Shown here: piece by piece, positions 1 through 64,000 of the stretch
Layout: every line of letters starts with the position of its first letter
Numbering within the stretch: the first letter of the stretch is position 1
Source of the DNA: a virus
Taxonomy: Duplodnaviria; Caudoviricetes
IMG/VR virus record: IMGVR_UViG_3300031418_000007
DNA length: 64,000 nucleotides
Reading direction: 5' to 3' (one strand)
Program-made: the position numbers and the translations under genes
Notes under the pieces: generated by a model
Told to the model about the DNA's origin: nothing
The model's database searches: none
Seen by the model: the letters and a program-made list of their open reading frames with translations, nothing else

Positions 1-1457
1 TCAAAGTCACCTGAAGCCTGCTTACGTTTACCGGTGAATACCTTGTGCTGCGCCATTACGCCAAGCATGTATTCAGAGAACGGGTTATCCGTAGGGGTGG
101 GTTCCAGGATCATATTTGCCAAACGTGCGTTATCAATAGAACGAAGCTTTATGCTACTATTTGTGAGGAAGTTCTTGACCTTCTGATAACTGAGTTCAGA
201 ATTGTTCTTAATGAAGTGCTTGAACTGGTTTGCCAGTGTGCTCAAACCATCGAAGGTAAACTCCATGCTTGCCAGTTCTTTGTTCAACGCGCTGCCACGG
301 TCTGTGGTCTGCACGATCTCACTGCGGTTCGCGATGATATAGTTGAAGAGCTCAAACATATCCTTCACGTACACAGACTGACTTGCAAACTTACGAATGG
401 AATCTTCTTCCAGCAAATCATTCATAGAGTCGAAGTGTTCATCCATTAAACGGAGAACATAATCGTTGGGGTCGCCAGGTTTAACTGAACAACGCCCAAT
501 CAGTAACCGCCAGTAGTTCTTGTCGTCGATGTCGTCCATCTCAAAGTAAGATGGCATGCACGAGATCACGAACAGAAGCGCTGCAGCATACTGAACACCC
601 ATGCTTGACAACTCTTTTCGCTTTTCATTTTTGTTACGCAGAGCGATACCCAAGTCCAACGGAATAAAGTCACCTAAGTACTTATTGTTGGAGCTGCCGC
701 TGCGCGTGAATATCTCCCAGCGATCTTTGGGGAGACATTGCTTAGTCAGAACTTCTACCGGACCAATTTCATATTCGCATTCGCCGTAAAGACGCATGGC
801 TTCACTAAACCCGAAGTTACCGAAGATATACCAGCTCAACAGCGGGTATGGTGTTTTCTTGCTGGTAATCGCACGGCTTTCGCTTGGACTATAAAAACGG
901 TTGGCGGCTAAGTTTAAATCAATCGTAGAGCGAGGCATAGTTCCCAGTTCGGTGTGAACACGGTCGAAGCGGAAGAACTCTGCGCCAATCTTGGTCTTGA
1001 AACTTAGTACCTTAAAGAAGATAGACTTTTCTTTCGTTACGCTCAGGCCACGTTCTGCCATGACCATCTGCAACGAGTACTGGCTATCACGAATCCAGAC
1101 ATCCCCATAACGATCGCAGTACAGCAGCATCGTAACAATGGGCGGGAAGGGTTTAACTTCACCGGTCTTGGGATCACGCCAGGAGAAATTGACGGTGACA
1201 GGATAGTAGCTCTCTCTGTGCGTGTCGTAAACCTTGGGCTGACGATTACGCAGGAATGCAATGTATTCCTTCGGCTTCATGCGAGTGATGCCGTCAAAGA
1301 TCACGCCTTTCTTTTCAACGTCTTTGAAGATTAATCGATAGATATAGTTCAGGTGACGATATCCGCCTTCAAACTCACGGAGATGGAACCCATCAACAAT
1401 AGATTTGTTGAACCTCGGCATTGTGGCATCAACTGCGTCTACTAGTTTCGGTTGCAT
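1..1457 (-). CDS. rpoB: Non-virion RNA polymerase beta N-terminal subunit (phiKZ gp123-like), truncated by the window edge
   Basis: Not in the ORF track because it runs off the left edge. ATG at 1457 follows GGAGG; translation starts MQPKLVDAVDATMPRFNKSIVDG, and spot checks (YSLQMVMAERGLS; VMAQHKVFTGKRK at the edge) are open. Lies two genes downstream of the major capsid gene, as in phiKZ-like phages. Confidence 0.7.
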   Translation of the reverse strand, partial: MQPKLVDAVDATMPRFNKSIVDGFHLREFEGGYRHLNYIYRLIFKDVEKKGVIFDGITRMKPKEYIAFLRNRQPKVYDTHRESYYPVTVNFSWRDPKTGEVKPFPPIVTMLLYCDRYGDVWIRDSQYSLQMVMAERGLSVTKEKSIFFKVLSFKTKIGAEFFRFDRVHTELGTMPRSTIDLNLAANRFYSPSESRAITSKKTPYPLLSWYIFGNFGFSEAMRLYGECEYEIGPVEVLTKQCLPKDRWEIFTRSGSSNNKYLGDFIPLDLGIALRNKNEKRKELSSMGVQYAAALLFVISCMPSYFEMDDIDDKNYWRLLIGRCSVKPGDPNDYVLRLMDEHFDSMNDLLEEDSIRKFASQSVYVKDMFELFNYIIANRSEIVQTTDRGSALNKELASMEFTFDGLSTLANQFKHFIKNNSELSYQKVKNFLTNSSIKLRSIDNARLANMILEPTPTDNPFSEYMLGVMAQHKVFTGKRKQASGDF

Positions 1458-1473
1458 CAATCCTCCATTTGTG

Positions 1474-2484
1474 TCATGCTACTGTTTTGTAAATACTCAG
1501 CAGCGCGCTACAAACAATCGAAGCATTCTTAACATAGCCTCCTAGTGTATCCATTCCGGCTTTCTTCTTCTCCAACTTCTCGAAGAACTTCTGCTCCATA
1601 TCCTTTTTGGTGACTTCGGCTTTAAGTGTAGCAACTTCATTTGTAACGACCGCTACGCGTTGTATCAATTCCCCAATGCGTGTGCGCTGGGTGGACAACA
1701 TGGTCATCAGATCACGACTTTCTTTCTTGACGTTATCCAGACTCTTGCGAGTACGGATCAGCTCGTCAGTGTTGCCTCCTAAAAGTGCTTCTTGTTCACT
1801 CATGAATATACCATATTGCTGTAGTATTTTATTATCGATCTCATCGAAAGTATAATAGCATTGAATACCGTCGACATCCTCGCCCTCACAAAACAGATAC
1901 AGACCAGGCGGTTGATCTGTAGCCCTCACTGCATCCACCTTTACCGCACGACCAAACACATTGGTCCAGAGATTACTGAAACGACGATCTGGGTCAATGA
2001 GCTTAATGGTTGCGTTAACGCTATTGCTGATATTGGCTGAATCAACAAGATCGTCTAACGCCTCGTTGGGTGTATTCAGCGCATGAAGCGCACGCTGATA
2101 TTTGCCCAGGTAAAGAGTGAATCCCAACATCTCGCTGTGTACCGAGTTCTTGCGACTTAATTCTTGTGCTGTGATATAAACCGTAAAGGTAAGGCTCTGA
2201 CAGCCCAACAAGACTTCATCGTGCGGATACGTGCGAATGATTCCATCAATATGGTCTTTCAGTTCCTGCATTACTTTGCGGTCAAAGTTCGTCAGTGCGT
2301 CATTGGGATTAACCCGCAGCTTACGAATGTCCACATCATTAATACGAAACTCAATGTAAACTCGCTCCCCTACATCGGTCCAGTTATCATGCAATTCATA
2401 ACCGATCCCACCTTTGTATCGGATCTGCAAAGGAACAGCCTTTGGATTGAATATCTTGTAATCTAAATTAAAGCATCGATTCAT
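1474..2484 (-). CDS. Hypothetical protein with C-terminal coiled coil and hydrophobic tail
   Basis: 336-aa ORF; heptad-rich C-terminal third followed by ASIVCSALLSIYKTVA. Confidence 0.75.
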   Translation of the reverse strand: MNRCFNLDYKIFNPKAVPLQIRYKGGIGYELHDNWTDVGERVYIEFRINDVDIRKLRVNPNDALTNFDRKVMQELKDHIDGIIRTYPHDEVLLGCQSLTFTVYITAQELSRKNSVHSEMLGFTLYLGKYQRALHALNTPNEALDDLVDSANISNSVNATIKLIDPDRRFSNLWTNVFGRAVKVDAVRATDQPPGLYLFCEGEDVDGIQCYYTFDEIDNKILQQYGIFMSEQEALLGGNTDELIRTRKSLDNVKKESRDLMTMLSTQRTRIGELIQRVAVVTNEVATLKAEVTKKDMEQKFFEKLEKKKAGMDTLGGYVKNASIVCSALLSIYKTVA

Positions 2485-2543
2485 TTTTAGGGCCCTATAT
2501 TTGATTCTCTGATCCGTCGATCATTTTGAGTGTATACTGTCTA

Positions 2544-2569
2544 ATAATGTAGGTCTGAAAATAAATAGC
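2544..2569 (-). promoter_or_regulatory. Putative early (virion-RNAP) promoter, TTTTCAGACCTACATTAT
   Basis: 25/26 identical to 54872-54897; core CTACATTA resembles the phiKZ early motif TATATTAC; immediately downstream of a terminator. Confidence 0.6.
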
Positions 2570-2580
2570 GAGCATAAATA

Positions 2581-2615
2581 ATACTACTCCCAACCCTTCC
2601 GGGCGGGAGTAGTAT
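2581..2615 (-). terminator. Intrinsic terminator after the major capsid gene
   Basis: ATACTACTCCC/GGGAGTAGTAT stem with inner CCC-TTCC-GGG, followed by a T-rich tract on the minus strand. Confidence 0.8.
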
Positions 2616-2700
2616 TTATGATTACAATCGGGGTTGGCCTCCCATCATCCTAGGTAAGCCGACTGATCAAGTTCACCGTAATAGGTTGACGGGAGGATGA

Positions 2701-4962
2701 TCAGTTTCCCGGGGCTGGGGTCACATCTTTAGTGATCACCGGAGAAGACGCGTCGTTCACGATCTTCACTTCAGATGGGCCAGTAGCAGCGCCGCCAGAA
2801 GTGGTGTTCAGAGTGGTACCCGGAGCAGAGCTAACTTTGACACCGCCCAGCTTGAAGAACACGCCAGCATCGCCCAGGAAGTCCGCAGCATCTTCGATGA
2901 CCAGTGAGCCAACGATGACGTTCAGGTTCCAGTGCAGGTAGCAAGGCATGGTCATCATGACGCCGAAGTCTTGGTTGCCACGAGTTACGTTGCCGTGCAG
3001 CACAACGTTTTCTTTAGCAACGTTAACACCGATGCCGCCCAGCGGGTTGATACGATCTTCAGTTGAGTCGTTCTGAGGAACGATCAAGATCTTACCGATC
3101 ATGCTGTCGAAGTTGGTCGCAACGATGTTGAAGTCTTCAGACGCAGTGATACGCGCGTCGCCAGAACGCATCAGGAAGCGCTCGAGGTTCTGGTGCACGA
3201 TCACAGACCATTTGGTCTTAGCGATACCAGAGTACTCGTTGATGGCAGCGATACCAGATTTGAACGCCAGGGCAGCAGTGATGTCCTGGATTTCAGTCAG
3301 CAGCAGTGAACACACGTTGTCGAACACGTCGATGTTTTCAGGAGAAGAGATGTGATCCTGAATACGGAACGAACGATGAACGGTAGACGCTTTAACGTAC
3401 ATGCGACCCGGCAGATCGTTACCGCCGTTTTCGTTATCAACAACTGGCGCACCATCGATAGAAGTGAGGTATTCCAGATGCTTGTACGCGGTTTCGAAGG
3501 CTTTCTTCGAGCAGTTAGTCTGGATGGTAACACCCATGTAGCTAACAGCGTCGTCCAGCGCTTCTTTGTTCACGTCTTCTGCGCGGATTGGGTATTTGAC
3601 AGAGATCGGATCCTGACGACGAGTGGTCAGTTCTTTGCTGGTGTCGAATACTTCCAGGCGGTAGCCGAAGTTGCCGTTAGAGGCGTTGGTCAGGTTCATG
3701 CTTGGAGTTGCAGCATTAACCACACCGCCTTTCAGGCCCTGCAACAGCGCTTTCTGCTCAGCGGTAGCCGTTGAGTGAGTGATACGCTTGTTGTTGTCGT
3801 TCAGATCGGTCAGAGACTCGATGTTAACCTGACCAGTGGTCAGCTCCAGACGGTAAGACTGGCGGTTGAAGCGCGCGGTCATGCGGACGTTGAGGTTAGG
3901 CTCATAGCCTTTGTCGTAGTACGCTTTGAACAGAGCTTTAACACCTTTACCATCTTTGTCAACCAGCGCAGAAACCGGCAGGTGACGCAGAGTGATGTCC
4001 AGATCACGGTCGTTTGAGTTCTGGCCAACAGAGGTCGGAGACATGTTGATGTTGGTCATGGACTCGGTAGGAACGAATGCCTGGATAGCAACACCGTTCA
4101 GTTTACCGCCGAAGCCCAGTTCCAGGATACGGATAGATGCAGATTCAACATCATCAGTATCAGTCCACGGACGCTGACCAGGTGCCTGGCACAGACCCAT
4201 CAGGTTGTTAACAACGCTTGGTACTGCCAGCATCTGGGTCAGGTGAGCCTGACGACCGTATGCATCACCGGTAGGGTAATCCTGATCAACTGGTGCTTTC
4301 AGGTCCGCATCGATGAACAGCTGAGCGTTTTCGTCGTTTTCGTCGGCCGGCAGAACTGGCCAAATGCGCAGCACGTCATCTTTGAAGATGTCGCCGTTAC
4401 GCAGGATACCGAAGATTGGAGTCAGTTCGGTAACGCTTTCCCAGGCAGAGGCGCCAGAAACGTATGAACCTACACCGGCAGCACGCACGGTCAGTTTCAC
4501 ACCTTCATCTTCGTAACGTACGGAGATGGTTTTGTACAGCTCTTCAGCAGCTTTGGTCTGCAGACGAGTCTGAGTGTTCAGAACGATGTTAACCGCTTTG
4601 GTTTCCATGCTCTGACCTTTGAACTGCGCCAGGGTGAATGATTCAAGACCCTGACGTTTCGCGATATCGTTCAGCGTGTCTTGCGTGAAGACCTGCGCTG
4701 CGATCTCGGTGTGGTTGTCACGACCGATAGCTGCACGGGCTGCATCGAAGCCGCCGTTGTTCAGGTTTGCTTCCATACCTTTCTGGAAGCCTACCAGACC
4801 CTGTGCTTCACCGCCAAAGATCTGGCCAAACTGCTGTTTTGCATCAGAGAAAGACTCAACGCCACTAAGCGCAGCGAAGCTTTGGTTCTTGGTCAGGGAC
4901 AGAGCCTGATTAATGAGGTTGCCGGTGTTGCGAACGCCAGCTTTGACGGGTTTAAAAGCCAT
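2701..4962 (-). CDS. Major capsid protein (phiKZ gp120 / SPN3US gp75-like)
   Basis: 753 aa; N-terminal propeptide rich in G/S-x-E sites (SGVE, KGME, QGLE, QSME); highly biased codon usage; synteny DnaB - small ORF - MCP - nvRNAP beta. Confidence 0.85.
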   Translation of the reverse strand: MAFKPVKAGVRNTGNLINQALSLTKNQSFAALSGVESFSDAKQQFGQIFGGEAQGLVGFQKGMEANLNNGGFDAARAAIGRDNHTEIAAQVFTQDTLNDIAKRQGLESFTLAQFKGQSMETKAVNIVLNTQTRLQTKAAEELYKTISVRYEDEGVKLTVRAAGVGSYVSGASAWESVTELTPIFGILRNGDIFKDDVLRIWPVLPADENDENAQLFIDADLKAPVDQDYPTGDAYGRQAHLTQMLAVPSVVNNLMGLCQAPGQRPWTDTDDVESASIRILELGFGGKLNGVAIQAFVPTESMTNINMSPTSVGQNSNDRDLDITLRHLPVSALVDKDGKGVKALFKAYYDKGYEPNLNVRMTARFNRQSYRLELTTGQVNIESLTDLNDNNKRITHSTATAEQKALLQGLKGGVVNAATPSMNLTNASNGNFGYRLEVFDTSKELTTRRQDPISVKYPIRAEDVNKEALDDAVSYMGVTIQTNCSKKAFETAYKHLEYLTSIDGAPVVDNENGGNDLPGRMYVKASTVHRSFRIQDHISSPENIDVFDNVCSLLLTEIQDITAALAFKSGIAAINEYSGIAKTKWSVIVHQNLERFLMRSGDARITASEDFNIVATNFDSMIGKILIVPQNDSTEDRINPLGGIGVNVAKENVVLHGNVTRGNQDFGVMMTMPCYLHWNLNVIVGSLVIEDAADFLGDAGVFFKLGGVKVSSAPGTTLNTTSGGAATGPSEVKIVNDASSPVITKDVTPAPGN

Positions 4963-5027
4963 CGTATAAATCCTTCTGTTTCAGTTAAGACATGAAATAA
5001 ACAAATATATTTGTTAACTCGCTTGCG

Positions 5028-5035
5028 CATAAAAT
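5028..5035 (-). promoter_or_regulatory. Putative late promoter ATTTTATG upstream of the MCP gene
   Basis: The same octamer recurs at 12104, 15417, 21189, 31418 and 33864, always upstream of minus-strand genes; contains the phiKZ late TATG motif. Confidence 0.6.
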
Positions 5036-5060
5036 ATAACAGTGATAGCTATAGTCTACG

Positions 5061-5627
5061 TCAAGGCTCCTGTTCCAGTGCATAGAATGCGTTCGAGAGA
5101 GTGAACTCGTTGACACCCGTATGTACCACTGCGTTAAAATGCAGATCCTGATAACCAAAGAAATTATAGAGTGTATCCATAATAGCGGTGGCCAACTTGT
5201 CCGCTTTAAGCAGAGTCCAGTTAGGGTAATCAGACTGCACACAACCTCTGTCCGCGATCATCAGAACAAGTCCGTTTTCAGCACGACGATAGAAGTACGT
5301 GTTATGGCGTTGCAATAATTCAATAAAATACTGCTTAATGTCATCACGTGCGGTGATAACCTCTTTCAAGAGCGCAGCATGCGTTGCATTTGACGTCTCT
5401 ATAGGATAGTCAACATCCGGTTTACCCAGGCGTTTCAAAACAAGTGACTGGAGTAAAAAGAAACTACCTACCTCATCAAATGTTAATTTATTCACCTTTT
5501 TACCAAGCTCGGAAAGCTCGGAATATTTTATACTATTTTTTTCAAGGAGACTGACCATGTCCGAAGTGAGGACCCAGAAGTCAGTTTTCTCATGAACGTT
5601 CTTCAAAATAAATTTCATTGTTGTCAC
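5061..5627 (-). CDS. Conserved protein upstream of MCP (phiKZ gp119 / SPN3US gp74 position)
   Basis: 188-aa ORF (GTG 5627 or ATG 5618); assigned by synteny only. Confidence 0.6.
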   Translation of the reverse strand: MTTMKFILKNVHEKTDFWVLTSDMVSLLEKNSIKYSELSELGKKVNKLTFDEVGSFFLLQSLVLKRLGKPDVDYPIETSNATHAALLKEVITARDDIKQYFIELLQRHNTYFYRRAENGLVLMIADRGCVQSDYPNWTLLKADKLATAIMDTLYNFFGYQDLHFNAVVHTGVNEFTLSNAFYALEQEP

Positions 5628-5637
5628 CGGAGTTAAT

Positions 5638-7191
5638 ATGGGTCATCTGTTAATGTTGGTAAAAGTCCTTACTTGCTTTTATCATGCAAAGAAGTTGAAA
5701 GACCGTGGATTGTTAAATGAGTTGACCGATGTTCTCGGAACAATAAAAACCCCCAACACGGATGTGTTTGTTCAAGATCGCAAGATCGACAGCGCTATTC
5801 GTGCCACCATCGACTGGATACTAGAACAACCGGACGATGAAGCAATCATAAAATCAATGCTTATGCAACGGGTGTATTCGTTTGTAAAAGAAGCACCTGA
5901 GCTGAAAGACTTGATGGAAGTGGGGTTAGAGGACTATCCAACAACCGAACGTACTCGTCAGATCATCTACAAGCATATCGATGAAATAAAGAAAGAGCAA
6001 GAAAGTGTTAAGATCAATGATGCGCTGAAAAAGAAAATCAAGGACTTTCACTTTAAAGAACTCCGCCAGTTTCAGAAGAACGATTGGTTGGAATTCATGG
6101 ATGTCATTCAGGGCAAGATTAACCAAGCTTATAATGATGAAAAGCAAAGTGAGGTTGTTGACTCCGTTTCATCTGAAGATAAAGATCCGTTCATTGAAAT
6201 CATTGAACGTGCTCAGCGTGAGCAGAACGGTGATGGTATCATCAAGTTGGGCATCCAGGGTATCAACAAGGGTTTGGGTCCAGACCAAGGGTTACGTCGC
6301 GGTAAGACGTATCTGTGGAACGCCCTGACTAACCGTGGTAAGTCTCTGATGATGGGTCACGCGATTGCCTCAACCGGTTTGTATAACAAAGCAACACCGA
6401 TGCTGCGTAACAAGAGCAAGATTCCGACTATCGTTCTGGATTCAGCGGAAGATGGTATCGAACTTATCTTGAACCGCATGTACAAACTCATCTGTGTGGC
6501 CAAGACCGGTAAGCTGCGTCCGTTTGAAGAAGTGACGTCAGAGGAGATCTACAAAACCATTACCGAAGCGTTTATCGAAAACGGCTGGTACTTTATCTTT
6601 AACCAGATTGAGCCGAACAAAGATAACTACGCTAACTTCTGTGCACGTATCCGTAAGTTGGAAATGCGCGGTCACGAAATCATCATGTATGTCTACGACT
6701 ACTTGGCGATGATGGAACTCGATGGCATATTGGGTGACAGTAAATCTGACCGACTGCAAATCCTGTTACGTAAGGCGCGTGCGTTTACTTCTGCTCGCGG
6801 TATCTGTTTTAACACACCTCACCAGCTTAACCCGGATGCAAAACGTTTGCTCAGGGAATCAGATGATGACAGCGAGATTTACTTTGCTCAGATGGTTGCA
6901 GGTAAGTCGATGACAGAAACCTCGACGAAGCTAACGAACGAAGTGGATGCAGAGATTACCATTCACGTGGCCAAGACCTCAACCGGTAACTACTTCACTT
7001 ACGCGATTGGTAAGATTCGTGGTGACGCAGGGGATCCAACTTATTCATTTGGTATTTATGATCTGGATCCTGTGTTGGGATTAATCCACGACATTGAAGG
7101 TAAACCGATGTGTCGTAGAAAGATTACTCATCGTTTAAATAACTTCGGAGATTCTGTCCCCGGTGAAGATGACTTTGACATAGCTGCGTAA
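5638..7191 (+). CDS. dnaB: DnaB-like replicative helicase
   Basis: Walker A variant NALTNRGKS, SAED, Walker B YVYDYL, HQLN, C-terminal KIRG; GGAG RBS; opposite strand next to MCP as in phiKZ gp118. Confidence 0.88.
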   Translation: MGHLLMLVKVLTCFYHAKKLKDRGLLNELTDVLGTIKTPNTDVFVQDRKIDSAIRATIDWILEQPDDEAIIKSMLMQRVYSFVKEAPELKDLMEVGLEDYPTTERTRQIIYKHIDEIKKEQESVKINDALKKKIKDFHFKELRQFQKNDWLEFMDVIQGKINQAYNDEKQSEVVDSVSSEDKDPFIEIIERAQREQNGDGIIKLGIQGINKGLGPDQGLRRGKTYLWNALTNRGKSLMMGHAIASTGLYNKATPMLRNKSKIPTIVLDSAEDGIELILNRMYKLICVAKTGKLRPFEEVTSEEIYKTITEAFIENGWYFIFNQIEPNKDNYANFCARIRKLEMRGHEIIMYVYDYLAMMELDGILGDSKSDRLQILLRKARAFTSARGICFNTPHQLNPDAKRLLRESDDDSEIYFAQMVAGKSMTETSTKLTNEVDAEITIHVAKTSTGNYFTYAIGKIRGDAGDPTYSFGIYDLDPVLGLIHDIEGKPMCRRKITHRLNNFGDSVPGEDDFDIAA

Positions 7192-7205
7192 GCACAAGCC
7201 ATAAG

Positions 7206-7235
7206 CTACTCTACTCCCACTCGGGAGTAGAGTAG
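7206..7235. terminator. Bidirectional terminator hairpin between convergent genes
   Basis: Perfect 13-bp stem CTACTCTACTCCC/GGGAGTAGAGTAG with a 4-nt loop. Confidence 0.8.
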
Positions 7236-7239
7236 TGAG

Positions 7240-8577
7240 TTATGTATCCAATCCTTCATAAACCAAGAACAAGAACAGCGTGGCCTTTTCACGAAACACC
7301 GAGTTAGGCTGTTGGTCGTTTTGCAAAGACTGGGTAATTACCCCCAACACAATCCCCTCTACCTCTACCAGGACACTGTTAGCTTGCGTGAAGTAATACT
7401 TACACGGCATACCGGGATAGATCAAATCTGAGTTAGACTGATCCCACGGCACACTAATAAGCTCGCCGTCGTTATAGGCTGTCTCTGAAAGCCCCTTGTA
7501 GATGTTCTCCGCAGGGGTGCGATCATAAACCGATATCTGTTCACCTGAACCACGTTCGGCCGTCTGGTACTCGCTGAGTGAGTCTGAGCGCGTAGTGATG
7601 GCTTTACCCTTGGCGTAGAACATACCCGCTTTACCTGAAATAGCATCAGGGTTAATGATACGTTTACCCACACCGTTGTTCTGGCGATTGATATCCACCG
7701 TGGATTGGTGTTTGGAGTGTCCGGTTGACAAGATCGTCACGGTCTTTTCGTTGGTGTACCAGGTGGTTTCCAACTGTGGTACCGCGTCTTCTGGAAAACG
7801 GAAGATGTCCAGGACCTTTGCTGCTGTAGCGTAACGTCCCATCAGGAAAGGGGGAAACACATAGAACATACCCTTGCGATAAAAGCAAGCCAGCCCCGCC
7901 GAATAGATGCCGTACTTATCATCGTTCTGCAAATAGGTTGGGAGATCCATGAGACGTGTACCATCAGGAATCTCGATGTGTTTATAGACCTTAGTGTTAT
8001 CCCCCTCAATCGGCATGTCCACACCCCGCCACGCGTCAGCACCAGCGAGTCCGACTTGTGACCCATCTGTAATCAACGCATGCACCAGCGCCTTGTCTGT
8101 TCGTCCCAATAAGAAAACAGAGTCACTGGTGAAACTGTTCTTTAATATCGCGAAGCCCAGTTCTTGCAGCTGGAGATTAACGGTGATGATGTTCAGGTTA
8201 TCGAAGTTCTCGAGGTTACTGACCTTGGTGTTGTTACCCGACATCTCTGGATCGTTGTTGGTAAGTGGTATACAACGGTACGTCTTAGCCACTTGCTTGA
8301 GTCCTTCCCGTTCGATAACTTCTATCTTGAGGTTATCTGAAAAAGGCAATACCTGTTTAAGGTAGAGTCCGGGTTGGATCTGACACTTCAGACGGTAGTC
8401 ATCAGCACGTGAAGAAGCAAACATCGACGTTCGTGTATATTCACTGATCAAATACACCGGGATATGTTGCGTTGGCGTAATCAACGTAGCAGAGATGTGG
8501 TAGTAACGGGTCGTGCCCGCTTTAGAGATGGACTTGGCTTGAGTAATTAAGTTCTGTAGCGGTTTTGAAATGTCCAC
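7240..8577 (-). CDS. Virion structural protein, possible baseplate hub (phiKZ gp101 position)
   Basis: 445-aa beta-rich ORF at the end of the structural operon; hub assignment is inference. Confidence 0.5.
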   Translation of the reverse strand: MDISKPLQNLITQAKSISKAGTTRYYHISATLITPTQHIPVYLISEYTRTSMFASSRADDYRLKCQIQPGLYLKQVLPFSDNLKIEVIEREGLKQVAKTYRCIPLTNNDPEMSGNNTKVSNLENFDNLNIITVNLQLQELGFAILKNSFTSDSVFLLGRTDKALVHALITDGSQVGLAGADAWRGVDMPIEGDNTKVYKHIEIPDGTRLMDLPTYLQNDDKYGIYSAGLACFYRKGMFYVFPPFLMGRYATAAKVLDIFRFPEDAVPQLETTWYTNEKTVTILSTGHSKHQSTVDINRQNNGVGKRIINPDAISGKAGMFYAKGKAITTRSDSLSEYQTAERGSGEQISVYDRTPAENIYKGLSETAYNDGELISVPWDQSNSDLIYPGMPCKYYFTQANSVLVEVEGIVLGVITQSLQNDQQPNSVFREKATLFLFLVYEGLDT

Positions 8578-8580
8578 AGG

Positions 8581-9291
8581 TTAACTCCCCCAGATGCCAA
8601 ACTCTTTCCGTGCTTCTTCCTGACGCAACAAGCTGTCTACGTTGGAACGAGGAGGAATGTTGAACGCATCTTGCGGCACATGGCCAATATTCGGCAGAAC
8701 ACGCGTGGTCAAGAGATCATAATAGGAGATGAACTCAGGACGCTGCTCGCGACCGGTTTTGTGGTTGAGCTGGAACAAGCCCAGCAGTCCCAACAGACCG
8801 TTGTCTTCCCCTGGACGTTGACGGGCATCTTCCCGATGAGCACGCTGATTCAGGTACAGACGAATGCGGGCGTAGTCATCAAAGAAGTAATAGCTCAGTC
8901 TTTCGAGGTAGCGAATCTCTTCCGGGTTGATACTGCCGTAGTTCGAGTTAGTCGCATACAGCTCGTACCACAGCGAATTGTACTCCTGAATGGTTTCTAC
9001 AATCTCGATGACGTTTTTGTTGGGAAGGTCCACACGCAGCGGTTGATCTTCGGTAACGTTCTCCAACAGCGGGATAACCTTTTCCATGGTCAGAGCGCGA
9101 CGCACTGGATTAGCAAACACACCGGGATCAGCAATGGTGTCATTGGAACGATACTCACTGCGATCACGAATCTGTTCCGTGGTCATGGTGTGGCTTGGAA
9201 ATACCCAGAACGGGTAGGTGCGCTTGGTAATAATCGCATGCAGCGTAATCGCACGTTTACGGATAGCATGGTAACGTTCCACTTCAATCAT
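8581..9291 (-). CDS. Conserved hypothetical protein
   Basis: 236-aa ORF, ATGA-coupled to the upstream gene. Confidence 0.75.
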   Translation of the reverse strand: MIEVERYHAIRKRAITLHAIITKRTYPFWVFPSHTMTTEQIRDRSEYRSNDTIADPGVFANPVRRALTMEKVIPLLENVTEDQPLRVDLPNKNVIEIVETIQEYNSLWYELYATNSNYGSINPEEIRYLERLSYYFFDDYARIRLYLNQRAHREDARQRPGEDNGLLGLLGLFQLNHKTGREQRPEFISYYDLLTTRVLPNIGHVPQDAFNIPPRSNVDSLLRQEEARKEFGIWGS

Positions 9292-10565
9292 ATCACTTTA
9301 CCCATTTTGCGAGATTTGAAAATCATTAACAATAGGATAGGTGCATAGTAGAGTTGCTGCTGGAGTGTGAGGTCCCAATACGTCTCCAGGAAGTCGTGTA
9401 TACGCTTCAGATCAACGATATCGTGTTTAAGCACGTCCACTATCAGATTCTCGAACACGCCCTCAGGTTTGCCCTGGTAGAAGCCCTCACTGAACAGGTA
9501 GGTAATGTTCTGGGTAGGCAGGGGGTTATAGGTTGGAATGATCTCCATCCAACTGTACCATCCCGACATATCCGCAAAGTCTTCTGGGTTAGTAACCACT
9601 ACCCCGTCAAACGCGCTGGAACGAATGCTGTTGTACGTACGCGTTGAGTACAGCTTACGTACGTCTACAATGCCAGCGGTGTTCTTACAGCGGCGTAGCG
9701 TGTTCCAATCGTTACGGAAGATCACGTCCCACACGTTGTACACCCCGTGTTGTGAACGCACGTTACCGCTGTACTCCATGGTTAATGTCGACAGGCGCGG
9801 ATAGGTACCCAGGGAATCCCCGCGCGCCATGGCGAGAAATGCCTTGACCAGGTAGGGATCATAGTAGTGCTTGCCGTCAACCATAAAGGCCAACGTGCGC
9901 TCTTCCTCCCAGTAGAACTTCTCGTAGACATAATGCACGATAGTGGGGTACCAGCTGGCGATCTTTTTCTTGAGATCGAATTCACCGGTAGAGATCAGGG
10001 GTGTACCGCCATTAAGGTGCTGGTCACGACTATATACCAGTTCCTCAACGATCTGACTTTCCATCTCGTCCCACACGGGCTTGGTCAAGATGCCTTCAAA
10101 CTTCCACTCGATCTTGTAGACCTTGTTTGCCGTGAACTCAGGGATCGATACGCTGAGCACAGTAAACCAACCAGCGTTGCCATCGCCGATGTCGGCAATG
10201 AAGAAGTCACCTACCAACGGCACCAGACCAAAAATAACGTAACCTGATCCCGTTTTCTCTGCTACAGCGGTTTGCATATCAAAGTTGAAATCTTCACCAG
10301 CGAACTTAATGATCAGATCTTTGATACGGGTGTGAGATTGATACGCGCGAGATCCGGGTTGGAAAGCGTGCAACTCTTCGTTGTTCTTTTGTACCTGGCG
10401 GTGGTACTCGGTTAAAACAGGGGTCCCCGGCACCATGCTGAGCATCGGGGTTTCGTTCTGGTACACACTTTCCACGATGCTGTGTTTGTATGCTTCAGAA
10501 TAGATCTTGGGGGCTTCGGGTTCAGGACTTGGCGCCTGACCAACCGGAGTAACGCTTAATGCCAT
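9288..10565 (-). CDS. Virion structural protein, possible head-closure/neck protein (T4 gp14-like)
   Basis: 425 aa; PLVGDFFIADIGDGNAGWFTV...YKIEW resembles gp14-like stopper motifs. Confidence 0.5.
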   Translation of the reverse strand: MALSVTPVGQAPSPEPEAPKIYSEAYKHSIVESVYQNETPMLSMVPGTPVLTEYHRQVQKNNEELHAFQPGSRAYQSHTRIKDLIIKFAGEDFNFDMQTAVAEKTGSGYVIFGLVPLVGDFFIADIGDGNAGWFTVLSVSIPEFTANKVYKIEWKFEGILTKPVWDEMESQIVEELVYSRDQHLNGGTPLISTGEFDLKKKIASWYPTIVHYVYEKFYWEEERTLAFMVDGKHYYDPYLVKAFLAMARGDSLGTYPRLSTLTMEYSGNVRSQHGVYNVWDVIFRNDWNTLRRCKNTAGIVDVRKLYSTRTYNSIRSSAFDGVVVTNPEDFADMSGWYSWMEIIPTYNPLPTQNITYLFSEGFYQGKPEGVFENLIVDVLKHDIVDLKRIHDFLETYWDLTLQQQLYYAPILLLMIFKSRKMGKVI

Positions 10566-10574
10566 GATAAACTC

Positions 10575-12077
10575 CTACAGCGTTTTAATGTTCTTAACGA
10601 TAAGACCCATTTCGATTTCGTAACGGTTAAAGTTACGGGGAGTGTCGATGGGTAATCCTTCGGGCACGTTGCTTTCCCAATCACTTGGCATGTTGGGCCA
10701 GTCCCACCACGGGAAGATGCTGGGAAGTAACCCGCCGTTATCACGGGCGTCTTGCCAGTAGTCATCGGAATAGTTTTCAACATCGTAGTCGATATTGATA
10801 ATCAGATGCTGGAGACGAGTCACCGTTGGGGCGCGTTTGATATAGATGTTGCCGGCTTCATCCATGCGCAGCTGGTTGGGTTCAACCTGAAGATCACCGG
10901 AATAGACCTCAAACAAAATCGGAGTGTCATGACGCGTAAAGATTTTGTCATGTCGGCGCAGCATGTACGCCTTGGCGTCGTCTTCCCAGATAAAGTCAGG
11001 GATTTCAAACAGGTTACACAGCAGCTGTTCACCCGGTGTATCATTCACAGCCAGGCGTGCCTGAATCAGTGGCGTAAGCTTGGCTTTGTGTTCCCGCTCC
11101 CAGTTGTCGTGCGCTGGCAGCACCAGATAATACGGCGCCTGTGTTAACCCCATGTTGTCCACCAGGCGTTTACCCATAACGTATTCAGGGTTTGCCGCAC
11201 CGTGATAAGGCACAGATTGACGGTAGCTGTCACGATTGGTCACCACCCACTTATCAGGAATCTGATCCTGATGCACCTGCAATGGATAGTTAATGCGCCA
11301 GCCGATGAATTCGTTATAGAAGAACTTGTAGGTGAACCCGGTTTCGTATTTACCAAAGGTCTGACCCTTTTGTGCTAAACGAATCTGGGGTTCTTCAAAT
11401 TCCACCTGGAGATCACGCAGCTTAACAGGAAACACCATCACGTCATTATTACCAATGATGTTACCAATGATTGTGGCTTGGCGCAGTGACTTGTCCCGGA
11501 AGTACTCAGGGAAAGTATCTGAACGGATCTTGTTCTTTACCGCTAACTGATGTACGTCAGAGAACAACTCCAGGATGCCGTCATTCAGGGGGAGGTGTCC
11601 CTCGCCATCAAAGGTCATCATGGTAATCATTTGACTGGTGTCATAGTTAATGCGGTTAACCAGCTGTTGTGCAGCAATGCGAGAGGTATGATGAGATACC
11701 AACTCTACTACCACTGACCGACCCGCAAACTCCGGTGTGATATACATCCCCAGGGATTTGTCCAACCAGAAGGGGGCTTCAGTGGATTCACGACGCTGAT
11801 TATGGTAACCGTTGTTGAATTCACTGGGTTCTATGGTAGCAACCGCGTACACCTTGTTACGGAAGATACCGTCGGTGTAGAGTTGGTTGGCGGGGTCATC
11901 ACCGAAGTTACTCCCGATCAATTTGGTGATCTCTGCTTCACCGTTGAAATAAACGTTTTGTGCACCATCCAAGCCAAACTGTTTCAGTACCGCGATAATG
12001 GAATCGTAGATCACTGGTCGAGTAATGGCGCGATAGGTTTCTAGCGAACCGGCAAAGGCGGTTTGTGTAGCGGCCAT
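10575..12077 (-). CDS. Virion structural protein (phiKZ gp98 / SPN3US gp61 position)
   Basis: 500-aa ORF with an AGGA RBS and an upstream ATTTTATG motif. Confidence 0.6.
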   Translation of the reverse strand: MAATQTAFAGSLETYRAITRPVIYDSIIAVLKQFGLDGAQNVYFNGEAEITKLIGSNFGDDPANQLYTDGIFRNKVYAVATIEPSEFNNGYHNQRRESTEAPFWLDKSLGMYITPEFAGRSVVVELVSHHTSRIAAQQLVNRINYDTSQMITMMTFDGEGHLPLNDGILELFSDVHQLAVKNKIRSDTFPEYFRDKSLRQATIIGNIIGNNDVMVFPVKLRDLQVEFEEPQIRLAQKGQTFGKYETGFTYKFFYNEFIGWRINYPLQVHQDQIPDKWVVTNRDSYRQSVPYHGAANPEYVMGKRLVDNMGLTQAPYYLVLPAHDNWEREHKAKLTPLIQARLAVNDTPGEQLLCNLFEIPDFIWEDDAKAYMLRRHDKIFTRHDTPILFEVYSGDLQVEPNQLRMDEAGNIYIKRAPTVTRLQHLIINIDYDVENYSDDYWQDARDNGGLLPSIFPWWDWPNMPSDWESNVPEGLPIDTPRNFNRYEIEMGLIVKNIKTL

Positions 12078-12118
12078 AGCGATAAGTTCCTTATGAAAAT
12101 AAACATAAAATTTACCTT

Positions 12119-12144
12119 ACTTAGTGGGTGTTACCCCACTAAGT
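12119..12144 (-). terminator. Terminator hairpin
   Basis: 10-bp stem ACTTAGTGGG/CCCACTAAGT. Confidence 0.7.
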
Positions 12145-12156
12145 TTGGTTTATGTT

Positions 12157-12897
12157 TTAGAAAGGACGATCGGTGTCATCCAGGGGAACCACGGTAAGGC
12201 TAACCAGATTACGATTTGCATCACGCAGGTAAACCCGGACCTTTAGGGTTTCACCCTCTTTGCGATAGGTCTGGAAGTTAAACACGGTGGCATTGCGCAG
12301 GATGTCGAGGTTGGCTTTGGTGACGTAATTAGATTCACCAAAACGTGCCTGAACTTCCTTGATCAACTCAGGAGAGAGTTGGTTACCGTTAAACGCCTTG
12401 GCCTTGCACTCAAACGGACGTGACACGCTAAGGATACCCTGGAAGAACATCAGCTGGAACGTTTTTGCCAGTGACGCCATGCTGTCCAGCAGTTTACCGC
12501 CGCTCTCGGTGACAAAACGAATGGAGACTGATCCCTTGTACAGGAAAGAGTTCGGCAGAATCTCCAGGGTAAACCGTGCAACCATGCCTGCGGTGAAATC
12601 AACTTTGATATCCGCTGCGTTGTAGTCCACGCCCTTGATCAGTGCTAAACCGTTCTGATCACTGAATGCCTGTACCGCGTCCGCATAGGTTGCTTCTTTG
12701 TCAATCACAACCGTAGGCAGTGCCAGCGCAAACTGAGCAGTGAGGTCCATCTTCTTAACCGTTGCAACTTCTTCAACACCGCGACCATTGACAAAGGTAA
12801 TTGCGCTCTCCGCACCACCTTTGGTAAAGTACTCGGTAACTTTGCCTCCCAGCATGTTCTCGAGCTTGGTGATATTGATTGGTGCAATATTACTCAT
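12157..12897 (-). CDS. Putative virion protein
   Basis: The track start at 12969 overlaps the upstream gene; more likely start MSNIAP at 12897 after GAAGG; motif NGLALIKGVDY...LPNSFLYKGSV. Confidence 0.65.
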   Translation of the reverse strand: MSNIAPINITKLENMLGGKVTEYFTKGGAESAITFVNGRGVEEVATVKKMDLTAQFALALPTVVIDKEATYADAVQAFSDQNGLALIKGVDYNAADIKVDFTAGMVARFTLEILPNSFLYKGSVSIRFVTESGGKLLDSMASLAKTFQLMFFQGILSVSRPFECKAKAFNGNQLSPELIKEVQARFGESNYVTKANLDILRNATVFNFQTYRKEGETLKVRVYLRDANRNLVSLTVVPLDDTDRPF

Positions 12898-14308
12898 TGC
12901 TGTCACCTTCTTTCTTCTCCGCGTAGAAGATCGCTGGGGTGATGCCCTTGATCGCTTTGCTGATCGCACCCACGGTTTTACGCTGGACGCTCAGTTGCTT
13001 TTTCAGGTCATCGAACTTCGCCCGCGCTTCCTTAGACTTTTCCGTGATAGCGGCTTTCTTCACGCTGATGGCTTCTTTGTCATCATCAGCAGGTGCATCA
13101 GAAGAAACGCTGCTTTCCAATGCCTTGACATCTGAATCAACCTCATTAAAGGTTTTCTCCAGTGTGCTGGCTTCATTATAGACTTTGGTGAACTCTGCCA
13201 TGAGTTTGTCGATTACACCCGGGGCTGACGAGACATCAGTGAGCGTACCCACAATGCTCTTGATGTTGTCGTTGCCGGTTGCTGCTGCAAGACGGTTAAT
13301 ACCGGCTTTAGCCGAATCAGTTAACGTGGCATCTTTGCGCTCTACCGCTGCCAGGGCTTTCTTGTTGGCATCCGAGGACGACTTGATATCATCCGCCATC
13401 TCTTTCAGCGAATTATCGAAGTAGTTCTCTTTCACCGCCACCAAGCCATCCTTGACCACTTGGAATGCCTTTAACATGGCTGACTTGATCTTGTCCCACA
13501 TTGCACCCTCGTTGCCGCCGATATCAGCAGGCAGGATACCGCGGCTGATCATGACACCGGTAACGTAACGCTGAGCAAAGGTTTGGTTAGCCATCTCAAC
13601 ATAACCCCCTGCTGCATGAAATTCTTCTAACCCTTGCAGCATGGTGTTAAGGTGAGTGAACTGTTCTAATCCGTCAACAGACGCAGTGTCTGCTTCAAAC
13701 GTCTCAGAATGGTCTGTGGTGGCTTCACCGAGGTCAGTGGGAATATCTTGCACGTTACAACCGAAGTGTTCACCTATACCTGATTCAGAACCGTATTTAG
13801 CGATCATGAAGGTACAGATGATTTGACTCAGTGATTGCAAGAACACCAGGTGATCTGCCATCTCATTCAGCGCATCATAGTCTTTACCCGCTTCCACACC
13901 CGCGCAGTAGAAATCACGACACTTGGTCAACGCACCTTTCAATGCATCCAGTCCTTCATTCTCGGTATAGGTTAAGTCAGCATTACCCAACGCACAGATA
14001 GTAGCCGATGCCTTGAGGGGTTCAATGACTTTGCTGGTTTCTACGATATTGCGAAGGTAATTACTGACGCCCTTGTTGGTGTGGTCTAAACCCTGTAGGG
14101 AATCCAGTGCGGTATCAGCAGTAATACAGATCAATGAATGCAATTGTTTCTTACAGACTTTCTGATCTTCAATCTTGATATAGTCTGCATCTTTCTTGAT
14201 CATCTCACGGACATTAGTAAACATCTCGTGAGTACCCATTGTCTTTCTTTCTTCATCATTTAACTTGATAATTAAATTAAGTAATTTAAATATAGTAACC
14301 CCTTCCAT
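12890..14308 (-). CDS. Internal head/ejection protein paralogue
   Basis: 472 aa; DGLE, QGLE and GGNE sites followed by amphipathic helix GAMWDKIKSAMLKAFQVVKDGL; GGAGG RBS. Confidence 0.65.
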   Translation of the reverse strand: MEGVTIFKLLNLIIKLNDEERKTMGTHEMFTNVREMIKKDADYIKIEDQKVCKKQLHSLICITADTALDSLQGLDHTNKGVSNYLRNIVETSKVIEPLKASATICALGNADLTYTENEGLDALKGALTKCRDFYCAGVEAGKDYDALNEMADHLVFLQSLSQIICTFMIAKYGSESGIGEHFGCNVQDIPTDLGEATTDHSETFEADTASVDGLEQFTHLNTMLQGLEEFHAAGGYVEMANQTFAQRYVTGVMISRGILPADIGGNEGAMWDKIKSAMLKAFQVVKDGLVAVKENYFDNSLKEMADDIKSSSDANKKALAAVERKDATLTDSAKAGINRLAAATGNDNIKSIVGTLTDVSSAPGVIDKLMAEFTKVYNEASTLEKTFNEVDSDVKALESSVSSDAPADDDKEAISVKKAAITEKSKEARAKFDDLKKQLSVQRKTVGAISKAIKGITPAIFYAEKKEGDSNE

Positions 14309-14372
14309 CCCCCGGCCTCCACCAGTTTTGACATTAAGTTGTTTTTGCAGTTAAAAAACAATTCACACAGAA

Positions 14373-14405
14373 TACCACACTGTGGGGTTTCCCCCACAGC
14401 TGGTA
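14373..14405 (-). terminator. Terminator hairpin with GAAA loop
   Basis: CTGTGGGG-GAAA-CCCCACAG on the minus strand, extended by TACCA/TGGTA. Confidence 0.75.
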
Positions 14406-14407
14406 AT

Positions 14408-14494
14408 TTAACGGAGCTTACGACGATAACCCCCACCCGTGCTGTAATTGGGTTCTACAGCAATACGCGACGTATCGTAATCAGGCTCGGGCAT
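14408..14494 (-). CDS. Unannotated 28-aa ORF (MPEPDYDTSRIAVEPNYSTGGGYRRKLR), or the -1 frameshift extension of the upstream gene
   Basis: ATG overlaps the upstream TAA (TAATG); frame ends 2 nt before a terminator; in the -1 frame of an A_AAA_AAG heptamer. Confidence 0.4.
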   Translation of the reverse strand: MPEPDYDTSRIAVEPNYSTGGGYRRKLR

Positions 14495-15390
14495 TACGCC
14501 TTTTTTGCGAAGTAGCTCGGAGTGAGCTTATCCACAACACCGGTCACGAATGAACGGAAAGACGATTTCATCTGTTGGATCAAGGTGTAAGACTTCATCA
14601 CCTCTTTCAGAGACGCTAACTTCTCTTTGATCTCAGCAGACGCATTTTCACCGGCTGCTTTTACTTTGCTTTCCAGCTTGTCAATTTCAGCCAGAGTTTT
14701 AGACGCCAGTGCTTTAACCTGAGACGACATTACACCACGGAAGTCACGGAAGTACATCGCCCACAGTTGTGCCTTGATGGACACAGCCAGCGCAATACCA
14801 CGACCTTGCTTCTTGGCAGCTTCAACACCGCGGTTGGTGATCTCAACCATTTTCTCCAGCGCACCGTCCAACTTTTCTTTCAGCTGAGCGTCTTCTGCCA
14901 GAATCTTAGCCGCCTGCACACCCTGATTAACTTTCGCTTTGATGCTTGCGCCAATAGCTGCTGTTTTAGTGGCAGCAGAGTCGATAGCGCTACGTGCAGC
15001 CTGAGTCAGTTCAGAGGTAGAAGGCAGCTTCGCCAGGACACCTTTCTCTTTCTCAATCGCACTGTTTTTCTCTTCGTCTTTCTCTTCAGCATCTTTACCG
15101 AAGAAAAAGCCCCAAATGCCTTTAAAGACACTCTTGATGTAGGTGACAGACTTTGCAAAGCTGGCCTTTACAGAGGTCCACACGGATTCGTTGCCGTGGA
15201 TAACGGTAGGTGGCAGCATGTCTGCACCACACATCGCGCCAGCCAGGTATTTCACCGCATAGCTTTCGGTGCCGTCGATGGCGTCGATGCTACCCTGAAT
15301 AATCAGGGATTCGTGGCTCTCATCGAGGTCGGCTGGTGTTTCGTCGAGTACTAGGTCGATAACGTCGTCTTGCATGATCTTTTTTTCCAT
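14494..15390 (-). CDS. Internal head/ejection protein paralogue
   Basis: 298 aa; acidic N-terminus, DGTE and HGNE sites, then VWTSVKASFAKSVTYIKSVFKGIWGFFFG. Confidence 0.7.
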   Translation of the reverse strand: MEKKIMQDDVIDLVLDETPADLDESHESLIIQGSIDAIDGTESYAVKYLAGAMCGADMLPPTVIHGNESVWTSVKASFAKSVTYIKSVFKGIWGFFFGKDAEEKDEEKNSAIEKEKGVLAKLPSTSELTQAARSAIDSAATKTAAIGASIKAKVNQGVQAAKILAEDAQLKEKLDGALEKMVEITNRGVEAAKKQGRGIALAVSIKAQLWAMYFRDFRGVMSSQVKALASKTLAEIDKLESKVKAAGENASAEIKEKLASLKEVMKSYTLIQQMKSSFRSFVTGVVDKLTPSYFAKKA

Positions 15391-15423
15391 GTGAAAGTTA
15401 ATAGGTGGGGTATAAACATAAAA

Positions 15424-15888
15424 TCAACAAACTACCGAAAACGATCCTTTGAAGTAAGGACAGTCCGTAAATTCCACATGAAGCTTGTTATCGAGCTTGG
15501 ATAACGTCACTTCTGAGCTGGATACCATGGGGAGTCCCAATACACTCATCAGTGTGTCAAACGCCTCTAACAGGTTGTTGGTTAACAGGACATCGCTTTG
15601 ATCAGTAACCAACACGGAGTCATCTTCAAACACGGTATCAGAGAGTTCCTCTAACGCCTTCTGTTCAACGATCGAACCATGCATGTAGCTGATATCGATA
15701 TCCATGCTATCCAGGAAGCTGAGGTCAATCTTGTCGCCACGAATGAAACGAGAGCGACAGGATGTATCCACAACAACGTAGCTGTCCTTTGTTAGGTTAT
15801 GGAGTTGTGGAGCAACAAAGCCCTGTTCACCACTTGCCTTCAACACACAGCGAGTAAACTGCCCTGGGGTTACGCGAATGATCTTCAT
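15424..15888 (-). CDS. Hypothetical protein
   Basis: 154-aa ORF, ATGA-coupled to the upstream gene. Confidence 0.7.
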   Translation of the reverse strand: MKIIRVTPGQFTRCVLKASGEQGFVAPQLHNLTKDSYVVVDTSCRSRFIRGDKIDLSFLDSMDIDISYMHGSIVEQKALEELSDTVFEDDSVLVTDQSDVLLTNNLLEAFDTLMSVLGLPMVSSSEVTLSKLDNKLHVEFTDCPYFKGSFSVVC

Positions 15889-16958
15889 TTAAACGCTTTC
15901 CCCATGATGTCGTGTGCCGCTGAGTCCGCCTGCTGGATAGCGGTCATCACGTGCTTGATAAAGGCAATGTAGTTAACCAGGGAACGGAATGCCGCTGCCA
16001 TAGCAAACGCCTCTGCTTTGCCAATGCCTTGCAGGTCTTTCTCTTGCTTGATCTTGACATTGAACAGAGTACCTTCGTTCTTGGAGATCTCTGCCAGCTT
16101 CATGAGGTTGTTAGAGGTGGTTTCCAGTTTATCCACTAATCCGTCGAACTTGCCTTCTGATACGGTGAAGTGATCATCAGCTTTGACCTCGGTTTGTTTC
16201 AGAGGATAGATGGTGAACGCAATGGCATTGTCTTTGTCTTGCGCAACGCTTGCCCACTGTGCGCCGACGACACGGAACTGAGTGTCACCGAACTTACCAC
16301 CCAAGTGCGCCGCCACGGCCTTGCCAAAGTTCTCTACATCCTTCACAGTGACCTTTTTATCTTGTACCTTGGCAAAGAGCTCCTTGGCAGAAGAAAAGGT
16401 CTTAACCGCGCCGTCAGTGCGTTTAACCAGATTATCCAACTCACCGCTTAACCAGTCCAGGTTTGCTGGGAAGGATTTAAAGCGTTTGCTGTCGATCAAG
16501 CTTTTGGCGTTGCCAGGATACTTCAATTCGGTATCGTAATTGATTTCTCCGGCTTTTACTTTTGCTTGCAGCTTGTTGAAGTCTGTTTTAGAACGTGTAC
16601 CAAAACCAAAGAAGGTTTCCGCGAGCCATTTGAAGAAGTTACCAATCATGCTCAGGAAGCGTTTGATCAATGACCATACCGTACCGAAAAGACCTTCACT
16701 GCCGTTTACTTCAGCAGGTGCATTGGGGATCAGAGAAGCAACGCGGAGATAGAGCTGTTCCACGCCACTGCGATCATCCTCAGGCTTGGCTTCGATCTTC
16801 TCTGCTGTTTCCTTGACCTCTTTGCTATCGCCATCCAGGAAAGCGTCTACGGCCTTCTTGTCGGTTTGATACAGGAGTTCTACGGTAGGAGTATTGACGT
16901 AGCGAGTAATAGCGGCTTTCTTTGTATCTTTATCAAAATCTTTGAAAATAGAAGTCAT
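15885..16958 (-). CDS. Internal head/ejection protein paralogue
   Basis: Probable start MTSIFK at 16958 (GAGG RBS); NGSE then GLFGTVWSLIKRFLSMIGNFFKWLAETFFG. Confidence 0.7.
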   Translation of the reverse strand: MTSIFKDFDKDTKKAAITRYVNTPTVELLYQTDKKAVDAFLDGDSKEVKETAEKIEAKPEDDRSGVEQLYLRVASLIPNAPAEVNGSEGLFGTVWSLIKRFLSMIGNFFKWLAETFFGFGTRSKTDFNKLQAKVKAGEINYDTELKYPGNAKSLIDSKRFKSFPANLDWLSGELDNLVKRTDGAVKTFSSAKELFAKVQDKKVTVKDVENFGKAVAAHLGGKFGDTQFRVVGAQWASVAQDKDNAIAFTIYPLKQTEVKADDHFTVSEGKFDGLVDKLETTSNNLMKLAEISKNEGTLFNVKIKQEKDLQGIGKAEAFAMAAAFRSLVNYIAFIKHVMTAIQQADSAAHDIMGKAFK

Positions 16959-16978
16959 AAATAAAAAACCTCGCACTA

Positions 16979-17010
16979 ATACTAAACCCGGGTTGCCCCG
17001 GGTTTAGTAT
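16979..17010 (-). terminator. Terminator hairpin with GCAA loop
   Basis: Perfect 14-bp stem ATACTAAACCCGGG/CCCGGGTTTAGTAT. Confidence 0.8.
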
Positions 17011-17033
17011 ATCGTTTTTTACGCAGTGTTCAC

Positions 17034-18281
17034 TTAGATGTGAGCAGCAACGCCGTCGATCATCGCTTCCAGGACGTTAGACGCCAGAGAAGTTGCAGAA
17101 CGGGTCAGCGCAGCAGAAGACGCAGCAACAGCTTTAACCAGTGCAACTTTGTCACCGGTGTCTTTGTCTTCTTTACCAGCAGAAGCGTTGATGTAACCGA
17201 TCAGTTTGTCGCGCTTAGCAGCAGCGAATTTCTGGTCGATCTTACCGCTTTCCAGTTTGCCGATCGCATTGCTGACGATGTTCAGCTGAGATTTCAGAGC
17301 AGCAGCGCTGGTGATTTTCGGAGCTACTTCGCCAGAAGTCAGTTTGCTGAAGTTATCAGCTTTAACAGTCTTCATGCTCAGGCCACGGGCCAGGGCGCCA
17401 GCTTTCTTCAGATCAGACGCTTCGCCTTCGCCAGTGTGCAGAACAACACGGATACCAGCGATCTGTGCAACCAGTTGACCTTTCTCTTCTTTGCTTGCGC
17501 CAGCGCCAGCAATTTTAGATTTCAGACCAGAAACCAGCGCTTTGTACGCGGTGCTGAATTCAGCCAGAGTGATTTCGCCGTCCAGCAGGTTAGCGTATGC
17601 GCCCAGTGGAGCAGAGACTTCAGCCAGCTCAACAACTTTACCGTTCAGACCTTTGGCTTCGTAATCGATGTAACCGTTCCAGCCGCCCAGCTTAACTTTC
17701 TCTTTCAGCTTCAGGCCGTCTTTGCCCAGTTCAGCATTCAGACCTTCGATGCGACGTTTCATGGCTTTGTTCTTGTTGAACAGGCCGATGAAGAAGTTCA
17801 CAACGGTGTTGAAGATCTTCTTGATAAAAGTGATGACAGCCGCGCCTGCGCCTTTCACTTTATCCATGAAGCCTTCCATGCCGTCGCGTGCCAGAGAAGA
17901 GGCAGTAGAAGCATCGTACAGATCTTCAGCACCCATGCGGGTCGCGCCTTTATCAGATGCGCCGCCCAGACGTTTGTCGGTGATGCGGAAAGCCTGGTTG
18001 TACAGTGCAGAGAACGCTTTGCCGTCGAAGTTACCAGAAGCCAGCATTGACTCCATACCTTCAACCAGATCAGCAACTTCTTCAGTCGCTTCTTCGATAT
18101 CAGTAACCTGCTCGGCTACTTCTTCCAGCACTTCGCCCTGCTCCTGAATTTCGGCATTTGCTTCAGCAACTTCTGCGCGAATTTCAGACACTTCTTCTGC
18201 TACTGAGTCCAGAGTCGCCTGAGCTCCTTCAGAAAGACCCAGTTCTTCGGTACCAGCATAGAGGGATGAATTAAAAGACAT
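17034..18281 (-). CDS. Abundant internal head protein (phiKZ gp93-95 / SPN3US gp53-54 family)
   Basis: 415 aa; Glu-rich propeptide with AGTE, EGME, MGAE, DGME, then GFMDKVKGAGAAVITFIKKIFNTVVNFFIGLF; strong codon bias. Confidence 0.75.
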   Translation of the reverse strand: MSFNSSLYAGTEELGLSEGAQATLDSVAEEVSEIRAEVAEANAEIQEQGEVLEEVAEQVTDIEEATEEVADLVEGMESMLASGNFDGKAFSALYNQAFRITDKRLGGASDKGATRMGAEDLYDASTASSLARDGMEGFMDKVKGAGAAVITFIKKIFNTVVNFFIGLFNKNKAMKRRIEGLNAELGKDGLKLKEKVKLGGWNGYIDYEAKGLNGKVVELAEVSAPLGAYANLLDGEITLAEFSTAYKALVSGLKSKIAGAGASKEEKGQLVAQIAGIRVVLHTGEGEASDLKKAGALARGLSMKTVKADNFSKLTSGEVAPKITSAAALKSQLNIVSNAIGKLESGKIDQKFAAAKRDKLIGYINASAGKEDKDTGDKVALVKAVAASSAALTRSATSLASNVLEAMIDGVAAHI

Positions 18282-18326
18282 TGTACTTCTCCTTGGAGAT
18301 TTTTACTTAAGTAAAAGTTTATTTAA

Positions 18327-19319
18327 TTAAATAACTTTCGATAACACACCTAAGACGTCTTGGATGTATTTATCGACGTAGCTCACCACGCGTGGAGTGA
18401 AACCACTATAAAATGCTAATGCACACGCATTGCCTTTCAAGATGGACTCGGCTTCAGAGATAATCTGAGAACCTACGTTAGTTGTTTCACTTAAACCCTT
18501 GCTGGCCTCTTCTACAACAGAAGACCAACTTTTAACGAAATCAAGATAATCAGCATAAGATCCTTTAACCTGCAAATGCAGATCGTTAAGCTTGGCAATT
18601 TTTGCCAGGACCGACTGAACATCAGACTTCGATGCTTCGAGGTTATGAGACTCACCCGCTGGCTTGTCTCCGGACATAGAATATACTACATCCTTGTCGG
18701 TGAACTTACACTTGACTACTTTACCACCCGGCAGTACGTCTGAAAGCAACCATTCACCATTCTTGTGGGGAAGTTTGTATTCAGGGTAATGAAGGCCTTC
18801 GAACTCTCTAACCACGGCCATGATGTCGTTGGTACCCTTAACGCCTTTCAGCTTACGTGCAACAACCAACTCACGGCTCAGGTGATCTTTGAGATCATGC
18901 GAATGTTTCTGGAACCCTTCCAGGGTCTTGATCAATGTATCGAGATCAGACCCAAAGTCATCCCATTGCCCTGTGCTGGTCAAAGCTGCAACCTGCGCGC
19001 CAGAGAATGTAAAACTATAGGATTCCTCACCTTTCATCGCAGAGGGGATCTTGTTGATCAGTGACTTGTTGCTGTCAAAGGTTTTGGTGAGCTGAGAACC
19101 CGCACCACGAATACCCTTGTCCAGCAGATCCAGTGTATGACCACCCACCCACTTGGCAACCGATAACACGCCGCTACCCAGTTGCTTCATGGACTCACCG
19201 AACTCTTCATTACCGGTACGCGCGCTTAAAGAGTACGCGCCCTGCAAAGGCTGAAACGCATCGACCAGTTCAACGTGCTGTTGACGACAGGCGAGATACA
19301 ACTCTTTAAGCTGCGACAT
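18327..19319 (-). CDS. Internal head protein paralogue
   Basis: 330 aa; TGNE site; LPGGK motif typical of this head-protein family; TAATG-coupled. Confidence 0.65.
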   Translation of the reverse strand: MSQLKELYLACRQQHVELVDAFQPLQGAYSLSARTGNEEFGESMKQLGSGVLSVAKWVGGHTLDLLDKGIRGAGSQLTKTFDSNKSLINKIPSAMKGEESYSFTFSGAQVAALTSTGQWDDFGSDLDTLIKTLEGFQKHSHDLKDHLSRELVVARKLKGVKGTNDIMAVVREFEGLHYPEYKLPHKNGEWLLSDVLPGGKVVKCKFTDKDVVYSMSGDKPAGESHNLEASKSDVQSVLAKIAKLNDLHLQVKGSYADYLDFVKSWSSVVEEASKGLSETTNVGSQIISEAESILKGNACALAFYSGFTPRVVSYVDKYIQDVLGVLSKVI

Positions 19320-20635
19320 TATTTCACCGATTTCGCAAAGTTGATGGAATCATTGCACAGGCTGGCAATGGCGTTGAGGGTGATCACCAAGTAGCGCGTG
19401 AAGTCCGCGTTGAGATCCAACAGGTCCTGCTGGTTCTTGCGCACGATCATCGAGTACATCGCCAGGATACGGTGCTTGTCGCTGTCGCTGATTGGCATCT
19501 TGGTAAGGTTATTACCAATGATCTCGTAATCACGCTCTGCTACGCGGTGCTTGATCGCCTTGTTGCAGATAACCAGCCAGTTCTCCAGGATCTTGATCGA
19601 GATCGCACAGACATGACGAATGGTTTCGCTGCCAAAGGTATTGATCTCCTGCTCCATGTCAATGAAGTCAATGGAGTCGCGCTTGTTGAAACGCACACCC
19701 AGATCTTGGATACGGGAATCAAACCAGTCATCGATGGTTTTCACATCTTTGACCTTGATCGGATCCTTCCAACGGGTATCGACCAGGAAACGACCACCCA
19801 TCAGCTCCACAGAACGCAGCTTACGCAACCAGGGAACGTTTTTATCCGAGATGTCGATCTTACATTCACGGAAAGCAGGAACGTTCAGGAGAGGCCCTAC
19901 CTGCATCAGAATCGCAGTGGCTTCTTCATCGGTGGTGACGGATTCAAAGCGAGAGAAGAACGCCATGATCTGCGTCAGCTCTTTCTCAGAGAAGTCGTAG
20001 TAGTTGTTGCTCAGCGCTGAAGTGGTTTTGAACAGGTTCAGGATCTGGTTATACCAGTCTTCCTTTACTTCGCTCTGCACTTTCAGCAGGTTGAACAGAC
20101 GTGCGCTAAGGTTAAAGCGTTCCAGACCATCGTTGAACTCACCCAGGTCTTTGGAAGCGCGCTCAATCATGCGGAAACGTTTGATCAGGGATTCGGTATC
20201 TTCAACCGCCAGAATATAGGCATCATGGAAGTTCTGCACCAGGCGTTTGGTAAAGACCTTGGCATTGTCCAGGGAATCGCTCAGGAAGCTCTCACAGGCC
20301 GCGATACGCGTCAAACGGAACTGACTAGGGCGAAGGGTACGGCCCAGCTCTTCAGCGCCTGCTACGCGGTGTGCGTTGTACGCCACTTCACCTTCATCAA
20401 TGTTAACCACATTGAGTTGGCTCAGTTCGCCGTCAATGGTGACCGCATCTTCCGGGGAGATCTGATGATCAGGGGTGTTTTCCAACAGGGTTTTGATTTC
20501 CTGTACGCGGTTAGTGGAGCCCAGCACCTGGTTGGTGATGTTGTTCAGGTCACGGCTGTCTTTCACCGTTTCCATCAGTTCCAAAGATTTCACGACAGAG
20601 ATCGCAGCCATCTGTTCGTCAAGCTCAGTTGTCAT
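19319..20635 (-). CDS. Head protein (phiKZ gp92 position)
   Basis: Probable start MTTELD at 20635 after GGGAG; KSLE, AGAE and AACE sites; ELMGGR motif. Confidence 0.6.
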   Translation of the reverse strand: MTTELDEQMAAISVVKSLELMETVKDSRDLNNITNQVLGSTNRVQEIKTLLENTPDHQISPEDAVTIDGELSQLNVVNIDEGEVAYNAHRVAGAEELGRTLRPSQFRLTRIAACESFLSDSLDNAKVFTKRLVQNFHDAYILAVEDTESLIKRFRMIERASKDLGEFNDGLERFNLSARLFNLLKVQSEVKEDWYNQILNLFKTTSALSNNYYDFSEKELTQIMAFFSRFESVTTDEEATAILMQVGPLLNVPAFRECKIDISDKNVPWLRKLRSVELMGGRFLVDTRWKDPIKVKDVKTIDDWFDSRIQDLGVRFNKRDSIDFIDMEQEINTFGSETIRHVCAISIKILENWLVICNKAIKHRVAERDYEIIGNNLTKMPISDSDKHRILAMYSMIVRKNQQDLLDLNADFTRYLVITLNAIASLCNDSINFAKSVK

Positions 20636-21146
20636 AACGGGTTTCTCCCAAAATCGCCAGTAAGATACGGGCCGTGTTTTCCATACCGATGCCACGCAGC
20701 AAACGGTAATAATCGAAGTTGGTGATGTTGTCAGTCAACGCCATAGCGGTACGGGCGGTTGTTTGACGATCGGTAATGAAACGACGTTCCCACGCACCGG
20801 CTGTTTGGTTATTGTGGTTGGTGATCTCTTCCGCACAGCGTACATCGCTCATAATGGCACGAGCAGAACACTTGTCGTTGAGATACATCACAATGGTACT
20901 CATCAGCGATGCCATAGGACCGATACCATTTTTGTAGTTGGCTTCCAAAAAGTCCTGGAAGTTCTCGCCTACCAAAATGCGTGCTGCGCGCAGCACTTCT
21001 TGATAAATGATCGGGTTCGTCTTTTGTCCGTAATCCTGCGTCGTGCTATTAAGGAATGCACGAATAACTTCCTTCGCAGCAAGTACGTCTGCATTCGTTA
21101 CGGCAGCATTGACAAACCCATTTTTAACGCGTACAAACGTACTCAT
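20625..21146 (-). CDS. Small head-associated protein (phiKZ gp91 position)
   Basis: 173-aa ORF with GAGG RBS and an upstream ATTTTATG. Confidence 0.6.
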   Translation of the reverse strand: MSTFVRVKNGFVNAAVTNADVLAAKEVIRAFLNSTTQDYGQKTNPIIYQEVLRAARILVGENFQDFLEANYKNGIGPMASLMSTIVMYLNDKCSARAIMSDVRCAEEITNHNNQTAGAWERRFITDRQTTARTAMALTDNITNFDYYRLLRGIGMENTARILLAILGETRYDN

Positions 21147-21199
21147 AGGGCAGTAACCTCATTAAGCGGGAGGGATGTCGAAAATCATCATAAAATCAC

Positions 21200-21229
21200 T
21201 ACTACTGAGGGTGTGACCCCTCAGTAGTA
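21200..21229 (-). terminator. Terminator hairpin
   Basis: 12-bp stem TACTACTGAGGG/CCCTCAGTAGTA. Confidence 0.75.
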
Positions 21230-21238
21230 AATGATGAC

Positions 21239-22132
21239 TTACTGATAGCTGTCGACGATCTTGTTGATTGTACCGGTGTTCTTCACGATTTTCTCGCGAT
21301 AGACTTCGATACGGTGATCCAGTGACGCATCGTTGTTGCCGTTTTTCAGGTTGATTGCCTGGTTGATTTTCATCGCCAGGTATTCGTTGTTTTCCTGAGC
21401 ACTGCGAATGCGCAACAGATCGATTTCACGCATCACGCTGTCGTACCAGTATTTCGGGTTCAGATAATGAATACCGAAACCACGGGCCAAGTCTGGTTTC
21501 TTGCCGCCCATGCCCAGCATGATATCCATGCTGTTCTGATCGTCAGCATCAATTTCTGGAATGCCGTCGATTTCTTTGATGAGCGCAGACTTGCCTTTCA
21601 GCAGCGTAGCGGAAATGTTGGTGTAGTACGCGGAAGAACCGTTCAGGAACATCAGTTCGTTCTTGGTCAGATACTTATCCAGCACAAACCCTGAAGTGGA
21701 GTTCATGCTCAACAGCACATCGATCAGCTTGGTAGAGTAACGCACCCAGAAGTCCAGCTGCTCAACCGTAGACAGAAGATAGACCTGACGTACCGACATG
21801 GTTTCCCCTGCCCACAGCTCTTCTTTATAAGAAGAAACCTGCTTCTTGAGATAATCAGTCAGATACTTCACAACTTCTGCAATGTCTTTCACGGTAGACA
21901 AGGTGGGGGTAGATGCGTTGTAACCCTGCGCGGCTTTAGCCAGGTTATTGGCGATCGACTTGGTCAGTGCCCACTGGCTACTTTCAGCAGTCAGCAACAG
22001 GCCATTGGCTTCGAGACGATTGAGGTTATCAATGATGTCATGAACCGCAACATCAACGGTAGAGATCAACGTCAGAATGTTTTTACGACTGACATTTTTT
22101 ACGCTGGCGGCGTATTCGCGAATTTCGGACAT
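21239..22132 (-). CDS. Inner-body/internal head protein (phiKZ gp90 position)
   Basis: 297-aa helical ORF with a C-terminal coiled coil; synteny. Confidence 0.55.
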   Translation of the reverse strand: MSEIREYAASVKNVSRKNILTLISTVDVAVHDIIDNLNRLEANGLLLTAESSQWALTKSIANNLAKAAQGYNASTPTLSTVKDIAEVVKYLTDYLKKQVSSYKEELWAGETMSVRQVYLLSTVEQLDFWVRYSTKLIDVLLSMNSTSGFVLDKYLTKNELMFLNGSSAYYTNISATLLKGKSALIKEIDGIPEIDADDQNSMDIMLGMGGKKPDLARGFGIHYLNPKYWYDSVMREIDLLRIRSAQENNEYLAMKINQAINLKNGNNDASLDHRIEVYREKIVKNTGTINKIVDSYQ

Positions 22133-22134
22133 GA

Positions 22135-23268
22135 TTATTTTCCTGCCAGGATGCGGGCCAGTGCTTCCAGAGAATCAGAGCTGTCGCCTTTCTTGGCTTT
22201 GGCTTCGAGTTCTTTCAGCGTGAAAGTTTCAACCAGGCTGTCGCCGCTGGTGATGAATTCAAAGATGCCGTTACGTTCGTCACAGATCACGAGACGTGAA
22301 GCATCAACAGCTGCAAAGATAGCGTCCAGGTTACGGCCGTTGGAGAAACGTTTGCCAATGGTCAGCTCGATCTGCTTAGCAGTGTCAGAGCTCATGACAA
22401 AGGTGTTTGCCATGGTGTTCATGGAAACCACGCCAGAACGGATAGCCTGCGCTTTGTTGGTGCGTTCGCGCTTGGCCATCTCTTCCAGGTAACCGGTGTT
22501 ATCTTTGTTCTTGATCTTGAACTTCTCTTTGTTGATATCGCTACCAGAGAAGAATTGCGGGCCGGTGATTTCACCTGCGCTCCACATGCTGAGACGTGCA
22601 AAGAAACCGTCTTCAGATTTAGCCGCAGAGAACACGTTAGTTAACTGCTGCGGGTTCATCGGCATCGGACATTCGCGGAAAGTCAGCGGCAGTTCTACCT
22701 TGGCGCCATTGGGTCCATAGGCTGTGACCATGACGACGCGACCGACTGCGAGTGGCGTATACTCGGCGATTTCTGAATAAGACTTCCCAGCAATAGTAAC
22801 AGTACCATCATCACCAGTATCTTCGGATGTTTGGGAACCATCTTTACCACCTTTGTTAAACTTGCCTGGTGCCGGTCCGTTGCCATTCATGGCTTCGCAA
22901 CCGCTAAGACCTACCAGACCAGCACGACGAGGTTGAACACCACCGATGATCTCATCGATTTTGATGCCCATGTTCTCGGCGTTCTTGATTGAGATATGAG
23001 AAAGAACCGCGTGCATATCACGCAGCATGACAACTTGCAGAACGGCTTGCATATAACTTGCATGCAGAATCGTCTTGTCAATGCCCACGATCGGCGCAAC
23101 CATTGTGCGGTTGGCACTGTGTGTGACACTGTGCTTGGTCAGCAAATTGTATGTATTGCTGGCCTTATCCGCTACGCTGGAGGCTGCAGCCACTTCTCCG
23201 TTATCAGGAAAAACCATTTTTGCTGTGTCGAGCAGCAATCGACTGACGCCGATAATAGACCCTATCAT
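22135..23268 (-). CDS. Inner-body/internal head protein (phiKZ gp89 position)
   Basis: 377-aa ORF; SGCE site before a flexible linker; synteny. Confidence 0.55.
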   Translation of the reverse strand: MIGSIIGVSRLLLDTAKMVFPDNGEVAAASSVADKASNTYNLLTKHSVTHSANRTMVAPIVGIDKTILHASYMQAVLQVVMLRDMHAVLSHISIKNAENMGIKIDEIIGGVQPRRAGLVGLSGCEAMNGNGPAPGKFNKGGKDGSQTSEDTGDDGTVTIAGKSYSEIAEYTPLAVGRVVMVTAYGPNGAKVELPLTFRECPMPMNPQQLTNVFSAAKSEDGFFARLSMWSAGEITGPQFFSGSDINKEKFKIKNKDNTGYLEEMAKRERTNKAQAIRSGVVSMNTMANTFVMSSDTAKQIELTIGKRFSNGRNLDAIFAAVDASRLVICDERNGIFEFITSGDSLVETFTLKELEAKAKKGDSSDSLEALARILAGK

Positions 23269-23290
23269 ACTAACCTCTTATGGCCAAATT

Positions 23291-24406
23291 ATGAGTGAAA
23301 AATTTGATATAAACGATCTCGCCGGGTTAATGAAAACACCAGGTCTAGCTCGCCCTGAGATTTTAAAACAGAATGTAGACAAAGCTTCCAATAAATCAGC
23401 ATTAACAAATGCCGAAGTTCTGTCCATGTTAGACTACGCTTTTCAAGAGCAAGGTGGACCAGGTTACCAGTCCCCGGTAATTAAATCATTGAGCGGTCTG
23501 AGGATCATGGGTCCAGGTAACCAATTCATCCCCATAGCCGACGATGCCATAGGATTGCCCTTTGTTTCACGTCCCTTACTGAACCTTTCAGATGAGAACG
23601 TCTCACGATACCCTGGATTGTTCCCGTTGTACCGCAGCAAACCCAACAGCGTAATGAGCTACATTCGGGGTTTGATGGATAAGCAGTGGGGTGCGGCAAA
23701 CAGTGGCGCAATCAAGTTCCTGGATCCCTTAACTGCCTGGATGACACCCCTGACCAACTACTGTAAAACCAGTAATGGCTTCCCAGATCTCTCCCTCAAT
23801 GTCTCCACCAGTTCACCGGGTTTCCGACAAGAAGTGTATCGTCACATCAGCGGGATCTTGCAGCACAACGGTGCGTTCTCCATGCGTCAGAGTTACCATA
23901 TGTCGCAGCCTAAGTTTCTTCCTTATATCTTTGAGATCTGGCTTAACTATATAAATGAAGTGACGTTAGGGGATAATGGACTGGAACCTTATCCCGATGC
24001 GCTGAAGCAGAGCTACCAGGATTATGACTGTCGCATCTATCACATTATCCTGAACCGTAACATGAAGAATATCGAGTGGATCTTCTGTAACGGCAGCTGT
24101 GTGCCAACGACGTATCCTTCAGGGGCATTCTCCGCTATTGATCGTACCACGAACTCGTTACGCGGTCAGGGTCAGGATGAGTTTGATATCCAGTTCGATT
24201 CGATTGCGTTTCGTTACGGCAACATCTCGGTGGCGCGTATGTTTAACGCCACTACTGAATTCTTTAATAATGGTCTGCGCGATGACGTGCGTGCTTCTAA
24301 GTATAAACGTCTGGAGTTCGACCAGTATTACGGCAATAACTACGAAAATGTTTATCCTTATATCAACATGGATAACATGACGTTAGAATATTGGGTGAAG
24401 AAATGA
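23291..24406 (+). CDS. Virion structural protein, possible tail-tube-fold baseplate component (phiKZ gp88 position)
   Basis: The track start at 23075 overlaps the opposite gene; likely start MSEKF at 23291; ATGA-coupled to the next gene. Confidence 0.55.
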   Translation: MSEKFDINDLAGLMKTPGLARPEILKQNVDKASNKSALTNAEVLSMLDYAFQEQGGPGYQSPVIKSLSGLRIMGPGNQFIPIADDAIGLPFVSRPLLNLSDENVSRYPGLFPLYRSKPNSVMSYIRGLMDKQWGAANSGAIKFLDPLTAWMTPLTNYCKTSNGFPDLSLNVSTSSPGFRQEVYRHISGILQHNGAFSMRQSYHMSQPKFLPYIFEIWLNYINEVTLGDNGLEPYPDALKQSYQDYDCRIYHIILNRNMKNIEWIFCNGSCVPTTYPSGAFSAIDRTTNSLRGQGQDEFDIQFDSIAFRYGNISVARMFNATTEFFNNGLRDDVRASKYKRLEFDQYYGNNYENVYPYINMDNMTLEYWVKK

Positions 24407-27324
24407 GCTTAGAAATTACATCTGTAACCAAGTTAGCGAATAACCCTATTCGTGGACTGAACTATGTCATCGACAGTTTGGAGAAGAGCTGGTTCGACCA
24501 AAAGGTCAATATCAACTCCGGCACACATCCTGCGGTGTTCTGTGCTGACTTAACCATTGGAGTGGGCTTTGGCTTTCTTAGTTCACTGAGCGATGCAGTG
24601 AGTCAGGTGTTCTCCGCACACGCCAACTCAATCTCTGAACTGTCGCGTAACATGAACGACATCGAGTACTACGGGTTGTTTGGTACACCGAGCTCCAGCA
24701 AGGTTAATCTGATCATTGCCATGGATAACCTCAAGGCCTTTGCCCCACAGGCAACCAGCACTGTTAACGGGGTGAGTCTGAGCTACCAAAAACTGTTGGT
24801 TCCTAAAGATACCCAGTTCGACGTGGCGGGTTATACTTTCTCTATTGAGAACGGCATTGAGATTCGCTACAACGAACGTACAGGGGTGCAGGTGGTTTAT
24901 GACTCTACCACCAACAATCCGTTCAACGCCATCACAGAGAACGTGCTGAAGCGCAAGATCAAGGTCATTAACGGTCGTGAATACCTGATCATTGATGTTC
25001 CAGTTCGTCAGCTGGCCTGTGACTTTGAAACCAACATTCCCTCTACTGAAGCGGCAGGGTGTTCAGGACGTCGTGCCTATTCAGATTACCTGTTTGGTAT
25101 CCGCGCTTATATCACCGGCAGTGACGGCGTCAAGAAAGAAATGCGAGTGGCTTACGACAAGGCGGTGTTTGATCCCGGCACACTCACCATGACCATTGAT
25201 TTGGATACCTCTGAAAATGCGTTTGATTTCGCAATTCCGGATATCTACATCGAGAGTGGTTTGGGGGTGGGAACGATCTCCCTTTACGTCTACACCACCA
25301 AGGGGTCGTTGGATAAAGATTTCACCAATGCTTCTATCCAGGATTACAAAGCGGCGTACCGTGACTTCCGTTTCAGTTCCGATACGCTGAGCGAGTACTC
25401 GGACTTCCTGCCTAATGCGGGTGGTATTGTGTGGAAGTTTGCCAGTGCCATCACCGGCGGGTCTGTGCCTAATTCGTTTAGCAAGATTAAGTACGGTGTG
25501 GTGAACGGACGCCGTCTGCGCAGTCTGCCTATCACAGAAAACAACCTGATTGGTTCAGTGGAAGACTACGGTTATTCCGCGGTGAAATCCATTGACTTTG
25601 TAACGTCGCGTCTGTTCTCTTTAACCAAAGAGCTGCCGTTGCAAACCAACAAAGATTTCTATTCAGGTGTTAACTGTTTTGTGGGCACTAACCTGATCTC
25701 AGCAAAAGCGCTGGTCAATTCAGGTGTGGCAGTGGATAACGGTCAGCGCATCACCATTCCTGCGGGCTCGCTGTTTGACGTCACGACTCAGGTTCCTCAA
25801 TTGGTTACCGCCGCCAAGCGTCGTGATATCACCAACATGAGCAACAACGCACTGATCGCCTACATGGAAAGCACCAGTCTGGCTTACCTGCCGTTCCACT
25901 ACGTGTTTGACATGACACAGAACCAGGCGGGCATCCGTGTCTATTACCTGGATAAACCCAAGTTCGGTATTCAGAGCTTCCAGGAAGAAAACACCAACCT
26001 GGGTATTGAAGTCGGCATTGATGCGGTCAACGTTGTCTATGAAAACAACGGTTACACCATCTTAGCGCAAACCAGTTCAGGTCAAAGTTATAAGGTGTTG
26101 ACCGATGAGCAAGTCGGCATGCAGTTGTCTGTAGCGGTAGCAGGTAGCAGCCAGCCCGCTAGCTTGAAAGGTGAACTCGCCTATAAGACAGCGGACAACG
26201 AACGTGTTTACCGTTTCCGTTTCGAAACCAATCTGGATGTGGATGACGGTGATCAGATTCATATCACTAACTTCAACCAGTACGGGGCAACTCAACCGGA
26301 TACGCCTATTGCGCTGGAACTCGATGTCTCCTTTATCGTGGTGCGTCGTGTGGGTACGTGGCAAACGGTGATCGCCAGTGATGACATGATTGATCACTCG
26401 CTGTTCACTGATCCTGTTCAGGCCATTATCAAAACCAACGTTGAGTTGGAATTAGGTAAGCGTTTGAATCGTATCTATAACCGCATTCGTCCACTGGTCG
26501 GTGAAGGTCAATACCAGCAGTACGACTTCAACGTGCCGGACACCTACGAAGCCGACACCTACGTTTATAAAGACGGTCAGTTGCAGTTGGGATCGGACGG
26601 ACTGCCGATGATTGAACATCGTCAAGGTGAGGCGATGGTGACTGCGGCCGGTTACCCCATCTATAAGCACAAGAAGGGAGACTGGGTCAAGGATGCGCAG
26701 GACAACTATGTTGAACTGGTGCCGCGTGAACTGAACTATCACTGGGACTTTGTGGGCTTTGACGGTGTCTATCTGTTGTCTAAAGATGACTACGACATCA
26801 GCTTTGCGCAAACCGTGAAGGACATGTTGGCAGACACTATCTCTACCGACCTGGATCTGTTCAGCCAAATGATCATCGACAAAACCCGCTTACTCTATCA
26901 GCCAAAGAGCAAGATGGGATGGCGGAAAGTGGTGGTGAACTCCAACTACTACTCTGTGCTTAAACAGGATCTGTCGTTTGAAGTTACCTATTACCTGACC
27001 CGTGCGGGCTATCAGAATACCAACCTGAAAACTTCGCTGAAGAACAATACCCCGAAAGTGCTGAACAATTTCCTGTTTGGTAACATTACTGTCGGTGTGT
27101 CGTCGCTGGTCAAAGCACTGATGGAAAACCTCCCTGCGGATGTAGTGGATGTCAAGATCAATGCGGTAAGCGGTGACAGCACCGTTGACGTGATCTCTGC
27201 GGTTGACGAGCTCAGTGGTTTCAGTATTCGCAAGAAGCTGGTTCTGGGTGACAACAAACTGCCTAGCGTGCAAGAAGACGTCAAGGTAGATTTCCTGCAA
27301 CACGATATCACAAGTATGTCATAA
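24403..27324 (+). CDS. Large baseplate protein (phiKZ gp87 position; possibly T4 gp6/baseplate-J-like)
   Basis: About 973 aa from ATG 24403; beta-rich; divergent pair inside the head block as in phiKZ-like phages. Confidence 0.6.
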   Translation: MSLEITSVTKLANNPIRGLNYVIDSLEKSWFDQKVNINSGTHPAVFCADLTIGVGFGFLSSLSDAVSQVFSAHANSISELSRNMNDIEYYGLFGTPSSSKVNLIIAMDNLKAFAPQATSTVNGVSLSYQKLLVPKDTQFDVAGYTFSIENGIEIRYNERTGVQVVYDSTTNNPFNAITENVLKRKIKVINGREYLIIDVPVRQLACDFETNIPSTEAAGCSGRRAYSDYLFGIRAYITGSDGVKKEMRVAYDKAVFDPGTLTMTIDLDTSENAFDFAIPDIYIESGLGVGTISLYVYTTKGSLDKDFTNASIQDYKAAYRDFRFSSDTLSEYSDFLPNAGGIVWKFASAITGGSVPNSFSKIKYGVVNGRRLRSLPITENNLIGSVEDYGYSAVKSIDFVTSRLFSLTKELPLQTNKDFYSGVNCFVGTNLISAKALVNSGVAVDNGQRITIPAGSLFDVTTQVPQLVTAAKRRDITNMSNNALIAYMESTSLAYLPFHYVFDMTQNQAGIRVYYLDKPKFGIQSFQEENTNLGIEVGIDAVNVVYENNGYTILAQTSSGQSYKVLTDEQVGMQLSVAVAGSSQPASLKGELAYKTADNERVYRFRFETNLDVDDGDQIHITNFNQYGATQPDTPIALELDVSFIVVRRVGTWQTVIASDDMIDHSLFTDPVQAIIKTNVELELGKRLNRIYNRIRPLVGEGQYQQYDFNVPDTYEADTYVYKDGQLQLGSDGLPMIEHRQGEAMVTAAGYPIYKHKKGDWVKDAQDNYVELVPRELNYHWDFVGFDGVYLLSKDDYDISFAQTVKDMLADTISTDLDLFSQMIIDKTRLLYQPKSKMGWRKVVVNSNYYSVLKQDLSFEVTYYLTRAGYQNTNLKTSLKNNTPKVLNNFLFGNITVGVSSLVKALMENLPADVVDVKINAVSGDSTVDVISAVDELSGFSIRKKLVLGDNKLPSVQEDVKVDFLQHDITSMS

Positions 27325-27327
27325 CAG

Positions 27328-27359
27328 TAACCTACTACGCCCTTGGGCGTAGTAGGTTA
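27328..27359. terminator. Bidirectional terminator hairpin
   Basis: 14-bp stem TAACCTACTACGCC/GGCGTAGTAGGTTA between convergent genes. Confidence 0.8.
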
Positions 27360-27363
27360 TTTA

Positions 27364-28071
27364 TTAAAAGTCGTCCAGCAGTTCGTTGAACACACGCAGC
27401 AGATGCACGCGCATTTGCAGGTGAGTCTTGAAGTTTTGCAGATCTTCCTTGGAGCTGATCCAATTCAAACGTTCCACAATACGCGGAAGTTCGGTATAGC
27501 AGCCCGAGATGTCAACGCAGAACTCTTTTGCTGTGCGGGTAATCAACTCGCTGACTCCGGCGAATTCACTGCTCTTCGCGTAGTAGTCGCGCAGCGCAGC
27601 GTCATCTAACACAATGAAGTTCTGTTTGTTGATGAACTTCAGTCGTGCCGGATCGTAGTCCTTGAAGCCACACACCAGACCCGCCACGATACTTTTCAGG
27701 TAACCGTAACGTGTAGGTGGAACGCGACGTGTATCTTGCAGCATCTCGTACACGCGGTCGCCAGTCTGGGACAGGGCGTCGTAGAACTCCCGGGCAACGT
27801 CCAGCCCCACAGCTTTCATGCCACCGTGACGCACACCAAACTTCACCAGCACGCTTAACACAGTCCAACGTACATCGTAATCACACGGTACATAAGACAT
27901 CGTTGCCAGACGCTCTTTGATCTCAGTGCGCAGAGGTTCCTGAACAGTGGTCAACAGCATCAGTGCTTGATCAAGGTTGAGTTCGTTGGGGAGCTCAAAG
28001 CCCAGGGTTTGCGTCAGCGTATTTTCAACGTTATCCGCTAACGTCTGAAGGTTTTCGAAATTAACAATCAT
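27364..28071 (-). CDS. Hypothetical protein
   Basis: Likely start MIVNFE near 28071 after AAGGA; track ORF is 248 aa. Confidence 0.7.
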   Translation of the reverse strand: MIVNFENLQTLADNVENTLTQTLGFELPNELNLDQALMLLTTVQEPLRTEIKERLATMSYVPCDYDVRWTVLSVLVKFGVRHGGMKAVGLDVAREFYDALSQTGDRVYEMLQDTRRVPPTRYGYLKSIVAGLVCGFKDYDPARLKFINKQNFIVLDDAALRDYYAKSSEFAGVSELITRTAKEFCVDISGCYTELPRIVERLNWISSKEDLQNFKTHLQMRVHLLRVFNELLDDF

Positions 28072-28084
28072 GGTAGGCTTGTCC

Positions 28085-29602
28085 TTACAAGAGCTTGCCC
28101 AAGCCGACATCTTTACCGAAGTTGTTCACAGCAGTGCGGATGTTAAGCAGGTTGTTTTCAATGATGAGACTGGAGATGTCTGCGGCTTTCTCCAGAACCG
28201 TTTGTGCTTCGGCTTCAGGAACCGCAACCAGCTTAGGAATACCGTTGGGGTACATGTCCACAGTAAAGGGACGCCCTTCACGCTCTGCCTTCTGCTGCGC
28301 TTCCAGCATCATCTTGCCAACTGTCTCTACGTCATTGGCAACCGCAGCCAACATAAAGGCGTTGGCTTTGGAATACCAGCTACCCAGGTCGCTGAAGGTT
28401 GTGCCTGCCAAGCGCAGGATTTCCACAGTGACTTTAGAGAAGTTGGTATAGACGTTAACCGCACCCACCATCTGCTGATAGAACGCCATATAACGGCCAT
28501 CATTACTGCGACGGCTCAGCTCGTTGATCTGCTGCAATTCATCCACACCTGTGAACTGATACAGGTCTTTCATGGTGTCAGACAGGTCACGCTGCTGCAC
28601 GCCCAGCTGCTCAAAGTTTTCAACCGTGGTCTTGGCCAGGATCTGTTCGATCTTGCGCACAAACTCGATATCCGCCGCCTGCGTAGCCGTGGTGATAGAG
28701 GCCGTGATCTTCTGCGCCACTTCAACAGAACGTTTAGCGAAGTCATCTTCAGTCAGTGTTTGACCCAGCACCACGTTCAACAGCTTGGAGAGTTCAGGAA
28801 TGGCTTCACGGTAGTTCAGGGAGCGAATCACTTCCAGCATGGCTTCGCGCAGCGCACCGCCTTCGTATTCAAAGTTAAAGCCCGGCTGTTTGCTCTGACG
28901 AACAATATAGTCCAGCTTGTCTTGGAAACGTTTCTTGGCGAGCTTGGCGTTCTTCACACCTTTGTTGATAACCGCACAGACACCCTGAATCATTACTGGG
29001 ATTTCAGTGAACTTCGCCAGGTAGTGTTCTTTGCTAACCAGCTTGGTTGACATGAAACGCAGGGTCTTGTTGAAACGACCTTCCGGCACATCTTCCAGGA
29101 ACTTCTCCATGTCAACGAGGTGAGCCGGGAAGCCCATCGCCAACAGGTAAGCACCCATCTGTTGTTTGATCTCTGGCATCTTTTCACGCACGGCTGCTGC
29201 TTGACGATCGCTGGGTTTCAGACCAAACACCGTTTTGATTTTGTCAACAACCCACAGCACGATCTTTTTGACAAAACGAATCACCGCGACAATCGCCGTT
29301 TCCAAACCTTTCAGCGTGGTTTCAAAAAAGCCTTCACCACCAAAGCGTGCGTTATAACTTGAACCCAGCGGATCCATGCTACCCGGTGCAGCTTTGACGT
29401 TCAGATACAGCGCAGTGAATGCGTCAAGACGACCTGTGCTCACGAAGCTCTCAACACCATCAACAACCTTGTGGACCTTTAACTGCTTGTCGTAGTCAAT
29501 GATCTCGGTCATGTCAATGGTGGAGGTATCAGCTTCATCAAAACGCAGGGTGTCAATGGGATCGGATTTTCCCAAGCCTTCCTGAGTAATGGTGTTATTC
29601 AT
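28085..29602 (-). CDS. Head protein paralogue (phiKZ gp86 / SPN3US gp47 position)
   Basis: 505 aa; DGVE and FGGE sites, then GFFETTLKGLETAIVAVIRFVKKIVLWVVDKIK. Confidence 0.6.
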   Translation of the reverse strand: MNNTITQEGLGKSDPIDTLRFDEADTSTIDMTEIIDYDKQLKVHKVVDGVESFVSTGRLDAFTALYLNVKAAPGSMDPLGSSYNARFGGEGFFETTLKGLETAIVAVIRFVKKIVLWVVDKIKTVFGLKPSDRQAAAVREKMPEIKQQMGAYLLAMGFPAHLVDMEKFLEDVPEGRFNKTLRFMSTKLVSKEHYLAKFTEIPVMIQGVCAVINKGVKNAKLAKKRFQDKLDYIVRQSKQPGFNFEYEGGALREAMLEVIRSLNYREAIPELSKLLNVVLGQTLTEDDFAKRSVEVAQKITASITTATQAADIEFVRKIEQILAKTTVENFEQLGVQQRDLSDTMKDLYQFTGVDELQQINELSRRSNDGRYMAFYQQMVGAVNVYTNFSKVTVEILRLAGTTFSDLGSWYSKANAFMLAAVANDVETVGKMMLEAQQKAEREGRPFTVDMYPNGIPKLVAVPEAEAQTVLEKAADISSLIIENNLLNIRTAVNNFGKDVGLGKLL

Positions 29603-30005
29603 GAGCTTTCTTCGCCTCTTGGAAGAGATAGGCTACCAGGTCTTTGTAGCTCTGTTCCTGCTCAAGCCACACAGAACCCGCCGCTTCTGAATCAACAGTA
29701 ACAGATGGGCTGTTAGCGCGACCCGTAGAACGCAGAGAACCAAACAACAGGTTGATGGTAGAGATGGTGTTGGAATAGATCCACTCGTGACCGATAGGCG
29801 ATACGTTGTTCCAGCGATCCAGCTGACGACGCATGCTATCCAGCTCTTTCTCAACCAGCACGAAGGTTGGGTTCACGGTAAAGTGGAAAGCAACCAGGGC
29901 TTCTTTAAAAGCGTTGTTGATAAGTTCGCGCTGTTTGAACGGACACGTTACGCCCAGCTCGGCCAGTCTTTCTTTAACACGGACAATATGATCTAAGTGT
30001 GACAT
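29595..30005 (-). CDS. Small virion-associated protein (phiKZ gp85 position)
   Basis: 136-aa ORF with AAGGA RBS. Confidence 0.6.
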   Translation of the reverse strand: MSHLDHIVRVKERLAELGVTCPFKQRELINNAFKEALVAFHFTVNPTFVLVEKELDSMRRQLDRWNNVSPIGHEWIYSNTISTINLLFGSLRSTGRANSPSVTVDSEAAGSVWLEQEQSYKDLVAYLFQEAKKAHE

Positions 30006-30014
30006 AACGATTCC

Positions 30015-31364
30015 TTATGCGGACAAGTTAGCAATTTTGATATTCAGGATTTCCATCTCGTTGTTTGCGATGGCCTGAGTGAAGTGTTCGAATTCTTGGT
30101 ATTTGAAATCACTGCCCTGCATCAAACGACCCAGAGTACGATCAATCACGGTACCGGAAATAATCGGGCGGAGTTCTGCGCACTGTTTCAGCAGCAGAGC
30201 AGCGCGTTCAGCAAACTCCAGGCGCTCTTTAGTCGGCATATCCGTTTCTTTGAGCTTGGCGATCATTTGACGGATCACGTCTTCAAAGCGACGAAACGGA
30301 CTGTTGTAATCCCCGGAGTACGACAACATCCCGTAGACAAAGACAAACGACGCCAGGAAACTTCCCGCCAGGAAGATCATGTAAACCAGGGGCGCAACCG
30401 GAAGCAGCTGAATAAAGGCCACCGACACCAACAAGCACATTACGCCCGTTGACTGGAAGATACTTGCCACGCGACCCTGTGCAAAGATCTTGAGCGTTGC
30501 AGTGATGCCACGATCAAAGCCCATACGCACCGCATACATGTCAGCCAGAACTTCAGAAGACATTTGATCCACACCCAGGCTCAATGCACGGCGAGTATTG
30601 CGGCGAGAGATCAGCGCATTGAAATAAAGAATGATGTCGTTAACACCGTCTTCTTTCTCTGCCATGGCTTCGATGTTATCACGAGATTCAATATCTGCGC
30701 TTAACAGGGTAGAGGCGTTGCGGATAATGGTCACGCGTTTCTCTTTGGTGTTAGCAGCACCCAGCGCGCCCAATGCACCACGAATCACAAAGTTGTCATT
30801 AGCAACAGAGTCGATTGTTGAACACGCCGCAAAGCAGTGACCGATCTCGTGAGCAATACACGCTGCGGTCATTTCGGCCACAGAGATCTTGAGCTTCTGT
30901 ACGTCAGCTTTCTTGAAAATCTGACCTACCGGGCGACCCAGGAACAGTTTAATTGGCAGCTCGGCATAAGCACCTTCGACCTTACCGGTACGGTAGTCGA
31001 TAGATCCTTTGAAGAGTTTGCTCTTGTTCTTGGAATACCACTGGCTCAGTGTAGATGACGTCACATCGTACCAGTCTTCAATATTTTTGATATTGAGAAT
31101 GTTGTTGGGTGACATGTAGCCGACGTCGACCATGAAGTTGGCCATGTCCATCATCTCAACGGTGATGTTACTGAAACCGCTATACTTTTGAATCAGTGGG
31201 AGAATCGCATCACCCACAGAACCATTCAAGATGGCCTCGCCGTCACGTTCGGTAACGTGTGGTTCAATAGCTGCGGCCAACTCTTGGGCAAAATTGTTGA
31301 GTTGGAAGTCCATAAACTCTAACCCCGACAATTTCCCCTGTCGTAAAAAATCGATACCGAACAT
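30015..31364 (-). CDS. M48-like zinc metalloprotease with transmembrane segments, in the virion gene block
   Basis: EMTAACIAHEIGH (HExxH), downstream SEVLADMYAVRMG (ExxAD), two hydrophobic helices, then YNSPFRRF. Confidence 0.6.
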   Translation of the reverse strand: MFGIDFLRQGKLSGLEFMDFQLNNFAQELAAAIEPHVTERDGEAILNGSVGDAILPLIQKYSGFSNITVEMMDMANFMVDVGYMSPNNILNIKNIEDWYDVTSSTLSQWYSKNKSKLFKGSIDYRTGKVEGAYAELPIKLFLGRPVGQIFKKADVQKLKISVAEMTAACIAHEIGHCFAACSTIDSVANDNFVIRGALGALGAANTKEKRVTIIRNASTLLSADIESRDNIEAMAEKEDGVNDIILYFNALISRRNTRRALSLGVDQMSSEVLADMYAVRMGFDRGITATLKIFAQGRVASIFQSTGVMCLLVSVAFIQLLPVAPLVYMIFLAGSFLASFVFVYGMLSYSGDYNSPFRRFEDVIRQMIAKLKETDMPTKERLEFAERAALLLKQCAELRPIISGTVIDRTLGRLMQGSDFKYQEFEHFTQAIANNEMEILNIKIANLSA

Positions 31365-31441
31365 GGGAAGGTTCCTTATTTTATTACTGAGATGGATATT
31401 ACATAGTTTGAATTGAACATAAAATGTCGAGGCTATTTTAA

Positions 31442-33211
31442 ATGGCGGATAAAGTTAAATCACCCATTGTGGGGCGCGTTTGTAAACACGTCCACCAAGG
31501 TTTTAGTAAAGCCGAGCGCTTCGATGACCTGACCGCAATCAAAATAACTAACGTACACGCGGATGGCAGTCGCAGTGAAGATTACTCATTAATCAAAAAT
31601 TTCCAGCAGCCCTTCTGGATTGTTAAACCTGAACACCGTAAGTTCAAGCAGCAGAAAGATTACATTGAAGCCAAGAAGTGTAAACAATTTAAAAGTAATG
31701 CCGCTAAACTAGCGTACATGATCACCAAGGTGTTAGACGGGTCACCGAATCCAAAAGCCAATATCCGTCAGGTTACCACGAACCCGTATGTCTTTGGTTG
31801 TGACCAATCCACACCGGTATTTATCAAACAACGATTCTTTGATAAATATGAAGAGTACCAACAGACCGAACGTTTCAGCGTAGCAGCCTATGACGTTGAA
31901 ACCGATATGGAGAAGAAGGGTGAACCTGTGATGATGGCTTCGGTCACCATGCGGGATAAAGTCTACTTCGCCACGGTTCGCAGTTGGTGGAACGGGTTAA
32001 CCGATGAAGAGATCTACAAAGGCTTAATAGAGGAAGAAGAAAAACAGTTTAAGCAAGAGAAGATCAACCGCAAGATCGAATCGTTTGAATACGAGATCTT
32101 TGACACACCGGGTCAGGTGGTTGAGAACTGCGTAAAACGTTTCCATATGTGGAGTCCCGATCTCGTGGCTTCCTGGAACGCTACTTACGATATGGAGAAG
32201 AACGAACAGGGGTTGATTGCAGATAACCTTCCTATGGAACGTATCTACTGTGATCCTGCTATTCCTGATGAGTTCACTCACTATCGTCTGGACCGTGGTC
32301 GTACGCACAAGATCAAAGAGAACGGGGATAAGACGCCGCTAGAGCCGCAAGAGAAGTTCCCAACGATTCGCTGTATGGCGAAATGGCAGTGGTTGGACTT
32401 CATGAGCTTCTACGCCATCAAGCGTGCACCAAGCGGCAAGTTGGATTCTTACTCGTTGAATGACTGTGCGAAGCGTGAAGGGGTTGATGGTAAGCTTTAC
32501 AGTGAAGAGGGTAGTCACCTTATTGAAGGTAAAGCGGACTGGCACCGTTACATGCAGAAGAACCACAAGTTCATCTACTCCATGTACAACATCAAAGATA
32601 ACTGGGTCATTGAAGACTTAAACGACAAGACACTGGATCTGTCCATGTCGTTCCCGTTATTGACCAAAGCGTCGGAATACTTTAACTACCCAAGCCAGCC
32701 ACGTATTATCTCAGATGCACTTGCTTATATTGCGCGTGACAACGGGTATGTGTGGGGTTGTGCAGGTGGTGGTAAAAGTGAGTTCAACAACATGCTACCA
32801 ACGTTGGGTGATTGGATTGCCTTGTTGGAAACCGAGAAGAACGCCAGTAAAGGTTATATTCTGTTTGATGGTTTGTATGACGTCTACAGTAATGGTCGTT
32901 CAGCGGTATCGGACGTTGACGTAGCAGGAGCATATCCTTACGCAACGGTAACAGAGAACGTGTCGAACTACACCACACAGATTGAAGTGTGTCGTATCCA
33001 AGGCAAGGATCCGTTGAAGCAGCGTGAGATTGCGGTTAACTACGCCAGCAGTCCAGAAGCCAATGCGGTGATGTTGTGTGAAGAGCTGTTTGGTTTCCCA
33101 AGCTATGATACTGTGGTTGACAAGTTCGAAGAGATCTTGGTTGACAAAGAACTGATGGTGAAGTTCACGCAGTACTTAGAAGAAGAAGATGTAGAAGTAG
33201 AAATCGAATAA
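31442..33211 (+). CDS. Split family-B DNA polymerase: exonuclease plus motif A portion (phiKZ gp82-like)
   Basis: ExoI YDVET, ExoII WNATYD, ExoIII YNIKD, motif A DVDVAGAYP near the C-terminus; motifs B and C absent. Confidence 0.8.
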   Translation: MADKVKSPIVGRVCKHVHQGFSKAERFDDLTAIKITNVHADGSRSEDYSLIKNFQQPFWIVKPEHRKFKQQKDYIEAKKCKQFKSNAAKLAYMITKVLDGSPNPKANIRQVTTNPYVFGCDQSTPVFIKQRFFDKYEEYQQTERFSVAAYDVETDMEKKGEPVMMASVTMRDKVYFATVRSWWNGLTDEEIYKGLIEEEEKQFKQEKINRKIESFEYEIFDTPGQVVENCVKRFHMWSPDLVASWNATYDMEKNEQGLIADNLPMERIYCDPAIPDEFTHYRLDRGRTHKIKENGDKTPLEPQEKFPTIRCMAKWQWLDFMSFYAIKRAPSGKLDSYSLNDCAKREGVDGKLYSEEGSHLIEGKADWHRYMQKNHKFIYSMYNIKDNWVIEDLNDKTLDLSMSFPLLTKASEYFNYPSQPRIISDALAYIARDNGYVWGCAGGGKSEFNNMLPTLGDWIALLETEKNASKGYILFDGLYDVYSNGRSAVSDVDVAGAYPYATVTENVSNYTTQIEVCRIQGKDPLKQREIAVNYASSPEANAVMLCEELFGFPSYDTVVDKFEEILVDKELMVKFTQYLEEEDVEVEIE

Positions 33212-33222
33212 AAAAGAAAGGC

Positions 33223-33259
33223 ATACTTACCTCTACCCTTGCGGGTAGAGGTAAGGTAT
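33223..33259. terminator. Bidirectional terminator
   Basis: TTACCTCTACCC-TTGC-GGGTAGAGGTAA; stem nearly identical to 39017-39048. Confidence 0.8.
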
Positions 33260-33270
33260 ATGTTTGTTGG

Positions 33271-33837
33271 TTACTGGATTGCGAAGTTAGCCATCTTGCG
33301 GACAAACAGGTTCAGGTTGTCTTTGGCTTCTTTACGCATACCCACGATCATGCTTTCGATATCCGTGCCTTTTGCCAGCTTAACACGCGTAGCCCAGCAA
33401 GAAGCAATACGGATACACCAGCTCAGCAGCATACGGTACTGTGTCAGTGCCGCATGGGAGTATTCGACCTCACAGCCTTCAATCAGGTGGAAGAAGCGAC
33501 CATTAGCGTGGGCTTTAGGGTTGTTACGCAGAGACTGGATCAGATACAGGATACAATCTTCGAACTCCGGGTAGTCATACGACAGCATGGTGCCGGTGCG
33601 CTGCATAAAGGCGATGTTCTCCTTGATGCGTTCTTTGTCGGTCTTGTAACCTTTCTTGCCAGTGGCGTAGACCATGTACTTGTCTACTTCACCGCGCCAG
33701 AAGCTTTCATTGCTGGTCTGCTCTACTTCCTGAGCAATGTCCATGACAACGATAGGTTTCTGTACGGTGTCAACCACAGGCGTTGAGTCACTTTGCAGTT
33801 CATCAATAACCGGTGCGTTGTAAGAGTCGTTCTTCAT
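33271..33837 (-). CDS. Conserved hypothetical protein
   Basis: 188-aa ORF with GAGG RBS and upstream ATTTTATG. Confidence 0.75.
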   Translation of the reverse strand: MKNDSYNAPVIDELQSDSTPVVDTVQKPIVVMDIAQEVEQTSNESFWRGEVDKYMVYATGKKGYKTDKERIKENIAFMQRTGTMLSYDYPEFEDCILYLIQSLRNNPKAHANGRFFHLIEGCEVEYSHAALTQYRMLLSWCIRIASCWATRVKLAKGTDIESMIVGMRKEAKDNLNLFVRKMANFAIQ

Positions 33838-33889
33838 ATAAACCTCGATAGGGGGAAACGTGACATAAAATCAACGAGAGCCGAAGCCC

Positions 33890-34309
33890 TCATTGATTGT
33901 TTGCGTTTTGTTCGTGGATATCGTTGAATCCCTGGGCGGCTTGTTCTTTACGTAACGCCTCAGCGCGAGCAGTTTCTGACGCAGCAAACTCTTCAAGCTT
34001 AACGCGCTCTTCATCCCCTATCATCATGCCCTGTAACAACATCTCGGCGTGACCAATAGGAAGATTCAGGTAAAGCTCCAGTGGCATGTGTTCTTTGATC
34101 TTTTTGATTTGATACTGTCGACCGATGGATTGAATCGACAGATCGTGATCATACAAATGCTCTTCGGGAGAAAAGGCAATAGATCTAAAAGCATTGGCCT
34201 TCTCGAGATCGATGTATCCCATACGCACCTGATACATCAGCCGCATGTTAAAGATCATCTTATCCCGAGAAACGTGGCGAGTACTCTTGCCCACCACGTT
34301 ACGGACCAT
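33890..34309 (-). CDS. Small tail/baseplate assembly protein (T4 gp51-like); probable -1 frameshift partner of the upstream gene
   Basis: 139 aa with KEHMPLELYLNLP; weak RBS; frame open upstream to the UUUUUU run at 34414-34419. Confidence 0.5.
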   Translation of the reverse strand: MVRNVVGKSTRHVSRDKMIFNMRLMYQVRMGYIDLEKANAFRSIAFSPEEHLYDHDLSIQSIGRQYQIKKIKEHMPLELYLNLPIGHAEMLLQGMMIGDEERVKLEEFAASETARAEALRKEQAAQGFNDIHEQNANNQ

Positions 34310-34329
34310 TGCTCTATATTGATCGTTCT

Positions 34330-36048
34330 CTATCGAGAAATAGCCGAGAGGGCTTCTTGCCTTGCATTCTCGCCAACCTTCGACCGTCCAGTATACGTCA
34401 GGCTGGCCAGGGTAAAAAACGTCGACATGATGTTGATTGGGGTGTAGCCCAGATCATTAAACGCGTCAGACTCACCAGCACAGCTTTCGCACGCATAGTT
34501 AGCCAGACCCACAAAGGTTTTGCTCATGAACGGATAGTGCTGAATAACCGAGGACACCAGGTTCTTCGCCATCTCATCGTTTTCCATGATGATGTTCACA
34601 ATACCCTGGTTAAACTGAGCAGGATCTTGTTCACGGCGACGAATGATCATCGGTTCGCCATCAGTACCCGGTTCAGGCATGACGCGGTATTCGGCGATGT
34701 AGTGCAGGTAATCGGTACCGACCAGGCCGTTGAGGAACTCTTCACGATCCTGAAGGTACTGCTCTTCGGTCATGGACTCTTCGCGGATTTTGTCCAGCTG
34801 CTTACGCACCAGCTCAGAGAAGAACTGTTCAGCTTCAAAACTTTCGGTCAGAGACGGCACACCCAGGATAAAGCAGGCGCTGCGGTTTTCGTTCCACACC
34901 GGTTCGATTTCGTGTTTGAAGTCAGTGTCAGCAATAAACTGCAAAGACTCTTCACGCGAATACTTGCGGGAGAAGTTCATCATGTTGGCGTAAGCCGCTG
35001 ATTCTTCTGCCGTGTCCAACCATTTACGGTCAATGGTCAGCAGGCTTGGATCGATGATGTCAGCACGTGACCAGTTACAGCTTTTGTCAGCCAGACACTT
35101 CATGTGGAAGTTCACGCCGTTAGGGTAGAACAGTTCCAGCAGAGAACAGGCCATGACGTTGATATCGGTGATGCGGATCACGTCAGCCAGCTCATCAAAG
35201 TCAGAGGTGTCTTTGACGCTGCACAACATCATCTTGTCACGGATAAACTGCCACACCACGCGAATAGCCGCGATGTTGCTTAATGCCGGCAGGTTCTGCG
35301 ACACCGTACGAACGTGACCACGCACAACACGCGCAATGTTGTCAATCAACTCACCGGCTTCTAAACGGTTAGGTTTAGCATAGCGGATAGCGATAAACGA
35401 GTTACGCAAAAGCAGATCGTAGTTGTACGGATCTTTACTGACGCTCAGTGATGAGCGACGCATGTATTCGCTTAACGAGAACGTTCCGCGATTACGACCT
35501 GGGACCAAACCGTTTAAGTCACCGGTTGCGATTTCACTGGTACGCTGCATGACGTTGGTCAGACCAGGCTCACGCACTACCGGGTACTGCATCATCAGAG
35601 GATCTGCCAGGTTGGAGATAAAGGCATAGATAGTGCGCTGACGATCGTTGGCTTCTTTCAAGCCGAGGTCCGGCATGTTTTCCGCGACGTACTCTTCCCA
35701 GGCGGTGATCTGTGCCTGGACCTGACTCATGCTGATGCCTTCTTTATCACGCTGTTTGTCGGTCATGCGGGCAAACTGCTGTGCGGCAACATAGTTCTGC
35801 CACATTTCCTGCTCTTGACTTACACGAGCATAGGACTCTTTGTTCAAACCAATGAACCCGTTGAGATAGGTCAGGCTTTTATCATTGATGTCGAACTGAC
35901 CCTGAACCTGAGAGCGCGGCGGCAACGCGTCGTGTGCGACGGTATTTTCAGCGGTCTGTACGGTTTGATGAGTGACCACGGTTTTCTTAACCGGGACAGG
36001 CTGTTGGGTTTCCATTGCAGCCATCTGCTGTTCTAAGTTGTCAGACAT
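34330..36048 (-). CDS. Probable tail/baseplate-hub assembly chaperone (T4 gp26-like C-terminus)
   Basis: 572 aa; CLADKSC and C-terminal YACESC...STFF pattern; GAGG RBS; TAATG-coupled. Confidence 0.5.
   Translation of the reverse strand: MSDNLEQQMAAMETQQPVPVKKTVVTHQTVQTAENTVAHDALPPRSQVQGQFDINDKSLTYLNGFIGLNKESYARVSQEQEMWQNYVAAQQFARMTDKQRDKEGISMSQVQAQITAWEEYVAENMPDLGLKEANDRQRTIYAFISNLADPLMMQYPVVREPGLTNVMQRTSEIATGDLNGLVPGRNRGTFSLSEYMRRSSLSVSKDPYNYDLLLRNSFIAIRYAKPNRLEAGELIDNIARVVRGHVRTVSQNLPALSNIAAIRVVWQFIRDKMMLCSVKDTSDFDELADVIRITDINVMACSLLELFYPNGVNFHMKCLADKSCNWSRADIIDPSLLTIDRKWLDTAEESAAYANMMNFSRKYSREESLQFIADTDFKHEIEPVWNENRSACFILGVPSLTESFEAEQFFSELVRKQLDKIREESMTEEQYLQDREEFLNGLVGTDYLHYIAEYRVMPEPGTDGEPMIIRRREQDPAQFNQGIVNIIMENDEMAKNLVSSVIQHYPFMSKTFVGLANYACESCAGESDAFNDLGYTPINIMSTFFTLASLTYTGRSKVGENARQEALSAISR
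34372..34420 (-). other. Candidate programmed -1 frameshift signal: G_UUU_UUU, 6-nt spacer, stem-loop
   Basis: Heptamer at 34420-34414; stem GCCAGCC/GGTTGGC at 34407-34372; the -1 frame opens just upstream and continues into ORF 33890-34309. Confidence 0.55.
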
Positions 36049-36755
36049 TATACTTCCTCGCGATTGTCGAGAGTATGATTGATATCACTGGCTTCGTGTT
36101 CGCAGGTGACTTCTTCGGCTACCGCAACAGTCGGCGTTGAATACTTCGGCGTGATACGCGCCAGACGGGTCATGGCTACGTTGAACATAACCTGACGGTA
36201 GTTGTGGTTCGGGTAATGCTCTTTCTGATAGGTATCAACCATTTCAGTATACGGCGTTGCCGCGGCCATGATAGCTGGACAGATCTGGGTAACCAGTGCA
36301 TCGGAACCAAAGCCGGCGTCCATCAGCAGTTCAGAGGGCAGCGTGCGCAGGTCTTTCTCGCCTTGCAGCACCATGTTAATGACTTCGGCGTTTTCGTTGA
36401 AGCGAACAACACCGGCGTCGAAGGTATCAATCAGCTCACGCAGCTCAGCAGAGATTTCGAGTTTGTGTTCGCGTTCCAGGATCTCAAGGGTTTCCACCAC
36501 TGACCCTACACCGGCGTTGACTTCGATGGTGTGGTTGATCATCGCCATCACCTGATCGATAGTGAGTTCACGACCGTTAATCACCTGACCACGTGCCAGC
36601 AGGTTTGCTACAGTGCCGTTGGTGTAACGTTCTAAACGCTCGCGACGCACACGGTCAGCACCTGATTCACGTTTCGGTGAAGAGCCCTTGGTGGCACGCT
36701 GACTGCGTTTCTTTAAATGTTTGGCCTGCATTTTGCTGCTTAATTTCTTGGTCAT
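36048..36755 (-). CDS. Hypothetical protein with a basic N-terminus
   Basis: Likely start MTKKLS at 36755 after AGAGAG; K/R-rich first 45 aa. Confidence 0.75.
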   Translation of the reverse strand: MTKKLSSKMQAKHLKKRSQRATKGSSPKRESGADRVRRERLERYTNGTVANLLARGQVINGRELTIDQVMAMINHTIEVNAGVGSVVETLEILEREHKLEISAELRELIDTFDAGVVRFNENAEVINMVLQGEKDLRTLPSELLMDAGFGSDALVTQICPAIMAAATPYTEMVDTYQKEHYPNHNYRQVMFNVAMTRLARITPKYSTPTVAVAEEVTCEHEASDINHTLDNREEV

Positions 36756-36789
36756 GTTATGACTCTCTTTAAATAAAAAGGTTAACTGT

Positions 36790-37698
36790 ATGACAGTGGT
36801 GAACAATACCATTCTGGTAAACAGAGAATTGGTTATCGATCATTGCGGTAATGTTTGGAACGAGTTCATGGAAACTATTCCCGACCCGCACGTGGTACTC
36901 TTTGAAAAAGGACTCGCTATTATCTTCCGTGCGTTTCCTGAATCTTTAGTCAGCACCCAAATCGTGGAACTGGTGGTTGACGAGCAGCTTGACGCGAATA
37001 TGCGCAGTATGGCGTTACGTAAAATTATTTACGACAACATAAGGGACATCATCAATAAGATGGGCGTGTCGTTAAATAATGATTATTTAGAAGTTGATCA
37101 TCTGGATCTGTTGTGTGATATCGCTGACTTCTTTTTCGTCGTTACATTAATAGAAGACAGTCTCCACACGATCTACCCTCAACTGATGGCCACTGAGCTT
37201 CACCCTAAGTATCGCTTCATTAATGCCTTTGGCAAAGCCATGTGTGACGAGGAAGAACCTGATCTTTCGGAACTGGAATGTATCTTGGATGATGTCAGTG
37301 AAGTGACTCTTAAGGAGATCTGTGATTCTCTGACGGGTGTAGAGAACCATGACGTCCCACCAGAGAACGTCATCAAGCGTGTAGTGGGTGCCAAAGCCAC
37401 AATGGATGGTTCATTGGGTTACCAGCACGTACGCAACGGTGGGGGACTGGGATCGCCTGTAGACAGCTACCTAAACTTCTTCTCGCCTGAGTTAGGCAAG
37501 CTGTTAGCCGAGAACACCCTCGATAGTTATATCGAGTACGGTCGCAACGTGATCTCTCTTCACCTTATCAGTGAAATCAATGATGACAAAATCAAAGAAA
37601 CACTGCTGCGTTATTTTGAAGGGCGTTTGGATGACCTCACAGCGTTGATTCGTATTGAGTCCATGATCAAGGGTCTTAACTTACCCAACGGGAGCTAA
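36790..37698 (+). CDS. Conserved protein upstream of vRNAP beta' fragment (phiKZ gp79 position)
   Basis: 302-aa acidic ORF co-oriented with the vRNAP gene. Confidence 0.65.
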   Translation: MTVVNNTILVNRELVIDHCGNVWNEFMETIPDPHVVLFEKGLAIIFRAFPESLVSTQIVELVVDEQLDANMRSMALRKIIYDNIRDIINKMGVSLNNDYLEVDHLDLLCDIADFFFVVTLIEDSLHTIYPQLMATELHPKYRFINAFGKAMCDEEEPDLSELECILDDVSEVTLKEICDSLTGVENHDVPPENVIKRVVGAKATMDGSLGYQHVRNGGGLGSPVDSYLNFFSPELGKLLAENTLDSYIEYGRNVISLHLISEINDDKIKETLLRYFEGRLDDLTALIRIESMIKGLNLPNGS

Positions 37699-37700
37699 GC

Positions 37701-38999
37701 GTGAATAAGTTTGATTTCTTACGGGAAGCCTTTGCTCACCGTGCCTATAAACGAAAAGAGTGGCTGCTGTCTGTTTGCACCATTGGTTTCGACGACCCTG
37801 AATCCCGCGCTATTCTCTCCCCCTGGCCCTATGCCGTGTGGATCGAAGGTGATGCTTTTAAGTTCCATGACCACACGGGTGCTGTGCAAACGCTGGAAGG
37901 TGATGTCAACGAGCCGGTGTTCCACATGGCTGACTCCATTGACCTTGATGCGGGCTTTCACCCTGCTTTACAGGGACAGGCTTACAAATCAACGTTTGGT
38001 ATCTTCCTGTTCAACGTTGTGATGTTCTGGGAAGCTGTGGGTAGCGTTATTCCCTACCAGAACCGTGAGCTGACGCCAGGGCTGATTCGTGACTGGATCA
38101 GTGACATCATGGTGGATGATCCACCTGAAGGTGAAAATGTGCCGGAAGGTAAAGCGCCGGTGAGTGCTGTACTGAAGATCTCCAAGAATGCCAACTTCCT
38201 GGAAGGCATTCTCTACGCGATCGTGAAGTGTGGCTCTAAGGATTCACTTACCGTTTCCAAAGAGGTTATTGATCTCAAGAACAAGCTGCTGAAAGAACAC
38301 AAAGATCAGTTAGCTGATCCCCTGGTATTCAACGACATCGTAGAACAATGTGTTAACCTGGACTACGAGATCCAGATGAAAGGGGAGTCCGCTACTTTCT
38401 ATATAGACAAAAGCTACGTCAGCAACTGTCGTAAGCGTATGTTTATCATGTTTGGTATCGAGTTCAACTCTGAAACCAACACGTGGGTGCCGTTAGTTGA
38501 TCCATTGACCAAAGGCTGGGATCCTCGCCACATGGTTGATTACATCAACACCGCGATCGAAGGCGCATACAACCGCGGTAAGGCAACAGGGGAAGGTGGT
38601 GCAAGGGTTAAGGATATCCTGCGTATCATGGGTTCTAAGCGCGTCTCTGATGAAAACTGTGGCAGTAAGCAGGGTGAGGACGTCATGCTCTATGCTGTCA
38701 ACAAGAAGCTGTGGGTGGGTTGCTTCATTATCGTTAATAGTAAGGACGTTCAGTTAACTAACGATAACTGGAAACAGTATGAAAACAAGATCGTTACCAT
38801 GCGCACCATGCAGTTCTGTTTAACCAAAGAAGGTGACTACTGTAAGGTTTGTGCGGGTAAAGGCTTGGGCGCTACCGCCACGCGTCTCCCGTCTGCTATT
38901 TCCAAGACCGCTACCGTGTTCATGTTGTTGCGTATGAAGGCTTCCCATATCTCGGGTACAAGCAACAGCGCAGTAGCGTGGAAGCAAGCATTCCGTTAA
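37701..38999 (+). CDS. rpoC: Virion RNA polymerase beta' middle subunit (phiKZ gp80-like)
   Basis: Bridge-helix-like GAYNRGKATGEGG; zinc site ENCGS...RTMQFC...YCKVCAG. Confidence 0.78.
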   Translation: MNKFDFLREAFAHRAYKRKEWLLSVCTIGFDDPESRAILSPWPYAVWIEGDAFKFHDHTGAVQTLEGDVNEPVFHMADSIDLDAGFHPALQGQAYKSTFGIFLFNVVMFWEAVGSVIPYQNRELTPGLIRDWISDIMVDDPPEGENVPEGKAPVSAVLKISKNANFLEGILYAIVKCGSKDSLTVSKEVIDLKNKLLKEHKDQLADPLVFNDIVEQCVNLDYEIQMKGESATFYIDKSYVSNCRKRMFIMFGIEFNSETNTWVPLVDPLTKGWDPRHMVDYINTAIEGAYNRGKATGEGGARVKDILRIMGSKRVSDENCGSKQGEDVMLYAVNKKLWVGCFIIVNSKDVQLTNDNWKQYENKIVTMRTMQFCLTKEGDYCKVCAGKGLGATATRLPSAISKTATVFMLLRMKASHISGTSNSAVAWKQAFR

Positions 39000-39016
39000 C
39001 AAAAAAAAAAGAAATA

Positions 39017-39048
39017 TATAACCTCTACCCGCAAGGGTAGAGGTTATA
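39017..39048. terminator. Bidirectional terminator
   Basis: 14-bp stem with GCAA loop, flanked by an A-tract; between convergent genes. Confidence 0.82.
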
Positions 39049-39060
39049 GTTGTAGGATAA

Positions 39061-40446
39061 TTAGAACACTGTGGTTTGCGTTAAGATCAGGGTCTGCAAG
39101 TTAGCCGCTTCCAAGTCATCAGCAACGCGCTGGAACTCGTAGCCGTAAACCGCAATCCCTTTCTTCTTAGCCGCCTTGTTCACTAACTTGACGTCCCAGC
39201 CAAGCGCCTCGATATCCTGATCAGTACAGAGGAGGATAAGGTGTCCATCCACCACCCGCTTTCCCAGAATGAAATTCACCACAGGCGCCTCCTCAGGGAA
39301 AGTCTGCGTTCCCTGAAGATCAATCGCTACACGCACCTGTTGAAGCTCTTCTTCATCCACACGACGGAAAGTATAACCTTTATGGACATCCTTTTCACCG
39401 TTACAGCATTTCAACACCGTGCCGTAGTCGAGCCCCAGATGTTCGGTTTCCAGTGGATCGCCGTCAATGAGGATCATGTGTCCGTCAGCCACACGTGTAC
39501 CCAGGATGTTCAAACAATGTCCCGCGGCGTATTCCCGCAGTAGGGTACGAAGCTTAGCCGGCACACGGAAGGCACCATACTGAGCGATCTCGTCATTGGT
39601 AGCGTAACTCCACCGACAGCCATACGCAGTGAGGTTAAGGTTAGCGGCATGTTCTACTGCACGTGACAAACCAGGTCCCAGGAGATCATCCAGTTCCTTC
39701 GCTGTAGACCGAATCAGCTTAACGCCGAAGTAATCGCCCGGGATCATTACCTCAAGCAACACCGGCTTGATGTGGTATTGTTCTGGGTGACCGCCTTCGT
39801 TGCTTTTGACACTGTTAATAGAAAGCAGTGCCGAGGTTTTGCTTTCGCTCAGGGAGAGCTGGGTTTCTTCACGCACAGTTGGATTAACAGCGTCAGGAAC
39901 ATCCACCACGGTCTGATCGTTCTGATTACCCGCGAACCATTCCAGGTTACGGAAATCGTTATCGCCTTTACGATCATTTTTGTGTTTGACTTCCAGCGCG
40001 TAATAGCCATACGCCTTGAGGTCATTCGGCAACGGCACAAAGCTGGTTGCCACTGCACGGTTAACCGAGAAGTTCACGGTGCCGTCAGTGAGCTGGACCA
40101 CGCTCTGCTGATATTCCTCTTCGTCGTTGTTGACGTCAAGCTGCGGGGTTTTACGCAGATGATAGAGGTTACCCTTGTTGCTGATAAAGGCATACTTGGT
40201 GTAGAACTCCTTGACACCGGTTACAGTATTAAGCAGCAGGTACTTGAAGTAACGTACCGGAACCCACACTTCGTAGTCCGGGTCAGTTTCTAATTTAGCC
40301 AGCAGGGCGTCGTAGACGATCTGGACATTATCAGGAAAGTCGAGTTCGTGATAACGCTGCAAATCTTCCGCTGTGAGTAAATCAGAAAGCTGGTTATGGT
40401 TCTTAATGAATTTCTTAAATTCACTGTTATATTTTTTCGCATCCAT
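39061..40446 (-). CDS. Freestanding HNH (I-HmuI-like) endonuclease homologue with C-terminal DNA-binding repeats
   Basis: EVWVPV...ISNKGN (NUMOD4-like), VNRAVATSFVP...VKHKNDRKGDNDFRNLEW, three repeats ending YGCRW / HKGYTFRR / YGYEFQR; likely start MDAKK at 40446 after AGGAG. Confidence 0.7.
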   Translation of the reverse strand: MDAKKYNSEFKKFIKNHNQLSDLLTAEDLQRYHELDFPDNVQIVYDALLAKLETDPDYEVWVPVRYFKYLLLNTVTGVKEFYTKYAFISNKGNLYHLRKTPQLDVNNDEEEYQQSVVQLTDGTVNFSVNRAVATSFVPLPNDLKAYGYYALEVKHKNDRKGDNDFRNLEWFAGNQNDQTVVDVPDAVNPTVREETQLSLSESKTSALLSINSVKSNEGGHPEQYHIKPVLLEVMIPGDYFGVKLIRSTAKELDDLLGPGLSRAVEHAANLNLTAYGCRWSYATNDEIAQYGAFRVPAKLRTLLREYAAGHCLNILGTRVADGHMILIDGDPLETEHLGLDYGTVLKCCNGEKDVHKGYTFRRVDEEELQQVRVAIDLQGTQTFPEEAPVVNFILGKRVVDGHLILLCTDQDIEALGWDVKLVNKAAKKKGIAVYGYEFQRVADDLEAANLQTLILTQTTVF

Positions 40447-40482
40447 TATCATGACTCCTGGGTTGATAAACTGGGAAAGGTA

Positions 40483-40508
40483 TCCCTGCTCCCCAGCGGG
40501 AGCAGGGA
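40483..40508 (-). terminator. Hairpin between the two HNH paralogues
   Basis: 11-bp stem TCCCTGCTCCC/GGGAGCAGGGA. Confidence 0.6.
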
Positions 40509-40525
40509 ACACTTATCATCAGAAA

Positions 40526-41404
40526 CTACACGCGGATGGCGCCGGCAGAACGACCGGTGTTGACATCGCGATAAGATCTGAGCATTCTAACCAGCGAAGT
40601 AGGAATGACAGAAGCACCATAGACAATAACGTCAGAATCGGAGGCAGGCGTCCAGCGAACACCGTTTACTTCTTTCACCTTATTACGCAGGACTTCATCT
40701 ACGTCAACCAGGCCAGATGTTCCCAGCAGGTCTGTGATCTCACGATCGCCAGAGCGGATAAAACGTACACCGAAGTGTTCGCCGGGAACGATGACTTCAC
40801 CCATAATCGGACGGATGCCGTAATGGTCATGATGAATGGCAGATTGGACAACAGGAGATGGTAAGTCGGTTTCCTCTACAACCTTGGAATCCCACGCCAG
40901 GTTCAGGAAGTCGTTGTGGGCTTTATCAGTGTCTTTGTGCTTGACCTGAGCGTAGCCGTGACCAACGTGTTTAAACTTCTCTGGCAATGGAACGAAGCTG
41001 CAAGCAACTGCGCGGTGCAAGGAGAAGCGAACGGGACCATCGATTAAACGCACCAGTGAACTTTGGTGACCACTCTGTGTGGTATGGCCTTGCGGCGCCT
41101 TGGTTTTCTTACGGATGTGGTGGATATTGCCTTTGTTGCTAATGAAAGCGTACTTCGTATAGAAGGTCGAAACGCCTTTGGCCGTGTCCAGTACTAAATA
41201 TTTGTAGTAATGAATCGGTACCCATACTTCATACTCAGGATCCAGTGCTAATTTTTTCTTCAGCGCGGTATTCAGGATGGATACGTTGTCAGGATAACTC
41301 AATATCTGGTAACGAGCGTATTCAACCGGAGACAGCAGGTCACTCACTTGGTTGTGGGTTGACTGGAATTCTTTCAAAGCAGATTCATAATCTTTGTTAG
41401 GCAT
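40526..41404 (-). CDS. Second, shorter HNH-like paralogue
   Basis: N-terminal half clearly paralogous to the neighbour (DPEYEVWVPIHYYKYL...FYTKYAFISNKGN); LHRAVACSFVP...VKHKDTDKAHNDFLNLAW. Confidence 0.7.
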   Translation of the reverse strand: MPNKDYESALKEFQSTHNQVSDLLSPVEYARYQILSYPDNVSILNTALKKKLALDPEYEVWVPIHYYKYLVLDTAKGVSTFYTKYAFISNKGNIHHIRKKTKAPQGHTTQSGHQSSLVRLIDGPVRFSLHRAVACSFVPLPEKFKHVGHGYAQVKHKDTDKAHNDFLNLAWDSKVVEETDLPSPVVQSAIHHDHYGIRPIMGEVIVPGEHFGVRFIRSGDREITDLLGTSGLVDVDEVLRNKVKEVNGVRWTPASDSDVIVYGASVIPTSLVRMLRSYRDVNTGRSAGAIRV

Positions 41405-41482
41405 GGTCGTTGTTTCCTTTAGATGATTTGGATGGGGCTTATTTAAAAACTTCCATTTAAAGAACGATTGTGTGTAACTACC

Positions 41483-41496
41483 TAATGTAGGAAAAA
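41483..41496 (-). promoter_or_regulatory. Putative early promoter TTTTTCCTACATTA upstream of the HNH pair
   Basis: Shares the CCTACATTA core with 2545 and 54873. Confidence 0.45.
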
Positions 41497-41800
41497 TGCT
41501 TAGCTTCTTAAGTTCTCAACTTACGATTCGCTAATGCTAGCGGATGCCGTACTCTATGTTACAGCTACCCATTATTATAATAATCCCAAAGAGGGTTTTC
41601 ATGCATGTGTCAATCTCCGGTATGCCTGGCTGCATTTCGATCTCAGCTCCGGCGGTTTATTAAAATCAGAATTGCGTGTTGTTATAAGAAAATTACTTCA
41701 CCGTTAAAAAATAATTATTATTTTGAATAGGTTAGAAAAAACCCTTATCACCTAGGTGTGTACCCATCACAAGTAAATGAAACAAAAACAAAGGAAACTA

Positions 41801-41834
41801 ACTACTATACCTGCCCAAAGGCAGGTATAGTAGT
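41801..41834 (-). terminator. Terminator of the small-gene operon
   Basis: Perfect 15-bp stem ACTACTATACCTGCC/GGCAGGTATAGTAGT followed by a T-rich tract. Confidence 0.82.
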
Positions 41835-41858
41835 AGATTAGGTGTTAATAAACGAATT

Positions 41859-42242
41859 TTACCAAACGTAGTAAATACCGTCTTGGTCGCTCTTAACGGT
41901 CATGTCGCTAAACAATGCCAGTGAATGTAGCAGGAATTCGTTTTCAAAGTTGGTGCCGTCGAACGCAACCTGTGGGGTCACTTTAACACGACAACACACT
42001 TCTTCCATGCCGTGACGAGAACTGCGACCCACCCAAATAGTCAGGATGATCTTAGCGCCAGCCGCCATACCTTCAACAACCTGAACTTCTTTGGTTGCCA
42101 AGCAGGTAGGAAAGAAGTACTGCTTCTTAGCACGATGGTACATCTGCATCATCGTGTTCATTACTGTTTCGCTTAAAAAACCAGCTGGAGGTAAATCCTG
42201 TTGTCCGTCATTAAGCGGACTTGAAAGTTCGAGGCTTGACAT
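41859..42242 (-). CDS. Small hypothetical protein
   Basis: 127-aa ORF; start uncertain because of a 70-nt overlap. Confidence 0.6.
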   Translation of the reverse strand: MSSLELSSPLNDGQQDLPPAGFLSETVMNTMMQMYHRAKKQYFFPTCLATKEVQVVEGMAAGAKIILTIWVGRSSRHGMEEVCCRVKVTPQVAFDGTNFENEFLLHSLALFSDMTVKSDQDGIYYVW

Positions 42243-42592
42243 CGGGCTAAATCTCCCAGAGTAGAAAGGTAAGCAAGGTCATTCTCGACGTCACTGAACA
42301 TCCCGTCGATCAACATGGCTTCATTTTTGTAGAATCGGTCAACTCCGCCATGTTCCTCATCCCACCGGCTCGGGGTGATGTGTGCACGAACAAGAGCATC
42401 TATATCACGGTTAAAAGAATGGTCCGTAACTATAGAATCTATACGGTTAAGGACCAGGGTCTTTAGAACCTCATTTTGCTCTTCATTTATGTCAGGTGGA
42501 AAGTCATACTTTACTGTGAAAAGTTGCTGCTGCCCGAGGTGGCGGTGAGCTGCCCCACCTGTTCGGCGATCATTTTTATTTCTATTTTCCAT
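42173..42592 (-). CDS. Small hypothetical protein
   Basis: 139-aa ORF. Confidence 0.65.
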   Translation of the reverse strand: MENRNKNDRRTGGAAHRHLGQQQLFTVKYDFPPDINEEQNEVLKTLVLNRIDSIVTDHSFNRDIDALVRAHITPSRWDEEHGGVDRFYKNEAMLIDGMFSDVENDLAYLSTLGDLARCQASNFQVRLMTDNRIYLQLVF

Positions 42593-42939
42593 ACGTCACT
42601 CTTTTGACCTCTGACGACATGAAGTTGATTAAGTTTCAAGAAGTCCCCAATGAAGAACCGACACCCCTCTTCGAACACCTTTTCGTAGAAGGGCTCAATT
42701 TCTCGGTCTAACATATAAAGGTTGTTACCGAGATGCCATCGAGCGTTGTAGAGAATAACCTCTTCAGCCTTGGTGCTCAGGTGAGTTTCCAATAACTCAT
42801 AGAAGAAGTCATCATCGAACCCACCTGTGGTTTCACCGCGAGACATTGCCACCTCTAATATAGGTTGGCAGAAATCTCGGATGTCACGTGAATAACCGGT
42901 CGGTAGTTTAATCAGATCAATAGTCTGTTTCATACACAC
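42511..42939 (-). CDS. Small hypothetical protein
   Basis: 142-aa ORF with AGGAG RBS. Confidence 0.7.
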   Translation of the reverse strand: MCMKQTIDLIKLPTGYSRDIRDFCQPILEVAMSRGETTGGFDDDFFYELLETHLSTKAEEVILYNARWHLGNNLYMLDREIEPFYEKVFEEGCRFFIGDFLKLNQLHVVRGQKSDVWKIEIKMIAEQVGQLTATSGSSNFSQ

Positions 42940-42960
42940 TCCTAATAGACTACTGAATTG

Positions 42961-43395
42961 TCAGTCAAGTTTTATTTCACCGTCGATCACGAAAGTGGTG
43001 AGTCTGGCTTGTAACGCGTGGATGCGCGTGGTGTGGTTAAAACCAAAACGACGCTTGTGTTCCTTATAATCCAGGTTCACAAGATCAGTAAGCTCAGAAC
43101 GACGACGTGGAGAGCCCCAGAACATCGGCGCATCTTTCTTGAAGGTAATACGCAGACGGTAACCGTAAACCTTGTCACGGAGCTTACGCAGCTCTAAACG
43201 ATACCCACACGGGTTGTGATCGATCTCCAGATTCAGCATAGGGTAAGAGCGTGCCCAACCTTCAACGAGTTCACCTTTCTTCTCCATTGACGGCAGCGTA
43301 GGGGTAACAAGACTTACTACTGAAGCATTGATACCGGCCAGATCCAAATAATAGTTCTTGTAGCGATTCTTCAACAAACGACTTAAAGAAGACAT
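42961..43395 (-). CDS. Small basic hypothetical protein
   Basis: 144-aa ORF with GGAG RBS, first gene after an early promoter. Confidence 0.72.
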   Translation of the reverse strand: MSSLSRLLKNRYKNYYLDLAGINASVVSLVTPTLPSMEKKGELVEGWARSYPMLNLEIDHNPCGYRLELRKLRDKVYGYRLRITFKKDAPMFWGSPRRRSELTDLVNLDYKEHKRRFGFNHTTRIHALQARLTTFVIDGEIKLD

Positions 43396-43430
43396 AGTAA
43401 CTCCGTGATTAGTAGATGATGACTAGCTGG

Positions 43431-43449
43431 GTAATATAGATTCCAAAAA
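43431..43449 (-). promoter_or_regulatory. Early promoter TTTTTGGAATCTATATTAC
   Basis: Exact phiKZ early consensus TATATTAC (43438-43431) with an upstream T-tract, just after a terminator. Confidence 0.7.
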
Positions 43450-43462
43450 GAATAACTGGAGA

Positions 43463-43487
43463 AAGGGTGGAACTTAATCCACCCCTT
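43463..43487 (-). terminator. Terminator hairpin after the Tad2-like gene
   Basis: GGGTGGA/TCCACCC stem. Confidence 0.6.
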
Positions 43488-43493
43488 GACCTG

Positions 43494-44159
43494 TTACTCT
43501 AACGGGCTTTTGCTGGTCCAGCTTTTGCTGCGCATGTCGAGCAGCGTTGGTGTCCATGGCATTTTAATACCGTTACTATAATTGACGGTGAGCATGAGCA
43601 TTTTGTCTTCGCCCATTTTCGCCTCTTCCAATACCACCCAGGCCGTTGCGTTGTCCCACTCTTCGCAACGAATGGCCAGCGTGCCCGGCAGTGCTTCTAA
43701 TACCGCATCAATGGCCTGGCCAAAGCTTTGGTCATTGATCTCACTGCCTTTGTCGTTGGCTGGGGTGAAGGTCGCAGAATGGCTCTCAGTGCCTGTGGCG
43801 AGGTCAACCGTGGGCTGCGTTTTCTGCACGTGGTTGATGTTCTCTTCAGGCGGTAACACTTCCACCGTCCAGCGTGTCCCCACCATGTTGAACTCATCGT
43901 TCTCCCAGGCTTCAGGTGCTTTGTTTTCGGTTTTCACCATCCACACCACCACGGGTTCCTGGCCTTCTACTTCCAGTGGAGCACGGAAGATCCAGCGACT
44001 CTGGTCGTCCCAGCTCTCGTCACGGATGCGTGCTTCGCCGGCCGGTACTTGATCGATGATGTAATAGGCAACGTCAGCAGGCACGCCGGTTTTCAGGCCA
44101 CGTTCCGCAATGAAGTCACCGATACGCTCTAAAGTTACTTGATCAAAAATCTGAGACAT
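43494..44159 (-). CDS. Tandem DUF2829 (Tad2-like) domain protein
   Basis: C-terminal FGQAI..L.G..AIRCEEWD..AWV...MPWTPTLLDMRSKSW fits the DUF2829 pattern; N-terminal G.ARIRDESWD..RWIF...AWENDEFNMVGTRW is a second copy; AGGAG RBS. Confidence 0.6.
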   Translation of the reverse strand: MSQIFDQVTLERIGDFIAERGLKTGVPADVAYYIIDQVPAGEARIRDESWDDQSRWIFRAPLEVEGQEPVVVWMVKTENKAPEAWENDEFNMVGTRWTVEVLPPEENINHVQKTQPTVDLATGTESHSATFTPANDKGSEINDQSFGQAIDAVLEALPGTLAIRCEEWDNATAWVVLEEAKMGEDKMLMLTVNYSNGIKMPWTPTLLDMRSKSWTSKSPLE

Positions 44160-44174
44160 ACATACTCCTGTAAA

Positions 44175-44198
44175 GAGTAAGAGGTTTCCCCCTTACTC
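44175..44198 (-). terminator. GAAA-loop hairpin after the helicase gene
   Basis: GAGTAAGGGG-GAAA-CCTCTTACTC followed by TTT. Confidence 0.55.
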
Positions 44199-44212
44199 CG
44201 GTTGGTTAATAA

Positions 44213-45757
44213 CTACGCTAAGGTAAAGCCCGTATCAACACTCTGGTAACTCAAGGAAGATTCCTCAAAGAGTTCTTTACGGTACTTGTGGTACTCTTTG
44301 TGTTTCTTTTCGTTCAGGCACACGGTATAACCATAGATACGTTCCAGGTCTGGGTTCTCGCTCTGTTTAATAGGACGAATGCGCCCACGCATCTGATAGT
44401 TACGCTGCAATGACTTCACGTTGTGGAAGCTAATGCAGGTAATCAACCCTGGAATGTCTTTACCTGTACCACACGAACCCGGCGTTGAGAACACGACCTC
44501 GTGTTTACGGTACTCGTCTTTGGTATCCGCTTTACCTCCCTGCTCCCCGGTAAATGAAATCGCATCCAAATCTGGATAACGTTTCAACAGCGCCGCCACC
44601 ATGATCTTGCACGTCTCTACCTTGGTAAAGAAGAACAAACACTTGGTGTCAGGCCGACGACGATGATAGTAGTAGTCATCAAAGAACTTATACATCATTT
44701 CGATATACTGAGGACGAAGCTTGTGGTTATCCATAATAGAAGCTTCAAACACGGTATCGTTGTAAACACCACGCGCCATGGAACGAATCCGGTGCTTGCT
44801 GGTATCCACACGATAGAACAATGCCTTGACGTGCATGTGTGCTGAGTATTCCGTTTCTCTCAGTCGACACTCCTTGGGATACAGATAACCGTAGATCTTG
44901 TTGGTCATCGCGTCTTCTGCTTTAACCGTTGCGGTGTTGGCAATGGTCTTGCGGATGTTCCCAAACATCATAGACAGATACAGCTGATGAATCGATTCGT
45001 GCGCTTCGTCATACACGCGTAAGCCTGGACGATACTCACGATAGAAGTCATCTAAGTCAGGTGCCAGAGGATCAGCTTTGGACTTCTTGAGCATGATGTC
45101 GATCTTGGTTAAACTAATAACCACGATCTTGGGATTTATCGTCCCTTTCTTCAATGCTGCCAGGAAGTTATCTAATCCACCGACGTCTGTCTCAACATAG
45201 TCTTCGGGACCTATGTCTAACAGGTTGCCACACTCGACCTTCCAAATAGGCAAGAAGCGGGCGTTGGCGATAATCACAACGCGCTGCTGCAACTGCACAG
45301 CGGTCCAGATGGACATAAAGGTTTTCCCTACCCCTGTTGCAGCGTTGTTTAACTTAAGGGGACCCTCTTCCATGATGTACTTCAGCCAATCCAGCTGGTC
45401 ATCTTTCGGGGTACCTATTCCCGGCTTGAAATTAATCGTCACGGGCATAGGGATTATTTCAGGCTCGTTAACCTGAAGGATTCGTTTGGGTGCGTAACCT
45501 CGGGTGCCAATAAAAGTTTTAAGTTCTTCCAACAAACTGCTTGTAAATCGAATTTCCGACTGGTCGTGGTTAAACCGCATAAAGCGATGGGTAACCGCCA
45601 TGACCTGAAGACGGGGATTGTGCTTGGCTGGCACCATCCCCGTTTTAGACAAGTACATGCGACAAAACGGCTTTAATACTCGATCGACAAATTCCTCAGC
45701 GTAATCGTACACCCTGAGGTAGTTGTTGGCCACGGATATAACACACGTATGTCGCAT
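44213..45757 (-). CDS. Superfamily 2 (UvsW-like) helicase (phiKZ gp75-like)
   Basis: Walker A ATGVGKT, Walker B YDEAHE, TAT motif III, QMRGRIRP motif VI. Confidence 0.88.
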   Translation of the reverse strand: MRHTCVISVANNYLRVYDYAEEFVDRVLKPFCRMYLSKTGMVPAKHNPRLQVMAVTHRFMRFNHDQSEIRFTSSLLEELKTFIGTRGYAPKRILQVNEPEIIPMPVTINFKPGIGTPKDDQLDWLKYIMEEGPLKLNNAATGVGKTFMSIWTAVQLQQRVVIIANARFLPIWKVECGNLLDIGPEDYVETDVGGLDNFLAALKKGTINPKIVVISLTKIDIMLKKSKADPLAPDLDDFYREYRPGLRVYDEAHESIHQLYLSMMFGNIRKTIANTATVKAEDAMTNKIYGYLYPKECRLRETEYSAHMHVKALFYRVDTSKHRIRSMARGVYNDTVFEASIMDNHKLRPQYIEMMYKFFDDYYYHRRRPDTKCLFFFTKVETCKIMVAALLKRYPDLDAISFTGEQGGKADTKDEYRKHEVVFSTPGSCGTGKDIPGLITCISFHNVKSLQRNYQMRGRIRPIKQSENPDLERIYGYTVCLNEKKHKEYHKYRKELFEESSLSYQSVDTGFTLA

Positions 45758-45772
45758 GACTGCTCCTACGGA

Positions 45773-47782
45773 TTATTCTCTACGACCATAATGCCAATAA
45801 GCCTCGAAAGGTGATGGTTGACGCTCTTTGACTAAGAATGAACTGAAGTTGTTGAGTACGTTTTGCTGGTGATCATAGATCATCAGTGTACCAAAACCGC
45901 GGTTCCAAATGGCGTTCTGGAAGCTCACGAAATAACGTGGAGCGTGCCCGTTTACCAGTCCATAGTATCCGTGTTTCGGATTCTTAGCCATTACAGCGTA
46001 CAACAGCACTTCACAGTGCAGAATGTTGATGCCTTTGAATTTGTGGTTCAACATCTCCCACATTTCAACCAACACTTCACCAAACCGCGCTGGGGTGACT
46101 TCCTGTTCTTTCCACTGATTGTTACGCTTAGAGTGCGCCATAAAGCTTTCCACTTCACGACGATAGATATCCATATCTTCCTGGGTATACGGCAGTGTAA
46201 ACAGCGGCTGCTCGTGATGCCAGTTACTCAGATCAATGGCAATGAACTTCTTGTCAATAACTTCCCATCCGTTCTCAAAGATGAACTCCAACAGATCTTT
46301 TGACATGCGGGCGCTGCGACTTGGAATAGACGTTTTCACTGAACGCTGATACATGGTCTTGCCGCCGATCATGATGTCCTCAGTTGTGTACTGCAAACTG
46401 GCTTCATCAAAGTACGACAGCTTGTCCACGGTAACGTCATCGAGGTTATCCAACGAACGAATGTCGGTTAACTCTTTGGTTACAGCAGAACTCACGATCA
46501 GTTTGGTTCCGTCCATACAGAGTTCTTTCAGTAAGAAAATATCATCTCCGTTGGTGATGATAGCGTCTTTGTCTTGGCTTCGCACAACAAACGGTGTGGC
46601 TACGGTGTTTCTCAGGAAGTGCTTGATAGACAGCATTCCCTGGCCGATTGGACGACATACTGCGGTCGCGGAATAAATCCCGATATTACAATCCATTTGC
46701 ATCATGGTGTTGTACGGGTAAGCATGTTTCATCTGCCCCACACAACAACCACATGGCTTGCTCGGATCTTTTGACGTACAGTACGGAATAGAACGAATCA
46801 AAATCGTGTCACCGATCTCAACGCTTTTCGCATACTGCGCATCAATCAAGACCAAGCTACCGTCATCAGCTACTGCGTACTTACCAAAGCAAGCGTGCAG
46901 GAACTCTTTGGACTTGATCTTGAGCGGCACCGGTAAATCAGTGTTGCAATCCGAGAAGTGATCAATCTCACGCACAACGGCTGCGTGAAGCTGGTTCTTA
47001 CGGTGGAACCATTCGGCGCCTTGCAGGGCTTTACCTGAGGTGATCAGTGCTTTACCGGCACCGTTCTTCTCAGCCAGTGAGTCTGCTAGGTTAACGATAC
47101 CTTCCGCATATGAATCCATGATTGGGTTCGGGAAGATACTGTTATCCAGGTCAAACACTGCACCACGTACAACGATTGACTGGTACGCCTGGTTGTAGCT
47201 GGTACCACCGGTGCGACACAGCAGAGGAAGCATGGCGTTGTTCAGCGTTGGCGACGTTGACATATAGGTGATGAATTCTGTTTCACCTTCGTCAATGGTA
47301 ATCTTGCCGCTGAGTACACGCTGTTTGATATCAACGATACCTGGGTCTTCCATAACCTCAATCAGGTCATCAGACGTCACGGAGATTGCAAACCGTTCAG
47401 TCATGGCCGTTAAGAGGTTATTGATTTTGGCCTGCCAGATATGAATCATCATTTTGATGCTATCTGCTTCTACCGGGTCTTTCATGTCGCGCATCACAAT
47501 CGGTAAGAACTGGTTCAGTGGGCGTGCCAAGAGTTTATCTTCGCACACCTCCAGTTCCTGATCGCGGATCCACACTCGCGCCACTTCCTTAATAAGGTAG
47601 GGGAACGAGTTATAGTTGCGGTGGACAATCATACCCTGCCAGGTCAGCAACAGGGATTGTGTGTCGGTGAGCAAGGTATCGCCGTTGTCATCAGTGACTT
47701 CAACAGTTTTGTAATAACCCAGCCAGCGTAACACAGTGGTTTCCGGTAAATTAGCAAATTCACGTAAACCTATTTTGATCAT
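45773..47782 (-). CDS. rpoC: Non-virion RNA polymerase beta' C-terminal subunit (phiKZ gp74-like)
   Basis: 669 aa; DCNTD...IRSIPYC...PCGCCVG zinc site; synteny between beta-C and the helicase. Confidence 0.82.
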   Translation of the reverse strand: MIKIGLREFANLPETTVLRWLGYYKTVEVTDDNGDTLLTDTQSLLLTWQGMIVHRNYNSFPYLIKEVARVWIRDQELEVCEDKLLARPLNQFLPIVMRDMKDPVEADSIKMMIHIWQAKINNLLTAMTERFAISVTSDDLIEVMEDPGIVDIKQRVLSGKITIDEGETEFITYMSTSPTLNNAMLPLLCRTGGTSYNQAYQSIVVRGAVFDLDNSIFPNPIMDSYAEGIVNLADSLAEKNGAGKALITSGKALQGAEWFHRKNQLHAAVVREIDHFSDCNTDLPVPLKIKSKEFLHACFGKYAVADDGSLVLIDAQYAKSVEIGDTILIRSIPYCTSKDPSKPCGCCVGQMKHAYPYNTMMQMDCNIGIYSATAVCRPIGQGMLSIKHFLRNTVATPFVVRSQDKDAIITNGDDIFLLKELCMDGTKLIVSSAVTKELTDIRSLDNLDDVTVDKLSYFDEASLQYTTEDIMIGGKTMYQRSVKTSIPSRSARMSKDLLEFIFENGWEVIDKKFIAIDLSNWHHEQPLFTLPYTQEDMDIYRREVESFMAHSKRNNQWKEQEVTPARFGEVLVEMWEMLNHKFKGINILHCEVLLYAVMAKNPKHGYYGLVNGHAPRYFVSFQNAIWNRGFGTLMIYDHQQNVLNNFSSFLVKERQPSPFEAYWHYGRRE

Positions 47783-49887
47783 AATTCAATGTCCCTGTCT
47801 TCAGGCTGTTCCGCACGCAAGATGTAACCCGAGTCACTCAGTAACTCAGAACCCATGATCACTGCACGGTTGGTAGCGATCTCGTCATCGGTGACGATAC
47901 AGTCGATGTCGAATGGATTATCGGCACGGATAATGCGTTTGATGGCGTTGTTACGCACGATGGAGCTGTTGGCCATTGCCAGCTGCTTGATGTTCTCTTT
48001 GGAACCGTTGTGGGCTGCTTCCCAACGAGTCTCTGACTCGCCCACGTTACGGCTGCCTTTGTCGATATACCAGTTGGTGTGTTTGTCACCCTGGCTATTC
48101 GATGCTGGCATACCAAAGGGGTTCTCTTTCGGGAACGCCTGAGAACTGTCATCAGCACCAAACTTATCCAACAACATATAGTACATGCTGGTCAGTAAGA
48201 TTGGATAATGAGACTCAACCATTTCACCAAATGCATCGCGGAACTTAACCTTCTGCGGTTTGTGTTTGAACACCTTACGAAGCTCACGGATAATGTTAAT
48301 ACCGTAAAGTTCTGAGTCCGAACGCAAATGCACAGAGATGTTGTTCTTACAGATGTAGTCGATATGCTCGTCGCGGTCTTCCTGCGTTTGCATAACGTTC
48401 TGCACCACTTCAGCGAACTCCGGGAAACCTGTAGAATAGAACAGGAACACACGGTCGTACGCTTCTTTGTACTTGCCTTCATTACGCAGCGCAATGATTT
48501 CTTTATGCACTTGCAGGTTAATGAAGTTGATCGTGGCTTCTGCCAGCATGGTCATGATCTGGCGACGGAATGCCGGCGTGTTGTTAATGATGATGTCTGC
48601 GTAGGTACCGTCCTCATAATGCGGTGCGTCTTCCCACGGAATCATATCAACCGCAACACCTTTGTCCCCGTTGGTACCCGCCATCTTGAACTTCACACGA
48701 CCCGCAACTTCTTCTTTCAAACGGATAGTGATCTTCCAATCTTTCTGACGGATGTTCTTGTAGGAGTAACCCAGGTTATTCAGCTGACCGTTACGGCGCG
48801 TGTGTTTGCCGTAAGAATCGCGAATAAAGCGATCCAGTTCAAAGCTCACTTCCGGTTCCTGGTTACCCATGCGAGTAATCAGACGCTCGTACCAGTTAAT
48901 CACTTCAACATAGAAGTTGTTCTGCATGGATTCGAATTCACGCATGGCTTCATTGTGTTGCTGTGGGATCTGGTCTGGGCTGCGGTTATGAGAACGATCT
49001 TTGATCTTCTCGCCCTCTACGATCACATCCATCATCACTGAAGAAGGTGGTGCGTGGAAGAGTTTGTCAAACAGGTAGTCAGGTTTCATCAACCCGGTCT
49101 TCGTGAGTGACACCAGTGGGTTACTGTTGTTACGGCGGCGGAAGCCCATGACAATACCGTCTTCACGGATTGATTCACCCGGACGTGCAAACGGGAGTGG
49201 GTTATCAGCGGTACCGTACAAGTTCAACGGAATCCAGTCGGCTTCGTTGTATTCAAAGCCACGTTCGTGTTTAAACATGCAGCGTAATTTATCACGCGCA
49301 TAGCGATCGGTAATACGGATGCCGTCCTCTTCTGTAGCATGACTTGACATCGCACAAACAATAGTTTCTGTCCCGAAGTTCCATTCATTACTGGCCCGCA
49401 CACGAGGTGAGCGTGCAAATTCTTCACCCTTGGAATACGTTGCACCACGTTTGAGTTTACGCATCATCTCCTTGTCGTAAACGTATTCAAACCCGACGTA
49501 AGTATTTTGTGTGTGGAAACGAGGTAACACTAACACATCGAAATAGTTTTTATCATCGTTCTTAAAGACCACGAAGATTTCTTTCCATCCGTCTGTGAGA
49601 ATGCCATCCCCGCGACTTGACTTGACGTAGAACACTTCTTCTACCGTCATGTCTGATGTACAGCGGATTGAACGCGCTGTGTTACCGTACTGTTTCTCAA
49701 ACCCCGTAGTAATTAAACGCTCACTGTTCCCAGATACGACTACCGACTTTGGCACCATGTTACCTTCCATATAAAGACGTGACGCTGAGTCTCCATACGG
49801 CATGATGTTCAAGTTGGTATTGACTCCGATTACATCAGGGTACATCTGATTAATCTTGGTCAACTTAATTGGATTAGGCTTCTTCAT
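47779..49887 (-). CDS. rpoB: Non-virion RNA polymerase beta C-terminal subunit (phiKZ gp71-73-like), uninterrupted
   Basis: DSASRLYM, HATEEDGI, KMAGTNGDKGV, DIIIN, RNVGESE motifs. Confidence 0.88.
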   Translation of the reverse strand: MKKPNPIKLTKINQMYPDVIGVNTNLNIMPYGDSASRLYMEGNMVPKSVVVSGNSERLITTGFEKQYGNTARSIRCTSDMTVEEVFYVKSSRGDGILTDGWKEIFVVFKNDDKNYFDVLVLPRFHTQNTYVGFEYVYDKEMMRKLKRGATYSKGEEFARSPRVRASNEWNFGTETIVCAMSSHATEEDGIRITDRYARDKLRCMFKHERGFEYNEADWIPLNLYGTADNPLPFARPGESIREDGIVMGFRRRNNSNPLVSLTKTGLMKPDYLFDKLFHAPPSSVMMDVIVEGEKIKDRSHNRSPDQIPQQHNEAMREFESMQNNFYVEVINWYERLITRMGNQEPEVSFELDRFIRDSYGKHTRRNGQLNNLGYSYKNIRQKDWKITIRLKEEVAGRVKFKMAGTNGDKGVAVDMIPWEDAPHYEDGTYADIIINNTPAFRRQIMTMLAEATINFINLQVHKEIIALRNEGKYKEAYDRVFLFYSTGFPEFAEVVQNVMQTQEDRDEHIDYICKNNISVHLRSDSELYGINIIRELRKVFKHKPQKVKFRDAFGEMVESHYPILLTSMYYMLLDKFGADDSSQAFPKENPFGMPASNSQGDKHTNWYIDKGSRNVGESETRWEAAHNGSKENIKQLAMANSSIVRNNAIKRIIRADNPFDIDCIVTDDEIATNRAVIMGSELLSDSGYILRAEQPEDRDIEL

Positions 49888-49917
49888 GCATGTCCTCTAC
49901 TGACGTTTAACAGTTTT

Positions 49918-50295
49918 GTGTATCACTACCTTGATAATATAGGTTCGAAAGAATATTGGAGCAGCACAATGCCCTTAACCACCAGCAACATTTCAGAAAG
50001 CGACATCTATTATACAGATGAATTCAAAACCCTCATCCGTAGTCATCGCGAATATCTTCTTGCAGCAACTGAGCCCAGCGTCGAACTCGATACATCCTTG
50101 CTGTATGCTTTTAAGAATGACTTCTTTGGTTACTTAAGAGCAAAGGGTGTAGAACCCAAGTTGTGGTGGGTGTGCGCTTATTTATCTGGTATCAAGACTC
50201 CGTTTCAAGATATCAGTCGTCTAGAGAAATGGTATCGACCAGATCAAGACGCCATCGACCGTATTATATCACGTAGTAATACCGTACGTAGTTAA
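49918..50295 (+). CDS. Small baseplate wedge protein (T4 gp53-like)
   Basis: FGYLRAKGVEPKLWWVCAYLSGIKTP resembles the gp53/LysM-like LWW motif; true start may be ATG 49969. Confidence 0.5.
   Translation: MYHYLDNIGSKEYWSSTMPLTTSNISESDIYYTDEFKTLIRSHREYLLAATEPSVELDTSLLYAFKNDFFGYLRAKGVEPKLWWVCAYLSGIKTPFQDISRLEKWYRPDQDAIDRIISRSNTVRS
49935..49951 (-). promoter_or_regulatory. Putative early promoter CTTTCGAACCTATATTA for the nvRNAP beta-C operon
   Basis: Matches TTTY-N3-CCTAYATTA about 48 nt upstream of the 49887 start. Confidence 0.55.
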
Positions 50296-50316
50296 ATAAA
50301 AAAAAAAGATATATAA

Positions 50317-50348
50317 TACTACTCCTACCCTCGCGGGTAGGAGTAGTA
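50317..50348. terminator. Bidirectional terminator
   Basis: 14-bp stem TACTACTCCTACCC/GGGTAGGAGTAGTA with an A-tract; convergent genes. Confidence 0.82.
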
Positions 50349-50366
50349 ATGTTTACATATCAGTTA

Positions 50367-51794
50367 TTACCAGGCTGAATCGATAATGTCACCGCCGGTA
50401 GAACTCGCTGATGGTGCTGGCGCGTTGTACTGTGGTGCATACGGAGAAACCTGTTGTTGCTGAACGTTCACTGGACGACCCCACTGGTCAAACAGCTGCG
50501 GTGGCTGAACCTGAGCCTGACCATAACCGTACGGCTGTTGGTTGTAGCCCGGGTAACCGTTCTGGTTAGCGGTTTCACGATGCAGGAAGTTACCCAGACG
50601 TGAACACACGTAGATCACGTGCTGGTTGTTCATGTCCAGTGCATAGTGGTGAACACGCTGCTGCGCGCCGTTGAAGATAGGTTCAGAACGAATATAACGA
50701 TCGCCGTTCCACATGGTTGGGACCTTCATGTGGAATTCGATGCCGTTGATATTGCGAACTTCGTCACCACCAATCTGGCCTTGCTGCGGCGCGCCACCCT
50801 GAACGTGCTGCGTTTGGGTGCTGATGTTAAACAGGTTACCCATGTTGCCGCCGAGTGCGTTGTTCTGCTGCTCGCCTTCCTTATAGACGTTGTGGCTGTT
50901 GTAATCCAGTTCCGGCACCTGACGATAGAACTCTGGGATCTCTTCCAGGTGTTCTTCCCAGCTTACGTCGATGTTGTGAACAGACTTCTTGTCGAACTCA
51001 CCGCGGAACATGTTCTGCGCGCGGTTAAGCTGACCTGCAATATTGCCAAAGCAGTACATGAACGCAGTGAAGCGCGCCGCCACCGGAATGAGTGCATCGA
51101 ACTCATGCGCATCCGGGTTATTGGTTGCCGGCATAATTGAACGGAACAGATGAATGGCCAGTTCAATCGCTTCGCGGCTCATGGTGAAGTTGTTAACCGA
51201 TACCGTGGCGTTCTTAGGCTGACCTTCAGAACGCGCCAGTTCACGAACCAGCACATCATACAGTGGGAAACTCGGCTTGGCTTTGTAATACACGCGTTCG
51301 CCGTTTTCGCCTTTGCCGCCTTTGGTGATTTTGAAATGGATGAAACGATTGTCAATCGAATCTTCAATCTCAACGGTCAGACGCGCCAGCATGTTGTACA
51401 CTTCATCCTTGACGCTTTTCTTAACGGTGGTCAGCGGACTGATCACATCATAAACGGCCTGGTTCCAGCTCTTCTTTTCTTTCCTGGATGAGATCTCAAA
51501 CAGGATAGGAATCATAGAACGGAACACAGACAGCAAACGAATGCCGGCCAGACGACGACTCAGCTTAAAGACTTCCGTTTCTTTACTGATGATGCTTTCG
51601 CAGGTTGGGTGGAAGTACACTTTCTGGTCGCTGCCCGAGTTCAGCGCTTCAGAGATCGGCAGATGCAGATCTTTGGAGTCGATACGCAGCGGATACTCTT
51701 TACCCAGCATCAGGCAGGTAACTTTACCGTTCTGATCAATCTTACAACCCCACGCTTGCAGAATGGATTCGTACAGACGATTTAATTCGTTCAT
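50367..51794 (-). CDS. Conserved Chimalliviridae core protein (phiKZ gp70 position) with Q/Y/G/P-rich tails
   Basis: 475 aa; low-complexity segments GYPGYNQQPYGYGQAQ and QQQQVSPYAPQYNAP. Confidence 0.6.
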   Translation of the reverse strand: MNELNRLYESILQAWGCKIDQNGKVTCLMLGKEYPLRIDSKDLHLPISEALNSGSDQKVYFHPTCESIISKETEVFKLSRRLAGIRLLSVFRSMIPILFEISSRKEKKSWNQAVYDVISPLTTVKKSVKDEVYNMLARLTVEIEDSIDNRFIHFKITKGGKGENGERVYYKAKPSFPLYDVLVRELARSEGQPKNATVSVNNFTMSREAIELAIHLFRSIMPATNNPDAHEFDALIPVAARFTAFMYCFGNIAGQLNRAQNMFRGEFDKKSVHNIDVSWEEHLEEIPEFYRQVPELDYNSHNVYKEGEQQNNALGGNMGNLFNISTQTQHVQGGAPQQGQIGGDEVRNINGIEFHMKVPTMWNGDRYIRSEPIFNGAQQRVHHYALDMNNQHVIYVCSRLGNFLHRETANQNGYPGYNQQPYGYGQAQVQPPQLFDQWGRPVNVQQQQVSPYAPQYNAPAPSASSTGGDIIDSAW

Positions 51795-51817
51795 GGTTAT
51801 TCCTGTTATTTGATAAT

Positions 51818-53242
51818 TTAGTTACTGACGAAATATTCTTTCAAGTTTGACACGTAGTTCTGTGCCATCTGTTCCTGGATTTCATCACTGGCCAGGTTGG
51901 AACTTGAACGGTTGATGGTGTACGCCGGGAATACCTTTTTACGTGCGTTGCTGTGATCGTTGTTGAGAACGATCTCAACCGAACACTCGCCGAAGATATT
52001 CATGGTGACATCTACTTCGATAGGTGTCGCATTGCCCAGCATGGTCATGGCGTATTTTTGGAAGAACGTTGTTTCAATGTAATCTTTGAAATTGTTGGTA
52101 CGCGCCTCCAGGTTAGGGTCGTTGGCGATAACGCCAGCCGGGATACCAGGACGGAAGTAGATACCACTACTTAACACATTGAGGTTGGACACGCTGTTAC
52201 TGGCAACGAATTGCAGGAACACCAGGCCAACGTCAATCATGGCGTGCATACTGATAAACGCCAGTTCGTTTGCGATCTTTTCAAACCAGTCTGCTGAGCC
52301 CAGTGGGTCGCTGTCCAGCTGATGGTTGTGTCCTTCCATGTTACGGTCACTAGGTGGTAACACCGCAGTATCAAAGCCCTGGAAGACCTGACGCAGTTCC
52401 TGGAAGGTAAAGCCGATAAAGCCCTGATAGCTCGGCATGCCCAGCGCAGACATCATCAGTGACAGGAACGGATGTTCAAAGATTTCCTGTTCGCTGATCC
52501 CACCCATGCTCATTGCCATGTTTTCACTCAGCATGTTGTGGGTCACCTGCTGGCGCGCCACGCGTGCTGCATGCGTCATCACTGTTTGAGCATTGACGAT
52601 TGGATCCAGGTTGGAACTCTTGGACACAATGACGCCGTTCTGGTCGAGGTCTGCGTTAGTGCTGCCGCCGTACTGAATGTTGCTGTCTTCTTCTTCCGCC
52701 GCCACTTGACCAAAGCCGTGGGTAATCACATCCACTGGACGGATAGTGCGAAGCTGACGCATCATTTCAGGATCTGCCATCAGGAACTGTGAGGTTTCAG
52801 TGATAGCACGTTTGGTGGTTGGCATGTACATCACGTCTTGTGTGGATGACGTGGTCATGGTCCAGCTACGAACAGGAATAAACAGAACGTCATCGGGAAC
52901 CGTAGAACCCATTGCCATTCCGCCACCCACCAGATAACCCAACACCGACATCTGCTGCTCTTGCAGTGCATTGTCCACCACGGTCATGCGCAGCATAGCT
53001 AAACCGCGACGTTGGTTCCAGCCACCTTCGACGTTGATTAGACCCGAGTGTTGAGTACTCAGGCTACCGCCGTGCACGCCCATCTGCGCGATGGTACTTG
53101 GACTGATGCCGCCGTTGAAACGTTCATGCGCTGCACGGTTTGCCAGGTCAGGAGTAATATCAATACGGTTGCTGCGATGGAACTGATCATGGACGTTGTT
53201 ACCGATACCGATGACCACTTGGTTTAGACGAATCTCACTCAT
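51818..53242 (-). CDS. picA: Probable phage-nucleus protein import factor PicA/Imp1 (phiKZ gp69 position)
   Basis: 474 aa directly after the gp68-like subunit; assignment is mainly from conserved synteny. Confidence 0.55.
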   Translation of the reverse strand: MSEIRLNQVVIGIGNNVHDQFHRSNRIDITPDLANRAAHERFNGGISPSTIAQMGVHGGSLSTQHSGLINVEGGWNQRRGLAMLRMTVVDNALQEQQMSVLGYLVGGGMAMGSTVPDDVLFIPVRSWTMTTSSTQDVMYMPTTKRAITETSQFLMADPEMMRQLRTIRPVDVITHGFGQVAAEEEDSNIQYGGSTNADLDQNGVIVSKSSNLDPIVNAQTVMTHAARVARQQVTHNMLSENMAMSMGGISEQEIFEHPFLSLMMSALGMPSYQGFIGFTFQELRQVFQGFDTAVLPPSDRNMEGHNHQLDSDPLGSADWFEKIANELAFISMHAMIDVGLVFLQFVASNSVSNLNVLSSGIYFRPGIPAGVIANDPNLEARTNNFKDYIETTFFQKYAMTMLGNATPIEVDVTMNIFGECSVEIVLNNDHSNARKKVFPAYTINRSSSNLASDEIQEQMAQNYVSNLKEYFVSN

Positions 53243-53260
53243 TTTTCACTGTCCCCTAGA

Positions 53261-54832
53261 CTATTCGTTAATTTCACTGATAAGGCGCATGAATTCCGCT
53301 TTGAGTTCTACCGTGATCTCAAGGTCGAACATGTTGCCTTTCTTGACTTTACTGTACAGCTCAGGATTCCCCAGGATCCCAAACTCCAGGTTGCTTTCCC
53401 ACTGGTTGCTTTCAAGTTCTTCGAAGAACTCTTTCACATACACAGCAGCAGCATTAAAACTTCCGCCTTCATTGTTCTTTTCCTGCACGTCGCACATCTG
53501 TGCCAACGTAGCACGGTCTTCGTTACTCAGACTCAGGAATGAGTTACCCGACGGCACTGCATCTTGCGCCAACTGCGCACACAGTAAAGAAGGCAGATAA
53601 ACATACCCACGTTCCGCCAACCGTACCTGCGCCAGACAGATCGCTGCGGTAAGTTGGAGATAATCACAGAAATCATAAATACGTTCTGAGATATCACCGG
53701 CGTAGGTTAACTGTAGCAGTGTCCGCATGGGCTTGGTTAACTGGAAATCCCAAACGCTAGGTAAACGGTCGTAAACCATTTCCACTAACTGTTCGTTCTT
53801 AATCCCCAGACCCAGGCACTGATATTTAAAGCGATCTTTGAAACGTTCCTGATCCTTTTCATCACGCAGACCAAACGAGAAGTATTCCGCCATCTGGGTA
53901 ATCTTAGCCATTGGCACTTCTTCGGTAATCTGGTGTTCGTCCAGGAAGGAACTGTTGTCGTCTTCGTCACCGTAGCTTTCTTTCTTACGGTAGCCGTTGT
54001 TGTTGTTTTCAAACTGTTTAACTTCCGAGGAAATCGCATTGATAATGGATTTGCCTTTTTCCGTTTCTGGAATGATTGCAACAGACAGACGATTGAAAAC
54101 AATGCGGTACAGAATCATCACCATGGTGTGTTCAGTTGAACCAACCTGGATAGATGCATCAGCCTGCGAGTTCTTCATGAATGAATGACTTACGTAGCTT
54201 TCCAGTCGCTTCCACGCCTTGGTGCCGGTGATCACAGCGCTTTTGCTTAACAGCCGACCACACAGCAGTTCTGCATAGCTTGAACCCGTAAAGGATTCCA
54301 TTCGATAAAGCAGTCCAAAGAAGATAGGGAATACAGTACGAATTAAAAAGGTTCCCTTCACGATCTCAACGTAGTCTTCCACAATGAATGTGGTTTCCCG
54401 CGGATAGTAACCGTGCCCCGTGGTGGTCTTCAGATCTTTTGGAATCACCATGTACTTCGAGGAGTGCTCGAAATAGTTCATGAGGTTAGCGGGTTTCACC
54501 AACGTCAGGATAGCATGGATAATCGGTTCGATACGCTGAAGTTCTTTCTCGTAAGAGACGAACTCACCGTTCTCAATGATTTCCGCGCCGGCACGATAAA
54601 GTTCGAAAAGTTCCTTATGCTGTTCAGGTGAAAGAGCCATTTCGAAGTAGCTGTTGAGTGGAGCGAATAACTCAACGTCTGCATCGTTGTCCACACTTTT
54701 AACTTCTGCTAACTTGATAGAACCTTTACCCATGAAGTGCAGAGAGCGCTTTTCTTCACCCACCTCTAGAACCACCGTGAGTCGGTCAAAGTTCTTTTTA
54801 GAGTTACGTACGGTAAAGACGTTTAAAGACAT
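53261..54832 (-). CDS. Non-virion RNAP fifth (sigma-like) subunit (phiKZ gp68-like)
   Basis: 523 aa helical protein between ChmC-like and PicA-like genes; GAGG RBS; own early promoter. Confidence 0.65.
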   Translation of the reverse strand: MSLNVFTVRNSKKNFDRLTVVLEVGEEKRSLHFMGKGSIKLAEVKSVDNDADVELFAPLNSYFEMALSPEQHKELFELYRAGAEIIENGEFVSYEKELQRIEPIIHAILTLVKPANLMNYFEHSSKYMVIPKDLKTTTGHGYYPRETTFIVEDYVEIVKGTFLIRTVFPIFFGLLYRMESFTGSSYAELLCGRLLSKSAVITGTKAWKRLESYVSHSFMKNSQADASIQVGSTEHTMVMILYRIVFNRLSVAIIPETEKGKSIINAISSEVKQFENNNNGYRKKESYGDEDDNSSFLDEHQITEEVPMAKITQMAEYFSFGLRDEKDQERFKDRFKYQCLGLGIKNEQLVEMVYDRLPSVWDFQLTKPMRTLLQLTYAGDISERIYDFCDYLQLTAAICLAQVRLAERGYVYLPSLLCAQLAQDAVPSGNSFLSLSNEDRATLAQMCDVQEKNNEGGSFNAAAVYVKEFFEELESNQWESNLEFGILGNPELYSKVKKGNMFDLEITVELKAEFMRLISEINE

Positions 54833-54871
54833 AGTGCCTCACTTTCCATTATTTACGTTTATACTAGTTAG

Positions 54872-54897
54872 ATAATGTAGGACTGAAAATAAATAGC
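54872..54897 (-). promoter_or_regulatory. Putative early promoter, near-identical to 2544-2569
   Basis: GCTATTTATTTTCAGTCCTACATTAT directly abutting a terminator. Confidence 0.6.
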
Positions 54898-54920
54898 TAG
54901 GCAGGGTTTCCCCCACCTAG
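54897..54920 (-). terminator. GAAA-loop terminator after the ChmC-like gene
   Basis: CTAGGTGGGG-GAAA-CCCTGCCTAG followed by CTATTTATTTT. Confidence 0.65.
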
Positions 54921-54945
54921 TCTGCCTATTTAAAGGTTTTAATTC

Positions 54946-55704
54946 TTACCATTCGATATCGTCATCGAAAGATGCGGTTGTTGCTTCCATGGAACCGCCA
55001 CCGTTTCCGCCGCCATTACCGCCGCCGGAATTGTTGTTGCCGCCACGGTTCTGCCAGTTGCTCTGACCGCCGCCACTGTTAGCATTGGCGTTGTTGCCGC
55101 CTTTTGGTTTCCATGCTTTCCACTCCAGATCATTCAGGAGCTCTTCATGGAAGTTACACCAGGCACGTGCAGAAGAACGACTTGGCATGCCGTAGTCTTC
55201 AGTGGTGCTGCCGTCTGCGTTCTTAACGCGCATCGCCGGTACGTTCGCCATGCGGAACACAGTTTTGAAGCTGTAGTCGCCTTTCTGATAAGTCAGTGTA
55301 ACGCGGCCTTTCTCATCACGAGAGACAATGAAGTTACAGCTGTTTACTGGCTCATCAGTACGTTTGCTTTTGCCATCGCTGCCACGAACCCAGGCGTTCT
55401 GGTTGATCGGGAGCTGTGCAGAAGAGAACGGCGTGCTCATGTCTGCTGCCTGACGGATGGTGTCGAACAGAACACCACGCTCGTTGTAGTTCAGTGACAC
55501 TTCACGGGTAACACGCTTTTCCTGACTCCAGATACCGTCGAACACACGCAGGACGATATCGCCATTGATCTTTTGTTCGAAGCGCAGCGCGCCGTTGTGT
55601 TTCGCGCCTTGCAGCGGCTGTTCAGTTTCAGGGTGCGGTTGGGAGTAATCGTTCAGCATCGTTTTTGGGCGAGCTTGGTTTTGTGGGCGCTGGAAGTCTG
55701 ACAT
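54946..55704 (-). CDS. chmC: Probable ChmC, nucleus-associated SSB-like RNA-binding protein
   Basis: 252 aa; G/N-rich disordered tail ending FDDDIEW (SSB-Ct-like); immediately upstream of the gp68-like gene as in phiPA3 gp61/gp62. Confidence 0.6.
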   Translation of the reverse strand: MSDFQRPQNQARPKTMLNDYSQPHPETEQPLQGAKHNGALRFEQKINGDIVLRVFDGIWSQEKRVTREVSLNYNERGVLFDTIRQAADMSTPFSSAQLPINQNAWVRGSDGKSKRTDEPVNSCNFIVSRDEKGRVTLTYQKGDYSFKTVFRMANVPAMRVKNADGSTTEDYGMPSRSSARAWCNFHEELLNDLEWKAWKPKGGNNANANSGGGQSNWQNRGGNNNSGGGNGGGNGGGSMEATTASFDDDIEW

Positions 55705-55767
55705 GATCTAATCCTTGTGATTTCTAAAATTCGGTTATAAGTCTACATATATAAAGGGTGTGCAGTT

Positions 55768-56556
55768 TTAAAGTAATAGCTTCAAGCCCGCTTTCGTAAT
55801 GCCAGATGGCAGCCCGTTGATATCTGAACGGACTTTGGTAAAACTGGTTCCCGCATTCCACTCTTTGGAGATGGCGAGATCTTCAACTAACTTCTTCAGC
55901 CCAGCTGATGATGAATAAAAGTTTGTGGCTTTATCACCAAAGACCTGGATCGAGAGTCGGTTAAACGGCATGTAATATAAATCCTTACCTCCGGTTAATT
56001 TGGTATACCACTTGGTGTAAGGCTTAGCCGTACCCGTGTGTGACTCTAAAAGTTTTAACCGCGTCACGGATGTTGTCATGGTGAGATCCACCACGTGATG
56101 CGTAATAATTAATCCCTTGCCGTCAAACTTAGGTAACTGGGTGTCGGTTTGGGTAATCTGTTTTGGAAACTCCAGGCAAAGACGTTTGCAAACTTTTTCA
56201 ATCAGGTCGTACTGTTGTCTTGCCTTTTCCCTTCTGGTGTCATTGGTAACTAACTCGGCTTTACTGTAAACCGAACGCAATGATTTATAAGAAGGGTAAT
56301 AAACTTTAAACACTAAACTCCGACGATTTACTGCGGCGGCAAGCCACTTAGCCAGCTCTGTGAGATCAGATTTAGTATCTTTTATCACAATATCTGCGTC
56401 AATAATATCGTCAGGGGCATAACTCTGGATAACATTGCGCACCAGTGTACGCAAGTTAACCAGGAAAGAGTTGGCAACAGTGATCTCGTCAATGGCATCT
56501 TTTTCCAACGCCATTGATGTTCCCACTGACATTTCAAACGCACCTAAGGTTCTCAT
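55768..56556 (-). CDS. Conserved core protein, possibly a 5'-3' nuclease-fold homologue
   Basis: 262 aa, SVGTSMALE...VNLRTLVRN; ATGA-coupled to sbcD. Confidence 0.5.
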   Translation of the reverse strand: MRTLGAFEMSVGTSMALEKDAIDEITVANSFLVNLRTLVRNVIQSYAPDDIIDADIVIKDTKSDLTELAKWLAAAVNRRSLVFKVYYPSYKSLRSVYSKAELVTNDTRREKARQQYDLIEKVCKRLCLEFPKQITQTDTQLPKFDGKGLIITHHVVDLTMTTSVTRLKLLESHTGTAKPYTKWYTKLTGGKDLYYMPFNRLSIQVFGDKATNFYSSSAGLKKLVEDLAISKEWNAGTSFTKVRSDINGLPSGITKAGLKLLL

Positions 56557-57668
56557 AAGAATTCCTTTAAGACGTCTCGCACTTCATCACTGTTGATATC
56601 AGTGCCTGCCATTTTCGCCATCACATCGTTTTCGATATGCCCAAAGATATTCTCCTGCGTCACTGACACACCGGTATAATCTGAAGTCTGGTAGAGTTCT
56701 TCTTCCACCAACACCTCATCATTTTCAGAATCTTCAGCGAACCCGTAATCCGGGTATTCTTTTTGCAGAGAACTGATAATGGGTTTAACTACCGACTTGT
56801 GTCCACCCTGGATACGGAACTGTGAACCCACAGGAAACTTCTGGCTCTGTAGCAGATGCTTAACTGATAACACAATGGATTCCGGCAAGTCATCAATACT
56901 CACCCGAATACTGCGATAAGGCATAGCAAATTCATTTACCCAAAAGCGCGTGGTTTTGATTTCTTTCTGCTGATCAATGTCAACAATCCACGCACCTTTC
57001 GGATGCTCTTCACCATGACGAATACGGTCGAACGAACCGTTGCTATAAATGATGTCTTCCCAGGAACCCGGAATATGGATATGACCTGAAAAGATCCCGT
57101 ACTTCACAATGCTTTTCCAGCGGTCTTCCATGTGCGCATGCTTACGCGCTTTTTCTGGAAGCTGCCAGTAGAACCCACCGTGGAAGGCGATCAGATCAAC
57201 CTTGTCTAACTGTGCGGTTGTTAATACCTGTAACGCACGCTCCCAGATTTCATCCGGAGTTTTATCAGACATGTTGTCCGGTACGTACATGATCGTTAAG
57301 TTATTAAGTTCTTCTATGGTTTCAATGGTGATCTCATCAAAGTACTTAACGTTGGTACCCTCTTCCACCGAAAACATAATGTGGCGAGGCTGACCCCAAT
57401 CATGTAGAGTAGTGCCTTCAGTAAAGCGCACGATCACATTGTGTTCTTTACATTTAACAAAGAACTGTTTGAACCACTCCAGGGTTAACAAGAAGTCCGG
57501 GTTGTCATTGTCGACAAACCGATCAAACACATCTCCACTGATCAGAATCAAATCAACGTTGTTTAAATCTACATCCGTGTAGAAGAAACGAGACATGTTA
57601 CGCAAAATGTGAGCAGTGGGCGTGCGTCGGTGGCAAGTGTGTAAATCAGAACAAGACAGCAGACGCAT
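56553..57668 (-). CDS. sbcD: SbcD/Mre11-like metallophosphoesterase nuclease
   Basis: SDLH, SGDVFD, EGTTLHD, FHG, SGHIH, GSFDR motifs. Confidence 0.88.
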   Translation of the reverse strand: MRLLSCSDLHTCHRRTPTAHILRNMSRFFYTDVDLNNVDLILISGDVFDRFVDNDNPDFLLTLEWFKQFFVKCKEHNVIVRFTEGTTLHDWGQPRHIMFSVEEGTNVKYFDEITIETIEELNNLTIMYVPDNMSDKTPDEIWERALQVLTTAQLDKVDLIAFHGGFYWQLPEKARKHAHMEDRWKSIVKYGIFSGHIHIPGSWEDIIYSNGSFDRIRHGEEHPKGAWIVDIDQQKEIKTTRFWVNEFAMPYRSIRVSIDDLPESIVLSVKHLLQSQKFPVGSQFRIQGGHKSVVKPIISSLQKEYPDYGFAEDSENDEVLVEEELYQTSDYTGVSVTQENIFGHIENDVMAKMAGTDINSDEVRDVLKEFL

Positions 57669-57677
57669 CAGCGCTCC

Positions 57678-58484
57678 TTAACAAGACATGGGATCAATAA
57701 CTGTATTATTGTCACTGTCGTTATTTTTCATTTCCTTCTTGTCGCCGCGTTCTGCCAGCAGTTCTTCAGGAATTTCGAAGTGCGGCACCACTGATTGAAT
57801 GAACTCGTAATCTTCACGAGTTGCACAACCATCACGCTCTTCATTGCTGCGCGCTTCCAGGAAACGGTTAAAGGTTTCACGATCCATATTCCCGCTCAGG
57901 AATTCATCACGCACCCACACTGTTTCACGTAAAGCTTTTGGATACAGTTTGTGTTTGTGGTAAAACTCCAGTGGGATCAAATCGTGAATTGGGGTCTTGA
58001 GATCTTCAACGAAATACTGCTTCGCTGTTTCAACAATCTGGTTAGAAGAAAGCTGAGGCTCATGACCATCCAGTGTGCTTTGAATACTGGACTGTAATGC
58101 GGCAGCACTTTGACGCATGACCTCACGCTCCAGCGGAGTGAGTTCATAACTCGACAGCGGTTTAACAACGAACAGGCGTTTGCTGCTGTCATTATCATCG
58201 ACAACCAGCACGCACATGGTGTGCTGATTACTGAGTGTGCCCCACTTCGGAAAATCGAAGTAGTTAACTCTCGAAGCGGTGTTGTTAAGTGCAAACTGTA
58301 CCAGCCAGTCACGCACGAACTCGCTTTCAGTTAACTGCTTCAGCGCATTCAGCGGAATGCCGTCTTTGGTCAGGAAGTCAGTGCCGCCGATGTTCTGCAC
58401 ATCCAGCTCGTTTAAGAAGTCGAAGCTGCTGCGGATTTTCATCTGATGTTCGGGTGACATACCCAGGAATTCATTAGCGTCCAT
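57678..58484 (-). CDS. Conserved hypothetical protein
   Basis: 268-aa ORF, TAATG-coupled. Confidence 0.75.
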   Translation of the reverse strand: MDANEFLGMSPEHQMKIRSSFDFLNELDVQNIGGTDFLTKDGIPLNALKQLTESEFVRDWLVQFALNNTASRVNYFDFPKWGTLSNQHTMCVLVVDDNDSSKRLFVVKPLSSYELTPLEREVMRQSAAALQSSIQSTLDGHEPQLSSNQIVETAKQYFVEDLKTPIHDLIPLEFYHKHKLYPKALRETVWVRDEFLSGNMDRETFNRFLEARSNEERDGCATREDYEFIQSVVPHFEIPEELLAERGDKKEMKNNDSDNNTVIDPMSC

Positions 58485-58882
58485 TAGCCTAGCCTATGTT
58501 TATCGAGAAGTTCAAAGTTATCTGGACGGATAGCTACTACCTTCGCCAGACTGTATTTAATTCCTTCCACCGTGACCGTACAGGAAACCAACAGACGATA
58601 CATGGAAGTACTGCCGTCTACTGCTTCAGCATTCACCGTGACATTGACATCAGGGAATAATTCTTTCATGTAGGCGGTTAAGAAAGTTTGGGTGTTCGAG
58701 ATCATGTCGTTTTGTCTTTCCCCAAAATCTTTCCATAACTTATAGAAGCTAGGGACTTTCGAGATAATCCGACTCTGGTTCTCACGTGATACAAACCAAT
58801 AAAAGAAATGCCGGTTCATGGCATTGTCTACAGATTTGGTTTCCCATCCCGTATCACTGGACATTGTTGCAACACAAAACAT
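58484..58882 (-). CDS. gp25-like baseplate/sheath-initiation protein
   Basis: 132 aa; helix-helix-beta pattern LTAYMKELFPDVNVTVN...YRLLVSCTV; AAGGA RBS. Confidence 0.5.
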   Translation of the reverse strand: MFCVATMSSDTGWETKSVDNAMNRHFFYWFVSRENQSRIISKVPSFYKLWKDFGERQNDMISNTQTFLTAYMKELFPDVNVTVNAEAVDGSTSMYRLLVSCTVTVEGIKYSLAKVVAIRPDNFELLDKHRLG

Positions 58883-58950
58883 AGTAATTGTCCTTGAGTT
58901 AATTGTTTACATAAAGTTGCCATAAGAAAACAAAAAAATAAAAGAAGTAA

Positions 58951-58975
58951 GTAAGGGAGCCGAAGCTCCCTTTAC
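58951..58975 (-). terminator. Terminator hairpin
   Basis: GTAAGGGAGC-CGAA-GCTCCCTTTAC followed by a long T-tract on the minus strand. Confidence 0.75.
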
Positions 58976-58978
58976 CAA

Positions 58979-59398
58979 TTAACGCTTGATGACGTAACCA
59001 ACCAGATTACCTTCAGTAACCAGATCTTTCAGACGGGCTGCTGTTGCAACGCCACCCACTGACCAACGACTCAGCACCAGATAGTCATCTTCCACAGACA
59101 GTGGATTCAAACAGGTAGGTGCGCTGTCATGGATAGGACAGATGTGGGTATATTTACCGCGCGTGTAGATCGCATAGTGAGTGTACGGATTAGGTACCTT
59201 GCCACCGCTGAGGTTGTGTTCGTCGATCATTGGAACGTCGTCTGCGATAGCTTGCAGAATTTCCACCTGCTTTTCATTGAGCTCAGCATACGGCTCAAGG
59301 TGAATCTCTAACAGATCACCAAAGCGATCTTCCAGAGTTGCGTGCAGTGGTTTGGTGACAGTCACGTTGATGCTGTTGATTGCGTTGTTCATGTTCAT
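58979..59398 (-). CDS. Hypothetical protein
   Basis: 139-aa ORF. Confidence 0.7.
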   Translation of the reverse strand: MNMNNAINSINVTVTKPLHATLEDRFGDLLEIHLEPYAELNEKQVEILQAIADDVPMIDEHNLSGGKVPNPYTHYAIYTRGKYTHICPIHDSAPTCLNPLSVEDDYLVLSRWSVGGVATAARLKDLVTEGNLVGYVIKR

Positions 59399-59487
59399 TG
59401 TTCGGTAACCCCATTATTTATATTGTTTTTTAAAAGTTTAAGCTGTACCTATATTGATACAGCTTTGATCGTTGTTTGCTTTGTTTA

Positions 59488-59892
59488 TTACAGGTAGCTT
59501 TCAGTAGCGTCTTCGATTACGTACTGCGCCTGAACTTTAGAGCCCAGGTTAGTCAGCGCGTAGCCCAGATCAATACCGATGAACAGACCCATTGCTTTAC
59601 CCAGCGCATGATCTTCAACACCGATAGCTTCGCTCAGCCATTTGGTACCCAGGTAAGCAGTGCCCACGCCAGCGACTGCGCCAGCTACAGAACCGATGCT
59701 TACTTCGCGTTTGCCCAGCATGGTGACAGCAGCAGTACCCGCAGCGGCCAGTGCAGCAACAGATGCAGCATTGATCCACGGCTTTTCTTTCTCAACCATA
59801 GTCTGAATTTCACCGCCCAGTTTAACCTGAGTAGATTCAGCAGATACTTCAACAGTGGTTTCTTTGGTGGTGTTAGTGTTGATGTTTTCCAT
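59488..59892 (-). CDS. Small glycine-zipper membrane protein
   Basis: Three hydrophobic Ala/Gly-rich segments (GSVAGAVAGVG; GKAMGLFIG); AGGA RBS; strong codon bias. Confidence 0.7.
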   Translation of the reverse strand: MENINTNTTKETTVEVSAESTQVKLGGEIQTMVEKEKPWINAASVAALAAAGTAAVTMLGKREVSIGSVAGAVAGVGTAYLGTKWLSEAIGVEDHALGKAMGLFIGIDLGYALTNLGSKVQAQYVIEDATESYL

Positions 59893-59950
59893 GATAAGTT
59901 CCTATTGTTTAAGATGTCAGAAAACATTATTGTTTTCTTATACACCCAAA

Positions 59951-59966
59951 TCATATAGGTTTGAAA
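59951..59966 (-). promoter_or_regulatory. Putative early promoter TTTCAAACCTATATGA
   Basis: Variant of TTTY-N3-CCTAYATTA; TAGATTAC also at 59980-59973. Confidence 0.45.
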
Positions 59967-60010
59967 CAAACTGTAATCTAAATTTAAACAAAAAAATAAA
60001 GGGATAATAA

Positions 60011-60035
60011 AGGTACCCTCGTAATGAGGGTACCT
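60011..60035 (-). terminator. Terminator hairpin
   Basis: 10-bp stem AGGTACCCTC/GAGGGTACCT. Confidence 0.7.
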
Positions 60036-60079
60036 GAACTATTTGTTCGTAGGCGACTTAACGCTTTAAACTAAGCTAA

Positions 60080-60871
60080 CTATTTCGTTGGCTTAGTTGG
60101 GTCGGCGAACAATACATAACCCGTCTTGGTTTCCTTTTCGAAGTTGGTGTGTTCACCTTCGAAAACGCGGAAGCTGCCTAAGGCAGAGATCACGATATAT
60201 TCAATATGTTCTTTCCTTTCTTTATTAAAGAACGTCACGGTGCGTTTCACAATCAACCCCGAGTGTTTCATTTTCTCGATATGTTGATTAGTGGTTTCGC
60301 GAACAACTTCATAGGTGCTTTTACGCACGAGGCTGGCAATGTGGTAGGCGCCCTTTTCCAACATCTCCTTGATGTAACGTGGAGCAAGTAAAGGAACATC
60401 ACCGCTCACGTTAATACTGTTGCGGCTTTGGTAGGTATGGTGGATGCGGTGATTCATCACGTCCAGGTAGTTACCACCAAAGAACACGGATTCACAATGT
60501 CTGTCTTTGGGGAAACGACTGAACTCTTGTGTAAAGCTCACTCCGCCCAGATCCAGTTTAGCCGTGACGTTGTGGTCTTCACCGTGCTTGATTGAAATTT
60601 CCGGAACCAGCAGGTTGTCGGTAATGCCTTTTAGCATAGCAGAGGAGATAACCGCTTTACCCGCAAACCCTTTCTTATTACGATCCAGGGTGGTGCGAAT
60701 AACAGCGCGATTGATTCCGTCAATGCCAATCAGTTGTTTGACGTGTGCCGGGATTACCAGATCAATACCAAACGATTTGTTAACGCGCGGGAAATCGTGA
60801 TGGTAGGTAATGACCGTACTAATTTCTTTGTCCATCTTTCTTTTACTCCAGGTTAATGACCCCCTCATCAT
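60080..60871 (-). CDS. Hypothetical protein
   Basis: 263-aa ORF; likely start MDKEIS at 60835 after GGAG. Confidence 0.7.
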   Translation of the reverse strand: MMRGSLTWSKRKMDKEISTVITYHHDFPRVNKSFGIDLVIPAHVKQLIGIDGINRAVIRTTLDRNKKGFAGKAVISSAMLKGITDNLLVPEISIKHGEDHNVTAKLDLGGVSFTQEFSRFPKDRHCESVFFGGNYLDVMNHRIHHTYQSRNSINVSGDVPLLAPRYIKEMLEKGAYHIASLVRKSTYEVVRETTNQHIEKMKHSGLIVKRTVTFFNKERKEHIEYIVISALGSFRVFEGEHTNFEKETKTGYVLFADPTKPTK

Positions 60872-60888
60872 GAAGGAGTCAAATTGAA

Positions 60889-61251
60889 TTAGTAACCCAA
60901 GGTCAGGGTAAAGTCAGGTTCTTCAACCCGCTCCCACCCATTACCGGTTTGACGTAACAGCTCAACATCACAGGTCAAGGTGTCGTTGTCTGTGTCGATG
61001 TAGCCGGTAACGTCAGCCTTGTAGCCTTTTAGCGGCATGCAGAACGTAAACTTGCGGTGAATAGAGAACTCGCCTTTTAAGCCGCCCTGTCCCGCAGAGA
61101 ACTGTAGCTCGCCGTGCTTACCGTCTTTACTGCCGTCACGCACCATCATGTGAGCGCGCTTCAGTGAGGTGTTCAATGAATGACGTAACATAGCGGCGGT
61201 GGTGGATTGCGAGAATTCGTATTCCGTCAGTTCAGTTGTTTCAGTGGTCAT
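60889..61251 (-). CDS. Hypothetical protein
   Basis: Likely start MTTET at 61251 after AGGAG. Confidence 0.7.
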   Translation of the reverse strand: MTTETTELTEYEFSQSTTAAMLRHSLNTSLKRAHMMVRDGSKDGKHGELQFSAGQGGLKGEFSIHRKFTFCMPLKGYKADVTGYIDTDNDTLTCDVELLRQTGNGWERVEEPDFTLTLGY

Positions 61252-61299
61252 GTTAACTCCTGTAAAAACCACTGCCCCGGTGAGGAGGCAGGGGTTAAG

Positions 61300-61944
61300 T
61301 TACATTTCTTTGGTTTCGGTTTTGTGGTCTTTACGCGCTTCACCCATTGGACTGGTGATATCCAGATAGGTGGTTGCCAAGTGTTCGTTGACCGCATTCC
61401 ACGTTTTGTGGATGTTGACACGTTCACGGAAACTCAGCTTGTTGCCCGTTGAGTCATGGAAGTGAGTACGCAGCCATTGCTGTTCTTCACCTTCACCCTC
61501 TTGACGCAGCACACCATTATTAGCCTGACGGAAGAAGAAGTTGTCACGTCCAATTCCGCTACACAGTGGCGAGAACTTACCACCGTACCCGTCAATGATT
61601 TCATCTTGATAAAGTTTCATCACATTCGGGTTAGCCATGATGTAGTTTTGCATCAGACCTTCAGCGCTCTGTAAACCTTCAATGGTTCCCAGATAGCCGA
61701 TGTCAAACCGACCCACGTATTCGCCTTTGCCTTCACCCAGCAAGCGCGTAGAGTATTCCCACAAACGAGAGTTCACGAAACTGGTGAAGTTCTGTTGCAG
61801 GTTATCCACTTTGCTCTTTAGCCAGTCAGATACACCGGTGGGTTGAATGGCATTGGTTTGGTTAACGAAGTTTTGATATTGCCCAATCGATTGCTCGGTT
61901 TGAGCGCCCGCTACAGCAAATGCAAAAAGGTCAGAACTATTCAT
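61300..61944 (-). CDS. Conserved core protein downstream of nvRNAP beta'-N
   Basis: 214-aa ORF overlapping the RNAP stop by 8 nt. Confidence 0.75.
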   Translation of the reverse strand: MNSSDLFAFAVAGAQTEQSIGQYQNFVNQTNAIQPTGVSDWLKSKVDNLQQNFTSFVNSRLWEYSTRLLGEGKGEYVGRFDIGYLGTIEGLQSAEGLMQNYIMANPNVMKLYQDEIIDGYGGKFSPLCSGIGRDNFFFRQANNGVLRQEGEGEEQQWLRTHFHDSTGNKLSFRERVNIHKTWNAVNEHLATTYLDITSPMGEARKDHKTETKEM

Positions 61945-63574
61945 TATCCAATTCCGGCTTAATCGCGTGCATCATCATGTTCAGGTTCATGAGGTGGGTT
62001 GCTGGCATGCCGGCTAATCCACTAACACGGAACGGAACATTTTTATCCAGGGTTTGGTGGTGGCCGAACGAACCGTAGGCTTTGGCCTTGGATTCATTAT
62101 CCAGACAGAAACGAATTGGCATTTGGTCGCCATCGAAGTCAGCGTTGTACGACGGGCACGCCAGAATCGAGATCTTCAGACTTTCGTCATCCAAGCTGCG
62201 GTTTACGGCTACCCAGAACGCTTTGATACTCAGATATTCGTTTGATGGATTTCGGTGAGACTTACCGAGGATCATGCGCTGTTCTTCCATACGACGCAGG
62301 AAGTCATCAACAACGTCATCCACTTTGTAGGCGGTGATATTGAGATGACGCATGGCTTTAAGCGGCGTGAAACCACGACGATAAAGTTCGTTGGTGATGT
62401 GGACTGCTAATGCAGACACCGCCAACTTCCACGGTACTAGGATCTTGTTAGGATCGATCAACCCTGTGATAGAGGTGATAACACGACGACCTGTTACAGG
62501 TAAGTTACCCGAACAGATATGTTTACGACTAATCGCTTTCTTGTGGAAGATGTTGCGTCGATTCAACTTCTTCATATACATATCTGTGAGCTCAATGATC
62601 TTGGCACCCACGATACCACAGTTGCGACGTTTATCTTGTTCAGTCAGTTCATAGAACTCACTGGATCTTTTACAACCAGCGATGGTGTAATAGATCTGTT
62701 TGGTTTCAGGCTGACCTTCGACACCCCAGGTACCACGCTCGTTGTGCTCCAGGATAGTGGAGAAGCGACTTGGTACTTTCAGATAGCTGAAGAAGGCTTT
62801 GTGCTTAAATCGGTTCCAGAATGTCCAGGCTTCGAGTGCTCGTTCTTTTAACCCCGTGTGTTTTGCTCCTGGTCCCGTTAAGAAATAGGCCATAAGCAAT
62901 TCACAATTGCGATAGAAACCGTTCATGCTGATATCGTCGATACCTAAATCCTTTAGGATGTTCAGTAACAGCATTTCCGTAACCGCGTGCTTCTTCTTGA
63001 TCTCACGGCGATAGGTCGGGTCCATGAAATACCGCGCAATGATAATGCGCTGGGAACCTTGCTTCACCACACAGATGGAAGAGAAGAACGTGTTATAGAA
63101 AGAATGACTTACAAACGCGTCAACGCCTTCAGGTGCTTTTACCCACAGGCCGACTTCGTGTTGCTTGTCATAATGAAGTTCTACCGTATTACCACAGTTA
63201 GGACAGCTAATACCGCTACCGACTAAGTAGTTGCCTTTCAGTGTCCCACACCCCGGACTGCATTGAGCGAGCTGCATAAACGTGTTGCCCTGAAACTCCA
63301 TGCGAGTCAGTTCAGCAAGACGTGTGCGGTCTTCTTCAATGTTGAGGTCATAATCATTGAGATAGATCGGTGTTGATTCCGACGTATCGTGCAGGTAATT
63401 ATAATCCTCGAAGTCAGGGTAATGCGGTGTAATAAATTTCAGATCATCGGGAAGACGATGTTCAACACCTTGGGCATACTCTTTGAACTTGGCAATAGGG
63501 TTCATGTCAACCAGATCCGGCGAGGTTAACTTAGCAATCATTCGTTCAAGTTCAGGAGATGGGGTTGGAAACAT
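61937..63574 (-). CDS. rpoC: Non-virion RNA polymerase beta' N-terminal (catalytic) subunit (phiKZ gp55-56.1-like), uninterrupted
   Basis: Catalytic YNADFDGDQM, HRNPS, N-terminal zinc ribbon CSPGC...CPNCG. Confidence 0.93.
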   Translation of the reverse strand: MFPTPSPELERMIAKLTSPDLVDMNPIAKFKEYAQGVEHRLPDDLKFITPHYPDFEDYNYLHDTSESTPIYLNDYDLNIEEDRTRLAELTRMEFQGNTFMQLAQCSPGCGTLKGNYLVGSGISCPNCGNTVELHYDKQHEVGLWVKAPEGVDAFVSHSFYNTFFSSICVVKQGSQRIIIARYFMDPTYRREIKKKHAVTEMLLLNILKDLGIDDISMNGFYRNCELLMAYFLTGPGAKHTGLKERALEAWTFWNRFKHKAFFSYLKVPSRFSTILEHNERGTWGVEGQPETKQIYYTIAGCKRSSEFYELTEQDKRRNCGIVGAKIIELTDMYMKKLNRRNIFHKKAISRKHICSGNLPVTGRRVITSITGLIDPNKILVPWKLAVSALAVHITNELYRRGFTPLKAMRHLNITAYKVDDVVDDFLRRMEEQRMILGKSHRNPSNEYLSIKAFWVAVNRSLDDESLKISILACPSYNADFDGDQMPIRFCLDNESKAKAYGSFGHHQTLDKNVPFRVSGLAGMPATHLMNLNMMMHAIKPELDNE

Positions 63575-63606
63575 ATTTCACCATAAAAAATAAAGAAAGG
63601 GAAGAA

Positions 63607-63632
63607 TGAGTTGGAGGTTTCCCCCCAACTCA
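63607..63632 (-). terminator. GAAA-loop terminator after chmA
   Basis: TGAGTTGGGGG-GAAA-CCTCCAACTCA followed by a pyrimidine/T-rich tract. Confidence 0.7.
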
Positions 63633-63661
63633 CCTGTCCTTGTGGTCAGCCGATCACGTTA

Positions 63662-64000
63662 TTAGATAACGTTGTAAGCATCCCAGTTACCACCGCCCTG
63701 CTGGTTGGTGTTCACGCCAGCAACGTAGTCAACGGCCAGTGAAGTACCTGGAGCGAAGATTGCGTCGTTGTTCATGAAGTTACCAGAGATAGAGCTGGTG
63801 TTCAGAGTACCGATGGTAGAGAACACGGTACCCAGCAGGTTCATGAAACCTGGATCCATTACTGCCACGCGACCGAAACCGTTGATTTCCAGATCGGTCA
63901 GGTTCATCGCTTCGGTCAGCATGATACGCAGACGCTGCTGACGCGCTTTGATGTTTTCACGGTCGTTCTGCTGGTACATGGTACGCAGGAAGACGTCAGC
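63662..64000 (-). CDS. chmA: Chimallin (phage nuclear shell protein), C-terminal part; starts beyond the window
   Basis: Frame open to the right edge (ADVFLRTMYQQ...); E..K.R..R...EINGFGRVAVMDPGFMNLL plus an extended C-terminal segment; directly upstream of nvRNAP beta'-N as in phiKZ gp54/gp55. Confidence 0.75.
   Translation of the reverse strand, partial: ADVFLRTMYQQNDRENIKARQQRLRIMLTEAMNLTDLEINGFGRVAVMDPGFMNLLGTVFSTIGTLNTSSISGNFMNNDAIFAPGTSLAVDYVAGVNTNQQGGGNWDAYNVI

Follow-up and report, generated by a model that had tools for sequence, protein, structure and literature searches.

The locus considered here raises the question of whether two neighboring open reading frames of a phiKZ-like phage are separate genes, or whether they are parts of one gene that yields two proteins by way of a -1 frameshift. 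The window, that is, the whole stretch of DNA that was analyzed, consists of 64,000 nucleotides from a virus (Duplodnaviria; Caudoviricetes; IMG/VR record IMGVR_UViG_3300031418_000007). A first-pass annotation, made from the letters alone, had claimed a hidden -1 frameshift that joins a 572-amino-acid open reading frame (ORF1) to the next one (ORF2). The reading frames, the T run, the stop codons TAA TGA, the open -1 frame and the hairpin on which this claim was built are all present, at the following positions.

Positions 36048 to 34330, minus strand: ORF1 in the zero frame, 572 amino acids, 65.2 kDa, the putative short product (phrog_4585).
Positions 34309 to 33890, minus strand: the annotated ORF2, 139 amino acids (phrog_19747), in the -1 frame relative to ORF1.
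Positions 34454 to 34459, minus strand: the stop codons TAA TGA, which close the -1 frame 34 nt before the T run begins.
Positions 34414 to 34420, minus strand: the putative slip site G_TTT_TTT, zero-frame ACG TTT TTT, with the codons of Phe544 and Phe545.
Positions 33890 to 34414, minus strand: the -1 frame after the slip, 174 codons and a stop, the putative extension of a 719-amino-acid product.
Positions 34330 to 34413, minus strand: the zero-frame tail, 27 codons and a stop, which would be found in the short form only and is dual-coded with the -1 frame.
Positions 34372 to 34407, minus strand: a predicted hairpin and candidate stimulator, GCCAGCC/GGUUGGC with an inner GAC/GUC.

ORF1 is the orthologue of phiKZ gp77, EL gp47, 201phi2-1 gp136 and SPN3US gp39. 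A 20-nt 'intergenic' gap lies between the ORF1 stop and the ORF2 ATG, and the -1 frame is open across it; no ATG, GTG or TTG is present in this frame between TAA TGA (34459-34454) and position 34309. Upstream of the ORF2 ATG there is AGAG alone, a weak Shine-Dalgarno sequence, whereas ORF1 has GAGGA and the next downstream gene has GAGG, which bears out an earlier remark that ORF2 lacks a good ribosome binding site. The adjoining genes are gp78-like and gp79-like genes, a piece of the virion RNA polymerase beta' subunit, a gene of 188 amino acids and a DNA polymerase gene. Among these window neighbors no tape measure gene is adjacent to ORF1 or ORF2, as had also been noticed at the outset. EL, Joad, Miami and phiKZ share the gene order around the pair, and in genome records the orthologues of ORF1 and ORF2 are listed as two separate genes.

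Judging from the comparisons below, a slip on the T run near the 3′ end of this gp77-family gene very probably leads to two forms, of 65 kDa and 83 kDa, from one gene. It is proposed that a fraction of ribosomes slip one base back while decoding UUU UUU (34419-34414). Ribosomes that do not slip would stop 27 codons further on and release the 572-amino-acid form, whose last 30 residues are predicted to form a helix with the ...EALS.. end. This terminal helix, 540-571, is contributed largely by the zero-frame tail, and its ...EALS.. end is widely conserved. Slipping ribosomes would exchange this helix for a conserved extension of 174 residues that includes the whole 139-amino-acid ORF. The extension is composed of 28 codons that lie over the ORF1 tail, the gap of 20 nt and all of ORF2. 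By conceptual translation, with the slip placed after FF, the trans-frame product reads ...IMSTFF/YPGQPDVYW... and comprises 545 + 174 = 719 amino acids (82.6 kDa); the product lengths first suggested, 572 and about 719 amino acids, were right. The two proteins would be identical in their first 545 residues and the slip efficiency would set their ratio. Taken as a whole, with a ribosomal -1 slip, two forms and a role in hub or tail assembly, this is likely to be the best explanation of the locus.

Evidence comes from about 60 distinct orthologous loci (22, plus 7 more distant ones, plus 37 from IMG/VR). The sample from the related-locus search (12-sequence alignment) is biased to loci that bear the FF motif, since one of its two patterns held that motif. 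The loci include those of phiKZ, 201phi2-1, EL, SPN3US, PCH45, OBP, RSF1, Bacillus phage AgentSmith and many uncultured phages, and SPN3US, PCH45, RSF1, Xoo-sp14 and AgentSmith belong to the more distant set. As megablast found nothing matching the region in 50,697 phage records, close relatives were drawn from IMG/VR and Logan. Without exception, these approximately 60 loci carry a run of six to eight T residues, and the ORF that follows is in the -1 frame, which stays open for 165-185 codons. Orthologues that lacked the U run or carried -1 stops would have spoken against the frameshift originally claimed, and none was found. By sequence comparison, three features are established as universal in the family: the slip signal, the relation of the two frames, and a -1 frame that is both open and conserved. 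A sequencing error or pseudogene was considered separately and rejected, as the same arrangement is found in about 60 independent assemblies.

The open -1 frame exceeds chance by the following estimate. For the stretch between the slip site and the annotated start of ORF2, the summed chance of an open frame is approximately 10^-38 when 18 diverged lineages are taken as independent. The single case of phiKZ, with 85 open codons upstream of the called start in a genome of 36% GC, has a P of about 5e-8. Gaps between the two ORFs range from 11 to 218 nt; all are open, and the frame is kept through many indels (in 201phi2-1 the pair is annotated with a 4-nt overlap). Conserved blocks, e.g., ..LVGK....S.D..IF..RLLYQ.., are situated upstream of the called ORF2 start in several members. 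Constraint is also apparent at synonymous positions. Synonymous codon identity is 0.81 in the overlap versus 0.49 upstream, where the best of 552 windows reaches 0.61, and the suppression begins precisely with the slip site, 105 nt before the ORF2 ATG. Phages with proteins that are 43-77% identical share 87% identity over the 77 nt from the slip site. By these sequence criteria the -1 frame is open, conserved and under protein-coding constraint in the relatives. The zero frame is maintained as well: none of the 93 homologue clusters (among 1.84 billion representatives) extends more than about 35 residues beyond the FF motif. The zero-frame stop past the slip site is thus never lost, and a hard-wired fusion is absent.

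The extension itself displays no recognizable fold. Its AF2 model (pLDDT 62, pTM 0.39) is too poor for a fold search, the protein atlas gives no usable match for it, and Pfam has no match for ORF1, ORF2 or the extension.

The called starts of ORF2 are ATG, GTG, TTG or CTG and are located at differing aligned positions. In most lineages the small 'gene' is without a conserved start and most probably encodes the C-terminal domain of a protein of 80 kDa. In the window clade, some independent initiation of ORF2 could occur, because the ATG at 34309 is present there. A variant of the frameshift model would have three products in this clade: in addition to the short and the frameshifted long form, a free 139-amino-acid protein would be made by reinitiation at that ATG. 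The window and several close relatives have the ATG 20 nt past the ORF1 stop, and T4 gene 26 also has a second, internally started product, annotated 26'. A relative that is 62% identical, however, has CTT in place of the ATG, distant members have no start there, and the Shine-Dalgarno sequence of ORF2 is weak. A third product is considered rather improbable, although it is the alternative that fares best.

At the slip site, the zero-frame codons read ACG TTT TTT ACC, and the run of six T's occupies 34419-34414. The heptamer of the window, G_UUU_UUU, is non-canonical with respect to X_XXY_YYZ and represents a weaker form: upon re-pairing in the -1 frame, the A-site tRNA-Phe would pair perfectly and the P-site tRNA at two of three positions. 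Most other lineages have a canonical T_TTT_TTT, T_TTT_TTC or T_TTT_TTA at the same site, and the G/A/C_TTT_TTT variants are found in the window's clade and at one further locus. On the heptamer sequences, the family site conforms to the slippery-heptamer pattern and the version in the window clade is weaker.

Codon usage points to selection on the run itself. In 18 of 18 lineages the site has TTT as its first Phe codon, although elsewhere in the genes TTT makes up only 29% of Phe codons. In the relative P0013 and in Xoo-sp14 the TTT:TTC ratio elsewhere in the gene is 0:29 and 0:14, respectively, with the T run present in both. In Bacillus phage AgentSmith the site is GTT TTT TTA, although the residues are V-F-L. 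By these codon counts the T run is under selection at the nucleotide level and is kept against codon bias.

In the window clade a hairpin begins 6 nt 3′ of the T run and is part of the minimum free energy (MFE) fold. Its 6-bp core, CCAGCC/GGUUGG, is paired in 11 of 11 clade members, with changes that are one-sided only. In these 11 members covariation shows no excess over shuffles, and the MFE of the region is not better than that of shuffles (z of -0.5 to -0.9 for the window). As both measures are non-significant, the hairpin is treated as a candidate stimulator. A common RNA structure at the site was not found in other clades. The stem-loop that had been put forward initially is thus present as a predicted structure and conserved, but within the window clade only, and covariation does not add to it. 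In the clade with G_UUU_UUU, the conserved candidate hairpin may help the slip. E. coli dnaX tau/gamma offers a comparable case: a -1 slip takes place at a homopolymeric heptamer (A_AAA_AAG) that is followed, 6 nt further on, by a hairpin, and it sets the ratio of two forms of one protein. The slip in dnaX truncates the protein, whereas here it would extend it by a domain. In addition, dnaX uses an upstream Shine-Dalgarno-like stimulator, and none is seen just upstream of the T run here.

The slip could in principle be transcriptional, whereby the phage or host RNA polymerase adds one U at the run of six to eight T's and ORF1 and ORF2 come to be in frame in a subset of mRNAs. Consistent with this, the T run of length 6 to 8 is the sole strict common feature of the loci, its phase differs between loci (the first T may be at position 1, 2 or 3 of a codon), no RNA stimulator is common across clades, and these phages use unusual multisubunit RNA polymerases, one of which is encoded next door. 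Yet at every locus the P-site codon is an in-frame UUU and the next codon is UUN (N_TTT_TTN, mostly T_TTT_TTY/A), as tandem tRNA-Phe slippage needs, and the window clade has its hairpin at the classic spacing of 6-7 nt. Runs of 6-7 T's are short for productive polymerase slippage in bacterial systems, which also counts against it. In contigs from four metagenome runs the run length is invariant, although contigs are blind to rare RNA variants. Transcriptional slippage is deemed improbable on this evidence, and the slip appears to be ribosomal.

That the locus consists of two ordinary genes, with ORF2 expressed only from its own ATG at 34309 and with the FF, T run and frame kept by coding or descent, agrees with the annotation as two genes in genome records, with an ATG near the ORF2 start in the window clade (GTG in one relative) and with conservation of the zero-frame tail past FF, but it is very improbable in view of starts that vary in position and kind and lie in several cases inside conserved sequence, open gaps of up to 218 nt with the frame held despite many indels, a T run kept against a strong TTC preference and even where the residues are V-F-L, synonymous suppression that begins 105 nt before the ATG, and a weak Shine-Dalgarno sequence.

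If the ribosomal frameshift is correct, every genome record examined mis-annotates a core gene pair shared by all phiKZ-like phages, and effects of knock-outs, Tn-seq insertions or antisense agents in the small ORF would really concern the long form. The phages affected would include therapy candidates and the models phiKZ, 201phi2-1, SPN3US, PCH45 and Goslar-type phages. It would represent a second family-wide recoding event in phiKZ-like phages and would provide an entry point to their tail and baseplate assembly, a process poorly understood in this group. The literature, as far as it was accessible, contains no description of this frameshift or of gp77 function, in line with the initial statement that none was known in phiKZ-like phages.

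The first-pass annotation also described the ORF1 product as a tail or baseplate chaperone, a description that predicted folds favor and the Pfam threshold does not. The AF2 model of ORF1 has a pLDDT of 89 and a pTM of 0.85. A PF12322 cluster in the ESM Atlas is aligned to ORF1 residues 192-551 with a TM-score of 0.72 by target (256 of 260 residues, rmsd 4.4; both are predicted models). BFVD yields rows of baseplate hub subunit or assembly proteins with E values of 1e-3 to 0.1, probabilities of 0.9-1.0 and TM-scores by target of approximately 0.45-0.53. There are also weak HMM matches, several in one register, which place positions ~257-317 of the ORF1 profile against ~126-190 of gp26; the best of these has an E of 1.6e-4 (52-sequence set).

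With Pfam PF12322 itself, ORF1 has no match at E <= 0.1 and does not reach the gathering score; one of 60 ORF1 homologues matches, with an E of 0.018. The PF12322 model detects nothing in five chimallivirus genomes, nor in 14 control genomes, and as the controls are equally blank, the blank in chimalliviruses is weak evidence. An hhalign comparison of the ORF1 profile with a gp26/gp51 profile picks out the same region as these HMM matches and is non-significant (E 0.02, probability 2%), and with the single T4 gp26 and gp51 sequences the CPxC motif alone is aligned. A profile search of PDB sequences with ORF1 gives nothing below E 0.27, and Foldseek against the PDB nothing at E <= 0.001. In a wide VIA-align search the best Z is 5.9, from single helical pieces, and is uninformative. 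A weak ESM Atlas row matches ORF1 with PF08890 (TM 0.52 by target, 96 residues spread over 50-546), and ORF1 has no Pfam match to the Phage_TAC families. By predicted fold, ORF1 resembles the gp26/gp51 baseplate-hub assembly chaperones, although not by Pfam threshold; as it lies outside PF12322 by that threshold, the name 'tail/baseplate chaperone' is a fold-level inference. In the records of phiKZ and 201phi2-1, neighboring genes are flagged as detected in the virion and the ORF1 orthologue is not. From the modeled fold, the ORF1 product would be an assembly factor of the tail or baseplate hub and, as these records suggest, absent from the virion. The further proposal that the 139-amino-acid partner is gp51-like is not supported: hhalign gives a probability of 0.2%, no similarity to gp26/gp51 is seen, its model has low confidence, and the likeness to that family belongs to ORF1.

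A conserved -1 frameshift is reportedly present in tail assembly chaperone genes (lambda G/GT, P2 E/E+E', Mu, HK97 and others), as Xu, Hendrix and Duda are said to have described in 2004. As in lambda G/GT, the putative slip lies near the 3′ end of an apparently non-virion assembly gene, and the short and extended forms would share an N-terminal body; as in P2 E/E+E', it would occur on a run of T's. As with G/GT-type genes in general, the stop just past the slip site is always kept and the arrangement is conserved while sequences diverge. Unlike G/GT, the body of ORF1 has 545 residues rather than ~100-140, the gene is located between virion RNA polymerase and DNA polymerase genes and not upstream of the tape measure, and the extension of ~174 residues is without a recognizable fold. 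The fold likeness of ORF1 to the gp26/gp51 chaperones makes the G/GT analogy reasonable. A G/GT-like mode of working may be envisaged, in which the common body binds one partner and the extension recruits a second. A chaperone ratio set by frameshift would then reach an unexpected family (gp26/gp51-like) and an unexpected context, away from the tape measure.

T4 gp26 and gp51 are paralogues, both of PF12322 (T4_baseplate; NCBI name 'gp26 family baseplate hub assembly chaperone'), with 208 and 249 amino acids. Thus T4 has shorter and longer versions from two paralogous genes, whereas here both are proposed to come from one gene. Like gp26 and gp51, ORF1 is apparently non-virion. It is more than twice as long, with an N-terminal region and insertions. 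The FF of T4 gp26 is encoded by TTC TTT, unlike that of the ORF1 family, and there is thus no slip site; we know of no frameshift in PF12322 genes. T4-like phages are a long-standing exception to the 'conserved tail-gene frameshift' rule. By analogy, it is possible, if tentative, that the short gp26 and longer gp51 of T4 and the chimallivirus frameshift are two ways of meeting the same requirement, namely that the short and the extended form of a single hub or tail-initiation chaperone be made in a fixed ratio. The gp77 family would then be the giant-phage counterpart of G/GT, the extension a new partner-recruiting domain and the ...EALS.. end a competing docking peptide. If so, T4-like phages would be tied to the frameshift rule.

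The likeness of the CxxC...FF end of ORF1 to T4 gp26, pointed out at the start, is real. Two conserved pairs of Cys residues, which probably form a zinc site, are common to both, as is a C-terminal FF. In T4 gp26 the Cys pairs are C82xC84 and C187xxC190, and the protein ends ...CPECGK...EFFELL. C82, C84 and C190 are invariant in the gp26 family, and C187, F204 and F205 nearly so. Among 60 ORF1 homologues, C318, C324, C520 and C523 are invariant, and F544 and F545, the residues encoded at the slip site, are nearly so.

The 572-amino-acid ORF of the gp77 family (ORF1) and the 139-amino-acid ORF 3′ of it (ORF2) appear to be joined by a −1 frameshift at a run of T's. The features are:

36048..34330, minus strand: ORF1, 572 amino acids
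34459-34454, minus strand: TAA TGA closing the −1 frame
34419-34414, minus strand: six T's, zero-frame codons ACG TTT TTT ACC
34309..33890, minus strand: ORF2, 139 amino acids, −1 frame relative to ORF1

Past the TAA TGA, the −1 frame stays open across the T run, ORF1's final 28 codons and a 20-nt gap into ORF2. Slippage once the second Phe codon has been read would give a junction in which ...IMSTFF is followed by YPGQPDVYW..., and a long product of 545 + 174 = 719 residues (computed mass 82.6 kDa) beside the short form of 572 residues (65.2 kDa). When the window sequence was re-read, the first-pass annotation's description of the ORFs, the T run and the −1 frame proved correct in every particular, as did its product sizes of about 572 and 719 amino acids and the poor ribosome binding site of ORF2, whose ATG is preceded by AGAG only, versus GAGGA for ORF1 and GAGG for the gene after ORF2.

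ORF1 belongs to phrog_4585 and ORF2 to phrog_19747, both families of unknown function. The tblastn matches of ORF1 come from 74 phage records, each of a phiKZ-like jumbo phage, at identities of ≤33%. Searching the phiKZ record with phrog_4585 identifies gp77 as the ORF1 orthologue and PHIKZ076.4 as the counterpart of ORF2. The gene order is a virion RNA polymerase beta′ piece, gp79-like, gp78-like, ORF1, ORF2, a ∼190-amino-acid gene and DNA polymerase, and the same neighbourhood is found in EL, Joad, Miami and phiKZ. The gp78-like ORF (36812..36048) ends in TAATG (36046-36050), a one-base overlap with the ORF1 start that suggests translational coupling of the two genes; its first ATG is without a Shine-Dalgarno sequence, and the true start is possibly further in. 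No description of the frameshift or of a role for gp77 was found in the portions of the literature reached by full-text search, which included a 2026 jumbo-phage review, the Goslar virion structure, the SPN3US essential-gene study and a PCH45 Tn-seq study.

The first-pass annotation had proposed an alignment of orthologous loci, and three sets were compared. The first consists of 22 loci at protein identities between 77% and about 25% (window relatives from IMG/VR and Logan/JGI, together with EL, Joad, Miami, FishSpeaker, Aphrodite1, AH04, OBP, AhC3_1 and phiKZ). The second comprises seven more distant phages (201phi2-1, Xoo-sp14, RSF1, Ea35-70, PCH45, SPN3US and Bacillus phage AgentSmith), and the third 37 further IMG/VR loci, a sample biased towards FF as one of the two search patterns contained it. 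In every locus of all three sets a T6-T8 run is kept at the homologous place, ORF2 is in the −1 frame, and this frame is already open ahead of the run; after the slip, the extension measures 165-185 codons throughout. In most lineages the heptamer is U_UUU_UUU, U_UUU_UUC or U_UUU_UUA; part of the clade formed by the window's close relatives has G/A_UUU_UUU, and one other locus C_UUU_UUU. With the window's non-canonical G_UUU_UUU, re-pairing of the A-site tRNA-Phe is perfect, and that of the P-site tRNA covers only 2/3 positions. Transcriptional slippage on the T run would give the same protein but is less likely, since runs of six are short for such slippage and an in-frame UUU UUN pair is present at every locus.

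The gene pair also occurs in AgentSmith, a 200-kb phage of Bacillus, where the site reads GTT TTT TTA (V-F-L; 2373-2379 of its locus) and the open "gap" measures 215 nt; the frameshift thus extends beyond the Gram-negative chimalliviruses. The AgentSmith record names the large gene "putative baseplate hub assembly protein". In PCH45 (2239-2380 of its locus) 135 nt separate the slip site from the ORF1 stop, versus 27-90 nt elsewhere, so its short form has a much longer private tail.

Two independent genes, as ORF1 and ORF2 are annotated in all genome records examined, do not explain these junctions. Annotated ORF2 starts are ATG, GTG, TTG or even CTG at differing aligned positions, many members have conserved residues upstream of the called start, and the window's ATG is aligned to CTT in a relative with 62% identity. 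Gaps between the ORFs are 11-218 nt long, and in 201phi2-1 the pair is annotated with a 4-nt overlap, yet the frame is preserved in all. Estimated for each gene from the density of stops in its −1 frame, the chance of the open frame is 0.7 down to 3e-8 per lineage and about 1e-38 summed over 18 lineages, a figure that assumes independence and is therefore overstated, though not by tens of orders of magnitude. The T run is also held against codon bias: TTT makes up 29% of Phe codons elsewhere in the genes, yet the first site Phe is TTT in 18/18; two GC-rich members have the run although TTT accounts for 0/29 and 0/14 of their Phe codons elsewhere in the gene, and AgentSmith keeps its run despite residues V-F-L. 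Over the last 31 codons, synonymous codon identity among members of the window's clade rises to 0.81, from 0.49 along the gene, a value not reached in any of 552 windows upstream, and the rise coincides with the slip site. Starting at the slip, 77 nt show 87% identity between phages that share 43-77% at the protein level. The 93 homologue clusters recovered from 1.84 billion representatives all stop no more than about 35 residues from the FF motif, and none contains a fused ORF1-ORF2. The short form and its stop are thus always kept, as expected if both forms are needed.

The stem-loop claimed in the first-pass annotation lies 6 nt downstream of the heptamer. Its 6-bp core (CCAGCC/GGUUGG) holds up as paired in 11/11 clade members, with G.U, A-U and G-C alternating at two positions. 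Covariation among the 11 is not above shuffles, the energy shows no advantage over shuffled sequence, and two reading frames also constrain these bases; the hairpin is therefore a candidate stimulator only. In other clades the structures predicted are different (for phiKZ, for example, a long-range GGCCUCGA/UUGAGGCC stem) or absent.

Both the short-form C-terminus, ...EALS(E/D) then stop, and the nucleotides that encode it, GAAGCCCTCTC (34330-34360, minus strand), are conserved between lineages with only about 30% protein identity, also at L001, L002, L010 and L035-L060; these bases read RSPL in the −1 frame, and either frame or an RNA role may account for their conservation. In two phyllosphere metagenome runs, X1 and X4, the window's phage has a depth of about 25-29 and a far more abundant relative a contig depth of about 670-1300. 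This relative carries some 409 diverged letters in place of the ORF2 body (33901-34317), and in the roughly 80 nt directly after the slip one difference (34397) is present among those listed.

ORF1 was modelled confidently by AF2 (pLDDT 89, pTM 0.85), with the slip site at the start of a terminal helix (540-571) exclusive to the short form. Among 60 homologues, cysteines 318, 324, 520 and 523 are invariant and F544 and F545 nearly so. Sequence and structure searches gave no PDB match. Among predicted structures, the ESM Atlas returned a PF12322 (T4_baseplate) cluster (TM 0.72 by target, 256 residues aligned to ORF1 192-551), and BFVD a series of roughly 250-amino-acid rows named "baseplate hub subunit / hub assembly protein". 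Both T4 gp26 and gp51 belong to PF12322, and gp26, with two Cys pairs and the end ...CPECGK...EFFELL, recalls ORF1. The gp26-type likeness proposed earlier thus stands for the fold and the Cys/FF end; ORF1 has no Pfam match, and hhalign against gp26/gp51 gave a probability of 2%. Several ORF1 HMM matches to the gp26 family fall in one register (best E 1.6e-4, 52-sequence set), a weak sequence-level link. As modelled, ORF1 is related to hub assembly chaperones at the level of fold without being demonstrably a member of their family. In the phiKZ and 201phi2-1 records, neighbouring genes are flagged as virion proteins and the gp77-family gene is not, which fits a chaperone. The suggestion that ORF2 is gp51-like was not borne out: neither a relative nor a fold could be recognised for the 174-residue extension by hhalign against gp26/gp51, an AF2 model or a protein atlas.

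From the analogy to lambda G/GT we infer that one assembly partner would bind to the 545 residues common to both forms and that the extension, carried by a minority of molecules, would bring in a second; in its place the short form would have the terminal helix with the conserved ...EALS.. end. The T4 genes compared (L027) are:

7803-8429, minus strand: gene 26
8480-9229, plus strand: gene 51

Unlike the gp77 family, T4 gp26 has its FF encoded by TTC TTT, without a slip site. PF12322 matches the first 200 residues of both gp26 (208 amino acids) and gp51 (249 amino acids), paralogues of different length that may represent a duplicated-gene version of the same short/long arrangement. An internal product, 26′, is also annotated for T4 gene 26, and gene 25 starts in the −1 frame of gene 26 via a TAATG overlap.
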